Below, piece after piece: positions 1 to 64,000 of a stretch of DNA of 64,000 nt (positions are counted from its first letter, which is position 1; each line of letters opens with the position of its first letter). The stretch comes from Escherichia phage a48. The position numbers and the translations under genes are program-made. The notes beneath the pieces were generated by a model. That model was not told the DNA's origin. It saw only the letters and a list, made by a program, of their open reading frames with translations, and ran no database searches. The stretch is taken from the sequence record OQ067375.1, one strand, 5' to 3'.

Positions 1-1117
1 TACTTTTACTTTCTGGAGATTTAAATTTTTCAACCTTTGAGTTAATCAATTCATCAACTTCAGCTTCAACAATTTCATTACTATCAATAGCACCTAACTG
101 ATAAGCACGTTTAATAGCATCTCGGAATGGTTGATGCTTAAATAAAGGACCCCAGAATGTAGTGCAGTTGGTATCTTTTGCACGCCAAGATTTTTCTTCG
201 CGAATCATCTCGCCGGTTTCTTCATCAAGAAATTCACGAGCATACCAACCATTTTTAGGTTTTACTACAAATCCTAATTCTAGAGCCATATCTAACAATC
301 CAGAATAAGGATCAATACCACCGTCAAATTTAACATCAATAAAGAATTTACTTTTTTCTTTAACGGTACGAGATTTTTCTACATTTAGAACAAATTGATA
401 CCCCTGAAGATCAGAACCATCTTTAATCTGACGCTTACCGATAATGAATACAGTATCAGCCGAATACATTACGCCTGTACCACCTGTCATCACGGTTTTA
501 CTAAACATTTCAATTGTTTCAATTGTATGGTTAACCGCAACACATGGAATATTTTTAATGCTAAAGTAAGGAGTAACAATACGGAATAATGACTTCAGTG
601 ATTTAGCACGAGTCATATCTGCCACAGATTTTTCATTCAAGGCATCTTCCGTTTCTTTCTTAGAAGCCATATTACCGATTGAGTCGATGAATACAATAAC
701 TTTTTCACCACGCTCAATAGCTTCAAGCTGATTCACCATATCAATTTTCAGCTGTTCAACTGACTGGATTGGCGTATGAATTACTCGTTCCGGGTCAACT
801 CCCATGGATCGCAAATAAGCTGGAGTAATACCAAATTCACTATCATAGAATAGACAAACCGCGTCAGGATATTTGTTCAAATATGCCGCAACCATAGTCA
901 AAGACATATTTGATTTAAAGTGTTTAGAAGGCCCTGCGAAAATAGTTAAACCAGACTGCATACCGCCATCAATCGCACCAGAAATAGCAATATTAAGCAT
1001 TGGAATTTTTGTACGAATTACATCCTTTTCATTAAAGAATTTAGATGTAGTCAGTTCAGCAGTCATTTTAGAAGTGGAAGCTTTAATCAAACGGGATTTT
1101 AAATCTGCAATAGACAT
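1..1117 (-). CDS. uvsX: UvsX RecA-like recombinase, N-terminal ~372 codons (3' end runs off the window)
   Basis: Minus-strand frame open from ATG at 1117 to position 1; product MSIADLKSRLIKASTSK... with P-loop GPSKHFKS; collinear with T4 uvsX. Confidence 0.9.
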   Translation of the reverse strand, partial: MSIADLKSRLIKASTSKMTAELTTSKFFNEKDVIRTKIPMLNIAISGAIDGGMQSGLTIFAGPSKHFKSNMSLTMVAAYLNKYPDAVCLFYDSEFGITPAYLRSMGVDPERVIHTPIQSVEQLKIDMVNQLEAIERGEKVIVFIDSIGNMASKKETEDALNEKSVADMTRAKSLKSLFRIVTPYFSIKNIPCVAVNHTIETIEMFSKTVMTGGTGVMYSADTVFIIGKRQIKDGSDLQGYQFVLNVEKSRTVKEKSKFFIDVKFDGGIDPYSGLLDMALELGFVVKPKNGWYAREFLDEETGEMIREEKSWRAKDTNCTTFWGPLFKHQPFRDAIKRAYQLGAIDSNEIVEAEVDELINSKVEKFKSPESKS

Positions 1118-1194
1118 TCATTTTTTCCATAGGCATCATTATATTTTCCTCACTGGTTAAAGATAGAGTAATTATAACACAATAAATTTAGGCA

Positions 1195-2043
1195 TTAATC
1201 AACTGCTATTGGATGAATAGCATTAAACTTATGAAATGCTTCTGATTTTTCTTTACGCGAAACGCACATGCGAAGAACCTTTAATGGCTCGTCTTCTTCA
1301 CCCAACGATTTTCGTTTTTCAATATTAGAAGTTTTCCAACGAGCTTGCTCTGGAAACTCTCTATTGATTTGCTCAAGCGCTCTATTATGTTTAGAATTAC
1401 TACGAATTGAACTACACCCGCCAGGAGCTTGTGCTTTTCCAGATACAACTAGATATTTGAACAAGGCCAAATGCGGATAACCTTGATTAATTAAATTGAG
1501 AAATGCATACATATCTTCGCATAAATCAATTTTTCCATACCCAATTTGTTCTGTCGTAAGTTTTCCGAGGTCATACCATGTATTCGTGAATCCATATGAA
1601 TTTTCACGATAATTACCCCAAGATGAAGTAATTTTAAAAATTGGTAGACGAGCATGACCGTGATAATACCCGCAATCCATGGCATCTTCAACATATTGAA
1701 TCAATTCATAGAACTGTTCACGAGTTAATTGATTAATTTTATCTACGCGCCGTTTATCGTCTCTCTTTCGTATTGAACTCATACGAATAGTAGTATCATC
1801 GTCAATCATCCAGATTCGTTGACCTGCATACATATCAGTAATTGCTTTACGAGTACCGGCAATTCCGTTTACATCATCAGGAATAGTTATAATTTTAGCT
1901 CTAGACCCATAGGCATCATAATAAGCTTTTTCTTCATGTTCACGTACTACGATATGAGGTTCATAATCAGTCGGAAACATATCAAGGGCAGAAACTGCCC
2001 CTACACGTTGATAGCTCGGAATTACGAATTGAATCATTTCCAC
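1195..2043 (-). CDS. GT-A-type glycosyltransferase at the beta-gt locus (candidate beta-glucosyl-HMC-alpha-glucosyltransferase of T2/T6 type)
   Basis: 282-aa ORF with N-terminus MIQFVIPSYQR and DxD motif IWMIDDDTTI; lies between uvsX and 42 where T4 has beta-gt but does not resemble the 351-aa T4 beta-gt. Confidence 0.55.
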   Translation of the reverse strand: MEMIQFVIPSYQRVGAVSALDMFPTDYEPHIVVREHEEKAYYDAYGSRAKIITIPDDVNGIAGTRKAITDMYAGQRIWMIDDDTTIRMSSIRKRDDKRRVDKINQLTREQFYELIQYVEDAMDCGYYHGHARLPIFKITSSWGNYRENSYGFTNTWYDLGKLTTEQIGYGKIDLCEDMYAFLNLINQGYPHLALFKYLVVSGKAQAPGGCSSIRSNSKHNRALEQINREFPEQARWKTSNIEKRKSLGEEDEPLKVLRMCVSRKEKSEAFHKFNAIHPIAVD

Positions 2044-2774
2044 TCACCGTTATAATCTTTTTTCACAATATGAGTTTCGCCAGTATTCCACCAATGATCA
2101 ACCAAGTAAAAATGACGAGAATATACATGAAGACTTCCAACATTCCATATAATAGAACCTGCTTTATACTGACGAGTTGAATCGCCGGCATTCAAATCAG
2201 ATACTAATTTATCTAATACGTATTTTTGCCATGCATAATCATTACGGAATCCGAAGACCACGTCATTTGAGCGCATGCTTACTACTGCATTGACTTTCTT
2301 ATCACGAATCAGGTATTGTACTGTATTCGTACACATGAAATCTGACATACCATCTTTATTGTAGTCAAACTGCATAGATGGACGAGTATAAATCATGATA
2401 CCGCGCCGAGAATCAGGATTTTGACCAAGTTCAGCTAAACACATATCATACTGGGCATAGTTATCTTCTGACCAAATAGCCCAACCATAATTCGAGTTAA
2501 TTTCGCCTTTAGAAGATGCTACCTGCTGCCAAATCTTTGGTGTTTCACCTGGAATATCTTTAACAAACAAGCTCTTAGATTTATACCATTCAAGTTCACG
2601 CTGAATGTATTCATCATTAAGAGCGCCAAAAATAAACGGTTCATCTGCTACAAATGATGCGCCAATAATTTCAATAGTTTTAACGCCAGTTTTATCAACT
2701 ACGAAATCTTTTTCCTTTAATGCAAGCCCCAAATGAAGACGGATTTCTTCAACTGTCATAGAGTCACTAATCAT
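2034..2774 (-). CDS. 42: dCMP hydroxymethylase
   Basis: 246-aa ORF MISDSMTVEEIRLHLGLALKEK..., same length and N-terminus as T4 gp42 (thymidylate-synthase fold). Confidence 0.93.
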   Translation of the reverse strand: MISDSMTVEEIRLHLGLALKEKDFVVDKTGVKTIEIIGASFVADEPFIFGALNDEYIQRELEWYKSKSLFVKDIPGETPKIWQQVASSKGEINSNYGWAIWSEDNYAQYDMCLAELGQNPDSRRGIMIYTRPSMQFDYNKDGMSDFMCTNTVQYLIRDKKVNAVVSMRSNDVVFGFRNDYAWQKYVLDKLVSDLNAGDSTRQYKAGSIIWNVGSLHVYSRHFYLVDHWWNTGETHIVKKDYNGEWK

Positions 2775-2781
2775 TTAAACC

Positions 2782-2931
2782 TCAATTGATACATTCATAT
2801 TTAACTTGTAACAGTAATAAACCCCAACCTAAAATAATAGTTGGAATCATAAGAGGAACCGTTACACTATAGTATATACTTATTATAACCATCAAGATTA
2901 AAAGCAATGCTGCTATAATTTTGCTTTTCAT
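2782..2931 (-). CDS. small hydrophobic membrane peptide (imm.1-like)
   Basis: 49-aa ORF MKSKIIAALLLILMVIISIYYSV...; its ATG overlaps the imm stop in an ATGA junction (translational coupling). Confidence 0.45.
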   Translation of the reverse strand: MKSKIIAALLLILMVIISIYYSVTVPLMIPTIILGWGLLLLQVKYECIN

Positions 2932-3179
2932 TCCTTCTCTCTGATGATAATTACCTGATTTGGCTGTGCAGACTTTTTGGTTTCACCCGCAATTGACCAA
3001 ATAAATGTAATAAACCAACCAATAATTGACCAGTTAAACAGTAAAGACGTGAAAAAGATTCCTACTGCCGATTTTGACCCACGCATTAAGGCGATGAACC
3101 ATGGAAGCATGTATATAATAATAGCCAACACGCCTGAAACTAAAACCATAAAAATTGAACCTGCTACTAAAGTTTCCAT
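2928..3179 (-). CDS. imm: superinfection immunity membrane protein Imm
   Basis: 83-aa ORF with two hydrophobic helices, directly downstream of 42 and before 43 as in T4. Confidence 0.85.
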   Translation of the reverse strand: METLVAGSIFMVLVSGVLAIIIYMLPWFIALMRGSKSAVGIFFTSLLFNWSIIGWFITFIWSIAGETKKSAQPNQVIIIREKE

Positions 3180-3186
3180 CTTTTCC

Positions 3187-3567
3187 TCACTTAGTCAAAT
3201 TTTTTACGCATGAATTATAAGAATTCACTACATACTCCATCGGAGCATTTTTACCAGTACGCCATTGGTAATTATTAGCCCAATTTGCCCAAAGTTCAGC
3301 GCAGTAGTTTTCAATTTTTTCTTCGCGTGTAATTACATCCGAATTACGATATGCTTGAGCAGATTCATCTGGACGAATAGCCTCGTCAAAATTCGCCTGC
3401 ATTTGTTCTACTGTCTGTTTTGGAGCTTCTTTATAACACTTGACGTTAGGATTATAAAATTTGCTTGAACAGTTTACAATTTTTCCTACATCAGACTGAT
3501 TTACTACCGGTCCTTGAGCTACACAACCAGTAAGACCTAATGCAATAACCAAAATAGCAATTTTCAT
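3187..3567 (-). CDS. predicted lipoprotein
   Basis: 126-aa ORF with signal peptide and lipobox MKIAILVIALGLTGC. Confidence 0.55.
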   Translation of the reverse strand: MKIAILVIALGLTGCVAQGPVVNQSDVGKIVNCSSKFYNPNVKCYKEAPKQTVEQMQANFDEAIRPDESAQAYRNSDVITREEKIENYCAELWANWANNYQWRTGKNAPMEYVVNSYNSCVKNLTK

Positions 3568-3577
3568 AATAATTTCC

Positions 3578-3826
3578 TCAAATACAAGTAGTAATTACTC
3601 CAGTAGTGCTTACACAGGTATTACCTAATTGAACACCCAGTGTTCCATTAGTATTCATATGAAGATTATCATCAATTTTTGTTGATACTTTACCATTCAT
3701 GTGAATAACAGTATTAGATTCAATCACATTCTGAGTATCATTTTCAATATCAATAAATGGAACAGCTGCTAATGCAACTAAACACACTGCTAAGCAACCA
3801 TAAACAATTTTCATTTTATTCTCCAA
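3578..3826 (-). CDS. small secreted protein
   Basis: 82-aa ORF MENKMKIVYGCLAVCLVALAAVPF with signal peptide; preceded by an early promoter-leader cassette. Confidence 0.5.
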   Translation of the reverse strand: MENKMKIVYGCLAVCLVALAAVPFIDIENDTQNVIESNTVIHMNGKVSTKIDDNLHMNTNGTLGVQLGNTCVSTTGVITTCI

Positions 3827-3846
3827 ATCCGTATTAGTTGATAGTT

Positions 3847-3878
3847 GTATAGTACCACAGAGGAACAGTCTTGTAAAC
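3847..3878 (-). promoter_or_regulatory. T4-type early promoter
   Basis: Minus sense GTTTACA, 17-bp spacer, TGgTACTAT; drives ORF 3578..3826. Confidence 0.55.
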
Positions 3879-3960
3879 AGTTTTGTGAAAAATTTTTAGG
3901 GAATTCTAAAGGTCCAGAATCATCTGTTTTTCATAAGTATAGATTTATATTATTTGTATG

Positions 3961-3981
3961 AAAAAGGGACCCGGAGGTCCC
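3961..3981 (-). terminator. rho-independent terminator after gene 43
   Basis: Minus-sense hairpin GGGACC-UCCG-GGUCCC followed by UUUUU. Confidence 0.6.
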
Positions 3982-3994
3982 TAGATTTATTCTA

Positions 3995-6691
3995 TCAGCC
4001 AAACAGGAAGTCTAACGAAGCTTTTTCTTCATAGTCCATACCAGCCGATTCACACATGCCCGCAAGCGGTTTAACAAACGATTTTTGGAACAAAGTTGAG
4101 TAGTCAATCCAAGATAGTACATCAGAACGAATTTCTTTTGGAAGTTCTGTGCCCGACGGCCAAGCAATGCACTTGTCACCAAATGGATTTCCTTCACGTA
4201 ATGGAAGAACCATTACCTTATTTCCATCCAAAATTGGAGCTACACCTAAACCACTAACAGCTCGACGATAAGTTAGCACACCACGGATATGGAACGGGCA
4301 TTTAAATCCTGGCCAACCTTTATCATCATATTTCGCTATATCGTTCGCAGTTTTTACTTCAGCAATAACTTTATAGTCAAGTTGACGATATTCTTTCTCG
4401 AAGTTCTTGTAATATTCTTGGACAGACTCTTCACCTTCCTGAAGAATACGACGAATACTTTCTTCAAGAGCTTCTTGTACTGCTTTTGGTGTTGAACTCT
4501 GCTGAGTTTCCATACCCATGATTTTTAGATGCGGTTCAGCAAATCGCTTATCTTCCATATCATAAACGTTCAGAGCATAACGTTTTTTCGCTTTCCAAAA
4601 TCCACCAACACCCTTTGAACCAAGTGGAGGACAAGAAATAGCTTCACGGTCCATATGCATCAGATGCTCGCGGTTATTCATATAATCACATAACTCACGA
4701 TATGCAACATCAATCATAGGTTCCATCTTTTTCTTACCGAACTGATTCATGAATTCAACTAAATCGTTCTGCTCTTTGAATCGGTCAAGACCAACTTTTT
4801 CAATAACTTTATCTACACAAACATATACCGAATCAGTATCACCTGCTGCGATGAAATCTTCACCATTAGTTCCGCATACTTTATTCAGATATTCATTAAT
4901 TTTACGAGCAATCCACTGAATACCAACTTGGCCGAAAATTGTGATAGCAGTAGCATTTCGCAAATCATAGTAACGGAAATGAATATTACCAAGAGCGCCA
5001 TAAAGACTGTTAATGAGAATTTTACGGTTCAGCTGATTTGTATTAGCAAGTGTAGCAGCTTTTTCACATTCTTCAATCAGACTATTGAGAACAGATTCAG
5101 TATAATTCGATAGTTCATTTAAGAAATCATCACTGAACTTAACATATCGTTCAACTTCTGGTTTAGTTGAACAAGACCCTGCGCCTTTCATAATAATCTT
5201 TTTAATAGCTTCGGCATTCATTTCTTCAGCGAACATTTTCTTTTTCCAGTCTTTACGCTGGAAAAATACTTTAGCGATTTCCTTTGGAATGATACCTTCT
5301 TGATGCTTATCATACATCCATCCATTCGGAGAACAAGAATATTCTTCACTTGGCTTAGGAGCTGTTCCTGCGATATATTCATGAATTGGATGAACTTTAA
5401 ATTGCCCACGAATAGTCTCAGGACTAATGTTAACCTGACGAATAATGCTCGGATACAGAGACGTCAAGTCAAAACTCATAATATATCGACGAGCAATTGG
5501 TTTAGGTTCAAATACAAATGCACCCGGAAAACTTTGTTTAACGTGCGAACCTTGTTGAGGAATAACCTTGTGTTCACCTTTCAATGAGTTAAAAATAATA
5601 GCATCCCAAGTTTTAATAGGACTCATTACACCAGAAAAAGGCATTTTGGCGTAATAAGACATACTTAAAACTAGATCGATAAACCCACGAATTTTATCAA
5701 TTGCTTGAACTGATTCTACGTCAATGATGTTATAACTAATGTATCGTTGATGATTAGTCTCACGAAGTTTATTAATAGGACCGTCGTATGGTAATTTACC
5801 TTTTTTGGTTTCATGTTGAGCAACTGATTCCAAAGAGAATGACGGCAAATTAGTAAATGCGAATTTCTTATACAAATCTAAATAATCAAGAATAGATACG
5901 CCATCAATAGAATAAATTTCTTTGCTACCGTACATATTTTGGATAAGTTTAGATTTTACTCGACCGATTGGAGAGAAACGTTTCATACTGCGTTCACCGA
6001 GAACCATTTTAACGCGATTCATGATATACGGAACGTCAAATCCCTCAATATTCCAACCAGTAAAAATAGCAGGTCGTTTCTGTTCCCAAAGATTGATATA
6101 TTCCATGAGCATATCGCGCTCATTATCGAATGGCATATAAATTACTCGGTCAAGAATTTCTTGAGGAACTTCATCACCACCTTCACAGTCAAGCTTAGCA
6201 GCTAACTTTGCATCCCATTTTGATACTGAACCGTACATTGAATTCAAAAGGTCGAAAACATAAAAACGATCATCAATTGAATCGTAATGAGTGATAGCAT
6301 CAATTTCATATTCAGCTTTCATTGGGTCAGGAAATTTATCACCAGTAACCTCAATGTCACAGTTAGCTACACGAACAAATTTTCGGTCATAAACAATTTC
6401 TGAACCATATGTATCACTGATATAAGCGAGTTTAAAATCGTTCATACCGAGAGCTTCGAGACCGATGTCTTCCATTCGTTTCATCCAATCTCGAGCATCT
6501 TTCATTGATAGAAATTTTTGAGGAGCGCAGTTTTTACCATAGATGTCTTTGTACTTTGACTCTTCCTTACAATGCCTAAACATAGTTGGAAGATATTCTA
6601 CTTCACGAGTACGTTCCTTTCCGTTTTCATCAATATAACGTTCAACAATGTTATTTCCGACTGTTTCAATAGAGATATAAAATTCTTTCAT
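3995..6691 (-). CDS. 43: DNA polymerase (family B) with 3'-5' exonuclease
   Basis: 898-aa ORF, same length as T4 gp43; polymerase motifs SLYPSII and YGDTDS present. Confidence 0.97.
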   Translation of the reverse strand: MKEFYISIETVGNNIVERYIDENGKERTREVEYLPTMFRHCKEESKYKDIYGKNCAPQKFLSMKDARDWMKRMEDIGLEALGMNDFKLAYISDTYGSEIVYDRKFVRVANCDIEVTGDKFPDPMKAEYEIDAITHYDSIDDRFYVFDLLNSMYGSVSKWDAKLAAKLDCEGGDEVPQEILDRVIYMPFDNERDMLMEYINLWEQKRPAIFTGWNIEGFDVPYIMNRVKMVLGERSMKRFSPIGRVKSKLIQNMYGSKEIYSIDGVSILDYLDLYKKFAFTNLPSFSLESVAQHETKKGKLPYDGPINKLRETNHQRYISYNIIDVESVQAIDKIRGFIDLVLSMSYYAKMPFSGVMSPIKTWDAIIFNSLKGEHKVIPQQGSHVKQSFPGAFVFEPKPIARRYIMSFDLTSLYPSIIRQVNISPETIRGQFKVHPIHEYIAGTAPKPSEEYSCSPNGWMYDKHQEGIIPKEIAKVFFQRKDWKKKMFAEEMNAEAIKKIIMKGAGSCSTKPEVERYVKFSDDFLNELSNYTESVLNSLIEECEKAATLANTNQLNRKILINSLYGALGNIHFRYYDLRNATAITIFGQVGIQWIARKINEYLNKVCGTNGEDFIAAGDTDSVYVCVDKVIEKVGLDRFKEQNDLVEFMNQFGKKKMEPMIDVAYRELCDYMNNREHLMHMDREAISCPPLGSKGVGGFWKAKKRYALNVYDMEDKRFAEPHLKIMGMETQQSSTPKAVQEALEESIRRILQEGEESVQEYYKNFEKEYRQLDYKVIAEVKTANDIAKYDDKGWPGFKCPFHIRGVLTYRRAVSGLGVAPILDGNKVMVLPLREGNPFGDKCIAWPSGTELPKEIRSDVLSWIDYSTLFQKSFVKPLAGMCESAGMDYEEKASLDFLFG

Positions 6692-6750
6692 AGATATTCC
6701 TTAGTTTATAGCCCGAGTTATTAGGCTCTTGATATATTATACTCCAAATA

Positions 6751-6766
6751 AGGGGCCGAAGCCCCT
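6751..6766 (-). other. intercistronic UUCG-tetraloop hairpin (upstream of gene 43)
   Basis: Plus aggggc-cgaa-gcccct; minus-strand mRNA carries C(UUCG)G. Confidence 0.6.
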
Positions 6767-6769
6767 TGC

Positions 6770-6991
6770 TTAAATTAGTACTATTTGCCGGGTGAAAATT
6801 ATCATTCCATCTGCATTAATTGACTTAACGACTGCAGTAAAATGTTTTTGTTCTGGGTGAACTAATTTTTGAAATTCTACCTGAAATTTTAATTGGAGGT
6901 TTTCTGGTAAATCAAAAAGTGTTTCTGTTGCAGAAAGATTATATTTTTCTTTAAGAGACGCCATGTATTCTTGTGGAGTTATAGCAGTCAT
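6770..6991 (-). CDS. hypothetical protein between regA and 43
   Basis: 73-aa ORF from the ATG placed directly after the regA stop (MTAITPQEYMASLKEK...); ORF track gives a longer 87-aa version starting inside regA. Confidence 0.35.
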   Translation of the reverse strand: MTAITPQEYMASLKEKYNLSATETLFDLPENLQLKFQVEFQKLVHPEQKHFTAVVKSINADGMIIFTRQIVLI

Positions 6992-6992
6992 A

Positions 6993-7361
6993 TTAATTAC
7001 CAATCGTATATTTAGGAACGAGTTTCCATTCATGTTTTTGTTTAAAAGAAATAACTCGGAAGTTATTAGTTAAATCTTTCATAAAAGTTCTTTGACCAGG
7101 AACGATTTCAATCAGCCCCCAATCTTCTAACAGCCATGCAATCGAATCACGACGAACTTCATCTTCTTCTGTCATTTCAACTTGACGGCCATCCATACGA
7201 AGCATTTCTTTAAAATGAACGATATAGTATAGTCCTTTTTTCTGAAGAATATGACAGGACTGATACAGAACTTTATCTTTATTATTAGCAATTCCCATAC
7301 GAGTCAAAGTTTCTTTTACTTTCAGAAAATCTTCAGGTTTTTTAAGAGTAATTTCAATCAT
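6993..7361 (-). CDS. regA: translational repressor RegA
   Basis: 122-aa ORF MIEITLKKPEDFLKVKETLTRMG..., length and position as T4 RegA. Confidence 0.9.
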   Translation of the reverse strand: MIEITLKKPEDFLKVKETLTRMGIANNKDKVLYQSCHILQKKGLYYIVHFKEMLRMDGRQVEMTEEDEVRRDSIAWLLEDWGLIEIVPGQRTFMKDLTNNFRVISFKQKHEWKLVPKYTIGN

Positions 7362-7362
7362 T

Positions 7363-7926
7363 TTACCATTCCAATGCTAGTTTTTTGAGTTGTTTCTGTT
7401 CTTTTACGTTCTTAGTCACTTCTTTCAAAAAATCATCCGTGACTAAACCTTTTAGTTCTTTTAATACTAAAGGAAGTTTTCCATTTTTAGTAAGAATTGA
7501 TTTATAGTTAATTGCATCATTTGTATTAACTTGATACCGCTTAGCAAGTAACTTAATAATCAATACTTCGGTGGAATCTTCAACCAGTTTTGCCCATTTA
7601 CCATATCTTTTACCACGAGGAACAGCAGCCATTAGATAATTAAAATGAGCTTCATCACTTAATCCAGAACCGATTAAATTCATTGCATATACAGCTGGCA
7701 TGCACTCTGGAAATTGTGATAATGCATTTTCAACCATGAATTTTGAATAATCTTTTTGAGCAATAGAGCATTTAGTTTTATTATTAATAGCTCCAATTAT
7801 TTCAAAAAACTCATTTTCAGCTTTTTCTTTAAAAGAATCAGCAGCGGATTGGACGGCTGTCCAATCTTTTGAATACCAAGCAACTTGATGCTCGTTTAAT
7901 TGAATATCATCTTCAAATAAGCTCAT
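7363..7926 (-). CDS. 62: clamp loader small subunit
   Basis: 187 aa from internal start MSLFEDDIQ (ORF track extends 7 codons upstream); adjacent to 44. Confidence 0.88.
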
Positions 7927-7927
7927 A

Positions 7928-8887
7928 TCACTTCCACTGCATTTCACATGCTAACTGAATGAAAAGATAAGCTAGATGCAATTCAGTATTAGCTGCAATA
8001 CCATGATACTGATTATTTTCGCCGACAATTTCGTACATACGAATAATACTCTGTGGAGTTACACGTGAATAGATTTCTTCGGCAAGTTTACCCACGAACC
8101 ACGAATAATCGGCTGCATATTTTGGTGCTAAAGCTCTGAGTTGTTTAACATCTTTATTTTTGAGAGACTCAAGAACATCATCAATAGCACCACGATCGTT
8201 AGTAACCAGTGATAAAATACCAGCATCCAAAACACCTTTAGATGAATAACTATCGAGCTCGCCAATAGTTTTACGAAAATCAGGAAAATTCTTTTTAACC
8301 AAAGCTGCTACAACTTTCATATCAGCTATAGCAATTCCTTCATGCTTACAGATTTCAGTCAATCGACGAATCATCTGCTTCATCATTTCAATTTTATCTT
8401 CATCGGTCGGTTGACCGAACGTAATAACTCGGCAGCGTGACTGAAGTGGTTTAATAATACCATCAATATTGTTAGCAGTAATAATAATACTACAGTTTGA
8501 ACTATAAGCTTCCATAAAGGAACGAAGATGTCGCTGAGATTCTGCTAAACCTGAACGGTCAAATTCATCAATAACGATTACTTTTTGACGACCATCAAAT
8601 GAAGCTGCACTAGCAAAATTAGTCAAAGGACCACGAACGAAATCAATTTTACAGTCTGATCCATTCACAAACATCATATCAGCATTTACATCATGACACA
8701 ATGCTTTTGCTACAGTTGTTTTACCTGTTCCTGGAGAAGGAGAATGAAGAATAATATGTGGAATCTTACCTTTACTTGTAATAGATTTAAAGGTTTCTTT
8801 ATCAAAGGCGGGAAGAATACATTCATCGATAGTAGATGGACGATATTTCTGTTCAAGAATGTGTTCTTTTTCATTTACGGTAATCAT
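7928..8887 (-). CDS. 44: clamp loader ATPase subunit (AAA+)
   Basis: 319 aa from [17 protein letters not shown]; Walker A GTGKTT, Walker B VIVIDEFD; GAGGAA ribosome-binding site before this ATG. Confidence 0.92.
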
Positions 8888-8921
8888 AATTTCCTCATTC
8901 AAGTTTTAGTGTAAATTATAA

Positions 8922-8935
8922 AGGGCCGAAGCCCT
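8922..8935 (-). other. intercistronic UUCG-tetraloop hairpin (between 45 and 44)
   Basis: Plus agggc-cgaa-gccct. Confidence 0.6.
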
Positions 8936-8938
8936 CTA

Positions 8939-9625
8939 TTAAAAATCATGGGTAGAATCAGCTTCAAGAGCTACTACATAATTCGCATGTTCACCTTCAA
9001 ATTTAGCAGCGCCTTGTTTACCTTTTGCCCAAAGCAGAAGTTTATAATTTCCTGGTTGCATTTTCATATTTGCCATATTGATAATGAAATTAAATGTGTT
9101 TTCACCATCATAATCACCAAGAGTCAAAGAATATTTAACACGAGTCAAAGCAGAATCTTCTACTTTATTAAAACCGTTAATTACGATTTTACCTTCTTTT
9201 ACTGTGATAGCAATTGTATCAATCTGCAGACCGCGAGATACACGCAACAGCTGTTGAAGGTCTTCAGCTTTAATTTCGGTAACAACAGATGCTACCGGGA
9301 ATGGAATTGGTTTATTAGGAGCAACTACTGTACTCGGATCGGCTGCTGGCCAAAAAATTGTTGAACGGGCATCAGCAATTTTAATATTTCCATCTTCTGA
9401 CTGGGAAATTTCTGCATCATCATTAACTAGAGACAGAATACCGAGAAAACCGTTCAAATCGTAAATTGCTACATCAAAATCAATAGTGTCAGAAATATTT
9501 GCTTCCGCGTAAGTTGTACCATTAACTGCGCGAGTCATAATAAATTGACCGGATTTAAGCATAATACCAGAGTTAATAGTAGCGAAATTTTTGAGCAGAG
9601 CAGTAGTATCTTTAGACAGTTTCAT
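8939..9625 (-). CDS. 45: sliding clamp
   Basis: 228-aa ORF, same length and position as T4 gp45. Confidence 0.95.
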   Translation of the reverse strand: MKLSKDTTALLKNFATINSGIMLKSGQFIMTRAVNGTTYAEANISDTIDFDVAIYDLNGFLGILSLVNDDAEISQSEDGNIKIADARSTIFWPAADPSTVVAPNKPIPFPVASVVTEIKAEDLQQLLRVSRGLQIDTIAITVKEGKIVINGFNKVEDSALTRVKYSLTLGDYDGENTFNFIINMANMKMQPGNYKLLLWAKGKQGAAKFEGEHANYVVALEADSTHDF

Positions 9626-9680
9626 GTAATTTCCTTCAATTCAAATGAGATTTAATTTTATAACTAATTTAATAAAGCAA

Positions 9681-10070
9681 TTAACGATTAAAATCAGCCG
9701 CAATTGTTTCCGCAACAATTTGAGCAGCAACAATTAGACGTTCATCTGCATTACCGCAATAATCATCTTCAAGACGTTCACCACATGAAGTCATAATAAA
9801 TTTAGCACCGGCGTTTAGGGATTCTGTAGTATGTTTGCGCATTAGTTCAATCCATTTATTACTTACTTCACGATCGATAGCTTCATAATACGCATGACGA
9901 GCAGGTGCAGATTTAATTTTGTTCTGAATAACTTCCATTGCGTTATCAGAAAGAGACAAAACCCATGCTCGACGAATTTTATTTTGGTTTTGTGGATTTG
10001 ATTCAGAACGCACGTGTTTTGGCTGAATATCTTTTACATCAACAGTATAATTCACAGTAATTTTAGTCAT
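9681..10070 (-). CDS. rpbA: RNA polymerase-binding protein RpbA
   Basis: 129-aa ORF between 45 and 46, as T4 rpbA. Confidence 0.7.
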
Positions 10071-10079
10071 AATACACCT

Positions 10080-10268
10080 TTAGTCATAATAATCAGTAAC
10101 AGTCCAAGCTTCATTTCTATTGGACATTATTTTTGTATATTCTGCTTTAAATGCATTCCTAAGCATAGATTCAGTAACTATATGCTCTTCATTAGAAAAA
10201 TTATTTCTCAGAATATATCGTTTTATTTCAGGAATAGTTAATAGATGCTGTCCAGTTGAATATTCCAT
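10080..10268 (-). CDS. hypothetical protein (45.2-like)
   Basis: 62-aa ORF at the T4 45.2 position. Confidence 0.55.
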   Translation of the reverse strand: MEYSTGQHLLTIPEIKRYILRNNFSNEEHIVTESMLRNAFKAEYTKIMSNRNEAWTVTDYYD

Positions 10269-10323
10269 GTTTTTCCTCCATAGAGATTATACTCTAATAA
10301 ATTAAAGCATAATCTCTTATAAA

Positions 10324-12006
10324 TTAAACCATTACAGTAAATCGACCAACTTTCTTCATTTGAAGATGCTGACCGTATGCTTGCGGGTCATGGTCTCTAT
10401 GTGAAATAACAAAAACGTTAGTATTTTTTAAACTATCTAAAATAATTGAAATAGCTTTTACACCTTCAACGTCGGTCGCTGAATCAAAAACTTCGTCAAG
10501 AATTAACGTGTTTATTTTAACACCTGAAACTTTTTCAGCAATATCACGCCAAGTAAATAAAAGAGCAATATCAATTCGTGCTTTTTCACCTTGACTGAAT
10601 GAAGCATAACTAAAATCTTCGCGACCACGGGATTTAATTGTCTCATTAAATTCTTCATCTAATGTAAACACATAATCCGCTTCCATTATTTTAAGATAAT
10701 GGTTAATCTGCTTATTAAATAATGGAATGTACTTTTTAATAATAGCACCTTTAATACCAGAATCTTTGAGCATATCAGTCAAAATTCCTCGGTGGTATTT
10801 TTCCATTACTAAATTAGTTTTTGTCTTAACAATTTTATCAAGTTCTTCTTGAAGCAGTGCTATTTCATCAGCATGGTCAATAAACTCAGAAGATGCTTTT
10901 TCTATAGCCGCTTTAACTTTTTTAGCTTTATCTACCGTCGTGATTAGAGATTGCTTTTTATTGCGGATATCATTTGCCAACGACTGTTGGGTTTTAATAT
11001 TATCTCGGTATTCATCAACAAGAACTTTTAAATTATCACGATGCGTTGAAAGCTGTTCAAATGAATGTGTGCATTCAGAAACTTTATCTTTAATTTTGGA
11101 AACAACTTTATCACCGGAACTCAATTGCGACAAACAGGTTGGACATAATCCACCTTCGTGATACATATTAATGACTTTATTATACGAGTCAATTTTTGAT
11201 TTAATTAAAACTGCTTCTTGACCGATTTTATTAAATGCATCAGTCGGGTCTTCGTCTAAAACAATATTAACTAATCTTTCGTTAGCTTCTTCTATTTCCG
11301 ATTTTAGCGTTCTAGCTTCTTTTGCCAAATCATCATACATATTTTGCAGACGAGTAAGGTTGTCACCAGTTAATTTTTTCTGGCGTTCAACATTATCATT
11401 ATATATTTTAATTTGTTGGATAATACTATCTTTTTTAACATCAAGCACTTGGTTTTGTGAATTTAATTCACGTATTAGTGCTTTATTAAGCTTATCCATT
11501 TCAGCTAATGTTCCTACCTCAAGCAGGTCTTCCACAAGCTTTCTTCGCGCAGGGGTCGACAAACCCATGAAAGGGGTATACCCTGCTGTACCAAGGACAA
11601 CAATCTGCTTGAAACTGGCATATGACATTCCGATAAGCTGTTCAAATTCTGCTTGGAAATCTTTACTGCTGGCAGATTCATTAAGACGTGTACCGTTAAC
11701 GGTGATTTCGAAAACGTTTGGTTTTTGTCCTCTTTTGATATAGTACTTTTTCTCATCATATTCCATCCACAGTTCAACTAAAAGTTCTTTCTTATTTGTG
11801 CTGTTTATTAATTGACCTTTCTTTACATCACGAAATGGCTTGCCAAAAAGCCCAAACGTGATGGCTTCTAGCATAGTAGACTTACCACCGCCATTTCGTC
11901 CAGTAATAAGAGTTTTTTGAACCTTATCTAATTGAATGTCAATAGGATTTCCACCTACTGACATTATATTTTGATACCTAACTCGGTTTAGTTTAAAATT
12001 CTTCAC
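10324..12006 (-). CDS. 46: recombination nuclease subunit (Rad50/SbcC-like ATPase)
   Basis: 560-aa ORF; Walker A GRNGGGKST, central coiled coil with CPTC zinc hook, signature FSQGE, Walker B LILDEVF. Confidence 0.93.
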   Translation of the reverse strand: MKNFKLNRVRYQNIMSVGGNPIDIQLDKVQKTLITGRNGGGKSTMLEAITFGLFGKPFRDVKKGQLINSTNKKELLVELWMEYDEKKYYIKRGQKPNVFEITVNGTRLNESASSKDFQAEFEQLIGMSYASFKQIVVLGTAGYTPFMGLSTPARRKLVEDLLEVGTLAEMDKLNKALIRELNSQNQVLDVKKDSIIQQIKIYNDNVERQKKLTGDNLTRLQNMYDDLAKEARTLKSEIEEANERLVNIVLDEDPTDAFNKIGQEAVLIKSKIDSYNKVINMYHEGGLCPTCLSQLSSGDKVVSKIKDKVSECTHSFEQLSTHRDNLKVLVDEYRDNIKTQQSLANDIRNKKQSLITTVDKAKKVKAAIEKASSEFIDHADEIALLQEELDKIVKTKTNLVMEKYHRGILTDMLKDSGIKGAIIKKYIPLFNKQINHYLKIMEADYVFTLDEEFNETIKSRGREDFSYASFSQGEKARIDIALLFTWRDIAEKVSGVKINTLILDEVFDSATDVEGVKAISIILDSLKNTNVFVISHRDHDPQAYGQHLQMKKVGRFTVMV

Positions 12007-12266
12007 AAAAGATTCCTTTTAATGTATCTTTTAGACCATTCTATCATATCATCATAATCTAAAAAGTATTCATCAAATTCAGCCATGCAAACAACGCCTT
12101 GTGCTGTTTTTGATGTAATATAAATTATTCCAACATATCTAGAATCTTCTTCGGTATAATCAATGTTTGCTATGAATTCATCATTAATGTCAAATGTCGA
12201 AAACTTCACAGTATGCATCCTTAATACAAGATACAGCCATATCTCGCAATGATTTAGGTGTGTCAT
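12003..12266 (-). CDS. hypothetical protein (46.1-like)
   Basis: 87-aa ORF after 46; true start possibly the internal Met at 12218. Confidence 0.4.
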   Translation of the reverse strand: MTHLNHCEIWLYLVLRMHTVKFSTFDINDEFIANIDYTEEDSRYVGIIYITSKTAQGVVCMAEFDEYFLDYDDMIEWSKRYIKRNLL

Positions 12267-12453
12267 TATCTAAAATGTTGAAGTTAAAAGATACAGCCCA
12301 GTCAGTGCAGACCGTAACCTTTTTAATACAATTATCTTCAACTTCTAGCGGTTCAAACCAGTATTCAATAATTTCTTTATGACCAATATCATCTTTTACT
12401 TCACATTCAAAATGCTGACTCATCATAACATTTTTAAATTCATCAAAAGTCAT
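12190..12453 (-). CDS. hypothetical protein (46.2-like)
   Basis: 87-aa ORF between 47 and 46. Confidence 0.45.
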   Translation of the reverse strand: MTFDEFKNVMMSQHFECEVKDDIGHKEIIEYWFEPLEVEDNCIKKVTVCTDWAVSFNFNILDNDTPKSLRDMAVSCIKDAYCEVFDI

Positions 12454-13469
12454 TGTGTTGCCTCTACATATAGCTGGTTTGCATATTGAATAAGTGCTTC
12501 ACGGTCAGAATCAGTGATGTCTGGAATTGCATTAATATACTCTTCCATTAATGTCTGAAGCGATTGAACTTCAACTTCTTCACTGTCATCTGACTCTACA
12601 GAGTTATCAATCTTTGACACAACTCGTAATGAATGCACAACTTTTTCTAATTCAGATTCGAACTTCGTCAGATTTTTGTCTACTTCAGTTACTATAACAC
12701 GTACTGATAGATTTGTAAAATCTTTATAGTCAATTTTTCCTTTAAATGGATAATGAATTCTACGATGCCAGGTAGTATTGTTTGGAATAAATTCCATTCG
12801 TTCTGTTTCTGTATCAAACATCCAGAATCCGCGAGGGTCATTCTCGTCACCTGCAGTTAGTGTCCATGGTGTCCCAATATATCTGACGTTAGCAGCCTCA
12901 GAGATAGTATGGAAGTGACCAGACCACACTTCTTTATAAGTCTTAAGGAAATCAGGTTCAAGACCGTGAGATTTCATTCCTTTATAAAAATAAAATCCAT
13001 TCAGTTCCCAGTGACCAACACAAAAAGAAGCAGATGAAGTTTTGATGTGCTCAAGAATTTCACCAGTATTTTCTTCGCACATCCAAGGAATTAAATCAAT
13101 CAAACATCCGTCAAAATCTACTGTAGTAGGCTTATCATATACTTTAACATTAGGATATTTAGCCAAAAGCTCAGTAGAGGCATTTGGAGTTAAAGTATTT
13201 TTAAAGTGCATATCATGGTTTCCTACAATAGTATGTAGGGTAATACCAGCATCATCAAGCATTTGAACTATTTCACGAGCGAACTCCATAGTTTTATGCG
13301 TGATTGCTTTTCGCACATCAAAAATATCGCCGTATTGAATCCAGGTAGTAATTCCATTTTTCTTAGAATATTCTATCGCTTGCTTAATTCCATCCAACTG
13401 AATGGATTGAACCCACTCATCATCGGCTTTAACGCCTAAATGCCAATCACCTAAATTTAAAATTTTCAT
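12450..13469 (-). CDS. 47: recombination nuclease subunit (Mre11/SbcD-like phosphoesterase)
   Basis: 339-aa ORF; metallophosphatase motifs DWHLG, GDIFD, GNHD. Confidence 0.93.
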   Translation of the reverse strand: MKILNLGDWHLGVKADDEWVQSIQLDGIKQAIEYSKKNGITTWIQYGDIFDVRKAITHKTMEFAREIVQMLDDAGITLHTIVGNHDMHFKNTLTPNASTELLAKYPNVKVYDKPTTVDFDGCLIDLIPWMCEENTGEILEHIKTSSASFCVGHWELNGFYFYKGMKSHGLEPDFLKTYKEVWSGHFHTISEAANVRYIGTPWTLTAGDENDPRGFWMFDTETERMEFIPNNTTWHRRIHYPFKGKIDYKDFTNLSVRVIVTEVDKNLTKFESELEKVVHSLRVVSKIDNSVESDDSEEVEVQSLQTLMEEYINAIPDITDSDREALIQYANQLYVEATQ

Positions 13470-13606
13470 ATATCAAGAACCGTCATTGAAATGTAAAATA
13501 AAATTATTGAAATAAATCCATCTGGAGTGCTAAAGAACCCAATCCAACATGCTCTAGTGAATAGATAAAATGCAAGAAAAAGTATCACATATCCAAGAAA
13601 TATCAT
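13466..13606 (-). CDS. small hydrophobic peptide
   Basis: 46-aa ORF MIFLGYVILFLAFYLF...; stop overlaps the gene 47 ATG (ATGA). Confidence 0.35.
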   Translation of the reverse strand: MIFLGYVILFLAFYLFTRACWIGFFSTPDGFISIILFYISMTVLDI

Positions 13607-13629
13607 TATATCAAACTCCGTATAAAGCT

Positions 13630-13647
13630 AAAGGGCCGAAGCCCTTT
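13630..13647 (-). other. intercistronic UUCG-tetraloop hairpin (between alpha-gt and 47)
   Basis: Plus aaagggc-cgaa-gcccttt. Confidence 0.6.
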
Positions 13648-14848
13648 ATTTTGTAATAATGTCAAACTGTTCTTTAAAGCAGAAGCTTGAATCTTGATGC
13701 TGATACAAAAATTCATATGCTTTTTCTCGCTCACGGTCATAAAGAGCTCGATCAGATGACAATTCTTTAATACGTTCAAATGTTGATTCCATGTCATTTT
13801 CATCAAACCAAATGATACCGCTATCATGCGAGGTCAAAGGAGTATTATCAACGCGGAATTTCAAATTATCACCCGTTGATTTCCAAAATACCGGAATTGT
13901 TCCACATGCACCAAGCTCGAGATGAGTATATTCTAAAGAACGCTGTAGATATTTTTTATCCAACTTACTCAACTGATAACCAAATCCGGATTTACTCATA
14001 CGCTCAAGCATTTCGCTATTTACATAACGGTCAAGAATTTGCGTTGGCAAATTAGGAGCAATTTTAATTTGGTCTACTTGATGAAGACGATAATACTCAT
14101 ATGGAATTCCTTTTTCTTTAATAGGAATGAACGCTGGAGAACGTTCCAGACCTTCCATAATAGTACTTAGTCCTGCAGGTTTAAGATGTTTTTCATGAAA
14201 ATCAAACATCTGATAAAAACCTTTCCATGTAGTCGTACGACCAATCCAGCGGTTGATATTCATGTTAATTTCAGAAACATCTTTCCAGTAGGTTGACCGA
14301 ACCCTCGCAATATCCATAGGAGGCTGAAAGTTGTATACGGTCGGTGCTTCTTCAATATCATCAAACAGAGAAACAGTTTCTGGATACCATTCTTTCATCA
14401 GAACTTTATTAAAATCACCATTATCAGAATGACTAAAAATAACATCAGCTCGACGAACAGTTTCTTCTAATCCCAAATTTCGACGCAAAGAAAGAGAAGA
14501 ATGGTCATGTTGATAAACTACAACACGAACAGAAGGTTTAATGTTATCAATAATTTTTTTATAGTTATTAATAGTGTCTTCTTCAACTGAAGTAGCAGGA
14601 ACTGAATTGATAATTAGAATATCACAATCATTTACCAGCTTAAGTGTTTTATCGTATTCTTTTGCCAATAAAACCGGAATTGAAAATGATTTATAATCAT
14701 GCGCGCAATTACGAGTAAATGATTTATCTTTAGCATAAACCAAAGTTACTTCATGACCATTTTTAATAAACCAATCACGTTGCTCAAGAGAAAATTTAGT
14801 TACACCACAACCTTCAAGACCTCGAGCCATAAAAATACATACTTTCAT
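13646..14848 (-). CDS. a-gt: DNA alpha-glucosyltransferase
   Basis: 400-aa ORF MKVCIFMARGLEGCGVTKFSLEQRDWFIKNGHEVTLVYAKDKSF..., near-identical to T4 alpha-gt. Confidence 0.95.
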   Translation of the reverse strand: MKVCIFMARGLEGCGVTKFSLEQRDWFIKNGHEVTLVYAKDKSFTRNCAHDYKSFSIPVLLAKEYDKTLKLVNDCDILIINSVPATSVEEDTINNYKKIIDNIKPSVRVVVYQHDHSSLSLRRNLGLEETVRRADVIFSHSDNGDFNKVLMKEWYPETVSLFDDIEEAPTVYNFQPPMDIARVRSTYWKDVSEINMNINRWIGRTTTWKGFYQMFDFHEKHLKPAGLSTIMEGLERSPAFIPIKEKGIPYEYYRLHQVDQIKIAPNLPTQILDRYVNSEMLERMSKSGFGYQLSKLDKKYLQRSLEYTHLELGACGTIPVFWKSTGDNLKFRVDNTPLTSHDSGIIWFDENDMESTFERIKELSSDRALYDREREKAYEFLYQHQDSSFCFKEQFDIITK

Positions 14849-14898
14849 TTAATATCCTCATTGTTTTGGTTTATTTTACCAAAAATTTATAAAGCAAT

Positions 14899-14918
14899 AT
14901 AGGAGCCGAAGCTCCTAT
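14899..14918 (-). other. intercistronic UUCG-tetraloop hairpin (after alpha-gt)
   Basis: Plus ataggagc-cgaa-gctcctat. Confidence 0.55.
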
Positions 14919-15088
14919 CCGCATAATACGCCATACAAAGGCTCATTAGAGCTTCTAAATTTTATGCGCTTATATGTTATAGTTCCTTCTGCTTTAGCTT
15001 TATCATGAGACTCTTTAAAGCGTCTCATCATTTCCTCTTTAGAGGAACGAATTTTATTATAATCTATTTCAGAAGTCTGGGTGTTCAT
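14915..15088 (-). CDS. hypothetical small protein
   Basis: 57-aa ORF MNTQTSEIDYNKIRSSKEEMMRRF... filling the gap after alpha-gt. Confidence 0.3.
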   Translation of the reverse strand: MNTQTSEIDYNKIRSSKEEMMRRFKESHDKAKAEGTITYKRIKFRSSNEPLYGVLCG

Positions 15089-15091
15089 CTT

Positions 15092-15298
15092 TCATAACTG
15101 CCACCATTTTTTAACTTGATAAGAATCAACCCACACTTTCATATTAGGGTCTGCTCTTACAATAGGAGGATTAACTTCTTTAATTGAACTATCACGGTAT
15201 TCTTTTTCAGAAATTTTCACACAAAGATGACCATTCAAAGATTCAGTAAATCCTGCATTAATTTTAAGACGCTTGAATTTTACGTGTGTAAGCATCAA
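15092..15298 (-). CDS. hypothetical protein
   Basis: 68-aa ORF in the operon-like run between 55 and alpha-gt. Confidence 0.4.
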   Translation of the reverse strand: MMLTHVKFKRLKINAGFTESLNGHLCVKISEKEYRDSSIKEVNPPIVRADPNMKVWVDSYQVKKWWQL

Positions 15299-15581
15299 TC
15301 ATATCCTCAATCTGCGATCTAGTAGTCTTCCAAAGAATACTAATGAGTTCATCGTTATATGGCTGTTTTAGAATATCCCGACTTTTCTTGATAGCATATT
15401 CGTATTGAGCAAAATTATTATTTTCAGCTGCAATCTGAGCGTGCTTATAAAGACGATTCAGTTCGCGTTTGTTTTTAGACAATAACTTATTTGCTTTTCT
15501 TTCTGCTTCAAGACGGTTCTTTTCTTCAATAGAAGAAATAAGCTTTTCCACTTCATCATTAATTTCGGGTTTATCAGTCAT
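15264..15581 (-). CDS. hypothetical protein
   Basis: 105-aa charged helical ORF. Confidence 0.5.
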   Translation of the reverse strand: MTDKPEINDEVEKLISSIEEKNRLEAERKANKLLSKNKRELNRLYKHAQIAAENNNFAQYEYAIKKSRDILKQPYNDELISILWKTTRSQIEDMIDAYTRKIQAS

Positions 15582-15582
15582 A

Positions 15583-15801
15583 TTATTTCTCTAATATAAA
15601 ATAAAAATCATCATCTGTTAAATGATACCGATAGTTTAATTCTACACCATTAGATTTAAAAGCGGTATCATACGGATTTTCTGGATCAATATCAATGTCA
15701 AGAGCTAAAACTTCCCTGAGATACATTTTAAGTAAATAGGGAATAGCTTCAACTTCGGGTATTTCTTCCAAGAATCCGGAGAGGTTAATCGTTAGCCTCA
15801 T
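15583..15801 (-). CDS. hypothetical protein
   Basis: 72-aa ORF immediately downstream of 55. Confidence 0.45.
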
Positions 15802-16348
15802 ATAAAAAATCCAAACTAGGAGAATCGTCTACAACACTTTTCTTTTCAGCCCCCGGTGTTCTATAGGTTGATTCTTCGTAATGCGTCATTTTATCGTAGA
15901 TGTCTTGAATAAAAGTTTCATCTACTAACGCAACCATATCGTCGTCACGGCTGTCATAGACATTGTGAACGAAGTAACTATATTTCTTTGCAACTTCCTT
16001 ACGTTCTTTTTTAATACGTTGGACGAATGCATTAAAACAAGCTTGAGTTATATACGCATGTGGGTTTTTATATTTCGTTTCATCAAAATTGTGAAGCCCC
16101 TTAATAGAAGCTTCTATACCATCTGCAATCATTTCTTGTTTCCAAGACTGGGTGTATCCTGAAAAGTTGAAACGTTTAGATAAGCCTTCTGCAATAAGCA
16201 TAATGGCTAATCCGATAGTATCATTCTGACGAACTACTTTATTTGGGTCTTTATTATTTGCTAATTCTGTTTTCCAATCAATAATAGCTTGTAAAAGCTC
16301 TTTATTGTTTACGTAATTATATTTAGGCTTAGTTTCTGACATTTTCAC
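15785..16348 (-). CDS. 55: late-transcription sigma factor
   Basis: 187-aa ORF at the T4 gene 55 position, similar length to T4 gp55. Confidence 0.88.
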
Positions 16349-16424
16349 CTCTTAGCTCAATTCATAGATCTATTATATCATAATATTTGAAGATCTATCT
16401 TAAAGCACAGAGGATGAATCAATT

Positions 16425-16640
16425 TCAAGCATTCATCAGCTTAGCCGCTCCAAGAGCTGTATCTAGTGAATCAAATTGGTCAACATATTCAATCAATTCG
16501 CCGTAATTAGCATATAACCACCATTGGCTAAATTCATACTCAAGGATGAATCCGTTTCCTTCAATTTGAGTTAAACCAATGCCATTTGTATTTACTTCAT
16601 ATCCAGCAAGACGCAAATCGTTAATAAGAGCTTCGTTCAT
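16425..16640 (-). CDS. hypothetical protein
   Basis: 71-aa ORF. Confidence 0.4.
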   Translation of the reverse strand: MNEALINDLRLAGYEVNTNGIGLTQIEGNGFILEYEFSQWWLYANYGELIEYVDQFDSLDTALGAAKLMNA

Positions 16641-16642
16641 AA

Positions 16643-16969
16643 TTATACCTTAGTAATTTTCAGGTCTGCAAATTTTTTCTTGCGTTGATTTTTCATACGA
16701 CGAATAGTCTTATCGGAAATTTCATGCTTTTGATAAGCTTTAGATTCTACACCAAAAGCTTTAACATCAAATTCTGACAAGATATATTGAACCAACAATT
16801 CACGGATAGTATTGCGTCCAATCTTCTGATCATTCTGTTTCATCATCTGATGAAGCTCTTTTTCCCATTTATCCAAAATTTGAGGAGTTACAATATCGCC
16901 TTTTTCTAGCAAAGAAACTACTTTATCATATGCGTAAGAATTGATGGCGTTTTTAATTTGAATAGTCAT
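16643..16969 (-). CDS. hypothetical protein
   Basis: 108-aa ORF, tightly packed after the next gene. Confidence 0.45.
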   Translation of the reverse strand: MTIQIKNAINSYAYDKVVSLLEKGDIVTPQILDKWEKELHQMMKQNDQKIGRNTIRELLVQYILSEFDVKAFGVESKAYQKHEISDKTIRRMKNQRKKKFADLKITKV

Positions 16970-17007
16970 ACATTATCCTCAATTACGTTAAAATTTTATT
17001 ATCCAAA

Positions 17008-17023
17008 AAGGGCCGAAGCCCTT
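17008..17023 (-). other. intercistronic UUCG-tetraloop hairpin
   Basis: Plus aagggc-cgaa-gccctt. Confidence 0.6.
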
Positions 17024-17222
17024 AGCTAAACTTTTTGGCACCCTTCCAGCCTTCATACATCATTGCGGCTGATATTAATATTGCTCCTGAGCAACTTGAA
17101 TATTTGTGATTCCAAAACCAGTTCAGAAAAACTTCGTCATCAATACCTTGGGCTATCATATTTTCAAAGAACTGACGACGAGCTTCGGCAATTCGCTGCG
17201 ATAATTTAGATTCAGGATTCAT
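17022..17222 (-). CDS. hypothetical protein
   Basis: 66-aa ORF following a UUCG hairpin. Confidence 0.4.
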   Translation of the reverse strand: MNPESKLSQRIAEARRQFFENMIAQGIDDEVFLNWFWNHKYSSCSGAILISAAMMYEGWKGAKKFS

Positions 17223-17438
17223 TTAAATTTCCCAATTACCATTTTCATCAATAAATTTAATCCAGTCATTTACTGACCACTTAGTTGTATCGCCTTTTGG
17301 AGCAACATTTAAAGTATATAGCCCTTGCTTAAAAAGCATTCGTTTGATATTCATATTTTCCTCAGCTATAACGATAACACTCGTTTGATTTACGTTTAGC
17401 AACTCGTTGAGAAGTATTATAATCAAAATCATCGTCAA
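17223..17438 (-). CDS. hypothetical protein
   Basis: 71-aa ORF. Confidence 0.4.
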   Translation of the reverse strand: MTMILIIILLNELLNVNQTSVIVIAEENMNIKRMLFKQGLYTLNVAPKGDTTKWSVNDWIKFIDENGNWEI

Positions 17439-17700
17439 TGTAAACTGATTTTTTCAACTTTCTTACTTCACCACGTAATTGACGATTTAGCTCATCTTTA
17501 ACTTCTGAATCAATGCCTTTCATTCTACGCCATTTATCTGAGCGAAAAATGTTTTCAACCATATCTTTATGACTTACACCATCAGGAGCTTTACGCTTTC
17601 CGAAATAGTCATAATCACGCACTTTTAAGTCTTTACGACGATACGTTTTACCCATGGAGTTTAATTTCCTTAGCAATTGAACTAAATACAGCACGGTCAC
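17362..17700 (-). CDS. hypothetical basic protein
   Basis: 112-aa ORF; likely true start at internal Met (MGKTYRRKDLKV, about 17655). Confidence 0.4.
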   Translation of the reverse strand: MTVLYLVQLLRKLNSMGKTYRRKDLKVRDYDYFGKRKAPDGVSHKDMVENIFRSDKWRRMKGIDSEVKDELNRQLRGEVRKLKKSVYIDDDFDYNTSQRVAKRKSNECYRYS

Positions 17701-17830
17701 AAATCATGTGTTTATGTAACTTAAGTATAAGATAATAAACATCATAACCATTTACGTAAGTAACGCGAACAGCATTACCATTAATAAGATAATACTGCCC
17801 CTTTTTAATTTCTTTATCAATCATAACCAT
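17648..17830 (-). CDS. hypothetical protein
   Basis: 60-aa ORF just downstream of an early promoter. Confidence 0.4.
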   Translation of the reverse strand: MVMIDKEIKKGQYYLINGNAVRVTYVNGYDVYYLILKLHKHMICDRAVFSSIAKEIKLHG

Positions 17831-17860
17831 ATCAATTCCTCAAAGGCAATTCATGTGTTA

Positions 17861-17890
17861 ATAATACCACAGTTTGAGCTCGTTGTAAAC
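17861..17890 (-). promoter_or_regulatory. T4-type early promoter
   Basis: Minus sense GTTTAC ... TGgTATTAT upstream of ORF 17648..17830. Confidence 0.5.
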
Positions 17891-17988
17891 AACTTTGTGA
17901 AAAATATTTTAGGGAATGATAAGAAAGGAACGATAGCTTAGAATGGTAATATACAGAATGTGAGAAAGAAAGGCCCAGAGGGCCCGTC

Positions 17989-18297
17989 TTAATCTTCTAT
18001 GATATCTCTATCATATCCAAGTGAAATGAGAGTTTCTTTGAAGTGTTTAATGTTCTTTTGTCTAGAATCATTAATGAAAATGACTGGATAACGAATGTTA
18101 AGAGATGTGAATCCAGCTCGTTTAGCAAGAGATACAATCAGTGGACGATCATACTCAATCTTACCATTATTTGTAAGAACTTTATAGAAAGTAAAAGGAG
18201 CATTGAGCTCCTTTAGAAGTTTTGTAACTGATTGACATCCAGGACAACGACCTACTTCATCTGGAATTCCATAGACTTCAATCTTATTTTGTTTCAC
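17989..18297 (-). CDS. nrdH: glutaredoxin-like protein NrdH
   Basis: 102-aa ORF with CPGC redox motif, upstream of nrdG/nrdD. Confidence 0.8.
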   Translation of the reverse strand: MKQNKIEVYGIPDEVGRCPGCQSVTKLLKELNAPFTFYKVLTNNGKIEYDRPLIVSLAKRAGFTSLNIRYPVIFINDSRQKNIKHFKETLISLGYDRDIIED

Positions 18298-18299
18298 AA

Positions 18300-18512
18300 C
18301 TATTCCTTACTAAGAGCAGCATTCAGCTTGTTAGTAATTTTATCCAGGCGCTCATTGAACTCACTGGAAGATAAGCCCTTTTCTGGAGAAATTAAACTAA
18401 TCACGAAAAATATAGCAATAAAAGGAATAAGGAAAATAGCTCCAACTGCCATAAACAGAAAGAATGTTACAGTTGTAAGAAAATCAGCTAAACCTTTACG
18501 AAATTTATACAT
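18300..18512 (-). CDS. small membrane protein
   Basis: 70-aa ORF with one strongly hydrophobic helix. Confidence 0.45.
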   Translation of the reverse strand: MYKFRKGLADFLTTVTFFLFMAVGAIFLIPFIAIFFVISLISPEKGLSSSEFNERLDKITNKLNAALSKE

Positions 18513-18630
18513 TTACATTTACCTTTAATTGATTAACCAAGCATTGATAAGCACTAAACTATATTGGGAATAAAATTCTGGACCAAAATGAAAAATCATA
18601 TCATTTATAGTATCCATAATGTAATTCAAT

Positions 18631-19101
18631 TTAATCATGTTTCCACACCCCATCGGTATTTGACCAAAGTCGCTGATTATCTGATCCTCGCCACAGCTTT
18701 TTAGTCGGAAGATTTTTCTCATACTTCCCATCAATAATAACATCAACATATTTAAGCATTTCTAGTTGTTTAATATCTTCAAACTTATATCCTGTCCACA
18801 ACCAAATGCTTTTATTGGGATAAAGATTTTTAATAGTTTGAACAATGCAATGAATAACATCTCGATTGTCAGGATAGAGAGGGTCTCCTCCAGTTATAGT
18901 CAATCCTTCTATATAATCATTATTCAAACATTCAATTAATTGTTCTAGTGTTTCACCAGTGAATGGAATACCATTTCTAGCATTCCATGTTGATTTATTA
19001 TAACACCCTTCACATTTATGCAAACAACCTGTAACGAAAAGAACGACCCTGCAACCAGGGCCATTAACAAAATCGCAAGGATAAAATCTATCATAATTCA
19101 T
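18631..19101 (-). CDS. nrdG: anaerobic ribonucleotide reductase activase (radical SAM)
   Basis: 156-aa ORF with cysteine cluster CLHKCEGCYN. Confidence 0.9.
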   Translation of the reverse strand: MNYDRFYPCDFVNGPGCRVVLFVTGCLHKCEGCYNKSTWNARNGIPFTGETLEQLIECLNNDYIEGLTITGGDPLYPDNRDVIHCIVQTIKNLYPNKSIWLWTGYKFEDIKQLEMLKYVDVIIDGKYEKNLPTKKLWRGSDNQRLWSNTDGVWKHD

Positions 19102-20915
19102 TGGTGTTTAACCCTATGCATGATTTCTTTATTTTTACCGAGATTAAATCCGCGTTCGTTCGGATTTCCCAAATAACCACATGTTCTTCTTATGGTATTC
19201 ATCTTTTTAGGATCAGTTTCTCCACAAATAGAACAAACAAATCCGTTTTCAGTAGGAGTCATTTCATGAGTACTTCCGCATGTAAAACATTTATCTACTG
19301 GCATGTTAACGCCAAAATAATCTAAATGTTGTGCAGCATAATCCCATACGGCCTCAAGACCTTTTAAGTTATTTTTCATATCAGGAAGTTCAACATAAGA
19401 AATGTGACCACCTGTCGCAATGAAATGATATGGTGCTTCGCGGGAAATCTTTTCAAACGGAGTAATATTTTCTTCTACTGAAACATGGAAACTGTTAGTG
19501 TACCAACCTTTATCGGTAACATCTTTTACACTTCCATATTTTTCTGTATCGAGTTTACAGAAGCGATAACAAAGGTTTTCAGCAGGAGTAGAATATAAAC
19601 TAAAAGCGAATCCGGTTCTTTCAGTCCACTGTTTAAGATGAGCATTCATTTTAGTTAAAATTTCTCGTCCAATATCACGACCGACAAGAATATTCAATTC
19701 GTGAATACCAATGTATCCCAAAGACACTGAACTTCTACCGTTTTTAAATAACTCAATTATGTCGTCATCAGGTTTAAGACGAACCCCGAATGCACCTTCT
19801 TGGTAAAGAATAGGAGCAACAGTAGCTTTAACTCCTTTTAAGGAACTAATTCTACACATCAAAGCTTCAAAACACAAATCCATTCGTTCATTGAATAATT
19901 CAACAAATTTCTGTTCATTGAACTGTGTTCCAATATAAGAATCTAACGCGATGCGAGGAAGATTCAGTGTTACAACACCAAGATTATTACGTCCATCAAG
20001 AATTTCATTACCAGTCGAATCTTTCCATACGCTCAAGAAACTACGGCAACCCATTGGAGAAACAGGAACAGATGAACCAGTGATAGCTTTATTGTTCTTA
20101 GCTGAAATAATATCAGGATACATCCTTTTGCTTGCACACTCTAGAGCAAGCTGCTTAATATCATAGTTCGGATCGTCTTTATAAAGATTAACACCTTCTT
20201 CAACGAACATAACAAGCTTAGGGAAAATAGGAGTTATCCCATCACGACCAAGACCTTTAATACGATTTTTCAGAATTGCTTTCTGAATCATTCGTTCAGT
20301 CCAGTCAGTTCCCGTACCAAATGTAATTGTTACAAAAGGCGTTTGTCCGTTTGAACTAAAGAGAGTATTTACTTCATATTCATAAGCTTGGAATGCATCG
20401 TATACGTCTTTTTCTGTTTTAGATTGAGCATAATTTAACGCATCAGCGATTTGCCATTTTTCTGCATCCTCAATATGTTTTGCATAGGTGCGTTTAACAT
20501 AAGGAGAAAGTACTTTATCTACATTAGCAAAAGTCGTTCCGCCGTATTGGTGAGAAGCAACCTGTGCAGTAATTTGTGCCATAATTGCAGTAGCAACGCC
20601 AATTGATTTAGGAGTTTCAATCTGCGCATTACCTAGCTTAAATCCGTTCTCAAGCATTCCTTTTAAATCTACTAAACAGCAATTAGTAAATGGAAGAGCA
20701 GGGGAATAATCAATATCGTGGAAATGGATAATTCCGCTTTCATGCGCTTTCATAATAAAAGACGGGACCATATTTTTGGCAATGTGTTTAGACACAATAC
20801 CAGCCATAAGGTCCCGTTGAGTTGGAAAAACACGAGAATCTTTATTAGCATTCTCGTTTAAAAGGTCTTTATTAGTTTTATGAATCAATCCTTCAATTTC
20901 TTTTTCAATTGTCAT
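19098..20915 (-). CDS. nrdD: anaerobic ribonucleotide reductase (glycyl radical enzyme), uninterrupted
   Basis: 605-aa contiguous ORF with C-terminal glycyl-radical motif RTCGYLGN and CxxC zinc site. Confidence 0.95.
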   Translation of the reverse strand: MTIEKEIEGLIHKTNKDLLNENANKDSRVFPTQRDLMAGIVSKHIAKNMVPSFIMKAHESGIIHFHDIDYSPALPFTNCCLVDLKGMLENGFKLGNAQIETPKSIGVATAIMAQITAQVASHQYGGTTFANVDKVLSPYVKRTYAKHIEDAEKWQIADALNYAQSKTEKDVYDAFQAYEYEVNTLFSSNGQTPFVTITFGTGTDWTERMIQKAILKNRIKGLGRDGITPIFPKLVMFVEEGVNLYKDDPNYDIKQLALECASKRMYPDIISAKNNKAITGSSVPVSPMGCRSFLSVWKDSTGNEILDGRNNLGVVTLNLPRIALDSYIGTQFNEQKFVELFNERMDLCFEALMCRISSLKGVKATVAPILYQEGAFGVRLKPDDDIIELFKNGRSSVSLGYIGIHELNILVGRDIGREILTKMNAHLKQWTERTGFAFSLYSTPAENLCYRFCKLDTEKYGSVKDVTDKGWYTNSFHVSVEENITPFEKISREAPYHFIATGGHISYVELPDMKNNLKGLEAVWDYAAQHLDYFGVNMPVDKCFTCGSTHEMTPTENGFVCSICGETDPKKMNTIRRTCGYLGNPNERGFNLGKNKEIMHRVKHQ

Positions 20916-21385
20916 TTTAAACTCTTTCTAAGCTGCTTCTTAAATGAAGCTATTAACTGTGTTTTGGTGTCAGATTCATTATATTCAAATCCTCTTTGAA
21001 GCATCTCGGCCATCATTTCCTCTTTTCCTAAACGAGAAAATTCCTTTGATTTATCTCCAACAAAGTTAGGGTGAATATTATTTTGGGTGTAATCGGATTT
21101 TAAATAAGTAAGTAAATTTTCTAACCATTCAAGATAATCAACACCTTGACCCTTTAAGCCAGAACGATTAAATTTGTGCTTCATTTGACCTTCTGCAGCA
21201 TTGCAGAGATTACAAAGCAATCCACGTACCTTTCCTGCTTTTAGTCCATTTAATTCATGGTCATGATCGAGGTGATTAGATTGAACATCAGGATTTAATT
21301 CTCGTTGGCAAATTAAGCATTTACCGTTTTGTGCATCATAAAATTTCTGTTTTTCTTCTTTGTATAATTTGCCAGTCAATAACAT
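20912..21385 (-). CDS. 49: endonuclease VII (Holliday junction resolvase)
   Basis: 157-aa ORF with CLICQ..HLDHDHELNG..CNLCN, length as T4 gp49. Confidence 0.9.
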   Translation of the reverse strand: MLLTGKLYKEEKQKFYDAQNGKCLICQRELNPDVQSNHLDHDHELNGLKAGKVRGLLCNLCNAAEGQMKHKFNRSGLKGQGVDYLEWLENLLTYLKSDYTQNNIHPNFVGDKSKEFSRLGKEEMMAEMLQRGFEYNESDTKTQLIASFKKQLRKSLK

Positions 21386-21425
21386 AATAAAACCCTTACC
21401 TTAAATAGATAAGGGTATTTATTAT

Positions 21426-21602
21426 TTAAGTATTGTAAAACATTCGATGCAATCGTTTATACTGTCGAATCATCTTTTTAGTAGGACGAGAATAGGTTCC
21501 TACGCAAGTGGTCATATGAGGGTCCGTAGAATGTCCTTTAATAAAAAGTTTCCAAACCTTACCGCCATTTAACTTTTCAGTATAAACCAATTCGGTTTTC
21601 AT
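21426..21602 (-). CDS. small chimeric ORF carrying a duplicated pin-like C-terminus
   Basis: 58-aa ORF MKTELVYTEKLNGG...MIRQYKRLHRMFYNT; last ~16 codons encoded by a near-exact copy of the 3' end of the upstream gene. Confidence 0.4.
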   Translation of the reverse strand: MKTELVYTEKLNGGKVWKLFIKGHSTDPHMTTCVGTYSRPTKKMIRQYKRLHRMFYNT

Positions 21603-21638
21603 TAAAATGTCCTGTCAGAAAAAGAATTTTGAGTTTTT

Positions 21639-22124
21639 TCAAGTATTGTAAAACATTTGATGCAATCGCTTATATTGCCGAATCATTTGGTCAGAAAAAG
21701 AAATTTGAGTTTCAAGCCATTCAATGTACTCTGCGGCAGCTTGCATTAAATTTCCTTCATAACCATCGTTATTTTCTTGTGCAGCTAATTTAGCTAATGC
21801 GTATGAAATACGTTCACCCTGAAATCCAGCTTTAGGTTTATGAATAACTTGATCAACTCGTTCTACGACCTCTTCAATTTCGCCATTTTCTACTGATTCA
21901 GTATTCCACAAGCACCAATACGTAATTGGCTTATCGTAGATGTTAATAATCTTTCCATCAGAAAGTTCAATTTCAATAATTCCAGTATCAGGTTCTATAT
22001 CATCTTCGCATTCTTTTGCAAGTTCACGAACTTTAAAGACAGTACCTGCACTAAGTTCCGGCCAGTAATTACACAGCCCTTTATCAGCACGATTAATTCT
22101 AAACCACTTATCTACTGCAATCAT
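21639..22124 (-). CDS. hypothetical protein at the T4 pin position (possible protease inhibitor Pin)
   Basis: 161 aa from internal start MIAVDKWF (ORF track gives 167 aa); identity inferred from position only. Confidence 0.5.
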   Translation of the reverse strand: MIAVDKWFRINRADKGLCNYWPELSAGTVFKVRELAKECEDDIEPDTGIIEIELSDGKIINIYDKPITYWCLWNTESVENGEIEEVVERVDQVIHKPKAGFQGERISYALAKLAAQENNDGYEGNLMQAAAEYIEWLETQISFSDQMIRQYKRLHQMFYNT

Positions 22125-22247
22125 ATCCCATCTCCATATCAATTAAGTCATTTATCGTCGGTTCATTATATACTGTTTCTTCATCAGTGTAAACCGGTTC
22201 TTCCGGCTCTGGCTCTACAGTTTCCCATCTAGCCGCCCACCAAGGTT

Positions 22248-22568
22248 TTATAGCGTAATCCATTCTCGTACTGTCTGAGTTACTACACGTTCACGGGGCT
22301 CGACTAGTTCAACAGTCGGAACTGCATAATACCAGTCAGAATGATAAGAACCTGAGCGAGATTCATTTACAGCCACATGTACATTATGTTTTGGACTAAA
22401 ATAAACACACTGACGATATTGGCATTTACCATCTTGCACCCAGTCTTCTATTTCGACAGGTTTAAGATAATCGGAAAAATCGAAATCATAGTTTTCCGAA
22501 AATGCATCATGGTCTTCAATGATTTCGCTCAGAACTGCATCAACATCTAATTTATTTTCAATAGTCAT
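22248..22568 (-). CDS. hypothetical acidic protein
   Basis: 106-aa ORF. Confidence 0.5.
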   Translation of the reverse strand: MTIENKLDVDAVLSEIIEDHDAFSENYDFDFSDYLKPVEIEDWVQDGKCQYRQCVYFSPKHNVHVAVNESRSGSYHSDWYYAVPTVELVEPRERVVTQTVREWITL

Positions 22569-22578
22569 TTTTCACCAA

Positions 22579-22749
22579 TTAATTTCGCAATTTATTAAGT
22601 TCTTCATCATCAATCCAGGATTCTAGTCCTGATGGCAGGTCACATTCAATTTCCCAAAGAAGTTCTTCAATTTTCTGAAGACGATCTAGTTCTTCGGCTG
22701 GAATAGTAACCATTGACGAAGCTCGTGATACATTAATATCGTAAATCAT
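22579..22749 (-). CDS. hypothetical small protein
   Basis: 56-aa ORF MIYDINVSRASSMVTIPAEELDRL... translated by hand; below the ORF-track cutoff. Confidence 0.35.
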   Translation of the reverse strand: MIYDINVSRASSMVTIPAEELDRLQKIEELLWEIECDLPSGLESWIDDEELNKLRN

Positions 22750-22751
22750 AT

Positions 22752-22967
22752 TTACCCCAATTTAACCATACAATCGCCGTATTTCCACTTAGAAATAGAC
22801 TTTTCACCATTAGAATAATAAACTTCGAGTTTAGCACGATTATTTTTAATTTGAATAACCTTGGCTGTCATCAAAGTTCCATACCCATAATAAACTGCAA
22901 CTTCATCACCTACATATACCGCGCTTCCGCGGTAATCATGAATATAGTCAGTTCCTTCGAGCATCAT
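22752..22967 (-). CDS. hypothetical protein
   Basis: 71-aa ORF directly downstream of nrdC. Confidence 0.45.
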   Translation of the reverse strand: MMLEGTDYIHDYRGSAVYVGDEVAVYYGYGTLMTAKVIQIKNNRAKLEVYYSNGEKSISKWKYGDCMVKLG

Positions 22968-23227
22968 TTAAAATATTCTCGCAGTTGGTCAAATCCACCA
23001 ATATGACTTCCATCAGGAGCAAATACCTGGGGCATTGTCAAGCCGATTTGAGTATCACGACCTAGTTTAGTCAGAAGCTCAGCGATTTTCTCATCATCAA
23101 AAACACCTTTTTCCGGCATAATGTTGATAAATTCAAACGGCTGTTTCTTCACGGTCAAAAGACGTTTTGCATTATCGCAATACACACATTTATGAATGTT
23201 GCTATCATAACCATATACTTTAAACAT
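22964..23227 (-). CDS. nrdC: thioredoxin/glutaredoxin NrdC
   Basis: 87-aa ORF MFKVYGYDSNIHKCVYCDNAKRLL with CVYC active site, matches T4 NrdC. Confidence 0.88.
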   Translation of the reverse strand: MFKVYGYDSNIHKCVYCDNAKRLLTVKKQPFEFINIMPEKGVFDDEKIAELLTKLGRDTQIGLTMPQVFAPDGSHIGGFDQLREYFK

Positions 23228-23228
23228 A

Positions 23229-23471
23229 TTATTCCTTAATTCCTAGTACTTGTTTAAAAGTCTCGTCGTAATCAAGACTTTGGCCCGTTTGTTCTTTATG
23301 TTTGTATATAATATCACTTACTTCTGATAGCATATTTTTATATGAACGAGTTAAAGCAGATTTAAGCACGCTGTATCTATCAGGAAATTTACCATGTTCA
23401 TTATAATAAGCTATTGCTAATTCACGGACTGCCTTTTCAGCAGCCTCCATATATTCTTTACGCTTGGTCAT
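23229..23471 (-). CDS. hypothetical protein
   Basis: 80 aa from internal start [15 protein letters not shown]; ORF track gives a longer version overlapping the upstream gene. Confidence 0.35.
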
Positions 23472-23772
23472 TTTCTTCTCGGTCAAATCGGTGTTTACAA
23501 TGACGACATTTATAACGAAGATTACTAGTCTGCCAATGGACCAATTGCACCTGTTCAGTTCCACATTCAGGGCAATTAGGAACGTTTTTAGAAGCCCTTT
23601 CACGACGTTCAACCATGACCATTACAGAATCCCAATTAACAGGAGGGCTATAATCATCACAACCATGAATCTTTCCACGCATTTCCAGATCGTCTTCTTC
23701 ACCAGCCATAATAATTTTAATTACACTAGAATTACTTGAAGCTGCAATGTCTTCTAATAGACGATTTTTCAT
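23458..23772 (-). CDS. zinc-ribbon protein
   Basis: 104-aa ORF with CPECG...CRHCKH four-cysteine motif. Confidence 0.5.
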
Positions 23773-24695
23773 TTCAATACCTCAATAGCATTGCGTAAAC
23801 CATTTGCTTTGGCGGTTAAAGCCTTAAGAACTTTAGTATGCTCTTCAATTTGTTTTTCAACTTCAATCAAACGAGCATTGAGATATTCGCGTTCTTCTTT
23901 CATAGTATCATTCCCATGATTGGATTTTGGTGTAGGTTTAAATTCACTAGGGTCCTTTAATTTAATAACAAATTTAGTTTCAAACAGCGAAAGACCATAA
24001 TTCGTATTATCATCAAAGGATTTGACTACATCCATATCAGATAATAACACGCGTAAATTATAAGCCAAAGAACTAATAGTTTCATTGTGTTTATTAGCTT
24101 CGCGTGGTTTCATATACGGAAGATTTTTATATATCTCGTGCGGAGCACAAATGATAATTGACAATTCAAATTGCCCATTCTGGGACGATGGAGTGAATTT
24201 AGCCGTAACCCAGTCTTTTACATTCACATTAATAGTACGGTTATCACCATGACAAAACAGTCTACGAGAATGCTTAAAAAGCATATTCACGTTATTATTG
24301 AATTCGTGTGAAAATTCACTAGCAAATTTTTCTTTACTATCTTTAGAAAACCATTCTTCTAAATAAGTTCTTTTCACGTCGTTAATAATATTAAATGTAA
24401 CAACACTAGCATTTGATACATTAGTCTCAATGTAGCTTGGATACATAAATTTTTTAACATTATTAACAGCTATCACAGAAGATAGTAATCGGGAACGTTT
24501 GAACCACTCGAGCAAAGAACCAAGAGAATGTGAATACGCATTTTGTGTATCTTTACAAATATGGTTTTCCCATCCAATATAGTCTAAAAAATCACGAAGA
24601 ATATTATTGATTACTGCTCTGTGTCCTATCTGATAATTACGATGTTTAGTAATAAGACTGTCAAAATAATCAATATAATGTTTACGAGTTTTCAT
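23769..24695 (-). CDS. hypothetical protein with C-terminal coiled coil (tandem family member 1)
   Basis: 308-aa ORF MKTRKHYIDYF... ending in a ~40-aa heptad-rich helix. Confidence 0.6.
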   Translation of the reverse strand: MKTRKHYIDYFDSLITKHRNYQIGHRAVINNILRDFLDYIGWENHICKDTQNAYSHSLGSLLEWFKRSRLLSSVIAVNNVKKFMYPSYIETNVSNASVVTFNIINDVKRTYLEEWFSKDSKEKFASEFSHEFNNNVNMLFKHSRRLFCHGDNRTINVNVKDWVTAKFTPSSQNGQFELSIIICAPHEIYKNLPYMKPREANKHNETISSLAYNLRVLLSDMDVVKSFDDNTNYGLSLFETKFVIKLKDPSEFKPTPKSNHGNDTMKEEREYLNARLIEVEKQIEEHTKVLKALTAKANGLRNAIEVLK

Positions 24696-24747
24696 GTTCT
24701 TCTCACTTGGTTAATGATTTATACTCCGAGCCATCCTTGGCTTTAAA

Positions 24748-25745
24748 TTACTTAATTAACTGTAAAGCTTGTTCCAGACGATCAAGACGATTAACAGATT
24801 CTTCCCAAATCCTTTTAGCCTGCTCATATTCTTTCTGCGCTTTATTAGAAATTTCTAGAACTTCTTTATAAGCTTTTTCTAGTGCAATAACTTCTGGACG
24901 AATTTCTATCGGTTCAGGTGAATCATCAAGACATTCCATTAGTTCCTCAAGGGTAGTTTCTTCTTTAGGAGTATTCACAATTTCATCACATTTTTGTTGG
25001 TAAATTTCTTTATCAGTAGGTGAATAAGCACATTTCACTTCACGAAGGCTAATTACGAGTTTATATCCTTCCCAACCGCATATATTCTTAAAAGGATATG
25101 TATGAATATTTTCTACTGTTTCCATACAAAGTAATGCGGTCTCTAATTGACGAGTTATAGTGCTAGCAATTGAGAAAAATTTATTAATATTCTTTTGGTT
25201 AGTTTCTGGTGTAAAAAATCTGTAATTAATAAAAATAGCTACTTTGTTTTTATCAAGCTCATATTCTTCTGCTATAATCATATCATCAGCTAAGGGATGA
25301 ATTGTACGATAATCACCATAACATAATTTAGAAGCTGATTTTAGAATTTGCTTCGTAAAACTCCTAAATTCACTAACCCAACGACGAGTAAAAATATTCT
25401 CAGGGTCTTCTTTAGTATTAAGATGATAAGTATTAACATCACCGAACCAATTGTATCCTACTACATCTTTAGTTCGTTTAATTTCTTTCCCAAATTTACC
25501 AAGAATATCTTGATTAACTAAATATGAAAGAAGACGAGACCCTTTAAAGGTTTTCTTAATATCATCTTTATCCGTGCGGCTAGAAATTTCATGAGCTTCA
25601 TGAATAAATTTACTGGAAGAAACAATACTTACATCAATATTATTGAGCCATTGATAATAGAAATAACATCGTTCTGACTAGACACAGGTTTAACTTTATC
25701 ATCAATAACGCTATTGAATGATTTGATATATTCGTTACGAGTCAT
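24748..25745 (-). pseudogene. frameshift-interrupted gene with C-terminal coiled coil (tandem family member 2)
   Basis: ATG at 25745 with GAGGAG ribosome-binding site reads 35 codons to a stop at 25629-25631; a different frame is open from 25677 with no Met and runs into the 177-aa ORF 24748..25281. Confidence 0.5.
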
Positions 25746-25773
25746 AATAATCTCCTCAGTAGAAAGTAAGAAC

Positions 25774-25803
25774 ATTATACCACATCCTTGTGGCAAAGTA
25801 AAC
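25774..25803 (-). promoter_or_regulatory. T4-type early promoter
   Basis: Minus sense GTTTAC ... TGgTATAAT upstream of the frameshifted gene start at 25745. Confidence 0.5.
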
Positions 25804-26816
25804 TAGTTCAGTGCATTGTTCAGTTTAGAACGTTGCTTTATCAGATTTTGAACCCTTGACTGAGCTTGTTCTAACGCCTTTTCAGCTTCTAGCACTTCAT
25901 TGGTCGCTTTAACGAGTTCATCATCTACTGCCTTAAGAGACTTCTCAATCGCGTCAGCGTGCCATTTTTCAACAGGTTTAAGACTCGGATTTTCAATAGG
26001 AAGAAAATTCACTTTATTGAATTTCCATGCATCTTTATTACCTGAACTATACATCCAAAATTTAGGATCGTTTGATGAGTAATTAGATGAATTTAAGGTA
26101 TCTTGCACTTCTTGCTTTTTCTCTTGCGGGACTTCGTCCTTTCTCAAAAAATCGTATTTAAATGAAACGATCATATCAAGTTCATATGTTGTTGTATGTT
26201 CCCAATTTCGCTCAAAACGAGGTAAAATCTTAGATTGAACAGCAGCAACAACATCCATATACTTAAATGCTTCTGTCAACTGTGATTTAAGGCATTCGCA
26301 AATTGAAAGAGAATTTTTTGTATTAGGTTTAAAGCTAATTCGTGCAGTTCTATTATTTTCTTTTAACGGTCTTACTTCCATCTGAAGAGTATAACCATCA
26401 AATTTCAGATTCTTTAAGTTAATATCAGAGCCTTTTAATCGACTAGCAGTAGACAAAATTTGCTTTAATTGTTTACGGAACAGAGCAATAAATCTCCATT
26501 CAAGACGATAATGATTTGGATTAAAAAATCCAGTTGATAGATCAGTCTTACTTTGACCAACGCCTCGAACAAATAGAGGATTTTTATAATCAATAGTTTT
26601 ACAGAAATCGGTGAGCTGCTCGCGAGCAGTCATTTGTGTAATATACCCTGCTTTACTAAAATTACGCACCCATTCACTGCTATTCGTATACTTAAAGTGA
26701 TGAATAACACGATTAACTTTATCAGGGTCTAAATTATTTTCACACAAAAATGTCATAACATCACGAGTATAACTGGCATTACGAACCATATCTTCAATTT
26801 GAGAACGAGTTTTCAT
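25803..26816 (-). CDS. hypothetical protein with C-terminal coiled coil (tandem family member 3)
   Basis: 337-aa ORF MKTRSQIEDMVRN... with coiled-coil tail. Confidence 0.6.
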   Translation of the reverse strand: MKTRSQIEDMVRNASYTRDVMTFLCENNLDPDKVNRVIHHFKYTNSSEWVRNFSKAGYITQMTAREQLTDFCKTIDYKNPLFVRGVGQSKTDLSTGFFNPNHYRLEWRFIALFRKQLKQILSTASRLKGSDINLKNLKFDGYTLQMEVRPLKENNRTARISFKPNTKNSLSICECLKSQLTEAFKYMDVVAAVQSKILPRFERNWEHTTTYELDMIVSFKYDFLRKDEVPQEKKQEVQDTLNSSNYSSNDPKFWMYSSGNKDAWKFNKVNFLPIENPSLKPVEKWHADAIEKSLKAVDDELVKATNEVLEAEKALEQAQSRVQNLIKQRSKLNNALN

Positions 26817-26824
26817 GGTGTTCC

Positions 26825-27733
26825 TTAAGATTTAAGTAAATCAACAATTTTAATTAATTTTTCACGTTCAGATTTAGCTTTACTACTCAATCCAGATAGT
26901 CTGAAAATTTCATCGTCATATTGTTGAATAGAAATATTCAGCTCTTCAATTTGCTTATTAAAATAATCAATTTGTTCAGAATGTTTTTCGTTACTACGAA
27001 CTGGTGCAGGTTTTGTAGGCAATTTAGTTGAACTGGATTCATCCGGGCGATAAATTAAAATACAATTTGAACCAATAGGGCATTTTGCACCAGACACATA
27101 TTCTAATGTTCCGGCTTCTTTTAAAACTTCAAAAGCTAAACAGAGATGATGACCCATATTGGCATAATCTGTAGAGTGAGCTCTGATATAATAATCATCT
27201 CCACGAGTACTAAATTTAAAACATTTAAGGTCTTCTGTATTATTGGTCTTAAAAATCATTTGTTTATCTAGACCTTTAGCTAATCGAGCACCTAATGCTA
27301 ATAATCGTCGTTGATTTTCCCACAAATCTGCGATCATTTGGTCAAATGATAATTTCGGCATTAGTCGACCATAAAGGTCATATCCTTTATTATAATTGCG
27401 AAGAATTTCACTCGCGTTAATGCGAGACAACGCTCCAATTTTATTAAGGGCTTTCATGATGCGATTAGATAAAAGCATTCCAGACCCGTTTGTTCGTTGT
27501 AAATGTTTTTCTAATCCAAATCCAATATCAACTTTAAACTTATCTAAAATTTCGGCGTGAACATCTTTATCGATAACATTTAAATTTAGTACTGGGTTAA
27601 ATTTATGAAAAAATTTATCTGACTCGTCGCGTTGAAGTACAGTCCATTCATTTGATTTTTTATTAACTAAAGATTTAATTACTGCATTGACATTATTAAT
27701 TGCTACTGACATATTTTCCTCACTCAATTTCAA
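26825..27733 (-). CDS. hypothetical protein with C-terminal coiled coil (tandem family member 4)
   Basis: 302-aa ORF with coiled-coil tail. Confidence 0.6.
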   Translation of the reverse strand: MKLSEENMSVAINNVNAVIKSLVNKKSNEWTVLQRDESDKFFHKFNPVLNLNVIDKDVHAEILDKFKVDIGFGLEKHLQRTNGSGMLLSNRIMKALNKIGALSRINASEILRNYNKGYDLYGRLMPKLSFDQMIADLWENQRRLLALGARLAKGLDKQMIFKTNNTEDLKCFKFSTRGDDYYIRAHSTDYANMGHHLCLAFEVLKEAGTLEYVSGAKCPIGSNCILIYRPDESSSTKLPTKPAPVRSNEKHSEQIDYFNKQIEELNISIQQYDDEIFRLSGLSSKAKSEREKLIKIVDLLKS

Positions 27734-28127
27734 TTTTACTAAATATACAGAATAAGATAGAACAGACTATATAAGCACCACACACAGATTGAACTAATAC
27801 CATTCCAAAGAACCAAACAATATTATCAAACAGTGTCTGTTTTACGTCGAAAGGACGTAAACTTACAGTAATATTATCACCTTTTTCTATTGAAGAATAC
27901 ATCTCTGGGGAAATATATTCACTAAATCTATAACCGTCTTTGAGTTCATATACGGCAATAAACGATAAACTAGACCCCTTTCCTTGTGTTCCTGTAATAG
28001 TATTAACTACAGTAACATCATAATCTTTATAATGCATATAATCATTAATTGCGTAATAACCATATGCAACTACTACACATAAACAACATATCAATAAATT
28101 CAATCTTTTAATTATCAACTGTTTCAT
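27720..28127 (-). CDS. membrane protein
   Basis: 135-aa ORF with N- and C-terminal hydrophobic helices. Confidence 0.5.
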   Translation of the reverse strand: MKQLIIKRLNLLICCLCVVVAYGYYAINDYMHYKDYDVTVVNTITGTQGKGSSLSFIAVYELKDGYRFSEYISPEMYSSIEKGDNITVSLRPFDVKQTLFDNIVWFFGMVLVQSVCGAYIVCSILFCIFSKIEIE

Positions 28128-28182
28128 AATAATCTCAGTTAAAAGGGCTTAGAACCATTATACCATCCTTGGTATAAAGCGG

Positions 28183-28710
28183 TTATGCGAGTACCGTCTT
28201 TAACCGTTCTTCAAACTTCCGAAGAGTATTCTGGCGTTCAGCTCTTTGCTTTTTGTAAGTTTCAATACGCTCTGAAATGAGAGTGTATCGTTCATTTACT
28301 GATTCTTTCATAAAATCAGGAATTTCACGAGAAGCTTTAATCTCATCAAATTTATCAATAACAGCTTGCTCTTCAGCAATTAAGTTATCATACATTAAAA
28401 TATCTTTCTTGATAAACTCAATATCTTCTTGAGTTACACGAGATAATTTAGATGCTTTATCCTTTTTGTACTGTTCGTTAGTATCACGAGACCAGTGTAA
28501 TGTACGATTTTTATTCGTATTCTTGTAAATTTCTACAATACCGATCTCATCGATAATAACGATCCAATTCCAACGGGATTTGTAAATTTGTCCTCCGTCA
28601 ACTGTGATTTCACCTCCGATTGAGATGTCATTAAAGAACTTACTTTGTGCTTCAGATTTAAATTTACCATCGTTGTAATTTACCAAGTTGAAAATATCTT
28701 TAGCGTTCAT
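28183..28710 (-). CDS. hypothetical protein with C-terminal helical tail
   Basis: 175-aa ORF downstream of an early promoter-leader cassette. Confidence 0.55.
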   Translation of the reverse strand: MNAKDIFNLVNYNDGKFKSEAQSKFFNDISIGGEITVDGGQIYKSRWNWIVIIDEIGIVEIYKNTNKNRTLHWSRDTNEQYKKDKASKLSRVTQEDIEFIKKDILMYDNLIAEEQAVIDKFDEIKASREIPDFMKESVNERYTLISERIETYKKQRAERQNTLRKFEERLKTVLA

Positions 28711-28735
28711 TTTCTGTTCCTCCGTAGTTGATAGT

Positions 28736-28768
28736 TGTATAGTACCACAGAGGAACAGTCTTGTAAAC
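28736..28768 (-). promoter_or_regulatory. T4-type early promoter (repeated cassette)
   Basis: Same gtatagtaccacagaggaacagtcttgtaaac block as at 3847; drives ORF 28183..28710. Confidence 0.55.
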
Positions 28769-28770
28769 CA

Positions 28771-29076
28771 CTAAAAGAAACTTCTTTCACAATTTTTTCC
28801 ACTGAACCAAGCACTTACCACTTTCTTAGTCTCAGGAGCAGTGTTATCCATAAACCATTCAAAGGCAGCCTTTTTATGATTCTGGAGGGCTTCTCGGGCT
28901 TTAATCTGCTCACGGTCTATTAACACTAACATATGAGCCTTTCTTGTCACCATGGGCTTCTTATGATTTTTTGAATACTCCCAATCATTTGTCCATCGCA
29001 TTGTTGTTGCGAACTGAAATACTGCTTCTTTAATCTTAGTTTCGTAAATTTCACGAGCCTTTGAGTATAACATCAC
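28771..29076 (-). CDS. hypothetical protein
   Basis: 101-aa ORF. Confidence 0.45.
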   Translation of the reverse strand: MMLYSKAREIYETKIKEAVFQFATTMRWTNDWEYSKNHKKPMVTRKAHMLVLIDREQIKAREALQNHKKAAFEWFMDNTAPETKKVVSAWFSGKNCERSFF

Positions 29077-29174
29077 TACCTCCGTTTACCAGTTTAATTC
29101 TAGTCATCTTTTTAATGGCAGTCCATATAATCTATTTCTGAACTGCCTTTTTGTCATAGAAGTCCTCTTATGAA

Positions 29175-30155
29175 TTATTTCAGAAGAGTAACCTCAGCAA
29201 TTTCTTCCCAACCGTTTTTGTCGGTCATAATAAAGTCAGCAAGATAAAGAGCAGTACGCAGTGAAACATTGCGTAAACGATTAACATTAACTTTCATCCA
29301 TGATAATGCTTTATAAGTTTCTTCATCAGAAAGACCACGCTTTTGCATCATGTCGGTTGAAAGAATAACATCTTCAACCCTGACCATAATTTCTTCATTA
29401 GTGTGAACACCCAAATCCAAATAAACCGAGCGGGACACTAATGCTTGTAAATGTGGAGCAAGTTTAGTACCACGGTCTAATTCGCGGTCAATGTCAACGT
29501 TTGTGATAAAAACAATCGTTCCTTTAAATTCAAACTCACGCTCAATGCCTTTTTCTTCTAAGTAAGAAGACGCAGTGCTCCAGCAGACTTTACGGGTCTC
29601 TCCAGTGTCCAGAGCAGCTTTCAGAAGATTAAGAATGTCCATATCAGAGAAAACATCCACATCATCAATCAAAAGGACAGAATTCTCTTCACGATTATTC
29701 CAGAGCTGTTCATAAAGACCGATACCAGAGATTTTACCGTTAATGCTTTTATATTCAATGTATCCAATATCATTTGCTTTATTTAAAGCTTTATCTAAAG
29801 AATATGTTTTACCTATACCTGCCGCGCCAGAGATAATTAATGAACGAATATTTCCATTAATAATACCATTCGTCATCATTCCCATAACATTAAATCTTTT
29901 ATTAATGCGGGTTTTCATATCTTCATATGATTCTTTAACTTCTTCAACTTTTACACCATCATATGAAATGTCTGATTTGTAAACCCAAACACCGCGACGC
30001 TTACCGTCAATTTCAACAAAAACTTTACCATCTCCTTGTGCATCTACCGGAGCATTATCTGGGAACCATTCACCTAAGAGCTCAAAAGTTCCAGAGATTT
30101 CTTTACCGAAGTAGATACCCTTATTGATAGTTACAGTTTTCATTTTATTCTCCAA
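29175..30155 (-). CDS. P-loop ATPase (AAA-like)
   Basis: 326-aa ORF; Walker A GAAGIGKT, Walker B VLLIDDVD; leader and first codons MENKMK shared with ORF 3578..3826. Confidence 0.65.
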   Translation of the reverse strand: MENKMKTVTINKGIYFGKEISGTFELLGEWFPDNAPVDAQGDGKVFVEIDGKRRGVWVYKSDISYDGVKVEEVKESYEDMKTRINKRFNVMGMMTNGIINGNIRSLIISGAAGIGKTYSLDKALNKANDIGYIEYKSINGKISGIGLYEQLWNNREENSVLLIDDVDVFSDMDILNLLKAALDTGETRKVCWSTASSYLEEKGIEREFEFKGTIVFITNVDIDRELDRGTKLAPHLQALVSRSVYLDLGVHTNEEIMVRVEDVILSTDMMQKRGLSDEETYKALSWMKVNVNRLRNVSLRTALYLADFIMTDKNGWEEIAEVTLLK

Positions 30156-30175
30156 ATCCGTATCAGTTGATAGTT

Positions 30176-30207
30176 GTATAGTACCATAAAGCTTTATGCT
30201 TGTAAAC
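30176..30207 (-). promoter_or_regulatory. T4-type early promoter (repeated cassette)
   Basis: gtatagtacc ... gtaaac block; drives the P-loop ATPase gene. Confidence 0.55.
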
Positions 30208-30237
30208 AGTTTTGTGAAAAATTTTTGAAATAAAAAA

Positions 30238-30255
30238 GGGAGCCCGAAGGCTCCC
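30238..30255 (-). other. intercistronic UUCG-tetraloop hairpin (after the nucleotidyltransferase-fold gene)
   Basis: Plus gggagcc-cgaa-ggctccc preceded by an A-run (U-run on the transcript). Confidence 0.6.
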
Positions 30256-30257
30256 TA

Positions 30258-31271
30258 TCATTTATAATAACTTCGGTGGTTTTCAAGATAGACCTTCTCA
30301 AGGAAGTCATCCCAGAAACTCATGTCTACTGTTTTAGGCATACCGTTCTTAGAAGCTTCAGTAGATGCTGCTTCTACTTGATCGACCACATCTTCCAAAA
30401 ACTCTTGAACGGTTTTAAATGGATGTTTACCCAACTTCACGTCGAGAATAAATGGAGCATCTTGAAGTGGATAAATCAAGTCGCCAGTTTTGTAAATTTC
30501 CAATAGTTGAAGTCCACCACGACAAGCATGACTCAAAGCTTTCCAGTCAATACCTTCATTGGCTTCAGCCTTACGAGCACGTTCACCATATTCAGCATCT
30601 AATTTGTTCAGTGACTGCTTAAGCTCAATAAGAGAAAGAGTTGTCTGATATTTACGACCCAACACTGTGTAAAACGTCTGTGGGCCTGTTTTCTCATGAT
30701 TATGGAACACCCATTCACAGAATTCGTTTTCTGGAAGACGATGCTTAATATCTTCAACTTTAGTGCGACGCTGCTTAATAGAACCATCTTCTTGGTAATC
30801 AACCCATTGCTCGGGGATTTGATTAACTACTTTCAATACATCACGTAATGCAGCCAAACGAGAACCCTTGACACCGTATTTAGAAGCTTGCTTGCGGACA
30901 TATCCTAAATATGATTTCATGTTAGTCGTATAAAAACGAGAACGGTTGTCTTGAATAAACTTCCACACATCAGGCAAATCAGATTTAACCACTAGTTCAG
31001 GTGGAGTGTGAAGCATATCCAATGCTACAGTTTCACCATCTGCCGCTAATTTAAAGAAATATTTAAGACTGTATAGTTCATGGTCAATATCATCTTTAGT
31101 GTTTTTAGATGATGTGTTGTTAGTGTTTTTACTCATGTGCTCTTTGACATTTCCGATAAGAATATCGCGAGCAGGAGGAACAAAGATTTCTTTAAAATCT
31201 ACATCAGATTCTGGGGTAGAAGTTCCATAAAGATGACTACCAAAATAGCTTTTCATTACTGTTTTCATCAT
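30258..31271 (-). CDS. nucleotidyltransferase-fold protein (Pol-beta superfamily)
   Basis: 337-aa ORF with GS...DxD motif YFGSHLYGTSTPESDVDF. Confidence 0.6.
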   Translation of the reverse strand: MMKTVMKSYFGSHLYGTSTPESDVDFKEIFVPPARDILIGNVKEHMSKNTNNTSSKNTKDDIDHELYSLKYFFKLAADGETVALDMLHTPPELVVKSDLPDVWKFIQDNRSRFYTTNMKSYLGYVRKQASKYGVKGSRLAALRDVLKVVNQIPEQWVDYQEDGSIKQRRTKVEDIKHRLPENEFCEWVFHNHEKTGPQTFYTVLGRKYQTTLSLIELKQSLNKLDAEYGERARKAEANEGIDWKALSHACRGGLQLLEIYKTGDLIYPLQDAPFILDVKLGKHPFKTVQEFLEDVVDQVEAASTEASKNGMPKTVDMSFWDDFLEKVYLENHRSYYK

Positions 31272-31729
31272 TCAGCCTTATATTCAATAACAGGACACAC
31301 TTTAGCTTTACGAGCTTTTAAAAATTCAACGATAATCGATTTCTTAGGTTGAATAGGAGGTAAACCTTTATACGCCCTATCAATATTTTCTACGTGTAAA
31401 GCATAATCCTTTTTCCATTTATAATCTTTATATTTTTCACGCAAATGTGCAGGAATAACAAATGAACCGATAATAAGTAAAACAACCAAAAGCGCAAGTA
31501 TAAATGCTGATGGAAGCAAAGTCCATAAACTACCAAAAATAAGCCAACGCTGTAGGCTTTCTGCACAAATAATTGTTAGCCCTACGAGTATAGCACATCC
31601 AAAAATAGAAACGAAAAATGTAGGAATGGCAATAGACCAAAAATATGCGCATAGTGTCTTAGGTCGTTGCCATTCATCGTTAAACAATTTGAATAATTTA
31701 TAGTGCCAAGAGTTTTCATTAATAATCAT
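31268..31729 (-). CDS. integral membrane protein
   Basis: 153-aa ORF with about three hydrophobic helices. Confidence 0.5.
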   Translation of the reverse strand: MIINENSWHYKLFKLFNDEWQRPKTLCAYFWSIAIPTFFVSIFGCAILVGLTIICAESLQRWLIFGSLWTLLPSAFILALLVVLLIIGSFVIPAHLREKYKDYKWKKDYALHVENIDRAYKGLPPIQPKKSIIVEFLKARKAKVCPVIEYKAE

Positions 31730-31731
31730 AA

Positions 31732-32253
31732 TTATCCTTTCATTGAAGGCGTAACGGTTGTTAAATACTTAATCATAGCTTCAGCTTCTGATTTTGATAA
31801 TGAAATTTCTTCATTGTTTTGACGAATAGAAATAAAATCCGGATGACGGTCACCACCAGCTTTTAAAACACACATATAAGTATCAGTTTCATCTTCAATA
31901 TCTGAAATGATTGAAGCAGTTCCACATGAATGTGGTTTTTGATAAATCAATACAGCTTTTCTTCCACCGTTTGACTGTTCATAAACTTTTAACACATCAA
32001 ACAAATCGCTTCTTTTATCAATAGCTAAGATGTTGTTTTCATCTTCAATATTAAATCCTTCGGATACTTCATAAAGTGTCACCCATAAATCACCAATATC
32101 AATAACAGCGTTCACTTTTCCATGACTTTCAAGAGCATGACAAATTTTCTTGATTTCGTCATAACTCATTTTAATAATATCATCTCCTTGAATAAGAAAG
32201 ATGTCATTTTTAAATTCAACACGAATTAAACCACTTCCACTTGAAATAAACAT
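31732..32253 (-). CDS. hypothetical protein (paralog pair member)
   Basis: 173-aa ORF; shares GFNIE(D/S)E and C-terminal EAxAxxxYLxxVxPxM motifs with 32260..32817. Confidence 0.55.
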   Translation of the reverse strand: MFISSGSGLIRVEFKNDIFLIQGDDIIKMSYDEIKKICHALESHGKVNAVIDIGDLWVTLYEVSEGFNIEDENNILAIDKRSDLFDVLKVYEQSNGGRKAVLIYQKPHSCGTASIISDIEDETDTYMCVLKAGGDRHPDFISIRQNNEEISLSKSEAEAMIKYLTTVTPSMKG

Positions 32254-32259
32254 ATTTCC

Positions 32260-32817
32260 TCACTTTGAAATCATAGTTGGAATGACAGAATCAAGATAAG
32301 TCTTTAGCGCAATAGCTTCGTCTTTGGTAAATGTGACAATATGTGATCGAAAATCGTCAATTTGGCGAATAGTTAAGACATCTCCATCTTCATAACATTT
32401 TGATACGTTTAAAACAGTTTCATCATTCTGACTGCAAGCGTTAGTAATAATAGCATTGCAATTTTTAAACCATTTTAAACTATGTTTTCTTTCATTAGAA
32501 TAATAAAAATATTTAATCTTATCTATAAAACTATCCCAATGGATAACTGATAAACACATTGACTCGCTTTCAATATTAAATCCTGGGCATGAAGAATAAA
32601 AATGAACTTTATTCTCATCATTGATGCTTACAATTTTATCAGTATAAGGATTTTCAATTTGGGTTAAATGAATGATTTCACTAGGCGTAAAATATAGCAT
32701 ATCGTCTTCTTGTGTCAAACGATACATATTATTTACTTTTTCTATAGCTAATTCACCAAAAAGCGGACTAACTTCTAATACTAATCGTTTCATATTGATT
32801 CTCTTCGACTCACTCAC
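32260..32817 (-). CDS. hypothetical protein (paralog pair member)
   Basis: 185-aa ORF; shares motifs with 31732..32253. Confidence 0.55.
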   Translation of the reverse strand: MSESKRINMKRLVLEVSPLFGELAIEKVNNMYRLTQEDDMLYFTPSEIIHLTQIENPYTDKIVSINDENKVHFYSSCPGFNIESESMCLSVIHWDSFIDKIKYFYYSNERKHSLKWFKNCNAIITNACSQNDETVLNVSKCYEDGDVLTIRQIDDFRSHIVTFTKDEAIALKTYLDSVIPTMISK

Positions 32818-32951
32818 AATTACATACTCCTTTGAATAATATCAATAATGTTGTTCACCAGATTATAAGTAAACATTGGGTAATTATATTGAATCATCAC
32901 ATACACAACAAACAAAACTTTCATTCTCTTCTCCTTGGCAATTGACAAGAT

Positions 32952-32982
32952 TACTATACCATAACCTTGCCAACTTGTAAAC
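32952..32982 (-). promoter_or_regulatory. T4-type early promoter
   Basis: Minus sense GTTTAC ... TGgTATAGT upstream of ORF 32260..32817. Confidence 0.45.
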
Positions 32983-32984
32983 CA

Positions 32985-33158
32985 TTAAATGACGTTTTCA
33001 ATAAAATTCTGAAGCTTTGTATGAGCATCAACCATGATTTTCAATTCTTCTTTAGCGAAAGCTGTACCTCTTTCACGAGAAGAACATTCATAGTCAGAAA
33101 CTGCATTAGCATATTCTTCAATTAGCTTCATTAAAAACATCTGCTTTTCAGTTTTCAT
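32985..33158 (-). CDS. hypothetical small protein
   Basis: 57-aa ORF MKTEKQMFLMKLIEEYANAV... translated by hand. Confidence 0.3.
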   Translation of the reverse strand: MKTEKQMFLMKLIEEYANAVSDYECSSRERGTAFAKEELKIMVDAHTKLQNFIENVI

Positions 33159-33342
33159 TATTCCACCTAATCATTTCAAGATATTGAACTAACTTAGCTT
33201 TAGATTTATCCAAATCCCTTTTAGCTGCTTCTATACCGTCGTATGAATATCCTTCACAATGCTCAACTGCTAATTGATATGAATCTATTTCAATATCATG
33301 CGCTAATTTAATGATTTTTTCAAACTGTTCGCGTGTTAGCAT
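33148..33342 (-). CDS. hypothetical small protein
   Basis: 64-aa ORF. Confidence 0.4.
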   Translation of the reverse strand: MLTREQFEKIIKLAHDIEIDSYQLAVEHCEGYSYDGIEAAKRDLDKSKAKLVQYLEMIRWNNEN

Positions 33343-33344
33343 AC

Positions 33345-33563
33345 TTACACTCTCGTATTATGATCGATAATTTCATCAAGAAACATATCTAACGCTTCTA
33401 CAGCATTATCAACTTTAGCTTCAAATTCTTCAATACCTGATAAGGCAAAGTTAATGCGTTCCTCATCTGCTTTACGAATTAAAGCTATCAATTCCTTAAT
33501 TTTATCCACTTGTTCGATACTAATCATTATTCCACCACATATGAAAGAGAGAATATTGCACAC
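33345..33563 (-). CDS. hypothetical small acidic protein
   Basis: 72-aa ORF. Confidence 0.45.
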
Positions 33564-33715
33564 GCCATGTGAGTTGCAACTTCATCACACATATTATAAC
33601 GTTTCTTAAGAAGTTCTACAAGTTCTTCACTAGTAACTTCATCCATGTCGACGAAAAAATCACCATTAATGATGACGTAGATATTTCCTTCTTGATTGAG
33701 TGCTTCAATTTTCAT
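33527..33715 (-). CDS. hypothetical small acidic protein
   Basis: 62 aa from internal start [11 protein letters not shown], which lies downstream of the predicted transcription start of the early promoter at 33732..33764. Confidence 0.4.
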
Positions 33716-33731
33716 GATGTTCTCCTCTTTA

Positions 33732-33764
33732 TCCGATAGTTGTATAGTACCACAGCTCAAACGG
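33732..33764 (-). promoter_or_regulatory. T4-type early promoter (repeated cassette)
   Basis: gtatagtacc ... gtaaac block upstream of ORF 33527..33715. Confidence 0.5.
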
Positions 33765-33788
33765 AAAGTAAACCGGTAAAATGAAAAA

Positions 33789-33806
33789 AGTCTCCCGAAG
33801 GAGACT
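33789..33806 (-). other. intercistronic UUCG-tetraloop hairpin (downstream of rI.-1-like gene)
   Basis: Plus agtctcc-cgaa-ggagact preceded by an A-run. Confidence 0.6.
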
Positions 33807-33810
33807 AATG

Positions 33811-34197
33811 TTATTCGAGGGAAAGAAGATACTTACTTTGGTAAAACATTCCAGTAATATCATCTATCGTGCTTTGGATGGCTGGAGGCATTTCTTTATA
33901 AATGCTGTTAGATTGGTCTAGTATACGATCAATCATTTTAATTGTGTCGGTAGGAAGTTTACTGGCATCTGGAATTGAAGGCGTGTATTTTCTACCAGAA
34001 TACCCCAAATATTGCTCACCAAATTTATCAATCAAATCTGGCAACTCGGAGAAAATAAAATCGTATGCTTTGTGTCTAGCATAACTTTTAGTTTCAAAAT
34101 GTGCAGAATGAAAATAAGCTTGTGCAGCCATTAATAAACCTAAATATTCATCTGCCTTTGAAGGTTTTCCACTTTGTGAAAAGTCGCTGAATTTCAT
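33811..34197 (-). CDS. hypothetical protein upstream of rI (rI.-1-like)
   Basis: 128-aa ORF adjacent to rI. Confidence 0.55.
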
Positions 34198-34487
34198 TCA
34201 GTCTCCAATTTAATGTTCATAATTCTAGCGTATGATTGTGCCATCTCCGCGCCTCGCTCTATACATTCAAAATCAGAAGAGCACGGGTCATTTTTATAGG
34301 TCGTTCTCATAAAACTATAGAATTGTTCAGACGATTCTACGCTTTTATTTTCAAAAAGCATATAAACGTGCCTAATACCAGATTCCATAAATTTATCAAA
34401 ATGAGGATCGACATTCGCTTCAATCGGTGGAGATAAAACAAATGACAATCCTAGCATGGCAAATAGTGCCGTTGCTTTTAAGGCCAT
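34194..34487 (-). CDS. rI: lysis inhibition regulator RI
   Basis: 97-aa ORF with N-terminal signal-anchor MALKATALFAMLGLSFVL and periplasmic domain, length as T4 RI. Confidence 0.85.
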   Translation of the reverse strand: MALKATALFAMLGLSFVLSPPIEANVDPHFDKFMESGIRHVYMLFENKSVESSEQFYSFMRTTYKNDPCSSDFECIERGAEMAQSYARIMNIKLETE

Positions 34488-34499
34488 AAAGGCCTCCTA

Positions 34500-34712
34500 T
34501 CATTTTTGTCCTGTATTTACTTTATGCCGATGCACGGCCTTAACTTTATCAAGGTATTTTTCAAAATTTCGCAATCTAGCATAGTCTGCCAGAGATTGGT
34601 TGAGTGATACTTCTCGACGCAAAGCTGAAATGATATTTCCAACTTCCCTACGAATTTCATCTAATTGAAGCACAGTAAGATTGCGAAGTTGCTTTTCAGT
34701 TAATTGTAGCAT
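34500..34712 (-). CDS. hypothetical protein (rI.1-like)
   Basis: 70-aa ORF between tk and rI. Confidence 0.5.
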
Positions 34713-34754
34713 ATATACCCCTTTAGTTAGATAAACCTATTTATAACTTTTGCA

Positions 34755-35336
34755 CTAACCGAGCTTTTTAGTTAATTCATTCCAATGTTTTCTACACAAA
34801 GAAACATAAATTTCATCACCAATACAGATTTGATTACCTTCTTTAACTGGTGTTCCATCTTCCATTAATCGAGCTGTCATAATCGCTTTTTTGCCGCAAT
34901 GACAAACTGCCTTTAGTTCAATAAGTTTATCTGCAATCGCTAAAAGTTCTTTAGAACCTTCAAACAATTTTCCAGCGAAATCAGTCCTTAATCCATAAGC
35001 CATAACAGGAACATTATATGTATCAACAATTCGACTTAATTGATGCACCTGTTCAGTTTTTAAAAACTGAGCTTCATCTACAAATACGCAATGAATATCT
35101 TTTTGTGCTTCAGCCCATTTATAGAACTCGAAAATATCCATATCATCTGTAATAATATTCGCTTCCTGCTTAATTCCAATGCGAGAAACGACTTCACAGA
35201 CAGAATCGCGAGTATCAATAGCAGGCTTAAGAACTAATACACTCATTCCACGTTCTTTATAATTATGTGCAGCAGTCAAAAGAGAAGCAGATTTTCCAGC
35301 ATTCATTGCTGCATAAGTAAAAATTAAACTCGCCAT
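34755..35336 (-). CDS. tk: thymidine kinase
   Basis: 193-aa ORF MASLIFTYAAMNAGKSASLL with P-loop and C-terminal zinc cysteines. Confidence 0.93.
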   Translation of the reverse strand: MASLIFTYAAMNAGKSASLLTAAHNYKERGMSVLVLKPAIDTRDSVCEVVSRIGIKQEANIITDDMDIFEFYKWAEAQKDIHCVFVDEAQFLKTEQVHQLSRIVDTYNVPVMAYGLRTDFAGKLFEGSKELLAIADKLIELKAVCHCGKKAIMTARLMEDGTPVKEGNQICIGDEIYVSLCRKHWNELTKKLG

Positions 35337-35345
35337 ATCACCTTC

Positions 35346-35531
35346 TTAAAGCGTATTCACATAAGCTATTAATTCGTTTTCTTTCTTATCAAACCGATCA
35401 GCAAATTCTTCTTGCTGATCGGGAGATAGCGGGCCATATTCATCATAAAAGGTGTTTGCTTCTGTATGCTCATCTAGAAGTTCATGGATAAGCTCAAACA
35501 ATTTATCTTTTTGTTCTTTACTCAGACTCAT
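35346..35531 (-). CDS. hypothetical acidic protein (tk.1-like)
   Basis: 61-aa ORF. Confidence 0.5.
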   Translation of the reverse strand: MSLSKEQKDKLFELIHELLDEHTEANTFYDEYGPLSPDQQEEFADRFDKKENELIAYVNTL

Positions 35532-35701
35532 ATATTAATTTCCAGGAGTTTTAAAATAATTCGCTTTTGCTTAAATATTTCCATAGTTAAATGACCAGTA
35601 TCTTTTTGACCGATTCCAATGGCAAAACCTTTATTGACAGCGAGTTCAATTAAATTATCAAGCTCACGTAACACTTCATATTGTAACTCAAAACTATTCA
35701 T
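35528..35701 (-). CDS. hypothetical small protein
   Basis: 57-aa ORF MNSFELQYEVLRELDNLIELAVNKG... translated by hand; stop overlaps the next ATG (ATATGA). Confidence 0.35.
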   Translation of the reverse strand: MNSFELQYEVLRELDNLIELAVNKGFAIGIGQKDTGHLTMEIFKQKRIILKLLEINI

Positions 35702-35925
35702 TTTGGTTTACCTTCTTTAACGAAATCGGGATAAGGATAAAATCCTGAATAAAATCCTTCACCTTTATGATTGATGCATCCTTTATTAGAACAATAGCAC
35801 CAATAATCGAAATCACAAGCCATTTCATCATTACATAAAGCAAAAACAACAGGCCATTTACACTTTTCACAATGTGCATTTTTAAGAATACTAGTTTGGC
35901 TCATAACCATGTAACCTTTAAGCAA
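35698..35925 (-). CDS. cysteine-rich small protein
   Basis: 75-aa ORF with CEKC...CNDEMACDFDYWCYCSNKGC. Confidence 0.4.
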   Translation of the reverse strand: MLKGYMVMSQTSILKNAHCEKCKWPVVFALCNDEMACDFDYWCYCSNKGCINHKGEGFYSGFYPYPDFVKEGKPK

Positions 35926-36113
35926 TATTCTTCTACGTGCTGTTTACGACCTTTCTTATCAATAAAGGTATATTCAACGAATGTTCCAATATAGTCTTTA
36001 TCTACATCATGCGGACTATTAATTGGGCATTTAGTACGGCAAATGCGTTCCCATTGACGAATAATTTCCGCTTTGTTTTTAGGGTCAAACGGATGCGGGT
36101 AATGTGCTTTCAT
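35901..36113 (-). CDS. hypothetical small protein
   Basis: 70-aa ORF. Confidence 0.4.
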   Translation of the reverse strand: MKAHYPHPFDPKNKAEIIRQWERICRTKCPINSPHDVDKDYIGTFVEYTFIDKKGRKQHVEEYCLKVTWL

Positions 36114-36564
36114 AATCCACCACTATTAAATCAATATCAGGAGTAAACATGTCGATTAATTTAGAAACCTTATCCCAATCACCGCCAGCAATACCGCAAC
36201 CTATGCGTGGAATATAAATTACAGGTTTAAACAAAAGGGTTTCTGCCTGTAGATTTAATTCTATCATGCAGTTTACTAAAGCACCATAATCAAGATTAGG
36301 ACCCGGTTCGTATTGTGTATACAGGTTATAGCATATACCAAATCCTGTAGGATTATGTTTAAAAACAATAGACATATCGCCTAATTTATCACGAGAACCG
36401 TACTCGGTAGTGGTTTTATCTATTTCTAAAATTTTGGGATAGGCTCTTGCTAATTGACCTGCTACGCCAGAGCCCATTGTGTGGAAGCAATTACACCCGT
36501 GCGCAATAATATTACCTTGAAGAAATAGGGCGACAATATCGCCCTTGATATATTTTACAATCAT
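36085..36564 (-). CDS. macro-domain protein (predicted ADP-ribose binding/hydrolase)
   Basis: 159-aa ORF; GDIVALFLQGNIIAHGCNCFHTMGSGVAGQLA and IPRIGCGIAGGD match the two glycine-rich macro-domain motifs. Confidence 0.6.
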   Translation of the reverse strand: MIVKYIKGDIVALFLQGNIIAHGCNCFHTMGSGVAGQLARAYPKILEIDKTTTEYGSRDKLGDMSIVFKHNPTGFGICYNLYTQYEPGPNLDYGALVNCMIELNLQAETLLFKPVIYIPRIGCGIAGGDWDKVSKLIDMFTPDIDLIVVDYESTLPASV

Positions 36565-36902
36565 CTAGTACTCAATCCTCGATTATAAGAATCTACTAAA
36601 CGGTCAACCATTGAATGACAAGCGGCTTTGTCTTTCTCCTCCGCAACTGAACATTCTAAGGTATTCCACTTTTTAGCATATCGTTTTAACAATGTATCAT
36701 TTTTATATCTGCTTGATTTATCTCTTTCTCCGTCTTTATATGCATATATTAATTTCTGCGCAAATTCAGCTTGACATGCTTTATTTTTCCCGCAATAATC
36801 CGCGGCAGTACGGTTTACATACTCTCTAATTTCAGTATATGATGTATTTGCTAACGCAGAAAATGAAATTAATCCTACACATAAAACCAAAATTTTAGTC
36901 AT
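36561..36902 (-). CDS. secreted cysteine-containing protein
   Basis: 113-aa ORF with signal peptide MTKILVLCVGLISFSALA. Confidence 0.5.
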   Translation of the reverse strand: MTKILVLCVGLISFSALANTSYTEIREYVNRTAADYCGKNKACQAEFAQKLIYAYKDGERDKSSRYKNDTLLKRYAKKWNTLECSVAEEKDKAACHSMVDRLVDSYNRGLSTR

Positions 36903-37440
36903 TTACTATTTCCAAAAGTTTATTATTTTTAAGGTAATTAGCCTTTTCTAGGACTTCAGAAGCATATTTAGAACCAGCTTTAACATTCCATCCCGAATTA
37001 TAAGAGGATATTGCTTTTCTTATATCGCCCTTATGTATATTTAACCAATAAGAAAGTTCAATGTACGCCCAGGAAGCTGAATTGGATCGTTTATTCAACA
37101 TTCTTTTTATTTCAGCATCAGTCATATTATAACCAAGTTCCTTAACTCTCGCTCGCATAGTAGGCAAATAATTTTGGAACATTCCGTAGGCGTGATGCTT
37201 TGGTTTAGATTTTAAATTAACTCCGCCAGAGCTTTCTTGCCATAAAATGGCTGCCATTATATGACCTAATCCACTCTTGTGGATGTTTTTGTGTGTTTTA
37301 TATTTTCCATCCTTAGAAAATTGTTCCCCGAATTGATACGCGTAACGCATGTTATCGAGTTGGACATTACTGAAAGTATGCTCGGAGCTATGTGCCATCA
37401 TTGAAATGGCCAATAGACCAGCGAGTAGTGCTTTTCTCAT
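36895..37440 (-). CDS. periplasmic lytic-transglycosylase-like protein
   Basis: 181-aa ORF with signal peptide and SLT-like segment WQESSGG...AYGMFQ. Confidence 0.6.
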   Translation of the reverse strand: MRKALLAGLLAISMMAHSSEHTFSNVQLDNMRYAYQFGEQFSKDGKYKTHKNIHKSGLGHIMAAILWQESSGGVNLKSKPKHHAYGMFQNYLPTMRARVKELGYNMTDAEIKRMLNKRSNSASWAYIELSYWLNIHKGDIRKAISSYNSGWNVKAGSKYASEVLEKANYLKNNKLLEIVND

Positions 37441-37447
37441 GCTTACC

Positions 37448-37909
37448 TCATTGAGTTTTAATTACTGCTTTAGAAGCCTTTCCTGGTAAACGACGACTGT
37501 TAATAATTGCCATTCTACATTGAAGTGACGGGTCTTTGAACTTCTCATTAGGTTTACAAACTGTAAATCCAAGCCAAAGATTTCCATCTGTGATTTCTAA
37601 ACGTCCAGGACGATATTCAACCCCATCAATAAAATCCTCATCGATGTCAGGACGCGGAGGCATACTCAGGAATTCATTAACTTCTAAAACATGGTCTTTT
37701 ATTTTGTGGAATAATTCAAAAACATATGTCTCATCAATCTCCCGTTGAATTGCACGATCAAGAAGATGCTGAGAATATTTTAGATGAAACGATGAGACTC
37801 CTGCTGCTTTTGATGCCTCACGAATCTCATTGTTAATTTGACGAAACTCCGACTCAAAGTGACGACGAAGCTTATTTCGACGGATAAAAACTTCAGTGTT
37901 GATAGTCAT
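37448..37909 (-). CDS. regB: endoribonuclease RegB
   Basis: 153-aa ORF, length and position as T4 RegB; canonical early promoter directly upstream. Confidence 0.9.
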   Translation of the reverse strand: MTINTEVFIRRNKLRRHFESEFRQINNEIREASKAAGVSSFHLKYSQHLLDRAIQREIDETYVFELFHKIKDHVLEVNEFLSMPPRPDIDEDFIDGVEYRPGRLEITDGNLWLGFTVCKPNEKFKDPSLQCRMAIINSRRLPGKASKAVIKTQ

Positions 37910-37938
37910 GTTATTCTCCTCTTAACTGATAGAAAAAT

Positions 37939-37966
37939 TATACCACAGTCAAGAGGAAAAGTAAAC
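37939..37966 (-). promoter_or_regulatory. T4-type early promoter for regB
   Basis: Minus sense GTTTAC, spacer, TGgTATAAT (perfect extended -10) upstream of the regB ATG. Confidence 0.65.
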
Positions 37967-37968
37967 AG

Positions 37969-38289
37969 TTATTCTTTAAATCTAATCAATTTATTCATAG
38001 ACTTTGAAACTTCTGCACGAACCTCATGTAGATTTTTGAGCTGTTCAAGACGCTGCGTATAGTAAGCAATTTCATCTTCTTCGAGACAGTCCTGCGAATC
38101 TTCTTTAAGATACCGTGCATAGTCCTGGAAAGCGTTACGGACTACTTCCTGGAAGTCATCAAGACTTTGAATTTTCTTAGGAGCAACAGATACACGACGA
38201 GGGGCAGTATAATACTCATAACCAAACCCTGCGCTTAATTGAGCCATTAGTATTTTTCCTCTGGTTGGAACACTGCACGACAAGCCCAC
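37969..38289 (-). CDS. hypothetical protein (vs.3 position)
   Basis: 106-aa ORF; start may be internal. Confidence 0.45.
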
Positions 38290-38549
38290 ATACTGGCTTC
38301 TTTGAGTTTCGTTTTAGCAATAGTTAACTGATCGAGGCTTTCAGCATAATTCTTCGCGAATTCACAGTCTTCACAATTATCTAGTGCTTCCCAGAATTCA
38401 TCGTATAAAGCGTCAAAGATAAGTCCTAAACGAACTTCAGCGTCTTTGATTGCATTCACTTTACCGATTTTCTCTTCAGTATGTGGTTTATAACCTTTAA
38501 TGTCTTCAATCATATTTGACTTCCTCGCCAGTACCCAAATCATATTCAA
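38247..38549 (-). CDS. small acidic protein, candidate cyclic-nucleotide sponge (Vs.4/Acb2 position)
   Basis: 100-aa ORF (88 aa from MIEDIKGY); assignment is positional only, in the regB-denV block where T4 has vs.4. Confidence 0.4.
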
Positions 38550-38727
38550 CTAAACGAATAGGTTCATGAATGCCATATCCCTGAACAGAAATTTCTGTCG
38601 TAGGATAAATTCCATCAATATCACCCATATTCCACGCTTCATTAAATTGCTGTTCACCTGAATTACTAAACCACTCGGCGAAAGCATTTAACACATCTTC
38701 AGAACCTTCAATAATTATCTTTGCCAT
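38506..38727 (-). CDS. hypothetical small acidic protein
   Basis: 73-aa ORF. Confidence 0.4.
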   Translation of the reverse strand: MAKIIIEGSEDVLNAFAEWFSNSGEQQFNEAWNMGDIDGIYPTTEISVQGYGIHEPIRLVEYDLGTGEEVKYD

Positions 38728-39089
38728 TACAAACTTTCAGTAAAGGTACGAGCGATAACGTCGCGCTGCTGTTCCGGAGTCAGAGAGTTAAAGCGAACTG
38801 CATAACCGGATACACGGATGGTCAGCTGCGGATATTTTTCCGGATGCTTAACTGCATCTTCCAGAGTTTCACGACGCAGAACGTTAACGTTCAGGTGTTG
38901 ACCACCTTCAATTTTAACTGTAGGTTGTGGCTCAATTTCAATTTCACGGGCATGCAAACCATAGAAAATTTCTGGGTCTACAAAAGAGTCCTCTTTAAAG
39001 GTTTTAGAGACAATAATTCGTGCTTGAATACCATCTTCAAAATAAATAGTACCTTTATGTGTGCCTTCAAGAATTTGATATGCTTTCAT
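38727..39089 (-). CDS. autonomous glycyl radical cofactor (GrcA/YfiD-like)
   Basis: 120-aa ORF; C-terminal half [60 protein letters not shown] carries the RVSGY glycine-radical motif and matches E. coli GrcA. Confidence 0.85.
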
Positions 39090-39096
39090 ATAAACC

Positions 39097-39477
39097 TCAA
39101 TTAGAAAATAAATTTATCCAAGATTGTTCTTTAATTAAAAATGGCTCAGAATCATATGCCATTAAACTTTGGGTAATTAACCCTTTAAAAGGTCCATCAA
39201 TAAATTCCATGGTAAAATATGGAATTTTATTCATTAGCCGTGCATTAGGAGCAGTGCACAAAACTCTGCATCCTTTGAATACACCTTTTTGTAATTTGTA
39301 TTGCTTGGGATAAAATTCGCTTAAAATGTTGTTATTTGCCAAAATTTCAAAATGATTCACCAATTTATTTTTAATAGTTTTTGGCGAAAAATAAAGATAT
39401 TCGAAAAGCTGTGTGTCTGTCATCATTGCATTCCGATTACGAAAAACTGCGGACGAGTAATACCACCAATGCAACAT
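39097..39477 (-). CDS. hypothetical protein
   Basis: 126-aa ORF. Confidence 0.45.
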
Positions 39478-40010
39478 TTACTATTACAGCAGTGTTGCAC
39501 AGTTTCAATATGAATATCGTAAATTTTATCCATATCAGGAGATTTAACAGGCTCATCGATTATATACAAAATTCGCGAAAGAGATAAACCTCTGAACTTG
39601 CTTCCTTTATTACCGATAAAACTACGGACAGAATCAGTAAATAAGCGGAATCGAATATCATCACTAGAATAACGAGAAAATTCTTTTTTAATGTGGCCTG
39701 CAGAAATTTTAGCGTAAGCTGAAGTATTAGAAAGAACAATAACTGTTCCACCGTCATACAGCCAATTAGCAGCAAAGTTAGTCACAGCAGTTGATTTACC
39801 AGATTGGCGTCCACCATCTAGTCGAAGTGTACAATATTGTTTAAGCAAGTCTTCAAATGGTGGGATATAATCGTTTTTACAAATTTCTTCTACTCTAGCA
39901 TCAGAATGGTGTGTAAAAGCATTCATCAGGGATAGATAAGGACCAGTTAAAAATGTTCTCATTTTATTCTCTCTAAATTTGGGCCATTCCATGGCACATG
40001 AATTGTCCAT
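39423..40010 (-). CDS. P-loop NTPase-like protein
   Basis: 195-aa ORF with Walker A-like DGGRQSGKST; start uncertain. Confidence 0.5.
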   Translation of the reverse strand: MDNSCAMEWPKFRENKMRTFLTGPYLSLMNAFTHHSDARVEEICKNDYIPPFEDLLKQYCTLRLDGGRQSGKSTAVTNFAANWLYDGGTVIVLSNTSAYAKISAGHIKKEFSRYSSDDIRFRLFTDSVRSFIGNKGSKFRGLSLSRILYIIDEPVKSPDMDKIYDIHIETVQHCCNSKCCIGGITRPQFFVIGMQ

Positions 40011-40115
40011 TTCTGTATTTACCCATTACCGCACTTGGGCTCGACCTTATTACAGGTTGGCGGGAATCCCTCATAGAATCATGAGGTCCAGCTTGTTCCC
40101 ATATTTCTTATTTGC

Positions 40116-40589
40116 TTATTTGAATGATTTGACGTACTGAATAGAGCCTTTGCTATTCACGAAAGCGATTTTACCATTTTTATTATACATGGTAGCAGTA
40201 CGCTGATAACCATAAGTTTGTTTACCAGATTGATAACCAACTAATGCAAAATTATCTTCGCCCATTTTATTCTGTTTGGCGCGGATACGTTCATGACCGT
40301 GTGCCATAAGAACCTTAGCGTCGCCAGTTGCAATGGATCTACGAGTTTTTTCATCTTCAACCGTATTAACAAAGTCGTCAAATGAATCAAATTTAGCATG
40401 AGATTTATTATACAGTTTTCCATCTACTGCATAATTATATCCCTGTACATCCATCTCAACTTCTGTACCATCATCCAATACAGCAGTGATTTTTTGACCT
40501 TTTTTAAATTTCAAAAGATCAGTAAAAGATTCAGCGATAATTTGAGAATTAATAGCTGCTTCAGTAATAAATTCTTGATATGTTTTCAT
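40116..40589 (-). CDS. internal-protein-like protein with capsid targeting sequence
   Basis: 157-aa ORF starting MKTYQEFITEA (T4 internal-protein targeting signal with protease site after TE); late promoter motif upstream. Confidence 0.6.
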   Translation of the reverse strand: MKTYQEFITEAAINSQIIAESFTDLLKFKKGQKITAVLDDGTEVEMDVQGYNYAVDGKLYNKSHAKFDSFDDFVNTVEDEKTRRSIATGDAKVLMAHGHERIRAKQNKMGEDNFALVGYQSGKQTYGYQRTATMYNKNGKIAFVNSKGSIQYVKSFK

Positions 40590-40598
40590 GTGTTTCCT

Positions 40599-41015
40599 TT
40601 AAATGTAAATATTTTTGCCGTAGTATTTATACCAGTGTGGCTTCATTAAAATTTTTTCATCGAGTCGTTGTTGACTCAATTTAATAGCCGATTTGCATGG
40701 GTTATAATCATTTTTCCATTCTGCTGGAATATCGCTGATGTCAGGAACTTCAGTATCTTTTATACTAAACCCGCGTTTTAAGCATTCCGTTATAATGTCT
40801 GATTGACGCTTTCGCAAAAATTCTAACTTATCATAAAAGAACGTAACATGACCAGAACCTAAAATAAACTCGGAAGATATTTTAAAATCTTTAACCCGCT
40901 TACCATTTGCCACATGTTTACGAACTATACCAAAAACACGTGGCAATTCACGGTATTCTGCGATTAAATGTTGATCAACAAGTTCAGATACTAAAGTCAA
41001 ATTAATACGAGTCAT
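40599..41015 (-). CDS. denV: endonuclease V (pyrimidine-dimer glycosylase)
   Basis: 138-aa [15 protein letters not shown]...[11 protein letters not shown], matches T4 DenV. Confidence 0.93.
40624..40631 (-). promoter_or_regulatory. late promoter (TATAAATA) for the internal-protein-like gene
   Basis: Plus-strand tatttata, i.e. TATAAATA on the minus strand, ~35 nt upstream of the ATG at 40589. Confidence 0.5.
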
Positions 41016-41030
41016 TTTATCCCTCCAAGT

Positions 41031-41060
41031 AATTGTGAATATACTATCACAATTCTAGGA
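41031..41060 (-). promoter_or_regulatory. T4-type early promoter for denV
   Basis: Minus sense GTTTAC ... GTGATAGTAT upstream of denV. Confidence 0.5.
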
Positions 41061-41074
41061 GAAAGTAAACAACT

Positions 41075-41605
<531 letters not shown>

Positions 41606-42061
41606 TTAAAAGAGGCTGTTCATTATTCGGTAAAGTGAAGGGCCCATCACATATTGCCACTGAGTACGAGGAATAAGAGCAAAAGCATCCATCTCTGGAA
41701 TCATAACGCCATCTTTATTTTCAAAATAAGACTCGCAATGGCAATTTCTAAACATCTCATGCTCTACTGGAATCGTATAATAAAATAACTGTAAGTCTTT
41801 ATTACTAGAATATTTAAATACACCTAGGTCTTCTAGAAGGTCTGGATTATAATTGCTAAAACCAGTCTCTTCTAAGCATTCTCTTCGTGCTGCATCTAGT
41901 GCGCTTAAATCAGAATTTTCTACGCGGCCCTTTGGAATATCCCAACGATGTGCCATCATTCCAGGCTTACGAGAACCAGTAACCCGACCCATAAATAAAT
42001 CTTTATCTTCTGTCATAAAGATAATACCAGCTGATAATGTTTTCATTTTAATTTCCTGCAT
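41606..42061 (-). CDS. nudE: Nudix hydrolase
   Basis: 151-aa ORF with Nudix box GRVENSDLSALDAARRECLEETGF. Confidence 0.8.
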   Translation of the reverse strand: MQEIKMKTLSAGIIFMTEDKDLFMGRVTGSRKPGMMAHRWDIPKGRVENSDLSALDAARRECLEETGFSNYNPDLLEDLGVFKYSSNKDLQLFYYTIPVEHEMFRNCHCESYFENKDGVMIPEMDAFALIPRTQWQYVMGPSLYRIMNSLF

Positions 42062-42531
42062 TCAGTGATAAAGTTATTTAAATTTTGAGCATATTTCTTT
42101 TCATCAAAAATCTTTTGTTGTCTGCGTAACCGCCATGGCATTTCAATGAACACACACCATATTCCGGATAATATTGCTGCAGTAAAAATATTAACAAATA
42201 TAGTACAAAGAGACCAATCTCCTATTCTGTCCATTGGATTTTTTCCAAAGAAGTAAAATACGAATGATGACGCAGGAAGACTAATGATATACCACAGAAG
42301 CATATTCTTATCCGTAAACCATTCAGCGTTCGTTAACTTAGCACGACCGTTTTGAATACAAACGAATTTATCATCTGTTACAGTAGATGGCTTAACTGCT
42401 TGATATCCCATTCTAAACTCCCTAATTAATCGTTTCTTTGTATCTTCAGAACAGCCACTCCAATCAACTCTATCAACTGAAATGCCATCGTCCCCATCAT
42501 CTAAATCATACCAGCGAGTTTTTAAAATCAT
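42043..42531 (-). CDS. small membrane protein (tandem trio member)
   Basis: 162-aa ORF with hydrophobic helices and C-terminal basic tail ending ITECRKLK. Confidence 0.5.
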   Translation of the reverse strand: MILKTRWYDLDDGDDGISVDRVDWSGCSEDTKKRLIREFRMGYQAVKPSTVTDDKFVCIQNGRAKLTNAEWFTDKNMLLWYIISLPASSFVFYFFGKNPMDRIGDWSLCTIFVNIFTAAILSGIWCVFIEMPWRLRRQQKIFDEKKYAQNLNNFITECRKLK

Positions 42532-42890
42532 CTGATTTTCCTACAATCACTCACAAACTCTTTCATTGATTCATTTTCAATATAAGACATGTAGCTATTA
42601 TATTCTTTTAATTGTATTTTGTAATCTTTTTTTCTTTGCCAATTTATTTTAAAATTATCATAATGAAAATATAACATGGTACCAAAGAATGAAAACAATG
42701 AAATAATTTTAGTATAACAAAGCTCACTCCAAACTTCTGTTATATTTACTGTGCCGTCGATGTTTAAAATAAGACAGTCAATTAACAATCCAAAAAGACT
42801 ACCCGCAAGAGCTGCAGCCAACGCCACAGCAAAAATTAAAAATGACTCAGGAAACGAATATTTGACTTTATTTAGTTTTGGCTTTTGCAT
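42528..42890 (-). CDS. small membrane protein (tandem trio member)
   Basis: 120-aa ORF; C-terminus FVSDCRKIR resembles neighbours. Confidence 0.5.
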   Translation of the reverse strand: MQKPKLNKVKYSFPESFLIFAVALAAALAGSLFGLLIDCLILNIDGTVNITEVWSELCYTKIISLFSFFGTMLYFHYDNFKINWQRKKDYKIQLKEYNSYMSYIENESMKEFVSDCRKIR

Positions 42891-43285
42891 CGTGATTCCT
42901 TAACAAATTTCATAATTTCATCAAATTCATACGCAGCAAGTTTAAGCTGATGTTCCTTTTTAATCTTTTTACATTGGGCTTTCCAATCACGCACGCGTTT
43001 ACGATAGTGTCTTTCTTGATACCAGTATCCTATCCAATTTACGGGTACTAATAAAAATGGAACTACCAATGGAAGAGTTAGCATTAACATAATTATTACA
43101 CCAGATTCAATATCAGTCATAACATCTAAAACACCTCCAATAATTAATAGAATTACAAATGATATAAGTATAACAGGACCTATTAATACATCAGTAGAAA
43201 TTATCTGACGCTTTAATTCATACTTCAACGGTTTACTTGGAAGGTATAGTGATGGCTTTGACATATTCTCTACATTTCTTAACAA
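42872..43285 (-). CDS. small membrane protein (tandem trio member)
   Basis: 137-aa ORF; C-terminus FVKESRCKSQN resembles neighbours. Confidence 0.5.
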   Translation of the reverse strand: MLRNVENMSKPSLYLPSKPLKYELKRQIISTDVLIGPVILISFVILLIIGGVLDVMTDIESGVIIMLMLTLPLVVPFLLVPVNWIGYWYQERHYRKRVRDWKAQCKKIKKEHQLKLAAYEFDEIMKFVKESRCKSQN

Positions 43286-43841
43286 ATTTTTCTAGTAATA
43301 AATCACTTTCAAAATTAGGATTTTCCACTAATTTATCAAAAAGATCATCAACAATATTCAAGATATTTCTTTTACTAAGAATACGTTTATTTTCATGCTT
43401 CGTTTCAGAATCAACTATAAGAGTAAAGAAATATTTCTTTCCCTGAAATTTTACTGTAGTATCAATATAGAATAAATTTGACTTTTGTAAGTTACGTTTA
43501 AACCGTGCGTCACTTAAACTATAAACACCGAGATAATCAAAATCGTCGTTTAAATAACAAACTGTCCATTCAGGAGAAATGAAATCAGTAAATTCAACAT
43601 CAAAATCGCATGTCAATGAATAAATTGATTCAATACTGTTAATAAGTATTCCAGGACGTATTAAAGACTTTTTACCTCTGGAAAATCTTCCAGAAAGACT
43701 TTCATCAGTTTCATATGAAGAACCCCAATAATAATTACGTCCTTCTGCCATACGTTTAAGAGCATTTAATAATTGGTCTGGAACATCAACCTGTCTTTGA
43801 AACTCTTCAAACATTGAATTGAAATCACTTTGCATTTTCAT
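43233..43841 (-). CDS. hypothetical protein
   Basis: 202-aa ORF. Confidence 0.5.
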   Translation of the reverse strand: MKMQSDFNSMFEEFQRQVDVPDQLLNALKRMAEGRNYYWGSSYETDESLSGRFSRGKKSLIRPGILINSIESIYSLTCDFDVEFTDFISPEWTVCYLNDDFDYLGVYSLSDARFKRNLQKSNLFYIDTTVKFQGKKYFFTLIVDSETKHENKRILSKRNILNIVDDLFDKLVENPNFESDLLLEKFVKKCREYVKAITIPSK

Positions 43842-43861
43842 TCCTATTTACTCCAAGTAAT

Positions 43862-43877
43862 AGGGGCCGAAGCCCCT
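43862..43877 (-). other. intercistronic UUCG-tetraloop hairpin
   Basis: Plus aggggc-cgaa-gcccct. Confidence 0.6.
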
Positions 43878-43882
43878 TATCA

Positions 43883-44476
43883 TTATTTCAGAGAATTAAT
43901 ATATTCCTGAACATCGGCAGAGGTAGTTTCAACCCCAGAAATATTGCCATTAAATGTTTCAACTCGGGCAAGAGTATCTTCAATATCAACCTTAGTCAGT
44001 GCTGCAATTTCAACTACATCATCAGCAGTACTAATTCCAAGGGCATTCGCGGCGCGAGTTTCACGGATATATTCCAATTTAACTGCAAGTTCTTGGCGAG
44101 CATCATCTAACTCAACTACTTTCTTGGCGATTTCAATTCGCATTTCAGCATAACCATCAGCTTTAGTAGTCAGCTGTTCAGCTGTTCGACGATATAGCAA
44201 ACCAAGTTTAGCATGCATTGTTACATCTTGACCTTCGGAAAGAAGCTTGCGAATTTCACGCTCTTTTGATTCAGCCTGTTTATTCTTTTCAACAATAAGT
44301 TCACGAATACGTTTTTCTTCATTAATAGATTTAACAGAAGCAGTTTTTAGGTCTTTAATTTTATCAAGCAGTTTTGCTGCTGCAGCAGTATACTGTTCTT
44401 CAACAGATAGATTTTTAGCCATAGCAGAACCAAGTTTAGTGCGAATAAACTCAACAATTTTCTTCAGTGTGTTCAT
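43883..44476 (-). CDS. coiled-coil protein
   Basis: 197-aa ORF, largely helical and charged. Confidence 0.55.
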
Positions 44477-44511
44477 AGTATTTCCTTAGGTTAATTAAGA
44501 TTTAAAATCCA

Positions 44512-44543
44512 TGAGAGTATTATACTCCGGATAGTTTGTAAAC
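44512..44543 (-). promoter_or_regulatory. T4-type early promoter
   Basis: Minus sense GTTTAC ... GGAGTATAAT upstream of ORF 43883..44476. Confidence 0.45.
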
Positions 44544-44696
44544 TATTTCAACATCGCCTTTTGCTGCTTTATAACCTTCAGCCCAAGATACAACCGAGTT
44601 TTTATCTGAAGATTCAAATTCTGGCATTGGGCTTTCGCCAATGTTCACGCAGTATGTTTCTTCATTTTCGTCAAACCAAATAATTAAAGTAGTCAT
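44520..44696 (-). CDS. hypothetical small protein
   Basis: 58-aa ORF MTTLIIWFDENEETYCVNIG... translated by hand. Confidence 0.3.
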   Translation of the reverse strand: MTTLIIWFDENEETYCVNIGESPMPEFESSDKNSVVSWAEGYKAAKGDVEIVYKLSGV

Positions 44697-44764
44697 TTAT
44701 TTCTCCGTTTCTGTATTTGTTTTGATAAGTCTATAATAACACCGTCCTTGGTGTTTGTACACAA

Positions 44765-45040
44765 TTATTTCATATTATTGAAATATTCTTCTGCGATTTC
44801 GTCGTTATCATGGTAAACTTTAGAAGACAGTTTAACATAACCTTCAGCAGTGAACATGTTAATCACAACCTTTACAGTATACCACTGACCATCTTCATTA
44901 CCCATTACTGCGTAAGTTTCAAACATCGGATGGTCAGGACCGATAACTTTAATATCATTCACCGTACGACCGAAATCTTCTGAAACACATTTCATAAAGA
45001 AGTTGAACAGTTCGCCGTAATTATCCATTTCGTTCTCCAA
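44765..45040 (-). CDS. hypothetical protein
   Basis: 91-aa ORF MENEMD... downstream of an early promoter-leader cassette. Confidence 0.5.
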   Translation of the reverse strand: MENEMDNYGELFNFFMKCVSEDFGRTVNDIKVIGPDHPMFETYAVMGNEDGQWYTVKVVINMFTAEGYVKLSSKVYHDNDEIAEEYFNNMK

Positions 45041-45070
45041 GTTGTTTTCTGTATCAGTAGTTGATAGTTG

Positions 45071-45102
45071 TATAGTACCATGGAAGAACAGGGATGTAAA
45101 CA
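45071..45102 (-). promoter_or_regulatory. T4-type early promoter (repeated cassette)
   Basis: gtatagtacc ... gtaaac block; drives ORF 44765..45040. Confidence 0.55.
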
Positions 45103-45210
45103 GTTTTGTGAAAAAATTTTTAAAAAATTTTAGGGAATTCTAGGGCAGGGAGGGGAAATCAAAGGATAGGATAATATATTATAAAGGGTATAAACTAAAT
45201 GATGCCTAGA

Positions 45211-45261
45211 GAGGCCCGGAAAGGCCTAGATACCAAAAAGCCCCAGCCGAAAGGTTGGGGC
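45211..45261 (-). terminator. tandem hairpins / terminator after the internal-protein-like gene 45270..45731
   Basis: Hairpins aggcc-cggaaa-ggcct and gccccagcc-gaaa-ggttggggc, the latter followed by a U-run on the minus transcript. Confidence 0.55.
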
Positions 45262-45269
45262 TAAGAATG

Positions 45270-45731
45270 TTATTTGATTTGTTTAGCAGACCAAATGCGG
45301 TCTTTAATAATTTTTTGGATGTCTTCAACATACTCTAGGTCATGAGCATGTGGATTATCTTTAAAACTATAAGCTCGCGCAAGTTTCTGGCCTTCGGTCT
45401 TAATTACCAAAAGTTCTTTAAGAATTGCTTCATACCTAGAGATAATTCCTTTAGCAATATTTTTTTCTTGTGCTGCTTTAGGGTCAGCCTTAGGAGCAGG
45501 TTTACCAGAAGGTTTTTCGAAAGCCGCACCAGTAGCAACTAGGCTTTTCCAGGCGGTAGTAACATAGTTACCCACAAAGCCTTCAGCTCTCATATCGTCG
45601 TAGAACTTGTACCGAGATTCGTCAGAAGCATCTTTATAAGAATATTTACCAGCTTTAATAGCAGCAGTTGCTACAGCGCGAACATCTGAAGCGGATGCTT
45701 CGGTCATTAAAAATTGAGCATAAGTTTTCAT
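45270..45731 (-). CDS. internal-protein-like protein with capsid targeting sequence
   Basis: 153-aa ORF starting MKTYAQFLMTEA, lysine/alanine-rich; followed by tandem hairpins. Confidence 0.55.
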   Translation of the reverse strand: MKTYAQFLMTEASASDVRAVATAAIKAGKYSYKDASDESRYKFYDDMRAEGFVGNYVTTAWKSLVATGAAFEKPSGKPAPKADPKAAQEKNIAKGIISRYEAILKELLVIKTEGQKLARAYSFKDNPHAHDLEYVEDIQKIIKDRIWSAKQIK

Positions 45732-45776
45732 CTTATTTCCTGTTTTAATTCGTGGATTTAATATACTAATTTATAC

Positions 45777-45804
45777 TAAAAAGCCCCGACCTTTTGGTCG
45801 GGGC
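45777..45804 (-). terminator. rho-independent terminator at the end of the tRNA/stable-RNA transcription unit
   Basis: Hairpin gccccgacc-ttttg-gtcggggc followed by a U-run on the minus transcript. Confidence 0.6.
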
Positions 45805-45809
45805 TAAGC

Positions 45810-46120
45810 CTTGCGGCAACCTTGTCGGGGTTCCACCTGCTAAGGCAAGTGTTTGTACGAAACGCCGGGATTCGAACCCGGTTATTAAGTAGTTGACGCT
45901 ACTCAATATTTTTAAAAGGCCATATCTCGACCATATCCGAACGTTCCGTCAAAAACGCTACTCGGCTTATGGCAAAGATATTTCCTCGAATCGATAATTC
46001 GGTGCGCCGTTTCTGCTGTGATATAAGGGGACATTAACAAAACATAAAGATTTATTAATGCCAGTCCTTAAACAGGGAACATCAGTCCGACGACTTGCCG
46101 GTAGCGACCCGGCTTCTTGT
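45810..46120 (-). ncRNA. non-coding region downstream of tRNA-Arg, candidate stable RNAs (T4 species 1/2-like)
   Basis: No ORF on either strand; contains tRNA-like T-arm CCGGGTTCGAATCCCGG (minus sense) and ends at a hairpin terminator. Confidence 0.35.
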
Positions 46121-46121
46121 C

Positions 46122-46197
46122 TGGTCGAGGCAGTAGGGATCGAACCTACGACCCAGGACTTAGAAGGTCCTTGCTCTTCCTTCTGAGCTATGCCCCG
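46122..46197 (-). tRNA. tRNA-Arg (anticodon UCU), CCA encoded
   Basis: Hand-folded cloverleaf: acceptor CGGGGCA/TGCCTCG, D-stem GCTC/GAGC, anticodon loop CTTCTAA, T-loop TTCGATC. Confidence 0.9.
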
Positions 46198-46200
46198 TAA

Positions 46201-46866
46201 TTAAAATTTCATTTTTCGACCTTTAAACCATCCTTCTGGAATTGGGTCAGTTTTCTTAATACGTTTAGAAACTTTTTCATCTAATGAATGAATCCACATC
46301 ATACCAAATTGGGAATTCTTTTCACCTTTCTGGTGATTATTTTTAGCGTGAATTTCTTTCATTTTATTAATAGTTTCAAGAGTATGATGCTTATTTAAAA
46401 ATCTGCTATTATTTAAAAATTTTTCCTTGTATTCAGGAGTTGACCATAAACGTTTAAATACATTTGAACCATTTTGACGATATTTTTCTTGAAGTAAAAT
46501 ATCATTTTTAAAACGTGACTTAAACGATTTAGCTCCTTTTAAACTAGCGTCTTTCTTCTGATTTAGCATCTCAGGAATATTTATATGATCCCATCCACCT
46601 TCACCGCCAAGTTTTAAATTATACACATCTGGTCTATTTAAAAACTCTTCTGTGACAATATTTTTCTCGGCTTCAAGCATAGATTCTTTATCATCAAAAT
46701 ATTCTAATATTTCTTTAGAAAAATTTTCTATACCATACCGGTCTTGGGCTCTTTTTAATAATTTACCAGAACCCATATATCCATCATCTAAATTTTCGGT
46801 AGAATGCACACCAATATAAATTTTATTATTAATTTTATTTGTTATTTTATAAAGATAAAAATGCAT
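46201..46866 (-). CDS. segB: GIY-YIG homing endonuclease (SegB-like) inside the tRNA cluster
   Basis: 222 aa from MHFYLYKITNKINNKIYIGVH...YMGSG (GIY-YIG motifs); ORF track's longer start would overlap the upstream tRNA. Confidence 0.8.
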   Translation of the reverse strand: MHFYLYKITNKINNKIYIGVHSTENLDDGYMGSGKLLKRAQDRYGIENFSKEILEYFDDKESMLEAEKNIVTEEFLNRPDVYNLKLGGEGGWDHINIPEMLNQKKDASLKGAKSFKSRFKNDILLQEKYRQNGSNVFKRLWSTPEYKEKFLNNSRFLNKHHTLETINKMKEIHAKNNHQKGEKNSQFGMMWIHSLDEKVSKRIKKTDPIPEGWFKGRKMKF

Positions 46867-46912
46867 ATCAGTCCTTAATAAAGAACTGAGCGTCTCACGA
46901 CGAGTCATAAAT

Positions 46913-46999
46913 TGGTGGGGAGTGGTGGAGTCGAACCACCCGAGTCGCAATGACAATGGATTTACAGTCCACACCGCTACCTCTACGGGATAACTCCCC
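46913..46999 (-). tRNA. tRNA-Tyr (anticodon GUA), class II with long variable arm, CCA encoded
   Basis: Hand-folded: acceptor GGGGAGT/ACTCCCC (7 bp), anticodon stem-loop GTGGA-CTGTAAA-TCCAT, long variable arm, T-arm GGTGG-TTCGACT-CCACC. Confidence 0.7.
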
Positions 47000-47008
47000 T
47001 AATTAATT

Positions 47009-47085
47009 TGGTGACCCAGACCAGATTTGAACTGGTAACCTTTCCCTTATGAGGGGACTGCTGCTAACCATTGAGCTACAGGGCC
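47009..47085 (-). tRNA. tRNA-Ile (anticodon CAU; Met assignment not excluded), CCA encoded
   Basis: Anticodon loop CTCATAA, T-arm ACCAG-TTCAAAT-CTGGT; one acceptor-stem mismatch. Confidence 0.75.
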
Positions 47086-47086
47086 T

Positions 47087-47162
47087 TGGTGCTGATTGAC
47101 GGAATCGAACCGCCGACGTCCTCATTACAAGTGAGGTGCTCTACCTACTGAGCTAAATCAGC
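47087..47162 (-). tRNA. tRNA-Thr (anticodon UGU), CCA encoded
   Basis: Minus-sense GCTGATTTAGCTCAGTAGGTAGAGCACCTCACTTGTAATGAGG...GGTTCGATTCC...CACCA. Confidence 0.9.
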
Positions 47163-47164
47163 AA

Positions 47165-47251
47165 CGGAGGCGATAGGATTTGAACCTATGAGTCGCCGGA
47201 GCGACTGCCGGTTTTCAAGACCGGTGCATTAAACCACTCTGCCACGCCTCC
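47165..47251 (-). tRNA. tRNA-Ser (anticodon UGA), class II, CCA not encoded
   Basis: Minus-sense GGAGGCGTGGCAGAGTGG...CCGGTCTTGAAAACCGG...GGTTCAAATCC; 2-nt spacer to tRNA-Thr. Confidence 0.9.
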
Positions 47252-47253
47252 AG

Positions 47254-47327
47254 TCTCCGTGGCAGGATTTGAACCTACGACATTCTGCTCCCAAAGCAGA
47301 CGCTCTACCAAACTGAGCTACACGGAG
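47254..47327 (-). tRNA. tRNA-Pro (anticodon UGG), CCA not encoded
   Basis: Minus-sense CTCCGTGTAGCTCAGTTTGGTAGAGC...TCTGCTTTGGGAGCAGA...GGTTCAAATCC. Confidence 0.9.
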
Positions 47328-47337
47328 TAAATTAAAT

Positions 47338-47411
<74 letters not shown>

Positions 47412-47416
47412 AAATT

Positions 47417-47503
47417 TGGTGCGAGAAGTGGGACTCGAACCCACAAGGAAATCATTCCGCAGCATTTTAAGTGCTGTGCCTTTACCAATTTGACCATTCT
47501 CGC
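47417..47503 (-). tRNA. tRNA-Leu (anticodon UAA), class II, CCA encoded
   Basis: Minus-sense GCGAGAATGGTCAAATTGGTAAAGGCACAGCACTTAAAATGCTG...GGTTCGAGTCC...CACCA, matches T4 tRNA-Leu. Confidence 0.9.
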
Positions 47504-47504
47504 G

Positions 47505-47577
47505 CTGGGAATAAAGGACTCGAACCTTTGCATCTAGCAGTCAAAGCGCTATGCCTTACCAACTTGGCTAATTCCCA
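47505..47577 (-). tRNA. tRNA-Gln (anticodon UUG), CCA not encoded
   Basis: Minus-sense TGGGAATTAGCCAAGTTGGTAAGGC...GCTTTGACTGC...GGTTCGAGTCC; abuts tRNA-Leu. Confidence 0.9.
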
Positions 47578-47674
47578 ATTATTAACAAAGGCTCTCAAAC
47601 AAGAACCCTTGATGATAGAGGGTATTAATCAGTGCGGTATGAGTTAATAATAACAAATAATTCTTAAAGCATAT

Positions 47675-47962
47675 TTACCATTTATGATGATACGTATTTA
47701 CGATACATTCAAGACACAAAGGATTCTTGAAAATATCATATTCAAGAGGACCTTTTTCTGTTTCAATAAAGAAATCAAAATTTACTGTATTAAATTTACG
47801 GTCTTCCTTCACTAATTTAACTTGAGAAGATGAACGGTCAATGTAAACCTTTTCAACTTCAAAACATGTTAAAATGCCATAATCATCAATCAAGGCTTTA
47901 GCTGCTTCTTGATCATATTTATATCCATTTTCAATGGATGATACTTTCGCATAAAGAATCAT
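47675..47962 (-). CDS. hypothetical protein
   Basis: 95-aa ORF. Confidence 0.45.
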   Translation of the reverse strand: MILYAKVSSIENGYKYDQEAAKALIDDYGILTCFEVEKVYIDRSSSQVKLVKEDRKFNTVNFDFFIETEKGPLEYDIFKNPLCLECIVNTYHHKW

Positions 47963-47964
47963 TA

Positions 47965-48363
47965 TCAGCCTTCATCAACAATAGTGTGAGTATTAGCATT
48001 TACGATTTGCCACCAATCAAAGCGATTAGAATCCATCGGTTTGTTTTCATTTTCTTTGATAATGTCACGGAGTTCATCTTCAGAGAATGCTTTAGCGATT
48101 AAATCGGTATACCCACCACGTGGATAATAATTATCACCTGCAAACAAAAGGAAATTTACCTTCCCGGAAGGAACATACGCTTCCTTAGGATACTTGTTTC
48201 CTGCGTGGTCAACCACTTCAATATAACGGTAAGGAATATCGGTTCTTTCAACCCATTGCCATGCCGCTGCAGGGGAATCGAAAGCATCTACACCTAAACG
48301 ATTATCTTCATCTTTAGACGGATTATTTTCGTAATCCGCATATACATAATATTCAACGTTCAT
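47965..48363 (-). CDS. hypothetical protein
   Basis: 132-aa ORF. Confidence 0.5.
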   Translation of the reverse strand: MNVEYYVYADYENNPSKDEDNRLGVDAFDSPAAAWQWVERTDIPYRYIEVVDHAGNKYPKEAYVPSGKVNFLLFAGDNYYPRGGYTDLIAKAFSEDELRDIIKENENKPMDSNRFDWWQIVNANTHTIVDEG

Positions 48364-48548
48364 TATTCACCTTTAGAAATTTTATCCATAACAATAGCAA
48401 TTAAACCAATTAAAAATGCTACTACAAGTGAAAACACATTTTCTGCTGTAGTCAATAATCCACATATAAATCCAACAAACATTGAAAAACTAAAAGCGGA
48501 AGCAGAAATTGCAATAGCAACATTTCGAATTAATTCACAACGTTTCAT
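48363..48548 (-). CDS. small membrane protein
   Basis: 61-aa hydrophobic ORF downstream of an early promoter. Confidence 0.4.
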   Translation of the reverse strand: MKRCELIRNVAIAISASAFSFSMFVGFICGLLTTAENVFSLVVAFLIGLIAIVMDKISKGE

Positions 48549-48575
48549 TTTATTCTCCTCAGTAGTAGATAGGGT

Positions 48576-48606
48576 AATAGTATCACTACCCTATCTAAAA
48601 GTAAAC
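48576..48606 (-). promoter_or_regulatory. T4-type early promoter
   Basis: taatagtatcac ... gtaaac block (one of three near-identical copies) upstream of ORF 48363..48548. Confidence 0.5.
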
Positions 48607-48840
48607 TTATTTTTTACGAAAAATTGATTTATTTTCTGCTGCCCATTTTTCAATAACTGCAGCAGGACCAGTAACAACAATTTTATCACCGTAATCTTCT
48701 GCGGCGAGTTGACCGAAATTATCTAATGCATCACGAAGAACTCCATGAGGCATTTCACCCATTTTATCTTTCTTGCCAGTGTAAATAAACTCAACTTTTA
48801 CATCAGCAGTTTCAGCAATAAATTCTTGGTAAGTTTTCAT
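48607..48840 (-). CDS. internal-protein-like protein with capsid targeting sequence
   Basis: 77 aa from MKTYQEFIAETADVKVEF (ORF track gives 81 aa with upstream Met); early promoter upstream. Confidence 0.6.
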   Translation of the reverse strand: MKTYQEFIAETADVKVEFIYTGKKDKMGEMPHGVLRDALDNFGQLAAEDYGDKIVVTGPAAVIEKWAAENKSIFRKK

Positions 48841-48872
48841 TTTGATTTCCATTTGGTTTTGTTTTGATAGGG

Positions 48873-48904
48873 TAATAGTATCACAACTAAAACCCTATGT
48901 AAAC
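48873..48904 (-). promoter_or_regulatory. T4-type early promoter
   Basis: taatagtatcac ... gtaaacaactttgtgaaattattttaaatc upstream of the internal-protein-like gene 48607..48840. Confidence 0.5.
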
Positions 48905-48916
48905 AACTTTGTGAAA

Positions 48917-49174
48917 TTATTTTAAATCTTCTAATCGTTTCTTCATCTTAGAACCATTTTTAGCAATTTCTCCTGCATCGGAGCATAATGCTAAAAGTGC
49001 TTTAACTTTAGTTTGGTCTCCTTTAAAAGATGAAGGATCGACCGCAGCAGCAAGTTCTTTAATACGAGAGAAAAGACGCTCAGCTTCAGCTAAAGCCATT
49101 CCAAGCTTTACTTCCATACCGTGGGAAGATTCAGTGATAGTAGTTTTTGTAGCAAACTCTTTGAAAGTTTTCAT
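48917..49174 (-). CDS. internal-protein-like protein with capsid targeting sequence
   Basis: 85-aa ORF MKTFKEFATKTTITE...; occupies the ipI position upstream of 57B. Confidence 0.55.
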   Translation of the reverse strand: MKTFKEFATKTTITESSHGMEVKLGMALAEAERLFSRIKELAAAVDPSSFKGDQTKVKALLALCSDAGEIAKNGSKMKKRLEDLK

Positions 49175-49203
49175 TTTTATTTTCCTAATTAATTTTGATG
49201 AGG

Positions 49204-49234
49204 TAATAGTATCACTACCTCATCAGTATGTAAA
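49204..49234 (-). promoter_or_regulatory. T4-type early promoter
   Basis: taatagtatcac ... gtaaacaactttgtgaaattattttaaatc upstream of the internal-protein-like gene 48917..49174. Confidence 0.5.
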
Positions 49235-49247
49235 CAACTTTGTGAAA

Positions 49248-49932
<685 letters not shown>

Positions 49933-49933
<1 letters not shown>

Positions 49934-50658
49934 TATAGTACCTTTAGTGTATTTTTAATTTTAGAAAAAAGTTCTTCAAGAGAACCATCGTTTGTAATTA
50001 CTAAATCGCCATCACGAATTGGCAATCCAGCTTCTGTAATATGTGTATCATTGGATTTTTGACCAGGACGAACTACATGAATTACTGTAGCACCCATCGC
50101 CCTAGCCGCATCCATTTCATGATCTTGACGGGTATCAGGAACGATATAATAATCATAACCTGAGTTAAATTTATCAAGATAATCTAAAGCAAATAATTTT
50201 ACCCAGTACATGCGGTCGAAGTTATTAACAATCAAATCCGTACCTAGGGCTTGCATCAGACGACGGACTGACCATTGATCTTCAATATTATTTATAACGT
50301 CAGTAATTTTGTTAAATGCTACGAAATTAACTGATTCTTTTCCTTCGTCATCAAAAACAAACACACCTTTAATTGGGCTTTTACCATTAAGATAGCAAAA
50401 TGCTTGTTCCATAATCGTGATTACTTCTAATTTAGTCAGATTTAAATTAGTCTCACGATCATAGTCAATTCCTTCAAACTCTTTACGAGTTAAGCAAGGA
50501 TAGTCAGTGTTTGCTGCAAATACACCCCATGCATAAGCCAATGCATCCTTAATAGGACCAGCAAGTTGGTATTTAACTGCAGAATAATTACTCATGATAA
50601 AATCAGCAGTAGTATCTTTTCCACTACGCTTTACACCGCTTAAAAAGATTAGTTTCAT
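49933..50658 (-). CDS. 1: deoxynucleoside monophosphate kinase
   Basis: 241 aa from MKLIFLSGVKRSGKDTTADF (P-loop); ORF track's longer start lacks a ribosome-binding site. Confidence 0.93.
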
Positions 50659-50707
50659 GTGTTTCTCCTCAAATTTAATTAAGATTATAACACACAAAAC
50701 TGAAGCA

Positions 50708-51238
50708 TTAAACTTCTGCTATAATTTTACCATCTTTTTCTACTTGAAAATAGGTGTAAGGAATCGTTGCTGTACATACTAAAGCCGGGTCTGAATCTTC
50801 CGTGTAGCTAAATTCTACTTCAGATAGGTCAGAAACCCAAGGCTTATAAAAATTTATTGACATCACGATTTCAGTTTTACTATTATCTAAAATGTAAAGC
50901 GTAATGTATTCAGGACCTGTTTTTTGGGCAGTATTTTCGCCTGTAAGATAGTTACTAGTTCCTAGCATCCATTCATACATTCCTATCCACGACTTAAGCT
51001 CTTCGTCAACTATAAATCTCACGATGAGTGGATCGTACTCAAATGTAACACCTGGACGTTGTGCTCGACCAAGTCCAAACGGCCCAGTCACGGTATCAGT
51101 AACAGGTATTCTAATTCCTGGAATAGGAACTGACTGAGCATTTAAAGTAAAAGCAGATGTAGTATTACTATGTGGTATTGATACTACAAAGTTAGTTGTA
51201 TTTGCTTGGTTAAAAATTTGTTGCAGAGCTTGCGACAT
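50708..51238 (-). CDS. 3: tail completion / sheath stabiliser protein
   Basis: 176 aa from internal start MSQALQQIFNQANTTNF, matching T4 gp3 length. Confidence 0.9.
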   Translation of the reverse strand: MSQALQQIFNQANTTNFVVSIPHSNTTSAFTLNAQSVPIPGIRIPVTDTVTGPFGLGRAQRPGVTFEYDPLIVRFIVDEELKSWIGMYEWMLGTSNYLTGENTAQKTGPEYITLYILDNSKTEIVMSINFYKPWVSDLSEVEFSYTEDSDPALVCTATIPYTYFQVEKDGKIIAEV

Positions 51239-51344
51239 ATATTCCTCATAATGCTTTATAACTGTTGGTGGTATAATGGGTCTAAGTCCCTTCCATTCAA
51301 TTCCATTTAGAACAAACAACAGAAAAGAATGGAAGATAATAGAA

Positions 51345-52169
51345 TTAAATATTTGACCAGACTTTGTTTGCAGAGAAACGTTTTCCTTTTGAAACGAACT
51401 GCTGAAGTGGCATTAACACAACGTTCGCCCAGTCTTTCGGGGCGATTTCAACAAGGCTACCCATAATATTACCAGGTATATATGCCTTAATCATTTGGTC
51501 TGCACCCCTAAATCCTTTCACTTGACTCCAATCAATTTTTAATTTCGTTTTATTAGTAATAGTAGGTGTATTTGAATATTGCTTTAAAAGCTCTTCTAGG
51601 AATTGCTGGCGAGCTTTAGGTGGAATATAGTGCAAGTTCAATCCGTACATTAAATTATGCTTACCTAAACCAAGGTAAATTATCAAAGGAAATTTATCCC
51701 AGTAAGGAAGAGTTTCCTTGTGTTTAGCATCATAAGCAAAAGCATATATTCGTCCCGGCTGCGGGCGAACAACTTTATGTCCTTTTACTTGCTTAATAGT
51801 TTCAGCAAACCACTTTCTGGTTTTATTATTAATTGCTGCGCCTTCATTACGAATTTTATCGCGCAATGTTTGTCTGAATGAATTTATCATAAGCAGTTGT
51901 CTTTCTTGCTTATTGAGTTTATTCATTGGTTTTGATTCAAGCTTTTGAATCTTTTCAGCCGTTTTAATTCCTGAAGCATATTTTGACATTGCTGAAGTAA
52001 ACGTAGAGTATTTGATTCCTCTTTCTTCAGCAAATTGCTTTCCGGTCATTCCTTTTGCTTTGGCCTTTTTATATTCAAGACCTATCTGAATCCATTTCTT
52101 TTCGTTTAATGATTGCTTAACCTTTGGAACTTGGGGAGTGCTTTCATTAATTATTTGAAAAATAGCCAT
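51345..52169 (-). CDS. 2: DNA end-protector protein
   Basis: 274-aa basic ORF between 3 and 4, length as T4 gp2. Confidence 0.9.
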
Positions 52170-52621
52170 TATGCCCCCTTAAAGCCAAGAGCTCGTAATC
52201 CATCTTCTGTTAAAATTCTAAATTTTATTCCACGCTTTTCAGCTAAAGCTTGAGCTGCTTTCCATTTGTCAGTATTAACGGAATATGTATAAATTTCATT
52301 CATAAATCTTTTCTTCGCTGCAGTTGTTAGATGTGCTGGTTTAACTGGTGGTTGTGTTTCTTTTTTAGGTTTTATTTCAATAAAAAATTCTTGTCCAGAA
52401 GAATCTTTCATCCAAATATCCATGAAGTATCTACGTTTTTTCCCTTCTGCATTACAAAAATAAGGAATTACTGCTGTTTCACTACCCCATGCAATAATTT
52501 CTGGATTTTTATCTAACCATTCAAAAAAGAATTTTTCCCAATTTGATCTATACGTAATTTTTTTAGGGTCACCTCTATACTTTGATATATTTTTAGGAAC
52601 CCATTTTCCAGAATATGCCAT
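52169..52621 (-). CDS. 4: head completion protein
   Basis: 150-aa [39 protein letters not shown], length as T4 gp4. Confidence 0.9.
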
Positions 52622-52632
52622 TGGATTCTCCT

Positions 52633-52640
52633 TATAAATA
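52633..52640 (+). promoter_or_regulatory. late promoter (TATAAATA) for gene 53
   Basis: Exact TATAAATA ~30 nt upstream of the gene 53 ATG. Confidence 0.65.
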
Positions 52641-52647
52641 GATAATA

Positions 52648-52655
52648 TATTTATA
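52648..52655 (-). promoter_or_regulatory. late promoter (TATAAATA) for gene 4, divergent from the gene 53 promoter
   Basis: Plus-strand tatttata ~27 nt upstream of the gene 4 ATG at 52621. Confidence 0.55.
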
Positions 52656-52668
52656 AACAGGAGGGCCC

Positions 52669-53259
52669 ATGCTCTTTACATTTTTTGATCCGATTGAATA
52701 TGCGGCCAAAACGGTGAATAAAAACGCGCCGACTATTCCTATGACAGATATTTTTAGAAACTATAAAGACTATTTTAAACGCGCTCTTGCGGGATACCGC
52801 TTACGTACTTATTATATCAAAGGTTCACCACGCCCGGAAGAATTAGCAAATACTATATATGGAAATCCACAGTTGTATTGGGTTTTATTGATGTGTAATG
52901 ATAATTATGACCCGTATTATGGATGGATTACTTCACAAGAAGCAGCTTATCAAGCATCTATACAAAAATACAAAAATGTAGGTGGAGACCAAATAGTATA
53001 TCATGTGAATGAGAACGGTGAAAAATTTTATAATTTAATATCATACGATGATAATCCATATGTTTGGTATGATAAAGGTGATAAAGCTAGAAAATATCCT
53101 CAATATGAAGGAGCACTTGCTGCTGTTAATACGTATGAAGATGCTGTTCTTGAAAATGAAAAACTTCGTCAAATAAAAATAATAGCAAAATCAGACATTA
53201 ATTCATTTATGAACGACCTTATACGTATAATGGAGAAATCTTATGGAAATGATAAGTAA
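52669..53259 (+). CDS. 53: baseplate wedge protein
   Basis: 196-aa ORF preceded by late promoter TATAAATA, length as T4 gp53. Confidence 0.93.
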   Translation: MLFTFFDPIEYAAKTVNKNAPTIPMTDIFRNYKDYFKRALAGYRLRTYYIKGSPRPEELANTIYGNPQLYWVLLMCNDNYDPYYGWITSQEAAYQASIQKYKNVGGDQIVYHVNENGEKFYNLISYDDNPYVWYDKGDKARKYPQYEGALAAVNTYEDAVLENEKLRQIKIIAKSDINSFMNDLIRIMEKSYGNDK

Positions 53260-54970
53260 TAACCTCAACTGGTTTGTTGGTGTTGTTGAAGATAGAATGG
53301 ACCCATTAAAATTAGGTCGTGTTCGTGTTCGTGTGGTTGGTTTGCATCCACCTCAAAGAGCACAAGGTGATGTAATGGGTATTCCAACTGATAAATTACC
53401 ATGGATGTCAGTTATTCAACCTATAACTTCTGCAGCAATGTCTGGAATTGGAGGTTCTGTTACTGGACCGGTAGAAGGAACTAGAGTTTATGGTCATTTT
53501 TTAGACAAATGGAAAACTAATGGAATTGTCCTTGGCACGTATGGTGGAATAGTTCGCGAAAAACCGAATAGACTTGAAGGATTTTCTGACCCAACTGGGC
53601 AATATCCTAGACGTTTAGGAAATGATACTAATGTATTAAACCAAGGCGGAGAAGTAGGATATGATTCGTCTTCTAACATTATCCAAGATAGTAACTTAGA
53701 CACTGCAATAAATCCCGATGATAGACCACTATCAGAGATTCCAACCGATGATAATCCAAATATGTCAATGGCTGACATGCTTCGCCGTGATGAAGGATTA
53801 AGACTAAAAGTTTATTGGGATACTGAAGGATATCCGACAATTGGTATTGGTCATCTTATCATGAAGCAGCCAGTTCGTGATATGGCTCAAATTAATAAAG
53901 TTTTATCAAAACAAGTTGGTCGTGAAATTACTGGAAACCCAGGTTCTATTACGATGGAAGAGGCGACGACTTTATTTGAACGTGATTTGGCTGATATGCA
54001 ACGGGACATTAAATCACATTCTAAAGTAGGACCAGTCTGGCAAGCTGTCAACCGTTCTCGTCAAATGGCGTTAGAAAATATGGCATTTCAAATGGGTGTT
54101 GGCGGTGTAGCTAAATTTAACACAATGTTAACTGCTATGTTAGCCGGAGATTGGGAAAAAGCATATAAAGCCGGTCGTGATTCATTGTGGTATCAACAAA
54201 CAAAAGGCCGTGCATCCCGTGTTACCATGATTATTCTTACGGGGAATTTGGAATCATATGGTGTTGAAGTGAAAACCCCAGCTAGGTCTCTATCAGCAAT
54301 GGCTGCTACTGTAGCTAAATCTTCTGACCCGGCTGACCCTCCTATTCCAAATGACTCGAGAATTTTATTCAAAGAACCAGTTTCTTCATATAAAGGTGAA
54401 TATCCTTATGTGCATACAATGGAAACTGAAAGCGGACATATTCAGGAATTTGATGATACTCCTGGGCAAGAACGATACAGATTAGTTCATCCGACTGGAA
54501 CTTATGAAGAAGTATCACCGTCAGGAAGAAGAACAAGAAAAACTGTCGATAATTTGTATGATATAACCAACGCTGATGGTAATTTTTTGGTAGCCGGTGA
54601 TAAAAAGACTAACGTCGGTGGATCAGAAATTTATTACAACATGGATAATCGTCTTCACCAAATAGATGGAAGCAATACAATATTTGTACGTGGCGATGAA
54701 ACTAAGACAGTTGAAGGCAATGGAACTATCCTAGTTAAAGGTAATGTTACTATTGTAGTTGAAGGTAATGCTGACATTACAGTTAAAGGAGATGCTACCA
54801 CTTTAGTTGAAGGAAATCAAACTAACACAGTAAATGGAAATCTTTCTTGGAAAGTTGCTGGGACAGTTGATTGGGACGTTGGTGGTGATTGGACAGAAAA
54901 AATGGCATCTATGAGTTCTATTTCATCTGGTCAATACACAATTGATGGATCGAGGATTGACATTGGCTAA
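53243..54970 (+). CDS. 5: baseplate hub / tail-associated lysozyme and cell-puncturing spike
   Basis: 575-aa ORF; central lysozyme domain (DEGLRLKVYWDTEGYPTIGIGHL) and C-terminal VxGxxxxx beta-helix repeats. Confidence 0.96.
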   Translation: MEMISNNLNWFVGVVEDRMDPLKLGRVRVRVVGLHPPQRAQGDVMGIPTDKLPWMSVIQPITSAAMSGIGGSVTGPVEGTRVYGHFLDKWKTNGIVLGTYGGIVREKPNRLEGFSDPTGQYPRRLGNDTNVLNQGGEVGYDSSSNIIQDSNLDTAINPDDRPLSEIPTDDNPNMSMADMLRRDEGLRLKVYWDTEGYPTIGIGHLIMKQPVRDMAQINKVLSKQVGREITGNPGSITMEEATTLFERDLADMQRDIKSHSKVGPVWQAVNRSRQMALENMAFQMGVGGVAKFNTMLTAMLAGDWEKAYKAGRDSLWYQQTKGRASRVTMIILTGNLESYGVEVKTPARSLSAMAATVAKSSDPADPPIPNDSRILFKEPVSSYKGEYPYVHTMETESGHIQEFDDTPGQERYRLVHPTGTYEEVSPSGRRTRKTVDNLYDITNADGNFLVAGDKKTNVGGSEIYYNMDNRLHQIDGSNTIFVRGDETKTVEGNGTILVKGNVTIVVEGNADITVKGDATTLVEGNQTNTVNGNLSWKVAGTVDWDVGGDWTEKMASMSSISSGQYTIDGSRIDIG

Positions 54971-55499
54971 TATACTTCCAATGAGCGCTGATTTAGGAGA
55001 ATCCATGGAAGGTTCTTCTATCGACGTCACCTTTACCGCTCAATTAGAAACAGGTGAAACGTTAGTATCTATAAATATAACTAGTTACGAAGAAACTCCT
55101 GGGGTTTTAGTAGAAGAAAATCGCTTATACGGAACATATGAATCTGTGTTTGGATTTGGAAATGACGCGTTGAAATATCGTTTAGGCGATGAATTTAAAA
55201 CTGCTGCTTCATGGGAAGAACTTCCTACTGATTCTGATACTCAGTTGTATTTGTGGAAAGCTCCTCAGAACCTCCAGAAGACATTCACTTACGAAGTAAC
55301 ATTAATATATGACTACCAAGAACAAAGTGAATCTGGAGGTTCTGGCAGTAATTCTAGGTCATCCTCTGATACTACTGAACCGACGGATCCTCCTGCTCCA
55401 GTAAGAAAAACTCTAGTTAAAAATTACACAAAAACTATAGTTGGAAATTGGAGTCGTTGGGCTAATAAATTAAGAAGCTATGTGTATGAGAGGTCATAG
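54942..55499 (+). CDS. hypothetical protein (5.1-like)
   Basis: 185-aa ORF between 5 and the PAAR tip protein; start may be the internal Met near 54981. Confidence 0.6.
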
Positions 55500-55793
55500 A
55501 TGTCAGGATTAAGTTATGATAAGTGTGTTACTGCTGGCCATGAAGCATGGCCTCCAACAGTTGTGAATGCCACACAAAGTAAAGTATTCACTGGAGGAAT
55601 TGCTGTTCTCGTAGCAGGTGATCCAATTACAGAACATACAGAAATTAAAAAGCCATATGAAACACATGGCGGAGTGACACAACCCAGAACTTCTAAGGTA
55701 TATGTCACTGGAAAGAAAGCTGTTCAAATGGCTGATCCAATATCATGCGGTGATACTGTGGCTCAGGCATCATCTAAAGTATTCATTAAATAG
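55500..55793 (+). CDS. 5.4: PAAR-repeat spike tip protein
   Basis: 97-aa ORF between 5.1 and 6, as T4 gp5.4. Confidence 0.8.
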
Positions 55794-55801
55794 GATTTAA
55801 A

Positions 55802-57784
55802 ATGGCAAATACCCCTGTAAATTATCAATTAACAAGAACAGCAAATGCTATTCCCGAGATATTCGTCGGGGGTACGTTTGCTGAAATAAAACAAAACCTC
55901 ATTGAATGGCTTAATGGCCAAAATGAATTTTTGGATTATGATTTTGAAGGCTCAAGATTAAACGTTCTGTGTGACCTTTTGGCTTATAATACATTGTACA
56001 TTCAGCAGTTTGGTAATGCTGCTGTGTATGAAAGCTTTATGCGTACTGCTAACTTACGAAGTTCAGTTGTTCAAGCTGCACAAGATAACGGATATTTACC
56101 TACTTCAAAATCCGCTGCGCAGACCGAAATTATGTTAACATGCACCGACGCATTGAATAGGAATTACATTACTATTCCTCGCGGAACTCGCTTTTTAGCA
56201 TATGCAAAAGATACTTCTGTTAATCCATATAACTTCGTTTCTACCGAAGACGTTATTGCTATTCGTGATAAAAATAACCAATATTTTCCGCGTTTAAAAT
56301 TGGCCCAGGGACGTATAGTAAGAACTGAAATCATTTATGATAAATTAACACCTATTATCATTTATGATAAAAATATTGATAGAAACCAGGTTAAATTATA
56401 TGTTGATGGAGCGGAATGGATTAACTGGACGAGAAAGTCAATGGTTCATGCTGGTTCAACATCAACGATTTACTATATGCGTGAAACTATTGATGGAAAC
56501 ACTGAATTCTATTTTGGTGAAGGTGAAATTTCTGTTAATGCTTCTGAAGGAGCTTTAACTGCCAATTATATCGGAGGTCTTAAACCTACTCAGAACTCTA
56601 CGATTGTTATTGAGTACATCAGTACTAATGGTGCTGACGCGAACGGAGCAGTCGGATTTTCATACGCAGATACATTAACAAATATAACTGTCATCAATAT
56701 TAATGAAAATCCAAACGATGACCCAGATTTTGTTGGGGCAGATGGCGGCGGTGATCCAGAAGATATTGAGCGTATCCGCGAATTGGGTACTATTAAACGC
56801 GAAACCCAGCAACGCTGCGTAACTGCGACTGACTATGATACATTCGTTTCAGAGAGATTTGGTTCTATTATTCAAGCAGTTCAGACTTTCACTGATTCTA
56901 CTAAACCTGGTTATGCATTTATTGCTGCTAAACCTAAATCAGGTCTGTATTTAACTACTGTACAGCGTGAAGATATTAAAAATTATCTCAAAGACTATAA
57001 TTTAGCTCCTATTACGCCATCAATTATTTCTCCTAATTACCTTTTTATTAAGACTAATTTAAAAGTCACATATGCTTTAAATAAGCTGCAAGAATCCGAA
57101 CAGTGGCTCGAAGGTCAAATAATTGATAAAATTGATCGTTATTATACCGAAGATGTAGAAATTTTTAACTCATCTTTCGCTAAATCTAAGATGTTGACAT
57201 ATGTAGATGATGCAGATCATTCTATCATTGGCTCATCCGCGACAATTCAAATTGTTCGTGAAGTACAAAACTTCTATAAAACGCCTGAAGCAGGTATTAA
57301 ATACAATAATCAAATAAAAGACCGTTCTATGGAATCTAATACGTTTTCATTTAATTCTGGACGAAAGGTTGTAAATCCTGATACTGGTTTAGAAGAAGAT
57401 GTATTATATGACGTTCGCATAGTATCAACAGACCGAAATTCTAAAGGAATTGGTAAAGTTATTATTGGTCCATTTGCTTCTGGCGATGTTACAGAAAATA
57501 AAAACATTCGTCCATATACAGGAAACGATTTTAACAAATTAGCAAATTCTGATGGACGCGACAAATACTATGTTATCGGTGAAATAAATTATCCAGCTGA
57601 TGTGATTTATTGGAATATCGCTAAAATTAATTTAACATCTGAAAAATTTGAAGTTCAGACCATTGAATTATATTCTGACCCAACCGATGATGTTATCTTT
57701 ACTCGCGATGGTTCACTGATTGTATTTGAAAATGACTTACGTCCACAATACTTAACTATCGATTTGGAGCCTATATCACAATGA
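55802..57784 (+). CDS. 6: baseplate wedge protein
   Basis: 660-aa ORF, length and order as T4 gp6. Confidence 0.95.
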   Translation: MANTPVNYQLTRTANAIPEIFVGGTFAEIKQNLIEWLNGQNEFLDYDFEGSRLNVLCDLLAYNTLYIQQFGNAAVYESFMRTANLRSSVVQAAQDNGYLPTSKSAAQTEIMLTCTDALNRNYITIPRGTRFLAYAKDTSVNPYNFVSTEDVIAIRDKNNQYFPRLKLAQGRIVRTEIIYDKLTPIIIYDKNIDRNQVKLYVDGAEWINWTRKSMVHAGSTSTIYYMRETIDGNTEFYFGEGEISVNASEGALTANYIGGLKPTQNSTIVIEYISTNGADANGAVGFSYADTLTNITVININENPNDDPDFVGADGGGDPEDIERIRELGTIKRETQQRCVTATDYDTFVSERFGSIIQAVQTFTDSTKPGYAFIAAKPKSGLYLTTVQREDIKNYLKDYNLAPITPSIISPNYLFIKTNLKVTYALNKLQESEQWLEGQIIDKIDRYYTEDVEIFNSSFAKSKMLTYVDDADHSIIGSSATIQIVREVQNFYKTPEAGIKYNNQIKDRSMESNTFSFNSGRKVVNPDTGLEEDVLYDVRIVSTDRNSKGIGKVIIGPFASGDVTENKNIRPYTGNDFNKLANSDGRDKYYVIGEINYPADVIYWNIAKINLTSEKFEVQTIELYSDPTDDVIFTRDGSLIVFENDLRPQYLTIDLEPISQ

Positions 57785-60700
57785 CAGTAAAAGCACCTTC
57801 AGTCACTAGTCTCAGAATTTCCAAGTTATCCGCAAATCAGGTGCAAGTACGCTGGGATGACGTTGGTGCTAATTTCTACTATTTTGTAGAAATCGCTGAG
57901 ACAAAGACAGACTCGGGGGAAAATCTCCCGAGTAATCAATATAGATGGATTAACTTAGGATATACTGCAAATAACAGCTTCTTTTTTGACGATGCTGACC
58001 CATTGACATCATACATTATTAGAGTAGCTACAGCTGCACAAGATTTTGAGCAGTCTGATTGGATTTATACCGAAGAGTTTGAAACTTTTGCTACGAATGC
58101 TTACACATTTCAAAACATGATTGAAATGCAATTAGCCAATAAATTCATTCAGGAAAAATTTACTCTTAACAATTCTAATTATGTCAATTTTAATAATGAC
58201 ACTATAATGGCTGCATTGATGAATGAATCGTTCCAATTCAGCCCATCATATGTTGATGTTTCATCAATCAGTAATTTTATTATTGGTGAAAATGAGTATC
58301 ATGAAATACAAGGTTCCATTCAGCAAGTATGTAAGGATATTAACCGAGTTTATTTGATGGAATCAGAAGGGATTCTATATCTTTTTGAGCGTTATCAACC
58401 CGTGGTTAAAGTATCTAATGATAAAGGACAAACCTGGAAAGCTGTAAAGCTCTTCAATGACCGTGTAGGATATCCTTTATCTAAGACAGTATATTACCAA
58501 TCTGCGAACACAACATACGTTCTAGGATACGACAAGATTTTCTATGGCCGTAAATCGACTGACGTTAGATGGTCAGCAGATGATGTCAGATTCAGTTCGC
58601 AGGATATAACATTTGCTAAACTTGGCGACCAGTTACATTTAGGATTTGATGTAGAAATCTTTGGTACTTATGCGACTTTACCAGCGAATGTATATCGTAT
58701 AGCTGAAGCCATTACTTGTACGGATGATTATATCTATGTTGTTGCCAGAGATAAAGTTAGATATATAAAAACGAGTAATGCACCTATAGATTCTGACCCG
58801 TTATCACCAACATACTCGGAAAGACTTTTTGAACCTGATACAATGACTATAACTGGAAATCCTAAAGCAGTATGCTATAAAATGGATTCTATCGGTGATA
58901 AAGTTTTTGCTCTTATTATTGGTGAAGTTGAAACATTAAATGCCAATCCGAGAACTTCAAAAATAATTGATTCTGCTGATAAAGGAATATATGTTTTAAA
59001 TCATGACGAAAAAACATGGAAAAGAGTTTTCGGTAATACCGAAGAAGAAAGAAGACGTATTCAACCTGGATACGCAAACATGTCAACTGACGGTAAATTA
59101 GTTTCTCTGTCTTCGAGTAATTTTAAATTTTTAAGTGATAATGTTGTTAATGACCCTGAAACTATGGTGAAATATCAGTTAATCGGTGCTGTTAAATATG
59201 AATTTCCCCGTGAATGGTTAGCTGATAAGCATTATCATATGATGGCATTTATAGCGGATGAAAAATCTGATTGGGAGACTTTTACTCCTCAACCAATGAA
59301 ATACTACGCAGAACCGTTCTTTAATTGGTCTAAAAAATCTAACACACGCTGTTGGATAAACAACTCTAATAGAGCTGTAGTAGTTTATGCTGATTTAAAA
59401 TACACTAAAGTTATAGAAAATATTCCGGAAACATCACCAGATAGATTAGTTCATGAATACTGGGATGATGGTGATTGTACGATAGTAATGCCAAATGTTA
59501 AATTCACGGGATTTAAAAAATATGCGTCTGGGATGCTTTTTTATAAATCTTCTGGTGAAATAATTTCTTACTATGATTTTAACTATCGTGTGAGAGATAC
59601 AGTAGAAATTATTTGGAAGCCGACTGGAGTATTTTTAAAAGCATTTTTACAAAACCAAGAGCATGAGACTCCTTGGTCACCAGAAGAAGAGCATGGATTA
59701 GCTGATCCTGATTTAAGACCATTAATTGGCACAATGATGCCTGATTCTTATTTGTTGCAGGATTCGAATTTTGAGGCATTTTGCGAAGCATATATTCAGT
59801 ATCTTTCTGATGGATATGGAACTCAGTATAACAATTTACGAAATTTAATTCGTAACCAATATCCACGAGAAGAGCATGCGTGGGAATATTTGTGGTCAGA
59901 GATATATAAAAGAAACATTTATTTAAATGCTGATAAACGTGATGCTGTTGCGAGATTCTTTGAATCACGTAGCTATGATTTTTATTCTACTAAAGGAATT
60001 GAAGCATCATACAAGTTTCTTTTTAAAGTTCTTTATAATGAAGAAGTTGAAATTGAAATTGAATCTGGGGCCGGTACTGAATATGACATAATCGTTCAAT
60101 CTGATTCTTTGACTGAAGATTTAGTAGGACAAACGATTTATACGGCAACAGGAAGATGTAATGTTACTTATATAGAAAGAAGTTATTCTAATGGTAAATT
60201 GCAATGGACCGTAACTATTCATAATCTTTTGGGAAGATTAATTGCTGGTCAAGAAGTTAAAGCAGAAAGACTCCCTAGTTTTGAAGGCGAAATTATTCGT
60301 GGAGTTAAAGGAAAGGATTTGCTTCAAAACAATATAGACTATATTAATAGAAGTAGATCATACTATGTAATGAAAATTAAATCCAATTTACCTTCTTCCC
60401 GCTGGAAATCTGACGTTATTCGTTTTGTTCATCCAGTAGGATTTGGATTTATAGCAATTACCCTTTTAACGATGTTTATTAATGTTGGTTTAACTCTTAA
60501 ACATACAGAGACTATAATTAATAAATACAAAAACTATAAATGGGATTCTGGATTGCCTACTGAATATGCTGATAGAGTAGCTAAATTAACTCCAACCGGT
60601 GAAATTGAGCATGATTCAGTAACAGGCGAAGCAATTTATGAGCCTGGCCCAATGGCTGGTGTAGAATATCCTCTTCCTGATGACTATAATGCTGAAAATA

Positions 60701-60879
60701 ATAATTCAATATTTCAAGGTCAATTGCCGTCTGAACGACGTAAATTAATGAGTCCCCTATTTGATGCTTCTGGAACAACATTTGCGCAATTTAGGGATTT
60801 AGTTAATAAACGTCTAAAAGATAATATAGGAAATCCAAGAGACCCTGAAAATCCAACACAGGTTAAAATAGATGAATGA
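57781..60879 (+). CDS. 7: baseplate wedge protein
   Basis: 1032-aa ORF, length and order as T4 gp7. Confidence 0.95.
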   Translation: MTVKAPSVTSLRISKLSANQVQVRWDDVGANFYYFVEIAETKTDSGENLPSNQYRWINLGYTANNSFFFDDADPLTSYIIRVATAAQDFEQSDWIYTEEFETFATNAYTFQNMIEMQLANKFIQEKFTLNNSNYVNFNNDTIMAALMNESFQFSPSYVDVSSISNFIIGENEYHEIQGSIQQVCKDINRVYLMESEGILYLFERYQPVVKVSNDKGQTWKAVKLFNDRVGYPLSKTVYYQSANTTYVLGYDKIFYGRKSTDVRWSADDVRFSSQDITFAKLGDQLHLGFDVEIFGTYATLPANVYRIAEAITCTDDYIYVVARDKVRYIKTSNAPIDSDPLSPTYSERLFEPDTMTITGNPKAVCYKMDSIGDKVFALIIGEVETLNANPRTSKIIDSADKGIYVLNHDEKTWKRVFGNTEEERRRIQPGYANMSTDGKLVSLSSSNFKFLSDNVVNDPETMVKYQLIGAVKYEFPREWLADKHYHMMAFIADEKSDWETFTPQPMKYYAEPFFNWSKKSNTRCWINNSNRAVVVYADLKYTKVIENIPETSPDRLVHEYWDDGDCTIVMPNVKFTGFKKYASGMLFYKSSGEIISYYDFNYRVRDTVEIIWKPTGVFLKAFLQNQEHETPWSPEEEHGLADPDLRPLIGTMMPDSYLLQDSNFEAFCEAYIQYLSDGYGTQYNNLRNLIRNQYPREEHAWEYLWSEIYKRNIYLNADKRDAVARFFESRSYDFYSTKGIEASYKFLFKVLYNEEVEIEIESGAGTEYDIIVQSDSLTEDLVGQTIYTATGRCNVTYIERSYSNGKLQWTVTIHNLLGRLIAGQEVKAERLPSFEGEIIRGVKGKDLLQNNIDYINRSRSYYVMKIKSNLPSSRWKSDVIRFVHPVGFGFIAITLLTMFINVGLTLKHTETIINKYKNYKWDSGLPTEYADRVAKLTPTGEIEHDSVTGEAIYEPGPMAGVEYPLPDDYNAENNNSIFQGQLPSERRKLMSPLFDASGTTFAQFRDLVNKRLKDNIGNPRDPENPTQVKIDE

Positions 60880-61876
60880 TTCAAGTGTTATCTATCGTGC
60901 GATAGTTACTTCAAAATTTAGAACAGAAAAAATGTTGAATTTTTATAATTCAATTGGAAGTGGTCCGGATAAAAACACTATCTTTATTACATTTGGAAGA
61001 TCAGAACCATGGTCATCAAACGAAAATGAGGTGGGATTTGCCCCACCTTATCCCACCGATTCTGTGTTAGGTGTAACTGACATGTGGACGCATATGATGG
61101 GAACAGTAAAGGTTCTTCCATCAATGCTTGATGCAGTTATTCCTCGTCGAGATTGGGGAGATACTAGATATCCGGATCCGTATACATTTAGAATTAACGA
61201 TATTGTAGTGTGTAACTCAGCTCCTTACAACGCTACTGAATCAGGCGCAGGCTGGTTAGTATATCGTTGTTTAGATGTTCCTGATACTGGAATGTGTTCA
61301 ATCGCATCTTTAACTGATAAGGATGAATGCCTTAAATTAGGCGGAAAATGGACACCTTCTGTTAGGTCAATGACTCCTCCTGAAGGTCGAGGAGATGCTG
61401 AAGGAACAATTGAACCTGGGGACGGGTATGTATGGGAATATCTTTTTGAGATTCCACCCGATGTATCTATAAATAGATGCACGAATGAATATATTGTGGT
61501 TCCTTGGCCTGAGGAATTAAAAGAAGACCCGGCTAGATGGGGATATGAAGATAATCTCACTTGGCAGCAAGATGATTTTGGATTAATTTACCGGGTTAAG
61601 GCAAATACTATCCGTTTTAAAGCATATTTAGATTCAGTTTATTTTCCTGATGCTGCATTGCCAGGAAATAAAGGATTTAGACAAATATCAATAATCACGA
61701 ATCCTCTTGAAGCTAAAGCTCATCCAAATGACCCAAACGTTAAAGCTGAAAAGGATTATTATGACCCAGAAGATTTAATGAGGCATTCGGGCGAAATGAT
61801 TTATATGGAAAATAGGCCACCTATTATTATGGCAATGGATCAAACAGAAGAAATCAATATTCTGTTTACATTTTAA
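60872..61876 (+). CDS. 8: baseplate wedge protein
   Basis: 334-aa ORF followed by a hairpin terminator. Confidence 0.93.
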   Translation: MNDSSVIYRAIVTSKFRTEKMLNFYNSIGSGPDKNTIFITFGRSEPWSSNENEVGFAPPYPTDSVLGVTDMWTHMMGTVKVLPSMLDAVIPRRDWGDTRYPDPYTFRINDIVVCNSAPYNATESGAGWLVYRCLDVPDTGMCSIASLTDKDECLKLGGKWTPSVRSMTPPEGRGDAEGTIEPGDGYVWEYLFEIPPDVSINRCTNEYIVVPWPEELKEDPARWGYEDNLTWQQDDFGLIYRVKANTIRFKAYLDSVYFPDAALPGNKGFRQISIITNPLEAKAHPNDPNVKAEKDYYDPEDLMRHSGEMIYMENRPPIIMAMDQTEEINILFTF

Positions 61877-61881
61877 ATTAA

Positions 61882-61907
61882 GGGAGCCCATGGGCTCCCT
61901 TTTTTCT
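61882..61907 (+). terminator. rho-independent terminator after gene 8
   Basis: Hairpin gggagccc-atg-ggctccc followed by TTTTTTT. Confidence 0.7.
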
Positions 61908-61908
61908 T

Positions 61909-61916
61909 TATAAATA
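61909..61916 (+). promoter_or_regulatory. late promoter (TATAAATA) for gene 9
   Basis: Exact TATAAATA between the gene 8 terminator and the gene 9 ATG. Confidence 0.65.
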
Positions 61917-61940
61917 TTATAAACTCATAAGGAAACCGCT

Positions 61941-62807
61941 ATGTTCATTCAAGAACCAAAGAAATTGATTGATACCGGCGAAATTGGTAACGCTTCTACT
62001 GGTGATATCTTATTCGACGGTGGTAATAAAATTAATAGTGATTTTAACGCAATTTATAATGCGTTTGGCGATCAGCGTAAAATGGCAGTAGCAAATGGCA
62101 CTGGAGCAGATGGTCAAATTATCCATGCTACTGGGTATTATCAAAAACACTCTATTACAGAGTACGCAACTCCAGTGAAAGTTGGCACTAGACATGATAT
62201 TGATACCTCTACTGTAGGTGTTAAAGTTATTATTGAAAGAGGCGAACTCGGCGATTGTGTTGAATTCATTAACTCTAATGGATCAATATCAGTTACTAAT
62301 CCTTTAACAATTCAAGCTATTGATTCAATTAAAGGTGTTTCAGGTAATTTAGTAGTAACTAGCCCATATAGTAAAGTAACTTTACGCTGTATTTCATCTG
62401 ATAATTCTACATCGGTTTGGAATTATTCTATTGAAAGTATGTTTGGACAAAAGGAATCACCAGCTGAAGGTACATGGAATATTTCTACATCCGGATCAGT
62501 TGATATTCCACTATTTCATCGCACTGAATACAATATGGCTAAATTGCTAGTTACGTGCCAATCAGTAGATGGAAGAAAAATTAAAACAGCAGAAATAAAT
62601 ATTCTTGTGGATACTGTTAATTCAGAAGTTATTTCTTCTGAGTATGCTGTCATGAGAGTTGGAAATGAAACAGAAGAAGACGAGATTGCTAATATTGCAT
62701 TTAGTATTAAAACCAACTATGTAACGGCGACTATAAGTTCTTCTACCGTTGGCATGAGAGCAGCAGTTAAAGTTATCGCTACGCAGAAAATCGGGGTGGC
62801 TCAATAA
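61941..62807 (+). CDS. 9: baseplate wedge protein / long tail fibre socket
   Basis: 288-aa ORF with its own late promoter. Confidence 0.93.
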   Translation: MFIQEPKKLIDTGEIGNASTGDILFDGGNKINSDFNAIYNAFGDQRKMAVANGTGADGQIIHATGYYQKHSITEYATPVKVGTRHDIDTSTVGVKVIIERGELGDCVEFINSNGSISVTNPLTIQAIDSIKGVSGNLVVTSPYSKVTLRCISSDNSTSVWNYSIESMFGQKESPAEGTWNISTSGSVDIPLFHRTEYNMAKLLVTCQSVDGRKIKTAEINILVDTVNSEVISSEYAVMRVGNETEEDEIANIAFSIKTNYVTATISSSTVGMRAAVKVIATQKIGVAQ

Positions 62808-64000
62808 TGAAACAAAATATTAATATCGGTAATGTTGTTGATGATGGTACCGGTGACTACCTGCGTAAAGGTGGTATAAAAATAAATGAAAACTTTGATG
62901 AACTTTATTATGAACTTGGCGATGGAGATGTTCCATATTCAGCCGGTGCCTGGAAAACTTATAATGCTTCATCTGGTCAAACATTAAAAGCTAAGTGGGG
63001 AAAATCATACGCTATTAATACCTCTTCTGGAAGAGTAACTTTACAACTTCCTAAAGGAACTGTTAATGATTATAATAAAGTAATTAGAGCTAGGGATGTA
63101 TTTGCAACATGGAACATTAATCCAGTTACTTTAGTAGCTGCTTCTGGAGATACAATTAAAGGGTCGTCATCATCGGTTGAAATTAATACTCAATTTAGTG
63201 ATTTAGAGCTCGTTTATTGCGCTCCAGGACGTTGGGAGTATGTCAAAAACAAACAAATTGACAAAATTATTAGTTCAGATATTAGTAATGTAGCACGTAA
63301 AGAATTTTTAGTCGAAGTTCAAGGACAAACGGACTTTTTAGATGTTTTCCGCGGAACTAGCTATAATGTTAATAACATCCGAGTAAAACACCGTGGTAAT
63401 GAATTATATTACGGCGATGTATTTAGTGAAAACAGTGACTTTGGCTCTCCTGGGGAAAATGAAGGAGAATTGATTCCTCTTGATGGATTTAATATTAGGT
63501 TAAGACAGCCTTGTAATATTGGTGACACTGTTCAAATTGAAACATTTATGGATGGTATATCACAATGGAGAAGTTCATATACAAGACGCCAAATAAAAGT
63601 ATTAGATTCAAAATTAACGTCAAAAACTTCTTTAGAAGGAAGTATTTACGTTACTGATTTATCAACAATGAAATCAATTCCATTCTCTGCATTTGGATTA
63701 ATTCCTGGAGAACCTATTAATCCTAATTCTCTTGAAGTTCGTTTTAATGGAATTTTACAACAACAAGCTGGAACAGCAGGATATCCTCTGTTTTTGTGTG
63801 AAGGTGCTAACTCAGATACGCAAGCAGGATGTATATCTCTTGGTGGTGAATGGAAAGAATCGAACACAGATTATTCTATAGAATATGAAGATGGAAAACC
63901 TGTCAGTCTTTTATTTGATAGAAAATTTGAATCAGGTGATATAATCGTTATAACATGGTTTAATAATGATTTAGGAACTCTTTTAGAAAAAGATGACATT
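62808..64000 (+). CDS. 10: baseplate wedge protein / short tail fibre attachment, 5' part (continues beyond window)
   Basis: ATG at 62808 immediately after the gene 9 stop; frame open to the window end (MKQNINIGNVVDDGTGDYLRKGG...). Confidence 0.88.

Follow-up and report, generated by a model that had tools for sequence, protein, structure and literature searches.

Four consecutive genes of Escherichia phage a48, e.2 to e.5, encode proteins that carry a common amphipathic peptide at or near the C-terminus, and the gene at their head, e.6, specifies, on the strength of profile and structure-model comparisons, a divergent PspA/IM30/Vipp1 protein of the ESCRT-III superfamily. The peptide is best explained as a shared, portable module, presumably for docking, and not merely as a trace of paralogy. 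A possible reading, which we tentatively prefer, is that the four proteins use it to dock on a single partner, for which e.6 is the most plausible candidate, and that the membrane proteins among them tether or regulate a phage membrane-stabilising polymer.

The window analysed is a stretch of 64,000 nucleotides from sequence record OQ067375.1. Sequence comparison assigns it to Tequatrovirus and identifies the three small membrane protein genes as the orthologues of T4 e.2, e.3 and e.4, for which the public annotation in T4 is "conserved hypothetical, predicted membrane protein". The gene order denV-e-nudE-e.2-e.3-e.4-e.5-e.6 is the same in the window and in T4; unlike in T4, ipII and ipIII are absent from between denV and e. 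In GenBank L13089 the T4 genes e.2, e.3, e.4, e.5 and e.6 are named msp7, msp6, msp5, msp4 and msp3. The features of the locus, from the head of the module onwards, are the following.

43883–44476, minus strand: e.6 orthologue, 197 aa, module head (AF2 model, Foldseek, profile search and Pfam matches of distant members).
43862–43877, minus strand: GC-rich hairpin with a UUCG tetraloop between e.6 and e.5, a putative stem-loop in T4 record L13089.
43233–43841, minus strand: e.5 orthologue, 202 aa, soluble, with its tail just before the overlapping e.4 start (phrog_2607, 1.4e-107).
42872–43264, minus strand: e.4 orthologue, 130 aa, a predicted two-helix hairpin with the tail variant FVKESRC (phrog_2604, 5.1e-70; synteny).
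42528–42890, minus strand: e.3 orthologue, 120 aa, a predicted two-helix hairpin with tail (phrog_2330, 1.2e-59 over residues 1–118; synteny).
42043–42531, minus strand: e.2 orthologue, 162 aa (phrog_2203, 4.6e-76 over residues 1–160; synteny with T4 e.2, between e.3 and nudE).

The overlapping stops and starts described for the three genes in the preliminary description are real: an ATGA merges the e.3 stop with the e.2 start, and e.4 and e.3 overlap by 19 nt. The overlap between nudE and e.2 is also 19 nt, or 4 nt if nudE starts at ATG 42046. The sizes first given (162, 120 and 137 aa) hold for e.2 (42043–42531) and e.3 (42528–42890). The third corresponds to the whole minus-strand reading frame 42872–43285, counted from a TTG. 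The phrog_2604 match begins at residue 8 of this 137 aa frame, and T4 e.4, to which the protein is 95% identical, has 130 aa; with the PHROG profile and the T4 annotation alike starting at ATG 43264, that codon, and not TTG 43285, is almost certainly the e.4 start.

In T4, early RNA and protein have been detected for all of e.2 to e.6 (PMC9697503, supplements), and their knock-down left fitness unaffected in the laboratory (PMC11879866, supplements). As far as the supplementary material of these two recent genome-wide data sets goes, the five genes are still unknowns, and they are unmentioned in the HIDEN-SEQ preprint and in the CRISPRi-ART main text; they have been unexplained T4 ORFs since the region was first sequenced. 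T4 record L13089 annotates promoters only upstream of e.8, e.7 and e.6, and a promoter and terminator scan of the locus gave promoters not above shuffled expectation. The coding strand has no T-run after the e.6/e.5 hairpin, so e.5 to e.2 are probably transcribed by read-through from the e.6 promoter.

Hydropathy finds two hydrophobic segments in each of the three proteins (e.2, residues 77–95 and 106–131; e.3, 17–43 and a weaker segment at 57–75 with a Kyte-Doolittle value of 1.37; e.4, 25–46 and 55–78) and none in e.5. Loops are acidic and flanks basic, with charges of +3/−3/+3 in e.3, +4/−3/+8 in e.4 and +6 on the C-tail of e.2. From this distribution both termini would lie in the cytoplasm, and e.2, e.3 and e.4 are predicted to be two-helix hairpins. 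Each second helix is followed by a basic, tryptophan-containing stretch (PWRLRRQQK, NWQRKKDYK and YWYQERHYRKRVRDWK), in line with the preliminary description of hydrophobic helices preceding a segment rich in Trp and Lys/Arg. With this predicted topology, the functional parts of e.2 to e.4 are best explained as cytoplasmic, comprising the basic juxtamembrane stretch, the C-terminal amphipathic peptide and, in e.2, the N-domain as well.

That N-domain, conserved, acidic and predicted to be cytoplasmic, occupies residues 1–75 of e.2 and is an addition found in e.2 alone; the two helices, the basic juxtamembrane stretch and the tail motif follow it. In the family alignment W7, DDGD11–14, DW23–24 and C27 of the N-domain are invariant, as are F154, I155, E157, C158, R159 and K160 of the tail, and the membrane helices are variable. 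The precomputed Pfam entry PF26896 is present on all 82 of 82 e.2 homologues. The AF2 model has helices at 74–95 and 103–160, at a mean pLDDT of 66.6 (low confidence) and 60–65 in the N-domain; searched against the PDB with Foldseek, this low-confidence model gave a best match of E=2. The protein is intact here at 162 aa, in contrast to the 102 aa of the T4 reference, in which frameshifts remove the second membrane helix and the tail. Some relatives have no e.2.

All three genes were originally presented as tandem paralogues, a description that is borne out only in part. Between the single sequences BLASTP detects similarity confined to the tail (E 0.02–0.04). Comparison of family profiles with hhalign links e.3 to e.4 at a probability of 83% (P=8.6e-6 with the tail, 8e-4 without it), and each of these two profiles matches, over 66–106 columns (P=1e-7 to 5e-6), a third family of two-helix proteins that comes from another genus; e.4 without its tail matches the L022 family at 5.6e-6. 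The null for these values was a set of 45 reversed-sequence controls, the best of which reached P=2.3e-3. The e.2 profile matches that of e.3 over the 18-residue tail only, and comparison of the e.2 and e.4 family profiles gave no significant match. The profile comparisons support e.3 and e.4 as distant paralogues, and e.2 appears to have only the tail in common with them. For e.3, a word-indexed search returned only relatives of at least 69% identity, and remoter homologues were reached by synteny with e.6 as the anchor; the protein is 90% identical to T4 e.3 and 37% identical to the Mosigvirus orthologue, and the tail is conserved.

The tails of e.2, e.3 and e.4 follow the consensus [LI]xxF[IV]x[ED]CR[KR], the three C-terminal motifs reading FITECRKLK, FVSDCRKIR and FVKESRCKSQN. 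The tails in the window are these.

42052–42081, minus strand: e.2 tail, LNNFITECRK, residues 151–160 (motif scan and family alignment).
42537–42566, minus strand: e.3 tail, MKEFVSDCRK, residues 109–118 (motif scan and alignment).
42887–42916, minus strand: e.4 tail, IMKFVKESRC, residues 117–126 (motif scan and alignment).
43266–43295, minus strand: e.5 tail, LEKFVKKCRE, residues 183–192 (motif scan).

Of the 232 ORFs that reach 40 aa or more in the six frames of the window, only five have [FW][IVL]xx[CS]R within their last 26 residues, and four of the five are the adjacent e.5, e.4, e.3 and e.2, which places the motif far beyond chance. The claim of small membrane proteins sharing a C-terminal motif is thus confirmed by hydropathy and motif scan. 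The fourth tail-bearing gene, e.5, had not been on the original list, nor had the PspA/Vipp1-like e.6, and it is these two that make up the most telling context of the three genes.

Across T4-like phages 63 unique tails were collected, of which 36 belong to membrane proteins and 27 to soluble proteins. In this set the hydrophobic positions −3, 0, +1 and +4 line up on a single face of a helix, position +5 is Arg, and the portable tail can be described as an amphipathic peptide, [LI]-[EN]-x-F-[IV]-K-E-C-R-[KE]. It is conserved among orthologues at 30–50% identity, its codons vary synonymously at every position (F as TTT/TTC; I as ATT/ATC/ATA; C as TGT/TGC; R as AGG/AGA/CGT/CGA/CGC/CGG), and it is found, too, at a site free of overlap with a downstream gene (6845–7153 of locus L025). 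These three properties show the tail to be under selection at the protein level. Cleavage by a prohead protease was considered separately. The T4 enzyme recognises (L/I)xE, and this role was rejected, the T4-type tails reading VSD, VKE and VKK.

In all loci examined e.6 lies directly upstream of the tail genes and in the same orientation, and a motif-bearing protein occupies the e.5 position after e.6 in every T4-like lineage examined. This linkage spans e.6 identities from 98% to about 32% and includes Aeromonas phage 31, Serratia X20 and RB43. In two still more distant contigs, small membrane proteins beside PspA-like genes carry degenerate tails of the form hhxx(A/C)R. Elsewhere among T4-like genera the interval encodes between one and four membrane proteins with the tail, along with several small soluble ones, and the tail thereby marks a set of fast-evolving proteins across these genera. 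It is the presence of the tail on soluble e.5 and on both membrane and soluble proteins elsewhere that points to a portable module in place of a mere trace of paralogy. The two-helix proteins number between zero and four per phage; taken with the frameshifted T4 e.2 and the relatives devoid of this gene, the variation means that they cannot be obligatory partners.

The e.6 AF2 model has helices at residues 2–20, 25–80, 86–145, 165–175 and 186–196, and its nine best Foldseek matches in the PDB are all Vipp1. When the deep e.6 family profile (A8) was compared with PDB sequences, Vipp1 and PspA filled the top eight places (E 4.6e-5 to 3.5e-4), and E. coli PspA (4whe) was matched at 3.1e-3; the alignment is colinear, residues 1–146 against 1–147. 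While e.6 itself has no Pfam match to PspA_IM30 (PF04012), five of 32 distant members of its family do (best 8.9e-10), and P0208, which matches the e.6 profile at 7.8e-23, scores 35.1 bits against PF04012 (gathering cut-off 33.9). It was by these Pfam matches of distant members and by the profile search against PDB sequences that the link to PspA was found; the exhaustive e.6 profile search returned 46 phage-type representatives only, with no bridge to bacterial PspA. The region of the hairpin tip is the most conserved part of e.6. The e.6 C-terminus, VQEYINSLK, is the best match to the tail profile within the protein, lying in the top 0.06% of background and ranking e.6 second among 84 ORFs; its score of 10.7, against 18–27 for true tails, is weak and reflects a generic amphipathic-helix pattern.

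The usual recruiters of PspA-family proteins are small inner-membrane partners whose genes lie alongside (PMC7619361). PspB and PspC of the E. coli psp operon and LiaI of B. subtilis liaIH are small inner-membrane proteins whose genes adjoin that of a PspA/IM30 protein and which recruit or regulate its product (PMC7619361). The products of e.2 to e.4 are similarly small, predicted inner-membrane proteins encoded beside a PspA-family gene, e.6. They differ in being phage-encoded, in occurring in several copies, in having a tail in common with soluble proteins and in lacking sequence similarity: searches at E up to 1 or 0.1 gave e.2 to e.4 no Pfam or NCBIfam match, including to PspB, PspC or LiaI, and for e.2 to e.5 Pfam, NCBIfam, PADLOC and PDB sequences yielded no known homologue. 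The e.2 to e.6 module is moreover unlike psp in having no PspF-type regulator.

Interface 1 of ESCRT-III proteins and Vipp1 is a contact between alpha5, a short amphipathic helix at the C-terminus of one subunit, and the hairpin of a second. At its extreme C-terminus e.6 resembles the tails, in a weak and statistical way, through the pattern hydrophobic-x-x-aromatic-[IV]-x-x-hydrophobic-basic. If the tails of e.2 to e.5 dock on e.6, they may take the place that alpha5 of the neighbouring subunit normally has at the hairpin tip; unlike in Interface 1, the helix would then come in trans, from a different protein. The membrane proteins e.2, e.3 and e.4 would then anchor a membrane-stabilising polymer of phage origin to the inner membrane of the infected cell, or regulate it there, in parallel with PspB/PspC for PspA and LiaI for LiaH. 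Weighing against docking on e.6 are the lack of a fitness defect on knock-down of T4 e.2 to e.6 and the dissimilarity in sequence to PspB, PspC and LiaI. In its fullest form, which we regard as unlikely, the proposal would give T4-like phages a PspA/Vipp1-type membrane-remodelling or repair system of their own, in which e.6 forms the polymer and a set of adaptors, soluble e.5 and zero to four membrane hairpins (here e.2, e.3 and e.4), mimics alpha5 with LxxFIxxCR at the hairpin tip. The phage could by such means position the polymer on the inner membrane of its host in the course of infection, or cap it there.

With a tail on four consecutive products and a head gene of PspA/Vipp1 type, five orphan ORFs become a single module that can be put to the test. 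If docking is true, a virulent phage brings its own version of "phage-shock" membrane maintenance together with its own adaptors. This would bear on the means by which T4 preserves an energised membrane during DNA injection, under superinfection and while lysis inhibition is prolonged, and would offer a minimal, genetically tractable ESCRT-III-like polymer and adaptor system. If it is false, the tail is still a useful sequence tag for co-functioning accessory proteins in T4-like genomes.

Docking could conceivably be on a host protein (PspA, PspF, FtsH or another inner-membrane factor) in place of e.6. The e.2 to e.5 products would then form a polymorphic set of effectors, different in their heads and alike in the peptide that targets them, and would serve host takeover, superinfection exclusion, support of lysis inhibition or membrane counter-defence. 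This is close to the preliminary description, which proposed superinfection exclusion, lysis timing or interference with membrane-associated host defences for the membrane proteins, functions that gain no support from the present analysis. Early expression, dispensability in the laboratory and variable copy number are typical of accessory host-interaction genes, and the tail is portable across unrelated heads. We nevertheless consider this somewhat unlikely: it leaves the strict adjacency to e.6 over deep divergence unexplained, the present data indicate no host partner, and the proteins resemble no Imm, holin, antiholin or PADLOC family, searches of Pfam, PHROG functions, NCBIfam and PADLOC for Imm, holins or antiholins and known defence or anti-defence families having given no match. 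T4 Imm, which confers superinfection immunity, is an early protein with two membrane helices and, like e.2 to e.4, a small membrane protein of T4-like phages; e.2 to e.4 differ from it in having no sequence or profile similarity to it and no known exclusion phenotype, and Imm is not known to carry such a tail.

An improbable alternative is that the tails bring e.2 to e.5 together with one another, in a hetero-oligomeric helical bundle forming a membrane complex independent of e.6. The amphipathic i, i+3, i+4, i+7 spacing and the conserved Cys and Arg would suit helix-helix packing, and the genes are translationally coupled, as is often seen with stoichiometric complexes. The motif is, however, still conserved in Aeromonas phage 31 and RB43, each with a single tail-bearing protein, and nine residues make a rather short helix for bundling stably.

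It is more doubtful still that the tail is an in-plane membrane-targeting helix of the MinD/FtsA type, which simply keeps the C-terminus, or the soluble e.5 protein, on the surface of the membrane. Such a role would be redundant where two membrane helices are already present, and lipid binding would need neither a strict F-[IV] pair nor invariant Cys, Arg and Glu positions. Amphipathic character, basic residues at the extreme C-terminus and occurrence on soluble proteins agree with it, although 10–30 further residues come after the motif in e.5 and RB43.

That the motif is a by-product of nucleotide constraints at gene junctions (Shine-Dalgarno sequences, translational coupling or a RegA-type operator, AAAAUUGUUAUGUAA), or of recent duplication or gene conversion, is almost certainly wrong: in e.2 and e.3 the following gene does have its ribosome-binding site within TGY-AGG-AAA (Cys-Arg-Lys), and the ends of e.4 and e.5 have AAATTTGTTAAG(G/A)AA in common, but the codon data already refute such an origin, with six Arg codons from both families and synonymous variation at F, I and C, the distance to the next start varies from 17 to 26 nt, Dhakavirus e.2 uses TGC-CGT-AAA without a Shine-Dalgarno sequence in the motif, an intergenic region follows the motif in L025, and conservation extends to about 32% e.6 identity (persistence down to about 32–44% being the ground on which recent duplication and gene conversion were rejected). 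In two still more distant contigs, small membrane proteins beside PspA-like genes carry degenerate tails of the form hhxx(A/C)R.

By sequence, the phage is a Tequatrovirus; positions 41000-44500 share 95.8% identity with Escherichia phage HP3, and 675 phage records were matched in the sequence search. The genes of the region are arranged on the minus strand in the order denV, e, nudE, e.2, e.3, e.4, followed by two more ORFs, e.5 and e.6:

40599-41015, minus strand: denV, placed by gene order
41075-41569, minus strand: e, lysozyme, placed by gene order
41606-42061, minus strand: nudE, placed by gene order
42043-42531, minus strand: e.2 (phrog_2203, 4.6e-76; annotated T4 comparison)
42528-42890, minus strand: e.3 (phrog_2330, 1.2e-59; annotated T4 comparison)
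start at ATG 43264, minus strand: e.4 (phrog_2604, 5.1e-70; annotated T4 comparison)
43233-43841, minus strand: e.5 (phrog_2607; annotated T4 comparison)
43883-44476, minus strand: e.6 (phrog_1203; annotated T4 comparison)

Searches of Pfam, NCBIfam and PADLOC returned zero matches for e.2 to e.5. The ORF check reproduced the overlaps, the C-terminal sequences and the lengths of e.2 and e.3 as first described. For e.4, a TTG-initiated ORF of the described 137 amino acids does exist, but the actual protein almost certainly comprises 130 residues starting from ATG 43264, since the PHROG profile begins at residue 8 of the longer ORF and T4 e.4 has 130 amino acids. Translation of nudE probably starts at ATG 42046 (MKTLSAG…) rather than ATG 42061; the former is preceded by AGGAAAttaaa and overlaps the e.2 stop codon as ATGA (window 42043-42061), and the Dhakavirus nudE alignment begins at the matching point. 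A hairpin with a UUCG tetraloop, GGGGCTTCGGCCCC, lies between e.6 and e.5 (43862-43877); the coding strand lacks a T-run there, and the hairpin is a putative stem-loop in T4 record L13089, where promoters are marked upstream of e.8, e.7 and e.6 only. The ipII and ipIII genes, present between denV and e in T4, are absent from that position in the window (41015-41075).

The e.2, e.3 and e.4 proteins end in the related peptides FITECRKLK, FVSDCRKIR and FVKESRCKSQN. The preliminary description had listed this motif for the three genes; its extent is greater: among 232 ORFs of at least 40 amino acids in six frames of the window, five have [FW][IVL]xx[CS]R within the last 26 residues, and the motif is considered real and beyond chance because four of the five are the consecutive genes e.5, e.4, e.3 and e.2. 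The e.5 protein, which is soluble, bears it as …LEKFVKKCREYV…. As the tail codons overlap the ribosome-binding site of the next gene (TGY-AGG-AAA, encoding Cys-Arg-Lys), a nucleotide-level artefact was suspected at first. This explanation is refuted by the variable spacing from the tail Phe codon to the next start (17 to 26 nt) and by the retention of amino acids with free synonymous change in Mosigvirus e.3, e.4 and e.5, Dhakavirus e.2 and families of other genera (Phe TTT/TTC; Ile ATT/ATC/ATA; Cys TGT/TGC; Arg AGG/AGA/CGT/CGA/CGC/CGG). It is also refuted by Dhakavirus e.2, whose end, TGC-CGT-AAA-TGA, encodes the motif without an internal Shine-Dalgarno sequence, and by an ORF of a related phage (L025, 6845-7153; …FIAKCRAK*) that is followed by an intergenic region without an overlapping gene.

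Several kinds of protein end in the motif in the interval downstream of e.6 in T4-like genera, namely a soluble protein at the e.5 position, zero to four hairpin membrane proteins, and soluble proteins of 95-110 amino acids. The consensus of 63 unique tails (36 membrane, 27 soluble) is [LI]-[EN]-x-F-[IV]-K-E-C-R-[KE], with hydrophobic residues at -3, 0, +1 and +4, corresponding to one helix face, and Arg or Lys at +5. Because so conserved a peptide is found on such different heads, the tail is best read as a putative docking module for a common partner. In every lineage examined, the gene after e.6 encodes a motif-bearing protein at the e.5 position; this arrangement is found in Tequatrovirus, Mosigvirus, Dhakavirus and three further groups, and is seen in a contig whose e.6 is 44% identical, in two loci of Aeromonas phages and in Serratia phage X20. 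The Aeromonas loci are those of phage 31 and of an AS-yj-type phage, the latter (L028) retaining F-[IV]-x-Y-C alone, with the Arg lost. In RB43 the motif of the corresponding protein, LEKFIHSCKK, is internal. In two more distant contigs, one of them with an e.6 relative that scores above the Pfam threshold for PspA, the flanking small membrane proteins end in IVHRAR, ILANAR, IVTKAR and IIEQAR, a degenerate hhxx(A/C)R pattern loose enough that chance may contribute. The interval of other T4-like genera also contains a second C-terminal-motif family, which is absent from the window: arrays of 3-5 tandem soluble paralogues (65-105 amino acids) ending GW(V/I)SSSxxC* lie downstream of e.3-like genes (loci L002, 3231-4025; L005, 2716-3755; L011, L019, L021, L027 and L030).

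The proposal that the three membrane proteins are tandem paralogues appears to hold for e.3 and e.4, but not for e.2. In single-sequence BLASTP the tails alone align (E 0.02-0.04). With shallow family profiles, e.3 matched e.4 (P=3.5e-4) and, over 14 columns, e.2 (P=1.3e-4), and e.4 versus e.2 was not significant. Deeper profiles were built by clustering the ORFs of 20 further loci found via the conserved e.6 anchor, and hhalign was run on all family pairs. The e.3 and e.4 families align over 42 columns of cytoplasmic tail (83% probability, P=8.6e-6). Both also match a two-helix family from a related phage (L022): e.3 over 106 columns (94%, P=1.3e-7) and e.4 in the membrane-helix region (87%, P=4.5e-6; 5.6e-6 with the motif removed). 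Given that the best P value among 45 reversed-partner control pairs was 2.3e-3, e.3 and e.4 probably belong, as distant paralogues, to a broader two-helix protein family. The e.2 match to e.3 covers 18 columns only (P=3.6e-5); judged by these alignments, e.2 appears to be a different protein that has the anchor architecture and the tail in common with e.3 and e.4.

That architecture agrees with what was first described: Kyte-Doolittle analysis gives two hydrophobic segments in each of e.2, e.3 and e.4 (the second in e.3 being weaker, 1.37), with a Trp/Lys/Arg-rich stretch after the second helix. The loop is acidic and flanked on both sides by basic segments in e.3 and e.4. In e.2 the C-terminal tail alone is basic (+6); the N-domain (-1) and the loop (0) are close to neutral. 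Under the positive-inside rule, hydropathy and charge therefore predict that both ends of each hairpin lie in the cytoplasm, and the AF2 model of e.2 (helices 74-95 and 103-160) agrees with this. An alignment of 23 e.2-family sequences, reaching down to 32% identity, shows drift in the membrane helices but no variation in the N-domain or in the tail, F-I-x-E-C-R-K; this marks the cytoplasmic parts as the putatively functional ones and the helices as anchors. In the T4 reference (NC_000866, 3480-3970; L001) e.2 contains two frameshifts, so the annotated product is only 102 amino acids long, and the second membrane helix and the tail are encoded in different frames; the gene is intact in the window. 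Truncated forms of 102 and 122 amino acids occur in other phages (P0184-P0190), and one close relative (L006) is without e.2.

The e.6 protein is conserved far above its neighbours, with homologues in 1,106 phage records to 32% identity (RB43, Cronobacter phage leE); an exhaustive profile search yielded only 46 cluster representatives, all of ~200 amino acids. The AF2 model (31 sequences, pLDDT 73) starts with an N-terminal helix, continues as a long hairpin (25-80 / 86-145) and ends in two short helices. Foldseek against the PDB returned Vipp1 as the best nine matches (best E=9e-4), with the archaeal ESCRT-III protein CdvB2 next. Pfam PspA_IM30 is matched by 5 of 32 family members (best 8.9e-10), and a distant member (P0208; e.6 profile match 7.8e-23) reaches 35.1 bits, above the gathering cut-off of 33.9. 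In a search of PDB sequences with the 32-sequence profile, places 1-8 were Vipp1/PspA (E 4.6e-5 to 3.5e-4), with E. coli PspA at 3.1e-3, and residues 1 to ~146 align colinearly. On the basis of these model, Pfam and profile matches, e.6 is placed as a divergent member of the PspA/IM30/Vipp1 family of membrane-maintenance proteins (ESCRT-III superfamily). No mention of a T4 homologue of PspA/Vipp1 was found in an ESCRT-III review or the other literature searched. The RB43 gene (NC_007023, 3300-3950; L035) is annotated as a 97-amino acid fragment with its N-terminal part (MIKKIFSFLNNKVE…) in another frame, reflecting either a frameshift or a sequencing error. Some deposited names of e.3, e.5 and e.6 homologues, among them sulfurtransferase, DNA primase, host specificity protein and terminase small subunit, find no backing in NCBIfam or Pfam and look like annotation errors.

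Recruitment by small inner-membrane proteins from adjacent genes is characteristic of the PspA family, E. coli PspB/PspC and Bacillus subtilis LiaI being examples (PMC7619361). In the favoured interpretation, the e.2, e.3 and e.4 proteins would act as membrane-anchored carriers of a cytoplasmic docking peptide, with e.5 as a soluble carrier, and the common partner would most plausibly be e.6. Docking of the e.2-e.5 tails onto e.6 is proposed tentatively; our confidence in the descriptive statements on e.2 to e.6 is much higher. More specifically, the tails might imitate alpha5, the short C-terminal helix that contacts the hairpin tip of the neighbouring subunit. Consistent with such mimicry, the C-terminus of e.6 (…VQEYINSLK*, in which Y192 hardly varies) follows the tail pattern and is the best match in a tail-profile scan of e.6 (top 0.06% of 16,486 background 9-mers), and conservation within e.6 is highest in the hairpin-tip region. 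By C-terminal score e.6 ranks second of 84 ORFs, although its 10.7 is well below the 18-27 of true tails. Binding of the tails to a host target, into which the superinfection exclusion, lysis-timing and anti-defence functions first suggested would fit, seems somewhat unlikely, and assembly of e.2 to e.5 among themselves is a good deal less probable. That the tail is a simple membrane-binding helix is very improbable.

Known T4 ORFs annotated as "predicted membrane proteins", e.2-e.4 fall outside the PspB, PspC, LiaI, Imm and holin families. The existence of a common protein-level tail, its occurrence on e.5 and on many interval proteins, the distant e.3/e.4 paralogy and the PspA/Vipp1 nature of e.6 appear to be new, and together suggest a phage version of the "PspA plus small membrane partner" arrangement. 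In T4, early RNA is recorded for all of e.2 to e.6. All five proteins were detected, with e.4 and e.5 appearing early, e.3 late, and e.2 and e.6 in the middle phase (PMC9697503 supplements). In the CRISPRi-ART data each of the five is classed as of unknown function, and its knock-down carries the label "Not Fit", denoting no fitness effect (PMC11879866 supplements).

Elsewhere in the window, nine tRNA genes lie on the minus strand at 46122-47577, including tRNA-Tyr(gta), directly upstream of a segB-like GIY-YIG gene (46201-46908), and one CAT-anticodon tRNA; the T4 reference has eight, without tRNA-Tyr. Two other ORFs (40116-40589 and 45270-45731) start MKTYQEF or MKTYAQF, which resembles the capsid-targeting N-terminus of T4 internal proteins.

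Follow-up and report, generated by a model that had tools for sequence, protein, structure and literature searches.

The window, that is, the whole 64,000-nucleotide stretch of Escherichia phage a48 DNA that was analysed (OQ067375.1), carried a tRNA-Tyr(GUA) gene on its minus strand (46913-46999). By analogy with its counterparts in T6 and T5-family phages, this gene is probably functional: it belongs to the regular set of the T-even tRNA cluster, and it would replenish tRNA-Tyr cut by PtuAB and be open to amplification by the homing endonuclease SegB. Such a locus would be a clean example of a counter-defence phage tRNA paired with a homing endonuclease able to amplify it. The gene is already known: it is annotated in GenBank, it has been mapped in T-even phages, T2L among them, since at least 2008 (PMC2330249), and its function in T6 was tested and dissected in 2026 (PMC13096335). 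The window itself matters little in this respect, its gene being an ordinary and already explained one. The only item that may be new was an insertion of two nucleotides ahead of the D-stem, conserved in this phage-restricted family of tRNA-Tyr genes.

Identity and structure of the tRNA-Tyr gene

ARAGORN, run on the whole window, returned nine tRNA genes, one of them with the anticodon gta and assigned to tRNA-Tyr at 46913-46999 (minus strand), the exact coordinates at which the original prediction had placed a tRNA-Tyr(GUA) between tRNA-Ile and segB. The gene was 87 nt long, of class II, and present in a single copy, without tandem amplification; its RNA-sense sequence was GGGGAGUUAUCCCGUAGAGGUAGCGGUGUGGACUGUAAAUCCAUUGUCAUUGCGACUCGGGUGGUUCGACUCCACCACUCCCCACCA. 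The acceptor stem had 7 bp, all Watson-Crick (GGGGAGU/ACUCCCC, with G1-C72), and the discriminator A73 and the CCA were both part of the gene itself. The anticodon stem had 5 bp (GUGGA/UCCAU), with covariation among relatives, and closed a loop of 7 nt (CU-GUA-AA, with U33, G34-U35-A36 and a purine at 37). The T-arm was canonical (GGUGG-UUCGACU-CCACC). The variable arm had 15 nt (UGUCAUUGCGACUCG) and a GUC/GAC stem of its own, which in relatives took the forms GCC/GGC, GCU/AGC and GUCA/UGAC. The perfect 7-bp acceptor stem, the long variable arm and the encoded CCA that had been described earlier were all present. The cloverleaf had also been called well-formed, which was true of the acceptor, anticodon, T and variable arms but not of the D-arm, which was non-standard and preceded by a connector of four nucleotides.

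The score of tRNA-Tyr against the Rfam family RF00005 was 30.3 bits, a marginal pass at a gathering score of 29, and far below the scores of the other eight tRNAs of the window (54-74 bits). The tRNA-Sec model scored higher on the same gene (35.4 bits) but stayed below its own cut-off. The minimum-free-energy fold of the 87 nt was not a cloverleaf (z-score -1.49), such folding being often uninformative for tRNAs.

Compensatory changes were found in the acceptor, anticodon and T stems among 59 distinct relatives, with several Watson-Crick types per pair, and all seven acceptor pairs were kept by compensation. A73 was invariant (62 of 62 distinct relatives), as were the identity elements for tyrosyl-tRNA synthetase (TyrRS) and the anticodon loop across the phage family. 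The maintenance of stems by compensatory change points to selection on the RNA itself. Judged from these sequence comparisons, the window tRNA-Tyr is a real, selected tRNA, far beyond chance.

The four-nucleotide connector and the origin of the family

tRNA-Tyr lacked the standard 2-nt link (positions 8-9) that joins acceptor stem and D-stem. In its place stood the connector UAUC (46989-46992, minus strand), directly before the D-stem CCGU/GCGG; the last 2 nt of UAUC were extra relative to a standard tRNA according to the Rfam alignment, the relatives and a register test. ARAGORN drew the D-arm as UCCC/GCGG with a C.C mismatch, and the covariance model paired CCGU with GCGG and shifted the acceptor stem by two positions. 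In the register test on 59 distinct sequences, CCGU/GCGG was paired in 59 of 59, partly by construction given that three of the four D-stem pairs were fixed in the extraction pattern, and the third pair of the ARAGORN register was formed in 0 of 59. The one D-stem pair that the extraction pattern left free changed from C-G to U-A, and one contig of a metagenome-assembled genome (MAG) added A-U.

The relatives were drawn from a phage database, E. coli plasmids and IMG/VR. The IMG/VR pattern constrained only the half from the anticodon to the T-arm and left the 5' half free; it was found at 120 or more loci, and the layout with the 4-nt connector was kept in 118 of the 120 loci listed. The common layout was a 7-bp acceptor stem, UA (or a close variant) plus two variable nucleotides, CCGU (or CUGU), the D-loop, and GCGG (or GCAG). 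The D-loop of the relatives was of the canonical type A-R-N-G-G-N-A. The same connector occurred in Tequatrovirus, Vequintavirus, Felixounavirus, T5-like and Klebsiella phages, and in phage contigs binned with Firmicutes and Bacteroidota.

The low RF00005 score of tRNA-Tyr was accounted for by an acceptor stem and a D-stem joined by four rather than two nucleotides. The peculiar connector is a trait of the whole phage tRNA-Tyr family and is no argument against the identity of the gene as a tRNA. Its conservation may explain why covariance-model annotation nearly misses the family, and the connector could merit a structural look. No description of the two extra nucleotides was found in a shallow search of the literature. 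It is rather unlikely that this family, which is almost confined to phages and extends over several bacterial phyla, carries in the two additional nucleotides of variable sequence that separate position 9 from CCGU/GCGG a feature that is both undescribed and of consequence. If it did, it would add a small new point on phage tRNA design, and the insertion might alter the recognition of tRNA-Tyr by host tRNA-targeting nucleases or modification enzymes while recognition by TyrRS is kept.

The E. coli tRNA-Tyr genes (tyrU, tyrT/V) shared with the window gene the anticodon loop, A73, G1-C72, the class II arm and GUCA at the PtuAB cut site; unlike it, they had a 2-nt connector, a 3-bp D-stem and a shorter variable arm, and the identity was 58.6% (tyrU). 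A sensitive blastn search of 5426 complete E. coli genomes gave no chromosomal match to the phage tRNA-Tyr. An origin as a recent copy of the host gene was rejected on the low identity to tyrU and on this lack of chromosomal matches. In 269 of the same 5426 genomes, plasmids matched at a total of 273 places with 88-93% identity. One example, NZ_CP024264 (5921-6471), was a phage-plasmid that encoded DnaB, a primase and a ligase and carried a block of tRNAs in the order Asn-Tyr-Thr-Ser.

A scan for the 3' half of the family in one genome for each of 185,579 bacterial and archaeal species gave five matches, all of them on MAG or draft-assembly contigs (Acetatifactor, Ruminococcus, Erysipelotrichaceae, Hymenobacter and a goat-gut bacterium). 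Four were each part of a block comprising 4-22 tRNA genes; the fifth was the sole tRNA in 8 kb. The five contigs were read as putative phage or prophage DNA. With these distributions the family looks phage-borne and horizontally shared. One of the five contigs carried two adjacent tRNA-Tyr genes.

Gene cluster, distribution and segB junctions

The nine tRNA genes of the window formed a cluster at 46122-47577, all on the minus strand, in the transcription order Gln, Leu, Gly, Pro, Ser, Thr, Ile(CAU), Tyr, a 666-nt ORF (segB) and Arg. The genes for Gln(UUG), Leu(UAA), Gly(UCC), Pro(UGG), Ser(UGA) and Thr(UGU), in this order of transcription, occupied 47087-47577. tRNA-Ile(CAU) (47009-47085), labelled Met by ARAGORN, equalled T4 tRNA-Ile except for its encoded CCA. 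tRNA-Tyr lay 9 nt downstream of it and 46 nt upstream of the segB ATG (46866). tRNA-Arg(UCU) (46122-46197) was of the RB18/RB27-type allele with G3.U70, not of the T4/T6/PST allele. In its acceptor stem the window had the G3.U70 wobble and RB27 had A3-U70; G3.U70 is the main identity element of alanyl-tRNA synthetase (AlaRS), and possible mischarging of this tRNA-Arg might merit a look.

[quoted passage not shown] Window SegB matched the proteins of T6 and Yersinia phage PST at 100% identity; its identity to T4 SegB was 94.6%. A 9-bp hairpin (46868-46889, minus strand; UCAGUUCUU-UAUU-AAGGACUGA), found by a scan for terminator-like structures and from the sequence, held the segB Shine-Dalgarno AAGGA in its 3' arm, just before the ATG. 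This hairpin resembled the translational occlusion known from other T4 homing endonuclease genes.

Downstream of tRNA-Arg, homologues of rnaD (46000-46120) and rnaC (45856-45994), both on the minus strand, were located by alignment to the annotated RB27 and T4 genes. Agreement for rnaD was 121 of 122 aligned columns with RB27 and 102 of 121 with T4, and for rnaC 137 of 139 with either phage; neither homologue had an Rfam family. A strong terminator-like hairpin (45782-45805, minus strand; 10 bp, 8 of them G-C, then a U run) lay downstream of rnaC, and rnaD and rnaC are the end of the tRNA transcription unit. A scan for sigma-70 promoters gave sites no more numerous than in shuffled sequence, and none above background beside tRNA-Tyr, which suggests that it shares the transcript of the other cluster genes, as in T4.

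The 87-nt tRNA-Tyr query matched 1341 phage records, 509 of them at 95% identity or more and 84 at 99% or more; the top matches listed were identical, and many matching records annotated the gene as tRNA-Tyr. The window gene differed from those of T6, RB27 and RB18 by 1 nt (86/87), from that of T2 by 2 nt (85/87) and from that of PST by 3 nt. T4 (NC_000866) had exactly the eight tRNAs named for it in the original prediction (Arg, Ile, Thr, Ser, Pro, Gly, Leu and Gln) and no tRNA-Tyr, a lack also stated explicitly in the literature (PMC13096335), and its segB began 41 nt after tRNA-Ile. The suggestion of a lineage-specific gain next to the endonuclease gene was not supported, tRNA-Tyr being present in T2, T6, RB18, RB27, PST and hundreds of other Tequatrovirus records, with and without segB. 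Relatives also occurred in Vequintavirus, Felixounavirus, T5-like and Klebsiella phages and in phage-plasmids.

The clusters without segB were those of RB27 (Gln Leu Gly Pro Ser Thr Met Tyr Asn Arg) and T2 (Gln Leu Gly Pro Ser, one ORF, Met Tyr Asn Arg). RB18 (Gln Leu Gly segB Ser Thr Ile Tyr Asn His Arg) had segB in a different slot. In the window and in PST (... Thr Ile Tyr segB Arg), and in T6 (... Thr Met Tyr segB Arg, without Pro and Ser), segB occupied the Asn slot. T4 and PP01 (... Ile segB Arg) had neither Tyr nor Asn. The full T4-type Ile-segB junction without Tyr was found in 22 records and its spacer-plus-segB part in about 100, an estimate based on entries taken at even intervals from the list. 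The Tyr-segB junction was found in 27 phage records at 80% query coverage or more, and the window-type Ile-Tyr junction in 25; several hundred records had another CAU tRNA before Tyr or non-segB sequence after it. By these counts, the Tyr-bearing state is the common one and the Tyr-less arrangement of T4 and PP01 a minority, and the "normal" tRNA complement of T-even phages is poorly represented by the T4 reference genome.

The T6 locus (Chihara et al., Nat Commun 2026, PMC13096335) shared with the window the order of CAU tRNA, tRNA-Tyr, segB and Arg. It differed from the window in U40 as against C40, which gives G30.U40 and G30-C40, respectively, in the anticodon stem, in lacking the tRNA-Pro and tRNA-Ser that the window keeps, and in its tRNA-Arg allele. 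In the segB-less phages T2/T2L and RB27 (Brok-Volchanskaya et al. 2008, PMC2330249), tRNA-Tyr likewise followed directly after a CAU tRNA, but tRNA-Asn, the preferred SegB cut site, stood after Tyr, in the slot where the window has segB. T4 shared the other eight tRNA specificities, segB, rnaD and rnaC with the window, in the same order; it differed in the lack of tRNA-Tyr, in a tRNA-Ile without encoded CCA, and in the 5' flank and first five codons of segB and the tRNA-Arg allele.

Homology between the window and RB27 spanned tRNA-Tyr and ended right after CCAATTT, beyond which RB27 continued with tRNA-Asn and the window with the segB leader. In the comparison of T4 with window positions 46866-47012, homology ended right after the tRNA-Ile discriminator, which leaves T4 tRNA-Ile without an encoded CCA; the T4 segB leader and the first five codons differed. 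The T-arm sequence recognised by SegB is GGTTCRANTCC, and cleavage mostly falls directly behind a CCAR at the 3' terminus of a tRNA gene; the enzyme prefers the tRNA-Asn of segB-less phages and also cuts the T2L tRNA-Tyr gene (PMC2330249). The T-arm and 3' end of the window tRNA-Tyr (GGTTCGACTCC...CCAA) fitted the consensus GGTTCRANTCC...CCAR. The published SegB SITE-seq motif RAWTSGAAC was not enriched in the window (9 vs 6.9 expected), and none of its occurrences fell in tRNA-Tyr.

Both homology break points lay at SegB cut positions, from which we infer cassette replacement: in the T6/window type the segB cassette would have taken the place of Asn, and in the T4 type that of Tyr, Asn and the CCA of Ile. 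This reading was taken from the junctions rather than from a phylogenetic reconstruction, and a lineage-specific gain of tRNA-Tyr appears less likely than it. The addition of CCA to T4 tRNA-Ile is a classical requirement, and it may be a scar of the same segB cassette event that also removed tRNA-Tyr from T4.

To the right of segB the window was a mosaic, with a T6-type segB beside a tRNA-Arg of RB18/RB27 type, which places a recombination break point between the segB stop codon and tRNA-Arg. The segB-Arg junction of the window was found at 80% query coverage or more in 89 records. The final segB codons (TGGTTTAAAGGTCGAAAAATGAAA, 46201-46240, minus strand) resembled the T-arm region of RB27 tRNA-Asn (TGGTTATAGGTTCGAATCCTATCA), and this likeness may be the remnant of a disrupted SegB target site.

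Proposed counter-defence role and its alternatives

The Septu system Ec-B88 consists of the PtuA ATPase and the PtuB HNH nuclease, and upon T6 infection E. coli tRNA-Tyr is cut at C48/A49 in the variable arm; the T6 tRNA-Tyr is cut as well, at C48 (PMC13096335). Over-expression of T6 tRNA-Tyr restored T6 plating on Septu, and deletion of the tRNA-rich region sensitised T6 (PMC13096335). T6 escape mutants carried tandem 718-bp repeats of tRNA-Tyr plus a 3'-truncated segB, an amplification that depended on catalytically active SegB (PMC13096335). T4, with SegB present and tRNA-Tyr absent, cannot escape Septu, and the T6 tRNA-Tyr was described as relatively unstable, a single copy giving intermediate protection only (PMC13096335). 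The tRNA-Tyr of T5-family phages neutralises retron-Eco7, whose PtuAB degrades tRNA-Tyr; rescue depends on the anticodon and on a strong promoter, and over-expressed host tRNA-Tyr also works (Azam et al. 2024, PMC11555353). The need for the anticodon and the rescue by host tRNA-Tyr argue for replenishment rather than for resistance of the molecule.

The T5-family gene was 77% identical to that of the window and shared its 4-nt connector and the replenishing role; unlike it, it belongs to a large region rich in tRNA genes that has a strong promoter of its own, and it has no segB-driven amplification. The variable arm of the window gene was identical to those of the T6 and T5-like tRNA-Tyr, the cleavage-site C48 included. 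With the same variable arm as in T6 and an identical SegB, the T6 mechanism is the best-supported candidate for the window phage. The proposal that a phage tRNA may replace host tRNAs cut by anticodon-nuclease defences was borne out in its first part, the replacement of a defence-cut host tRNA having been shown for the T6 gene (1 nt different); its second part needs correction, as PtuAB cuts the variable arm and not the anticodon.

By this mechanism, tRNA-Tyr would be transcribed with the other tRNAs on a minus-strand transcript and excised by host processing enzymes, and its encoded CCA would make CCA addition unnecessary. The elements recognised by bacterial TyrRS (A73, G34-U35, the long variable arm and G1-C72) would allow charging with tyrosine and so enlarge the tRNA-Tyr pool of the infected cell. 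When the PtuAB of Septu or retron-Eco7 cuts the variable arm of tRNA-Tyr on infection and translation stalls, the phage copy would refill the pool. Breaks made by SegB may lead to tandem amplification of the tRNA-Tyr-segB unit and a higher dose, as observed in T6. The gene would be an old and widely shared member of the cluster, left intact in the window phage by a segB cassette that sits in the tRNA-Asn slot.

That tRNA-Tyr only supplies the late demand for tyrosine codons, its anti-defence effect being incidental, is unlikely, although a supply role is the classical proposal for T4 tRNAs. Tyr made up 4.74% of the codons in 72 window ORFs (79% of them UAU), usage in E. coli being about 2.8%, and a benefit independent of defence is conceivable. 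The requirement for the anticodon in the T5-family rescue fits supply too, as it indicates that tRNA-Tyr acts in translation (PMC11555353). However, the codons read by the other eight tRNAs end in A and are rare in the host (UUA, AGA, AUA, GGA, CCA, UCA, ACA, CAA), whereas Tyr(GUA) duplicates an abundant host tRNA for the same two codons; T4 grows well without it, and the direct phenotypes reported are specific to defence (PMC13096335).

Still less probable is that tRNA-Tyr has little value of its own and was kept through co-conversion with segB and the targeting of tRNA genes by SegB. Homing by SegB does convert flanking tRNA genes at nearly 100% efficiency (PMC2330249), the region is the mosaic described above, and the slot of segB differs among RB18, T6 and T4. 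Yet tRNA-Tyr was equally conserved in the segB-less T2 and RB27 and in unrelated phage families without an adjoining segB, with all its stems kept by compensatory change, a sign of purifying selection on the tRNA in lineages free of segB. The invariance of the TyrRS identity elements and the anticodon loop across the family makes it scarcely credible that the molecule is a decoy which soaks up the nuclease and is not used in translation, its odd D-arm reflecting lost function. The low covariance-model score and the non-standard connector would agree with a decoy, as would the cutting of T6 tRNA-Tyr at C48 like that of the host, for which the authors mention "decoy or supplement" (PMC13096335); but an anticodon change in the SP15 homologue abolishes rescue, and host tRNA-Tyr behind a strong promoter rescues equally well (PMC11555353). 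Replenishment of cut tRNA-Tyr is the reading that we prefer.

T2 is resistant to Septu (PMC13096335). Its tRNA-Tyr allele was no better paired than that of T6, with U40 in both, so that factors beyond tRNA-Tyr matter for resistance. The candidate explanation that the C40 allele of the window is the T2 allele was rejected on the same position. [quoted passage not shown]

The eight tRNAs common to T4 and the window had U34 or CAU anticodons, reading A-ending codons, and the variable extras of T-even clusters (Tyr GUA, Asn GUU and His GUG) all belonged to the GUN group, whose members carry queuosine in E. coli. Tyr and Asn adjoined also in Felixounavirus, phAPEC8-like phages, Klebsiella phages and phage-plasmids. 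The set of Tyr, Asn and His extras hints at a shared, possibly nuclease-related, reason for carriage.
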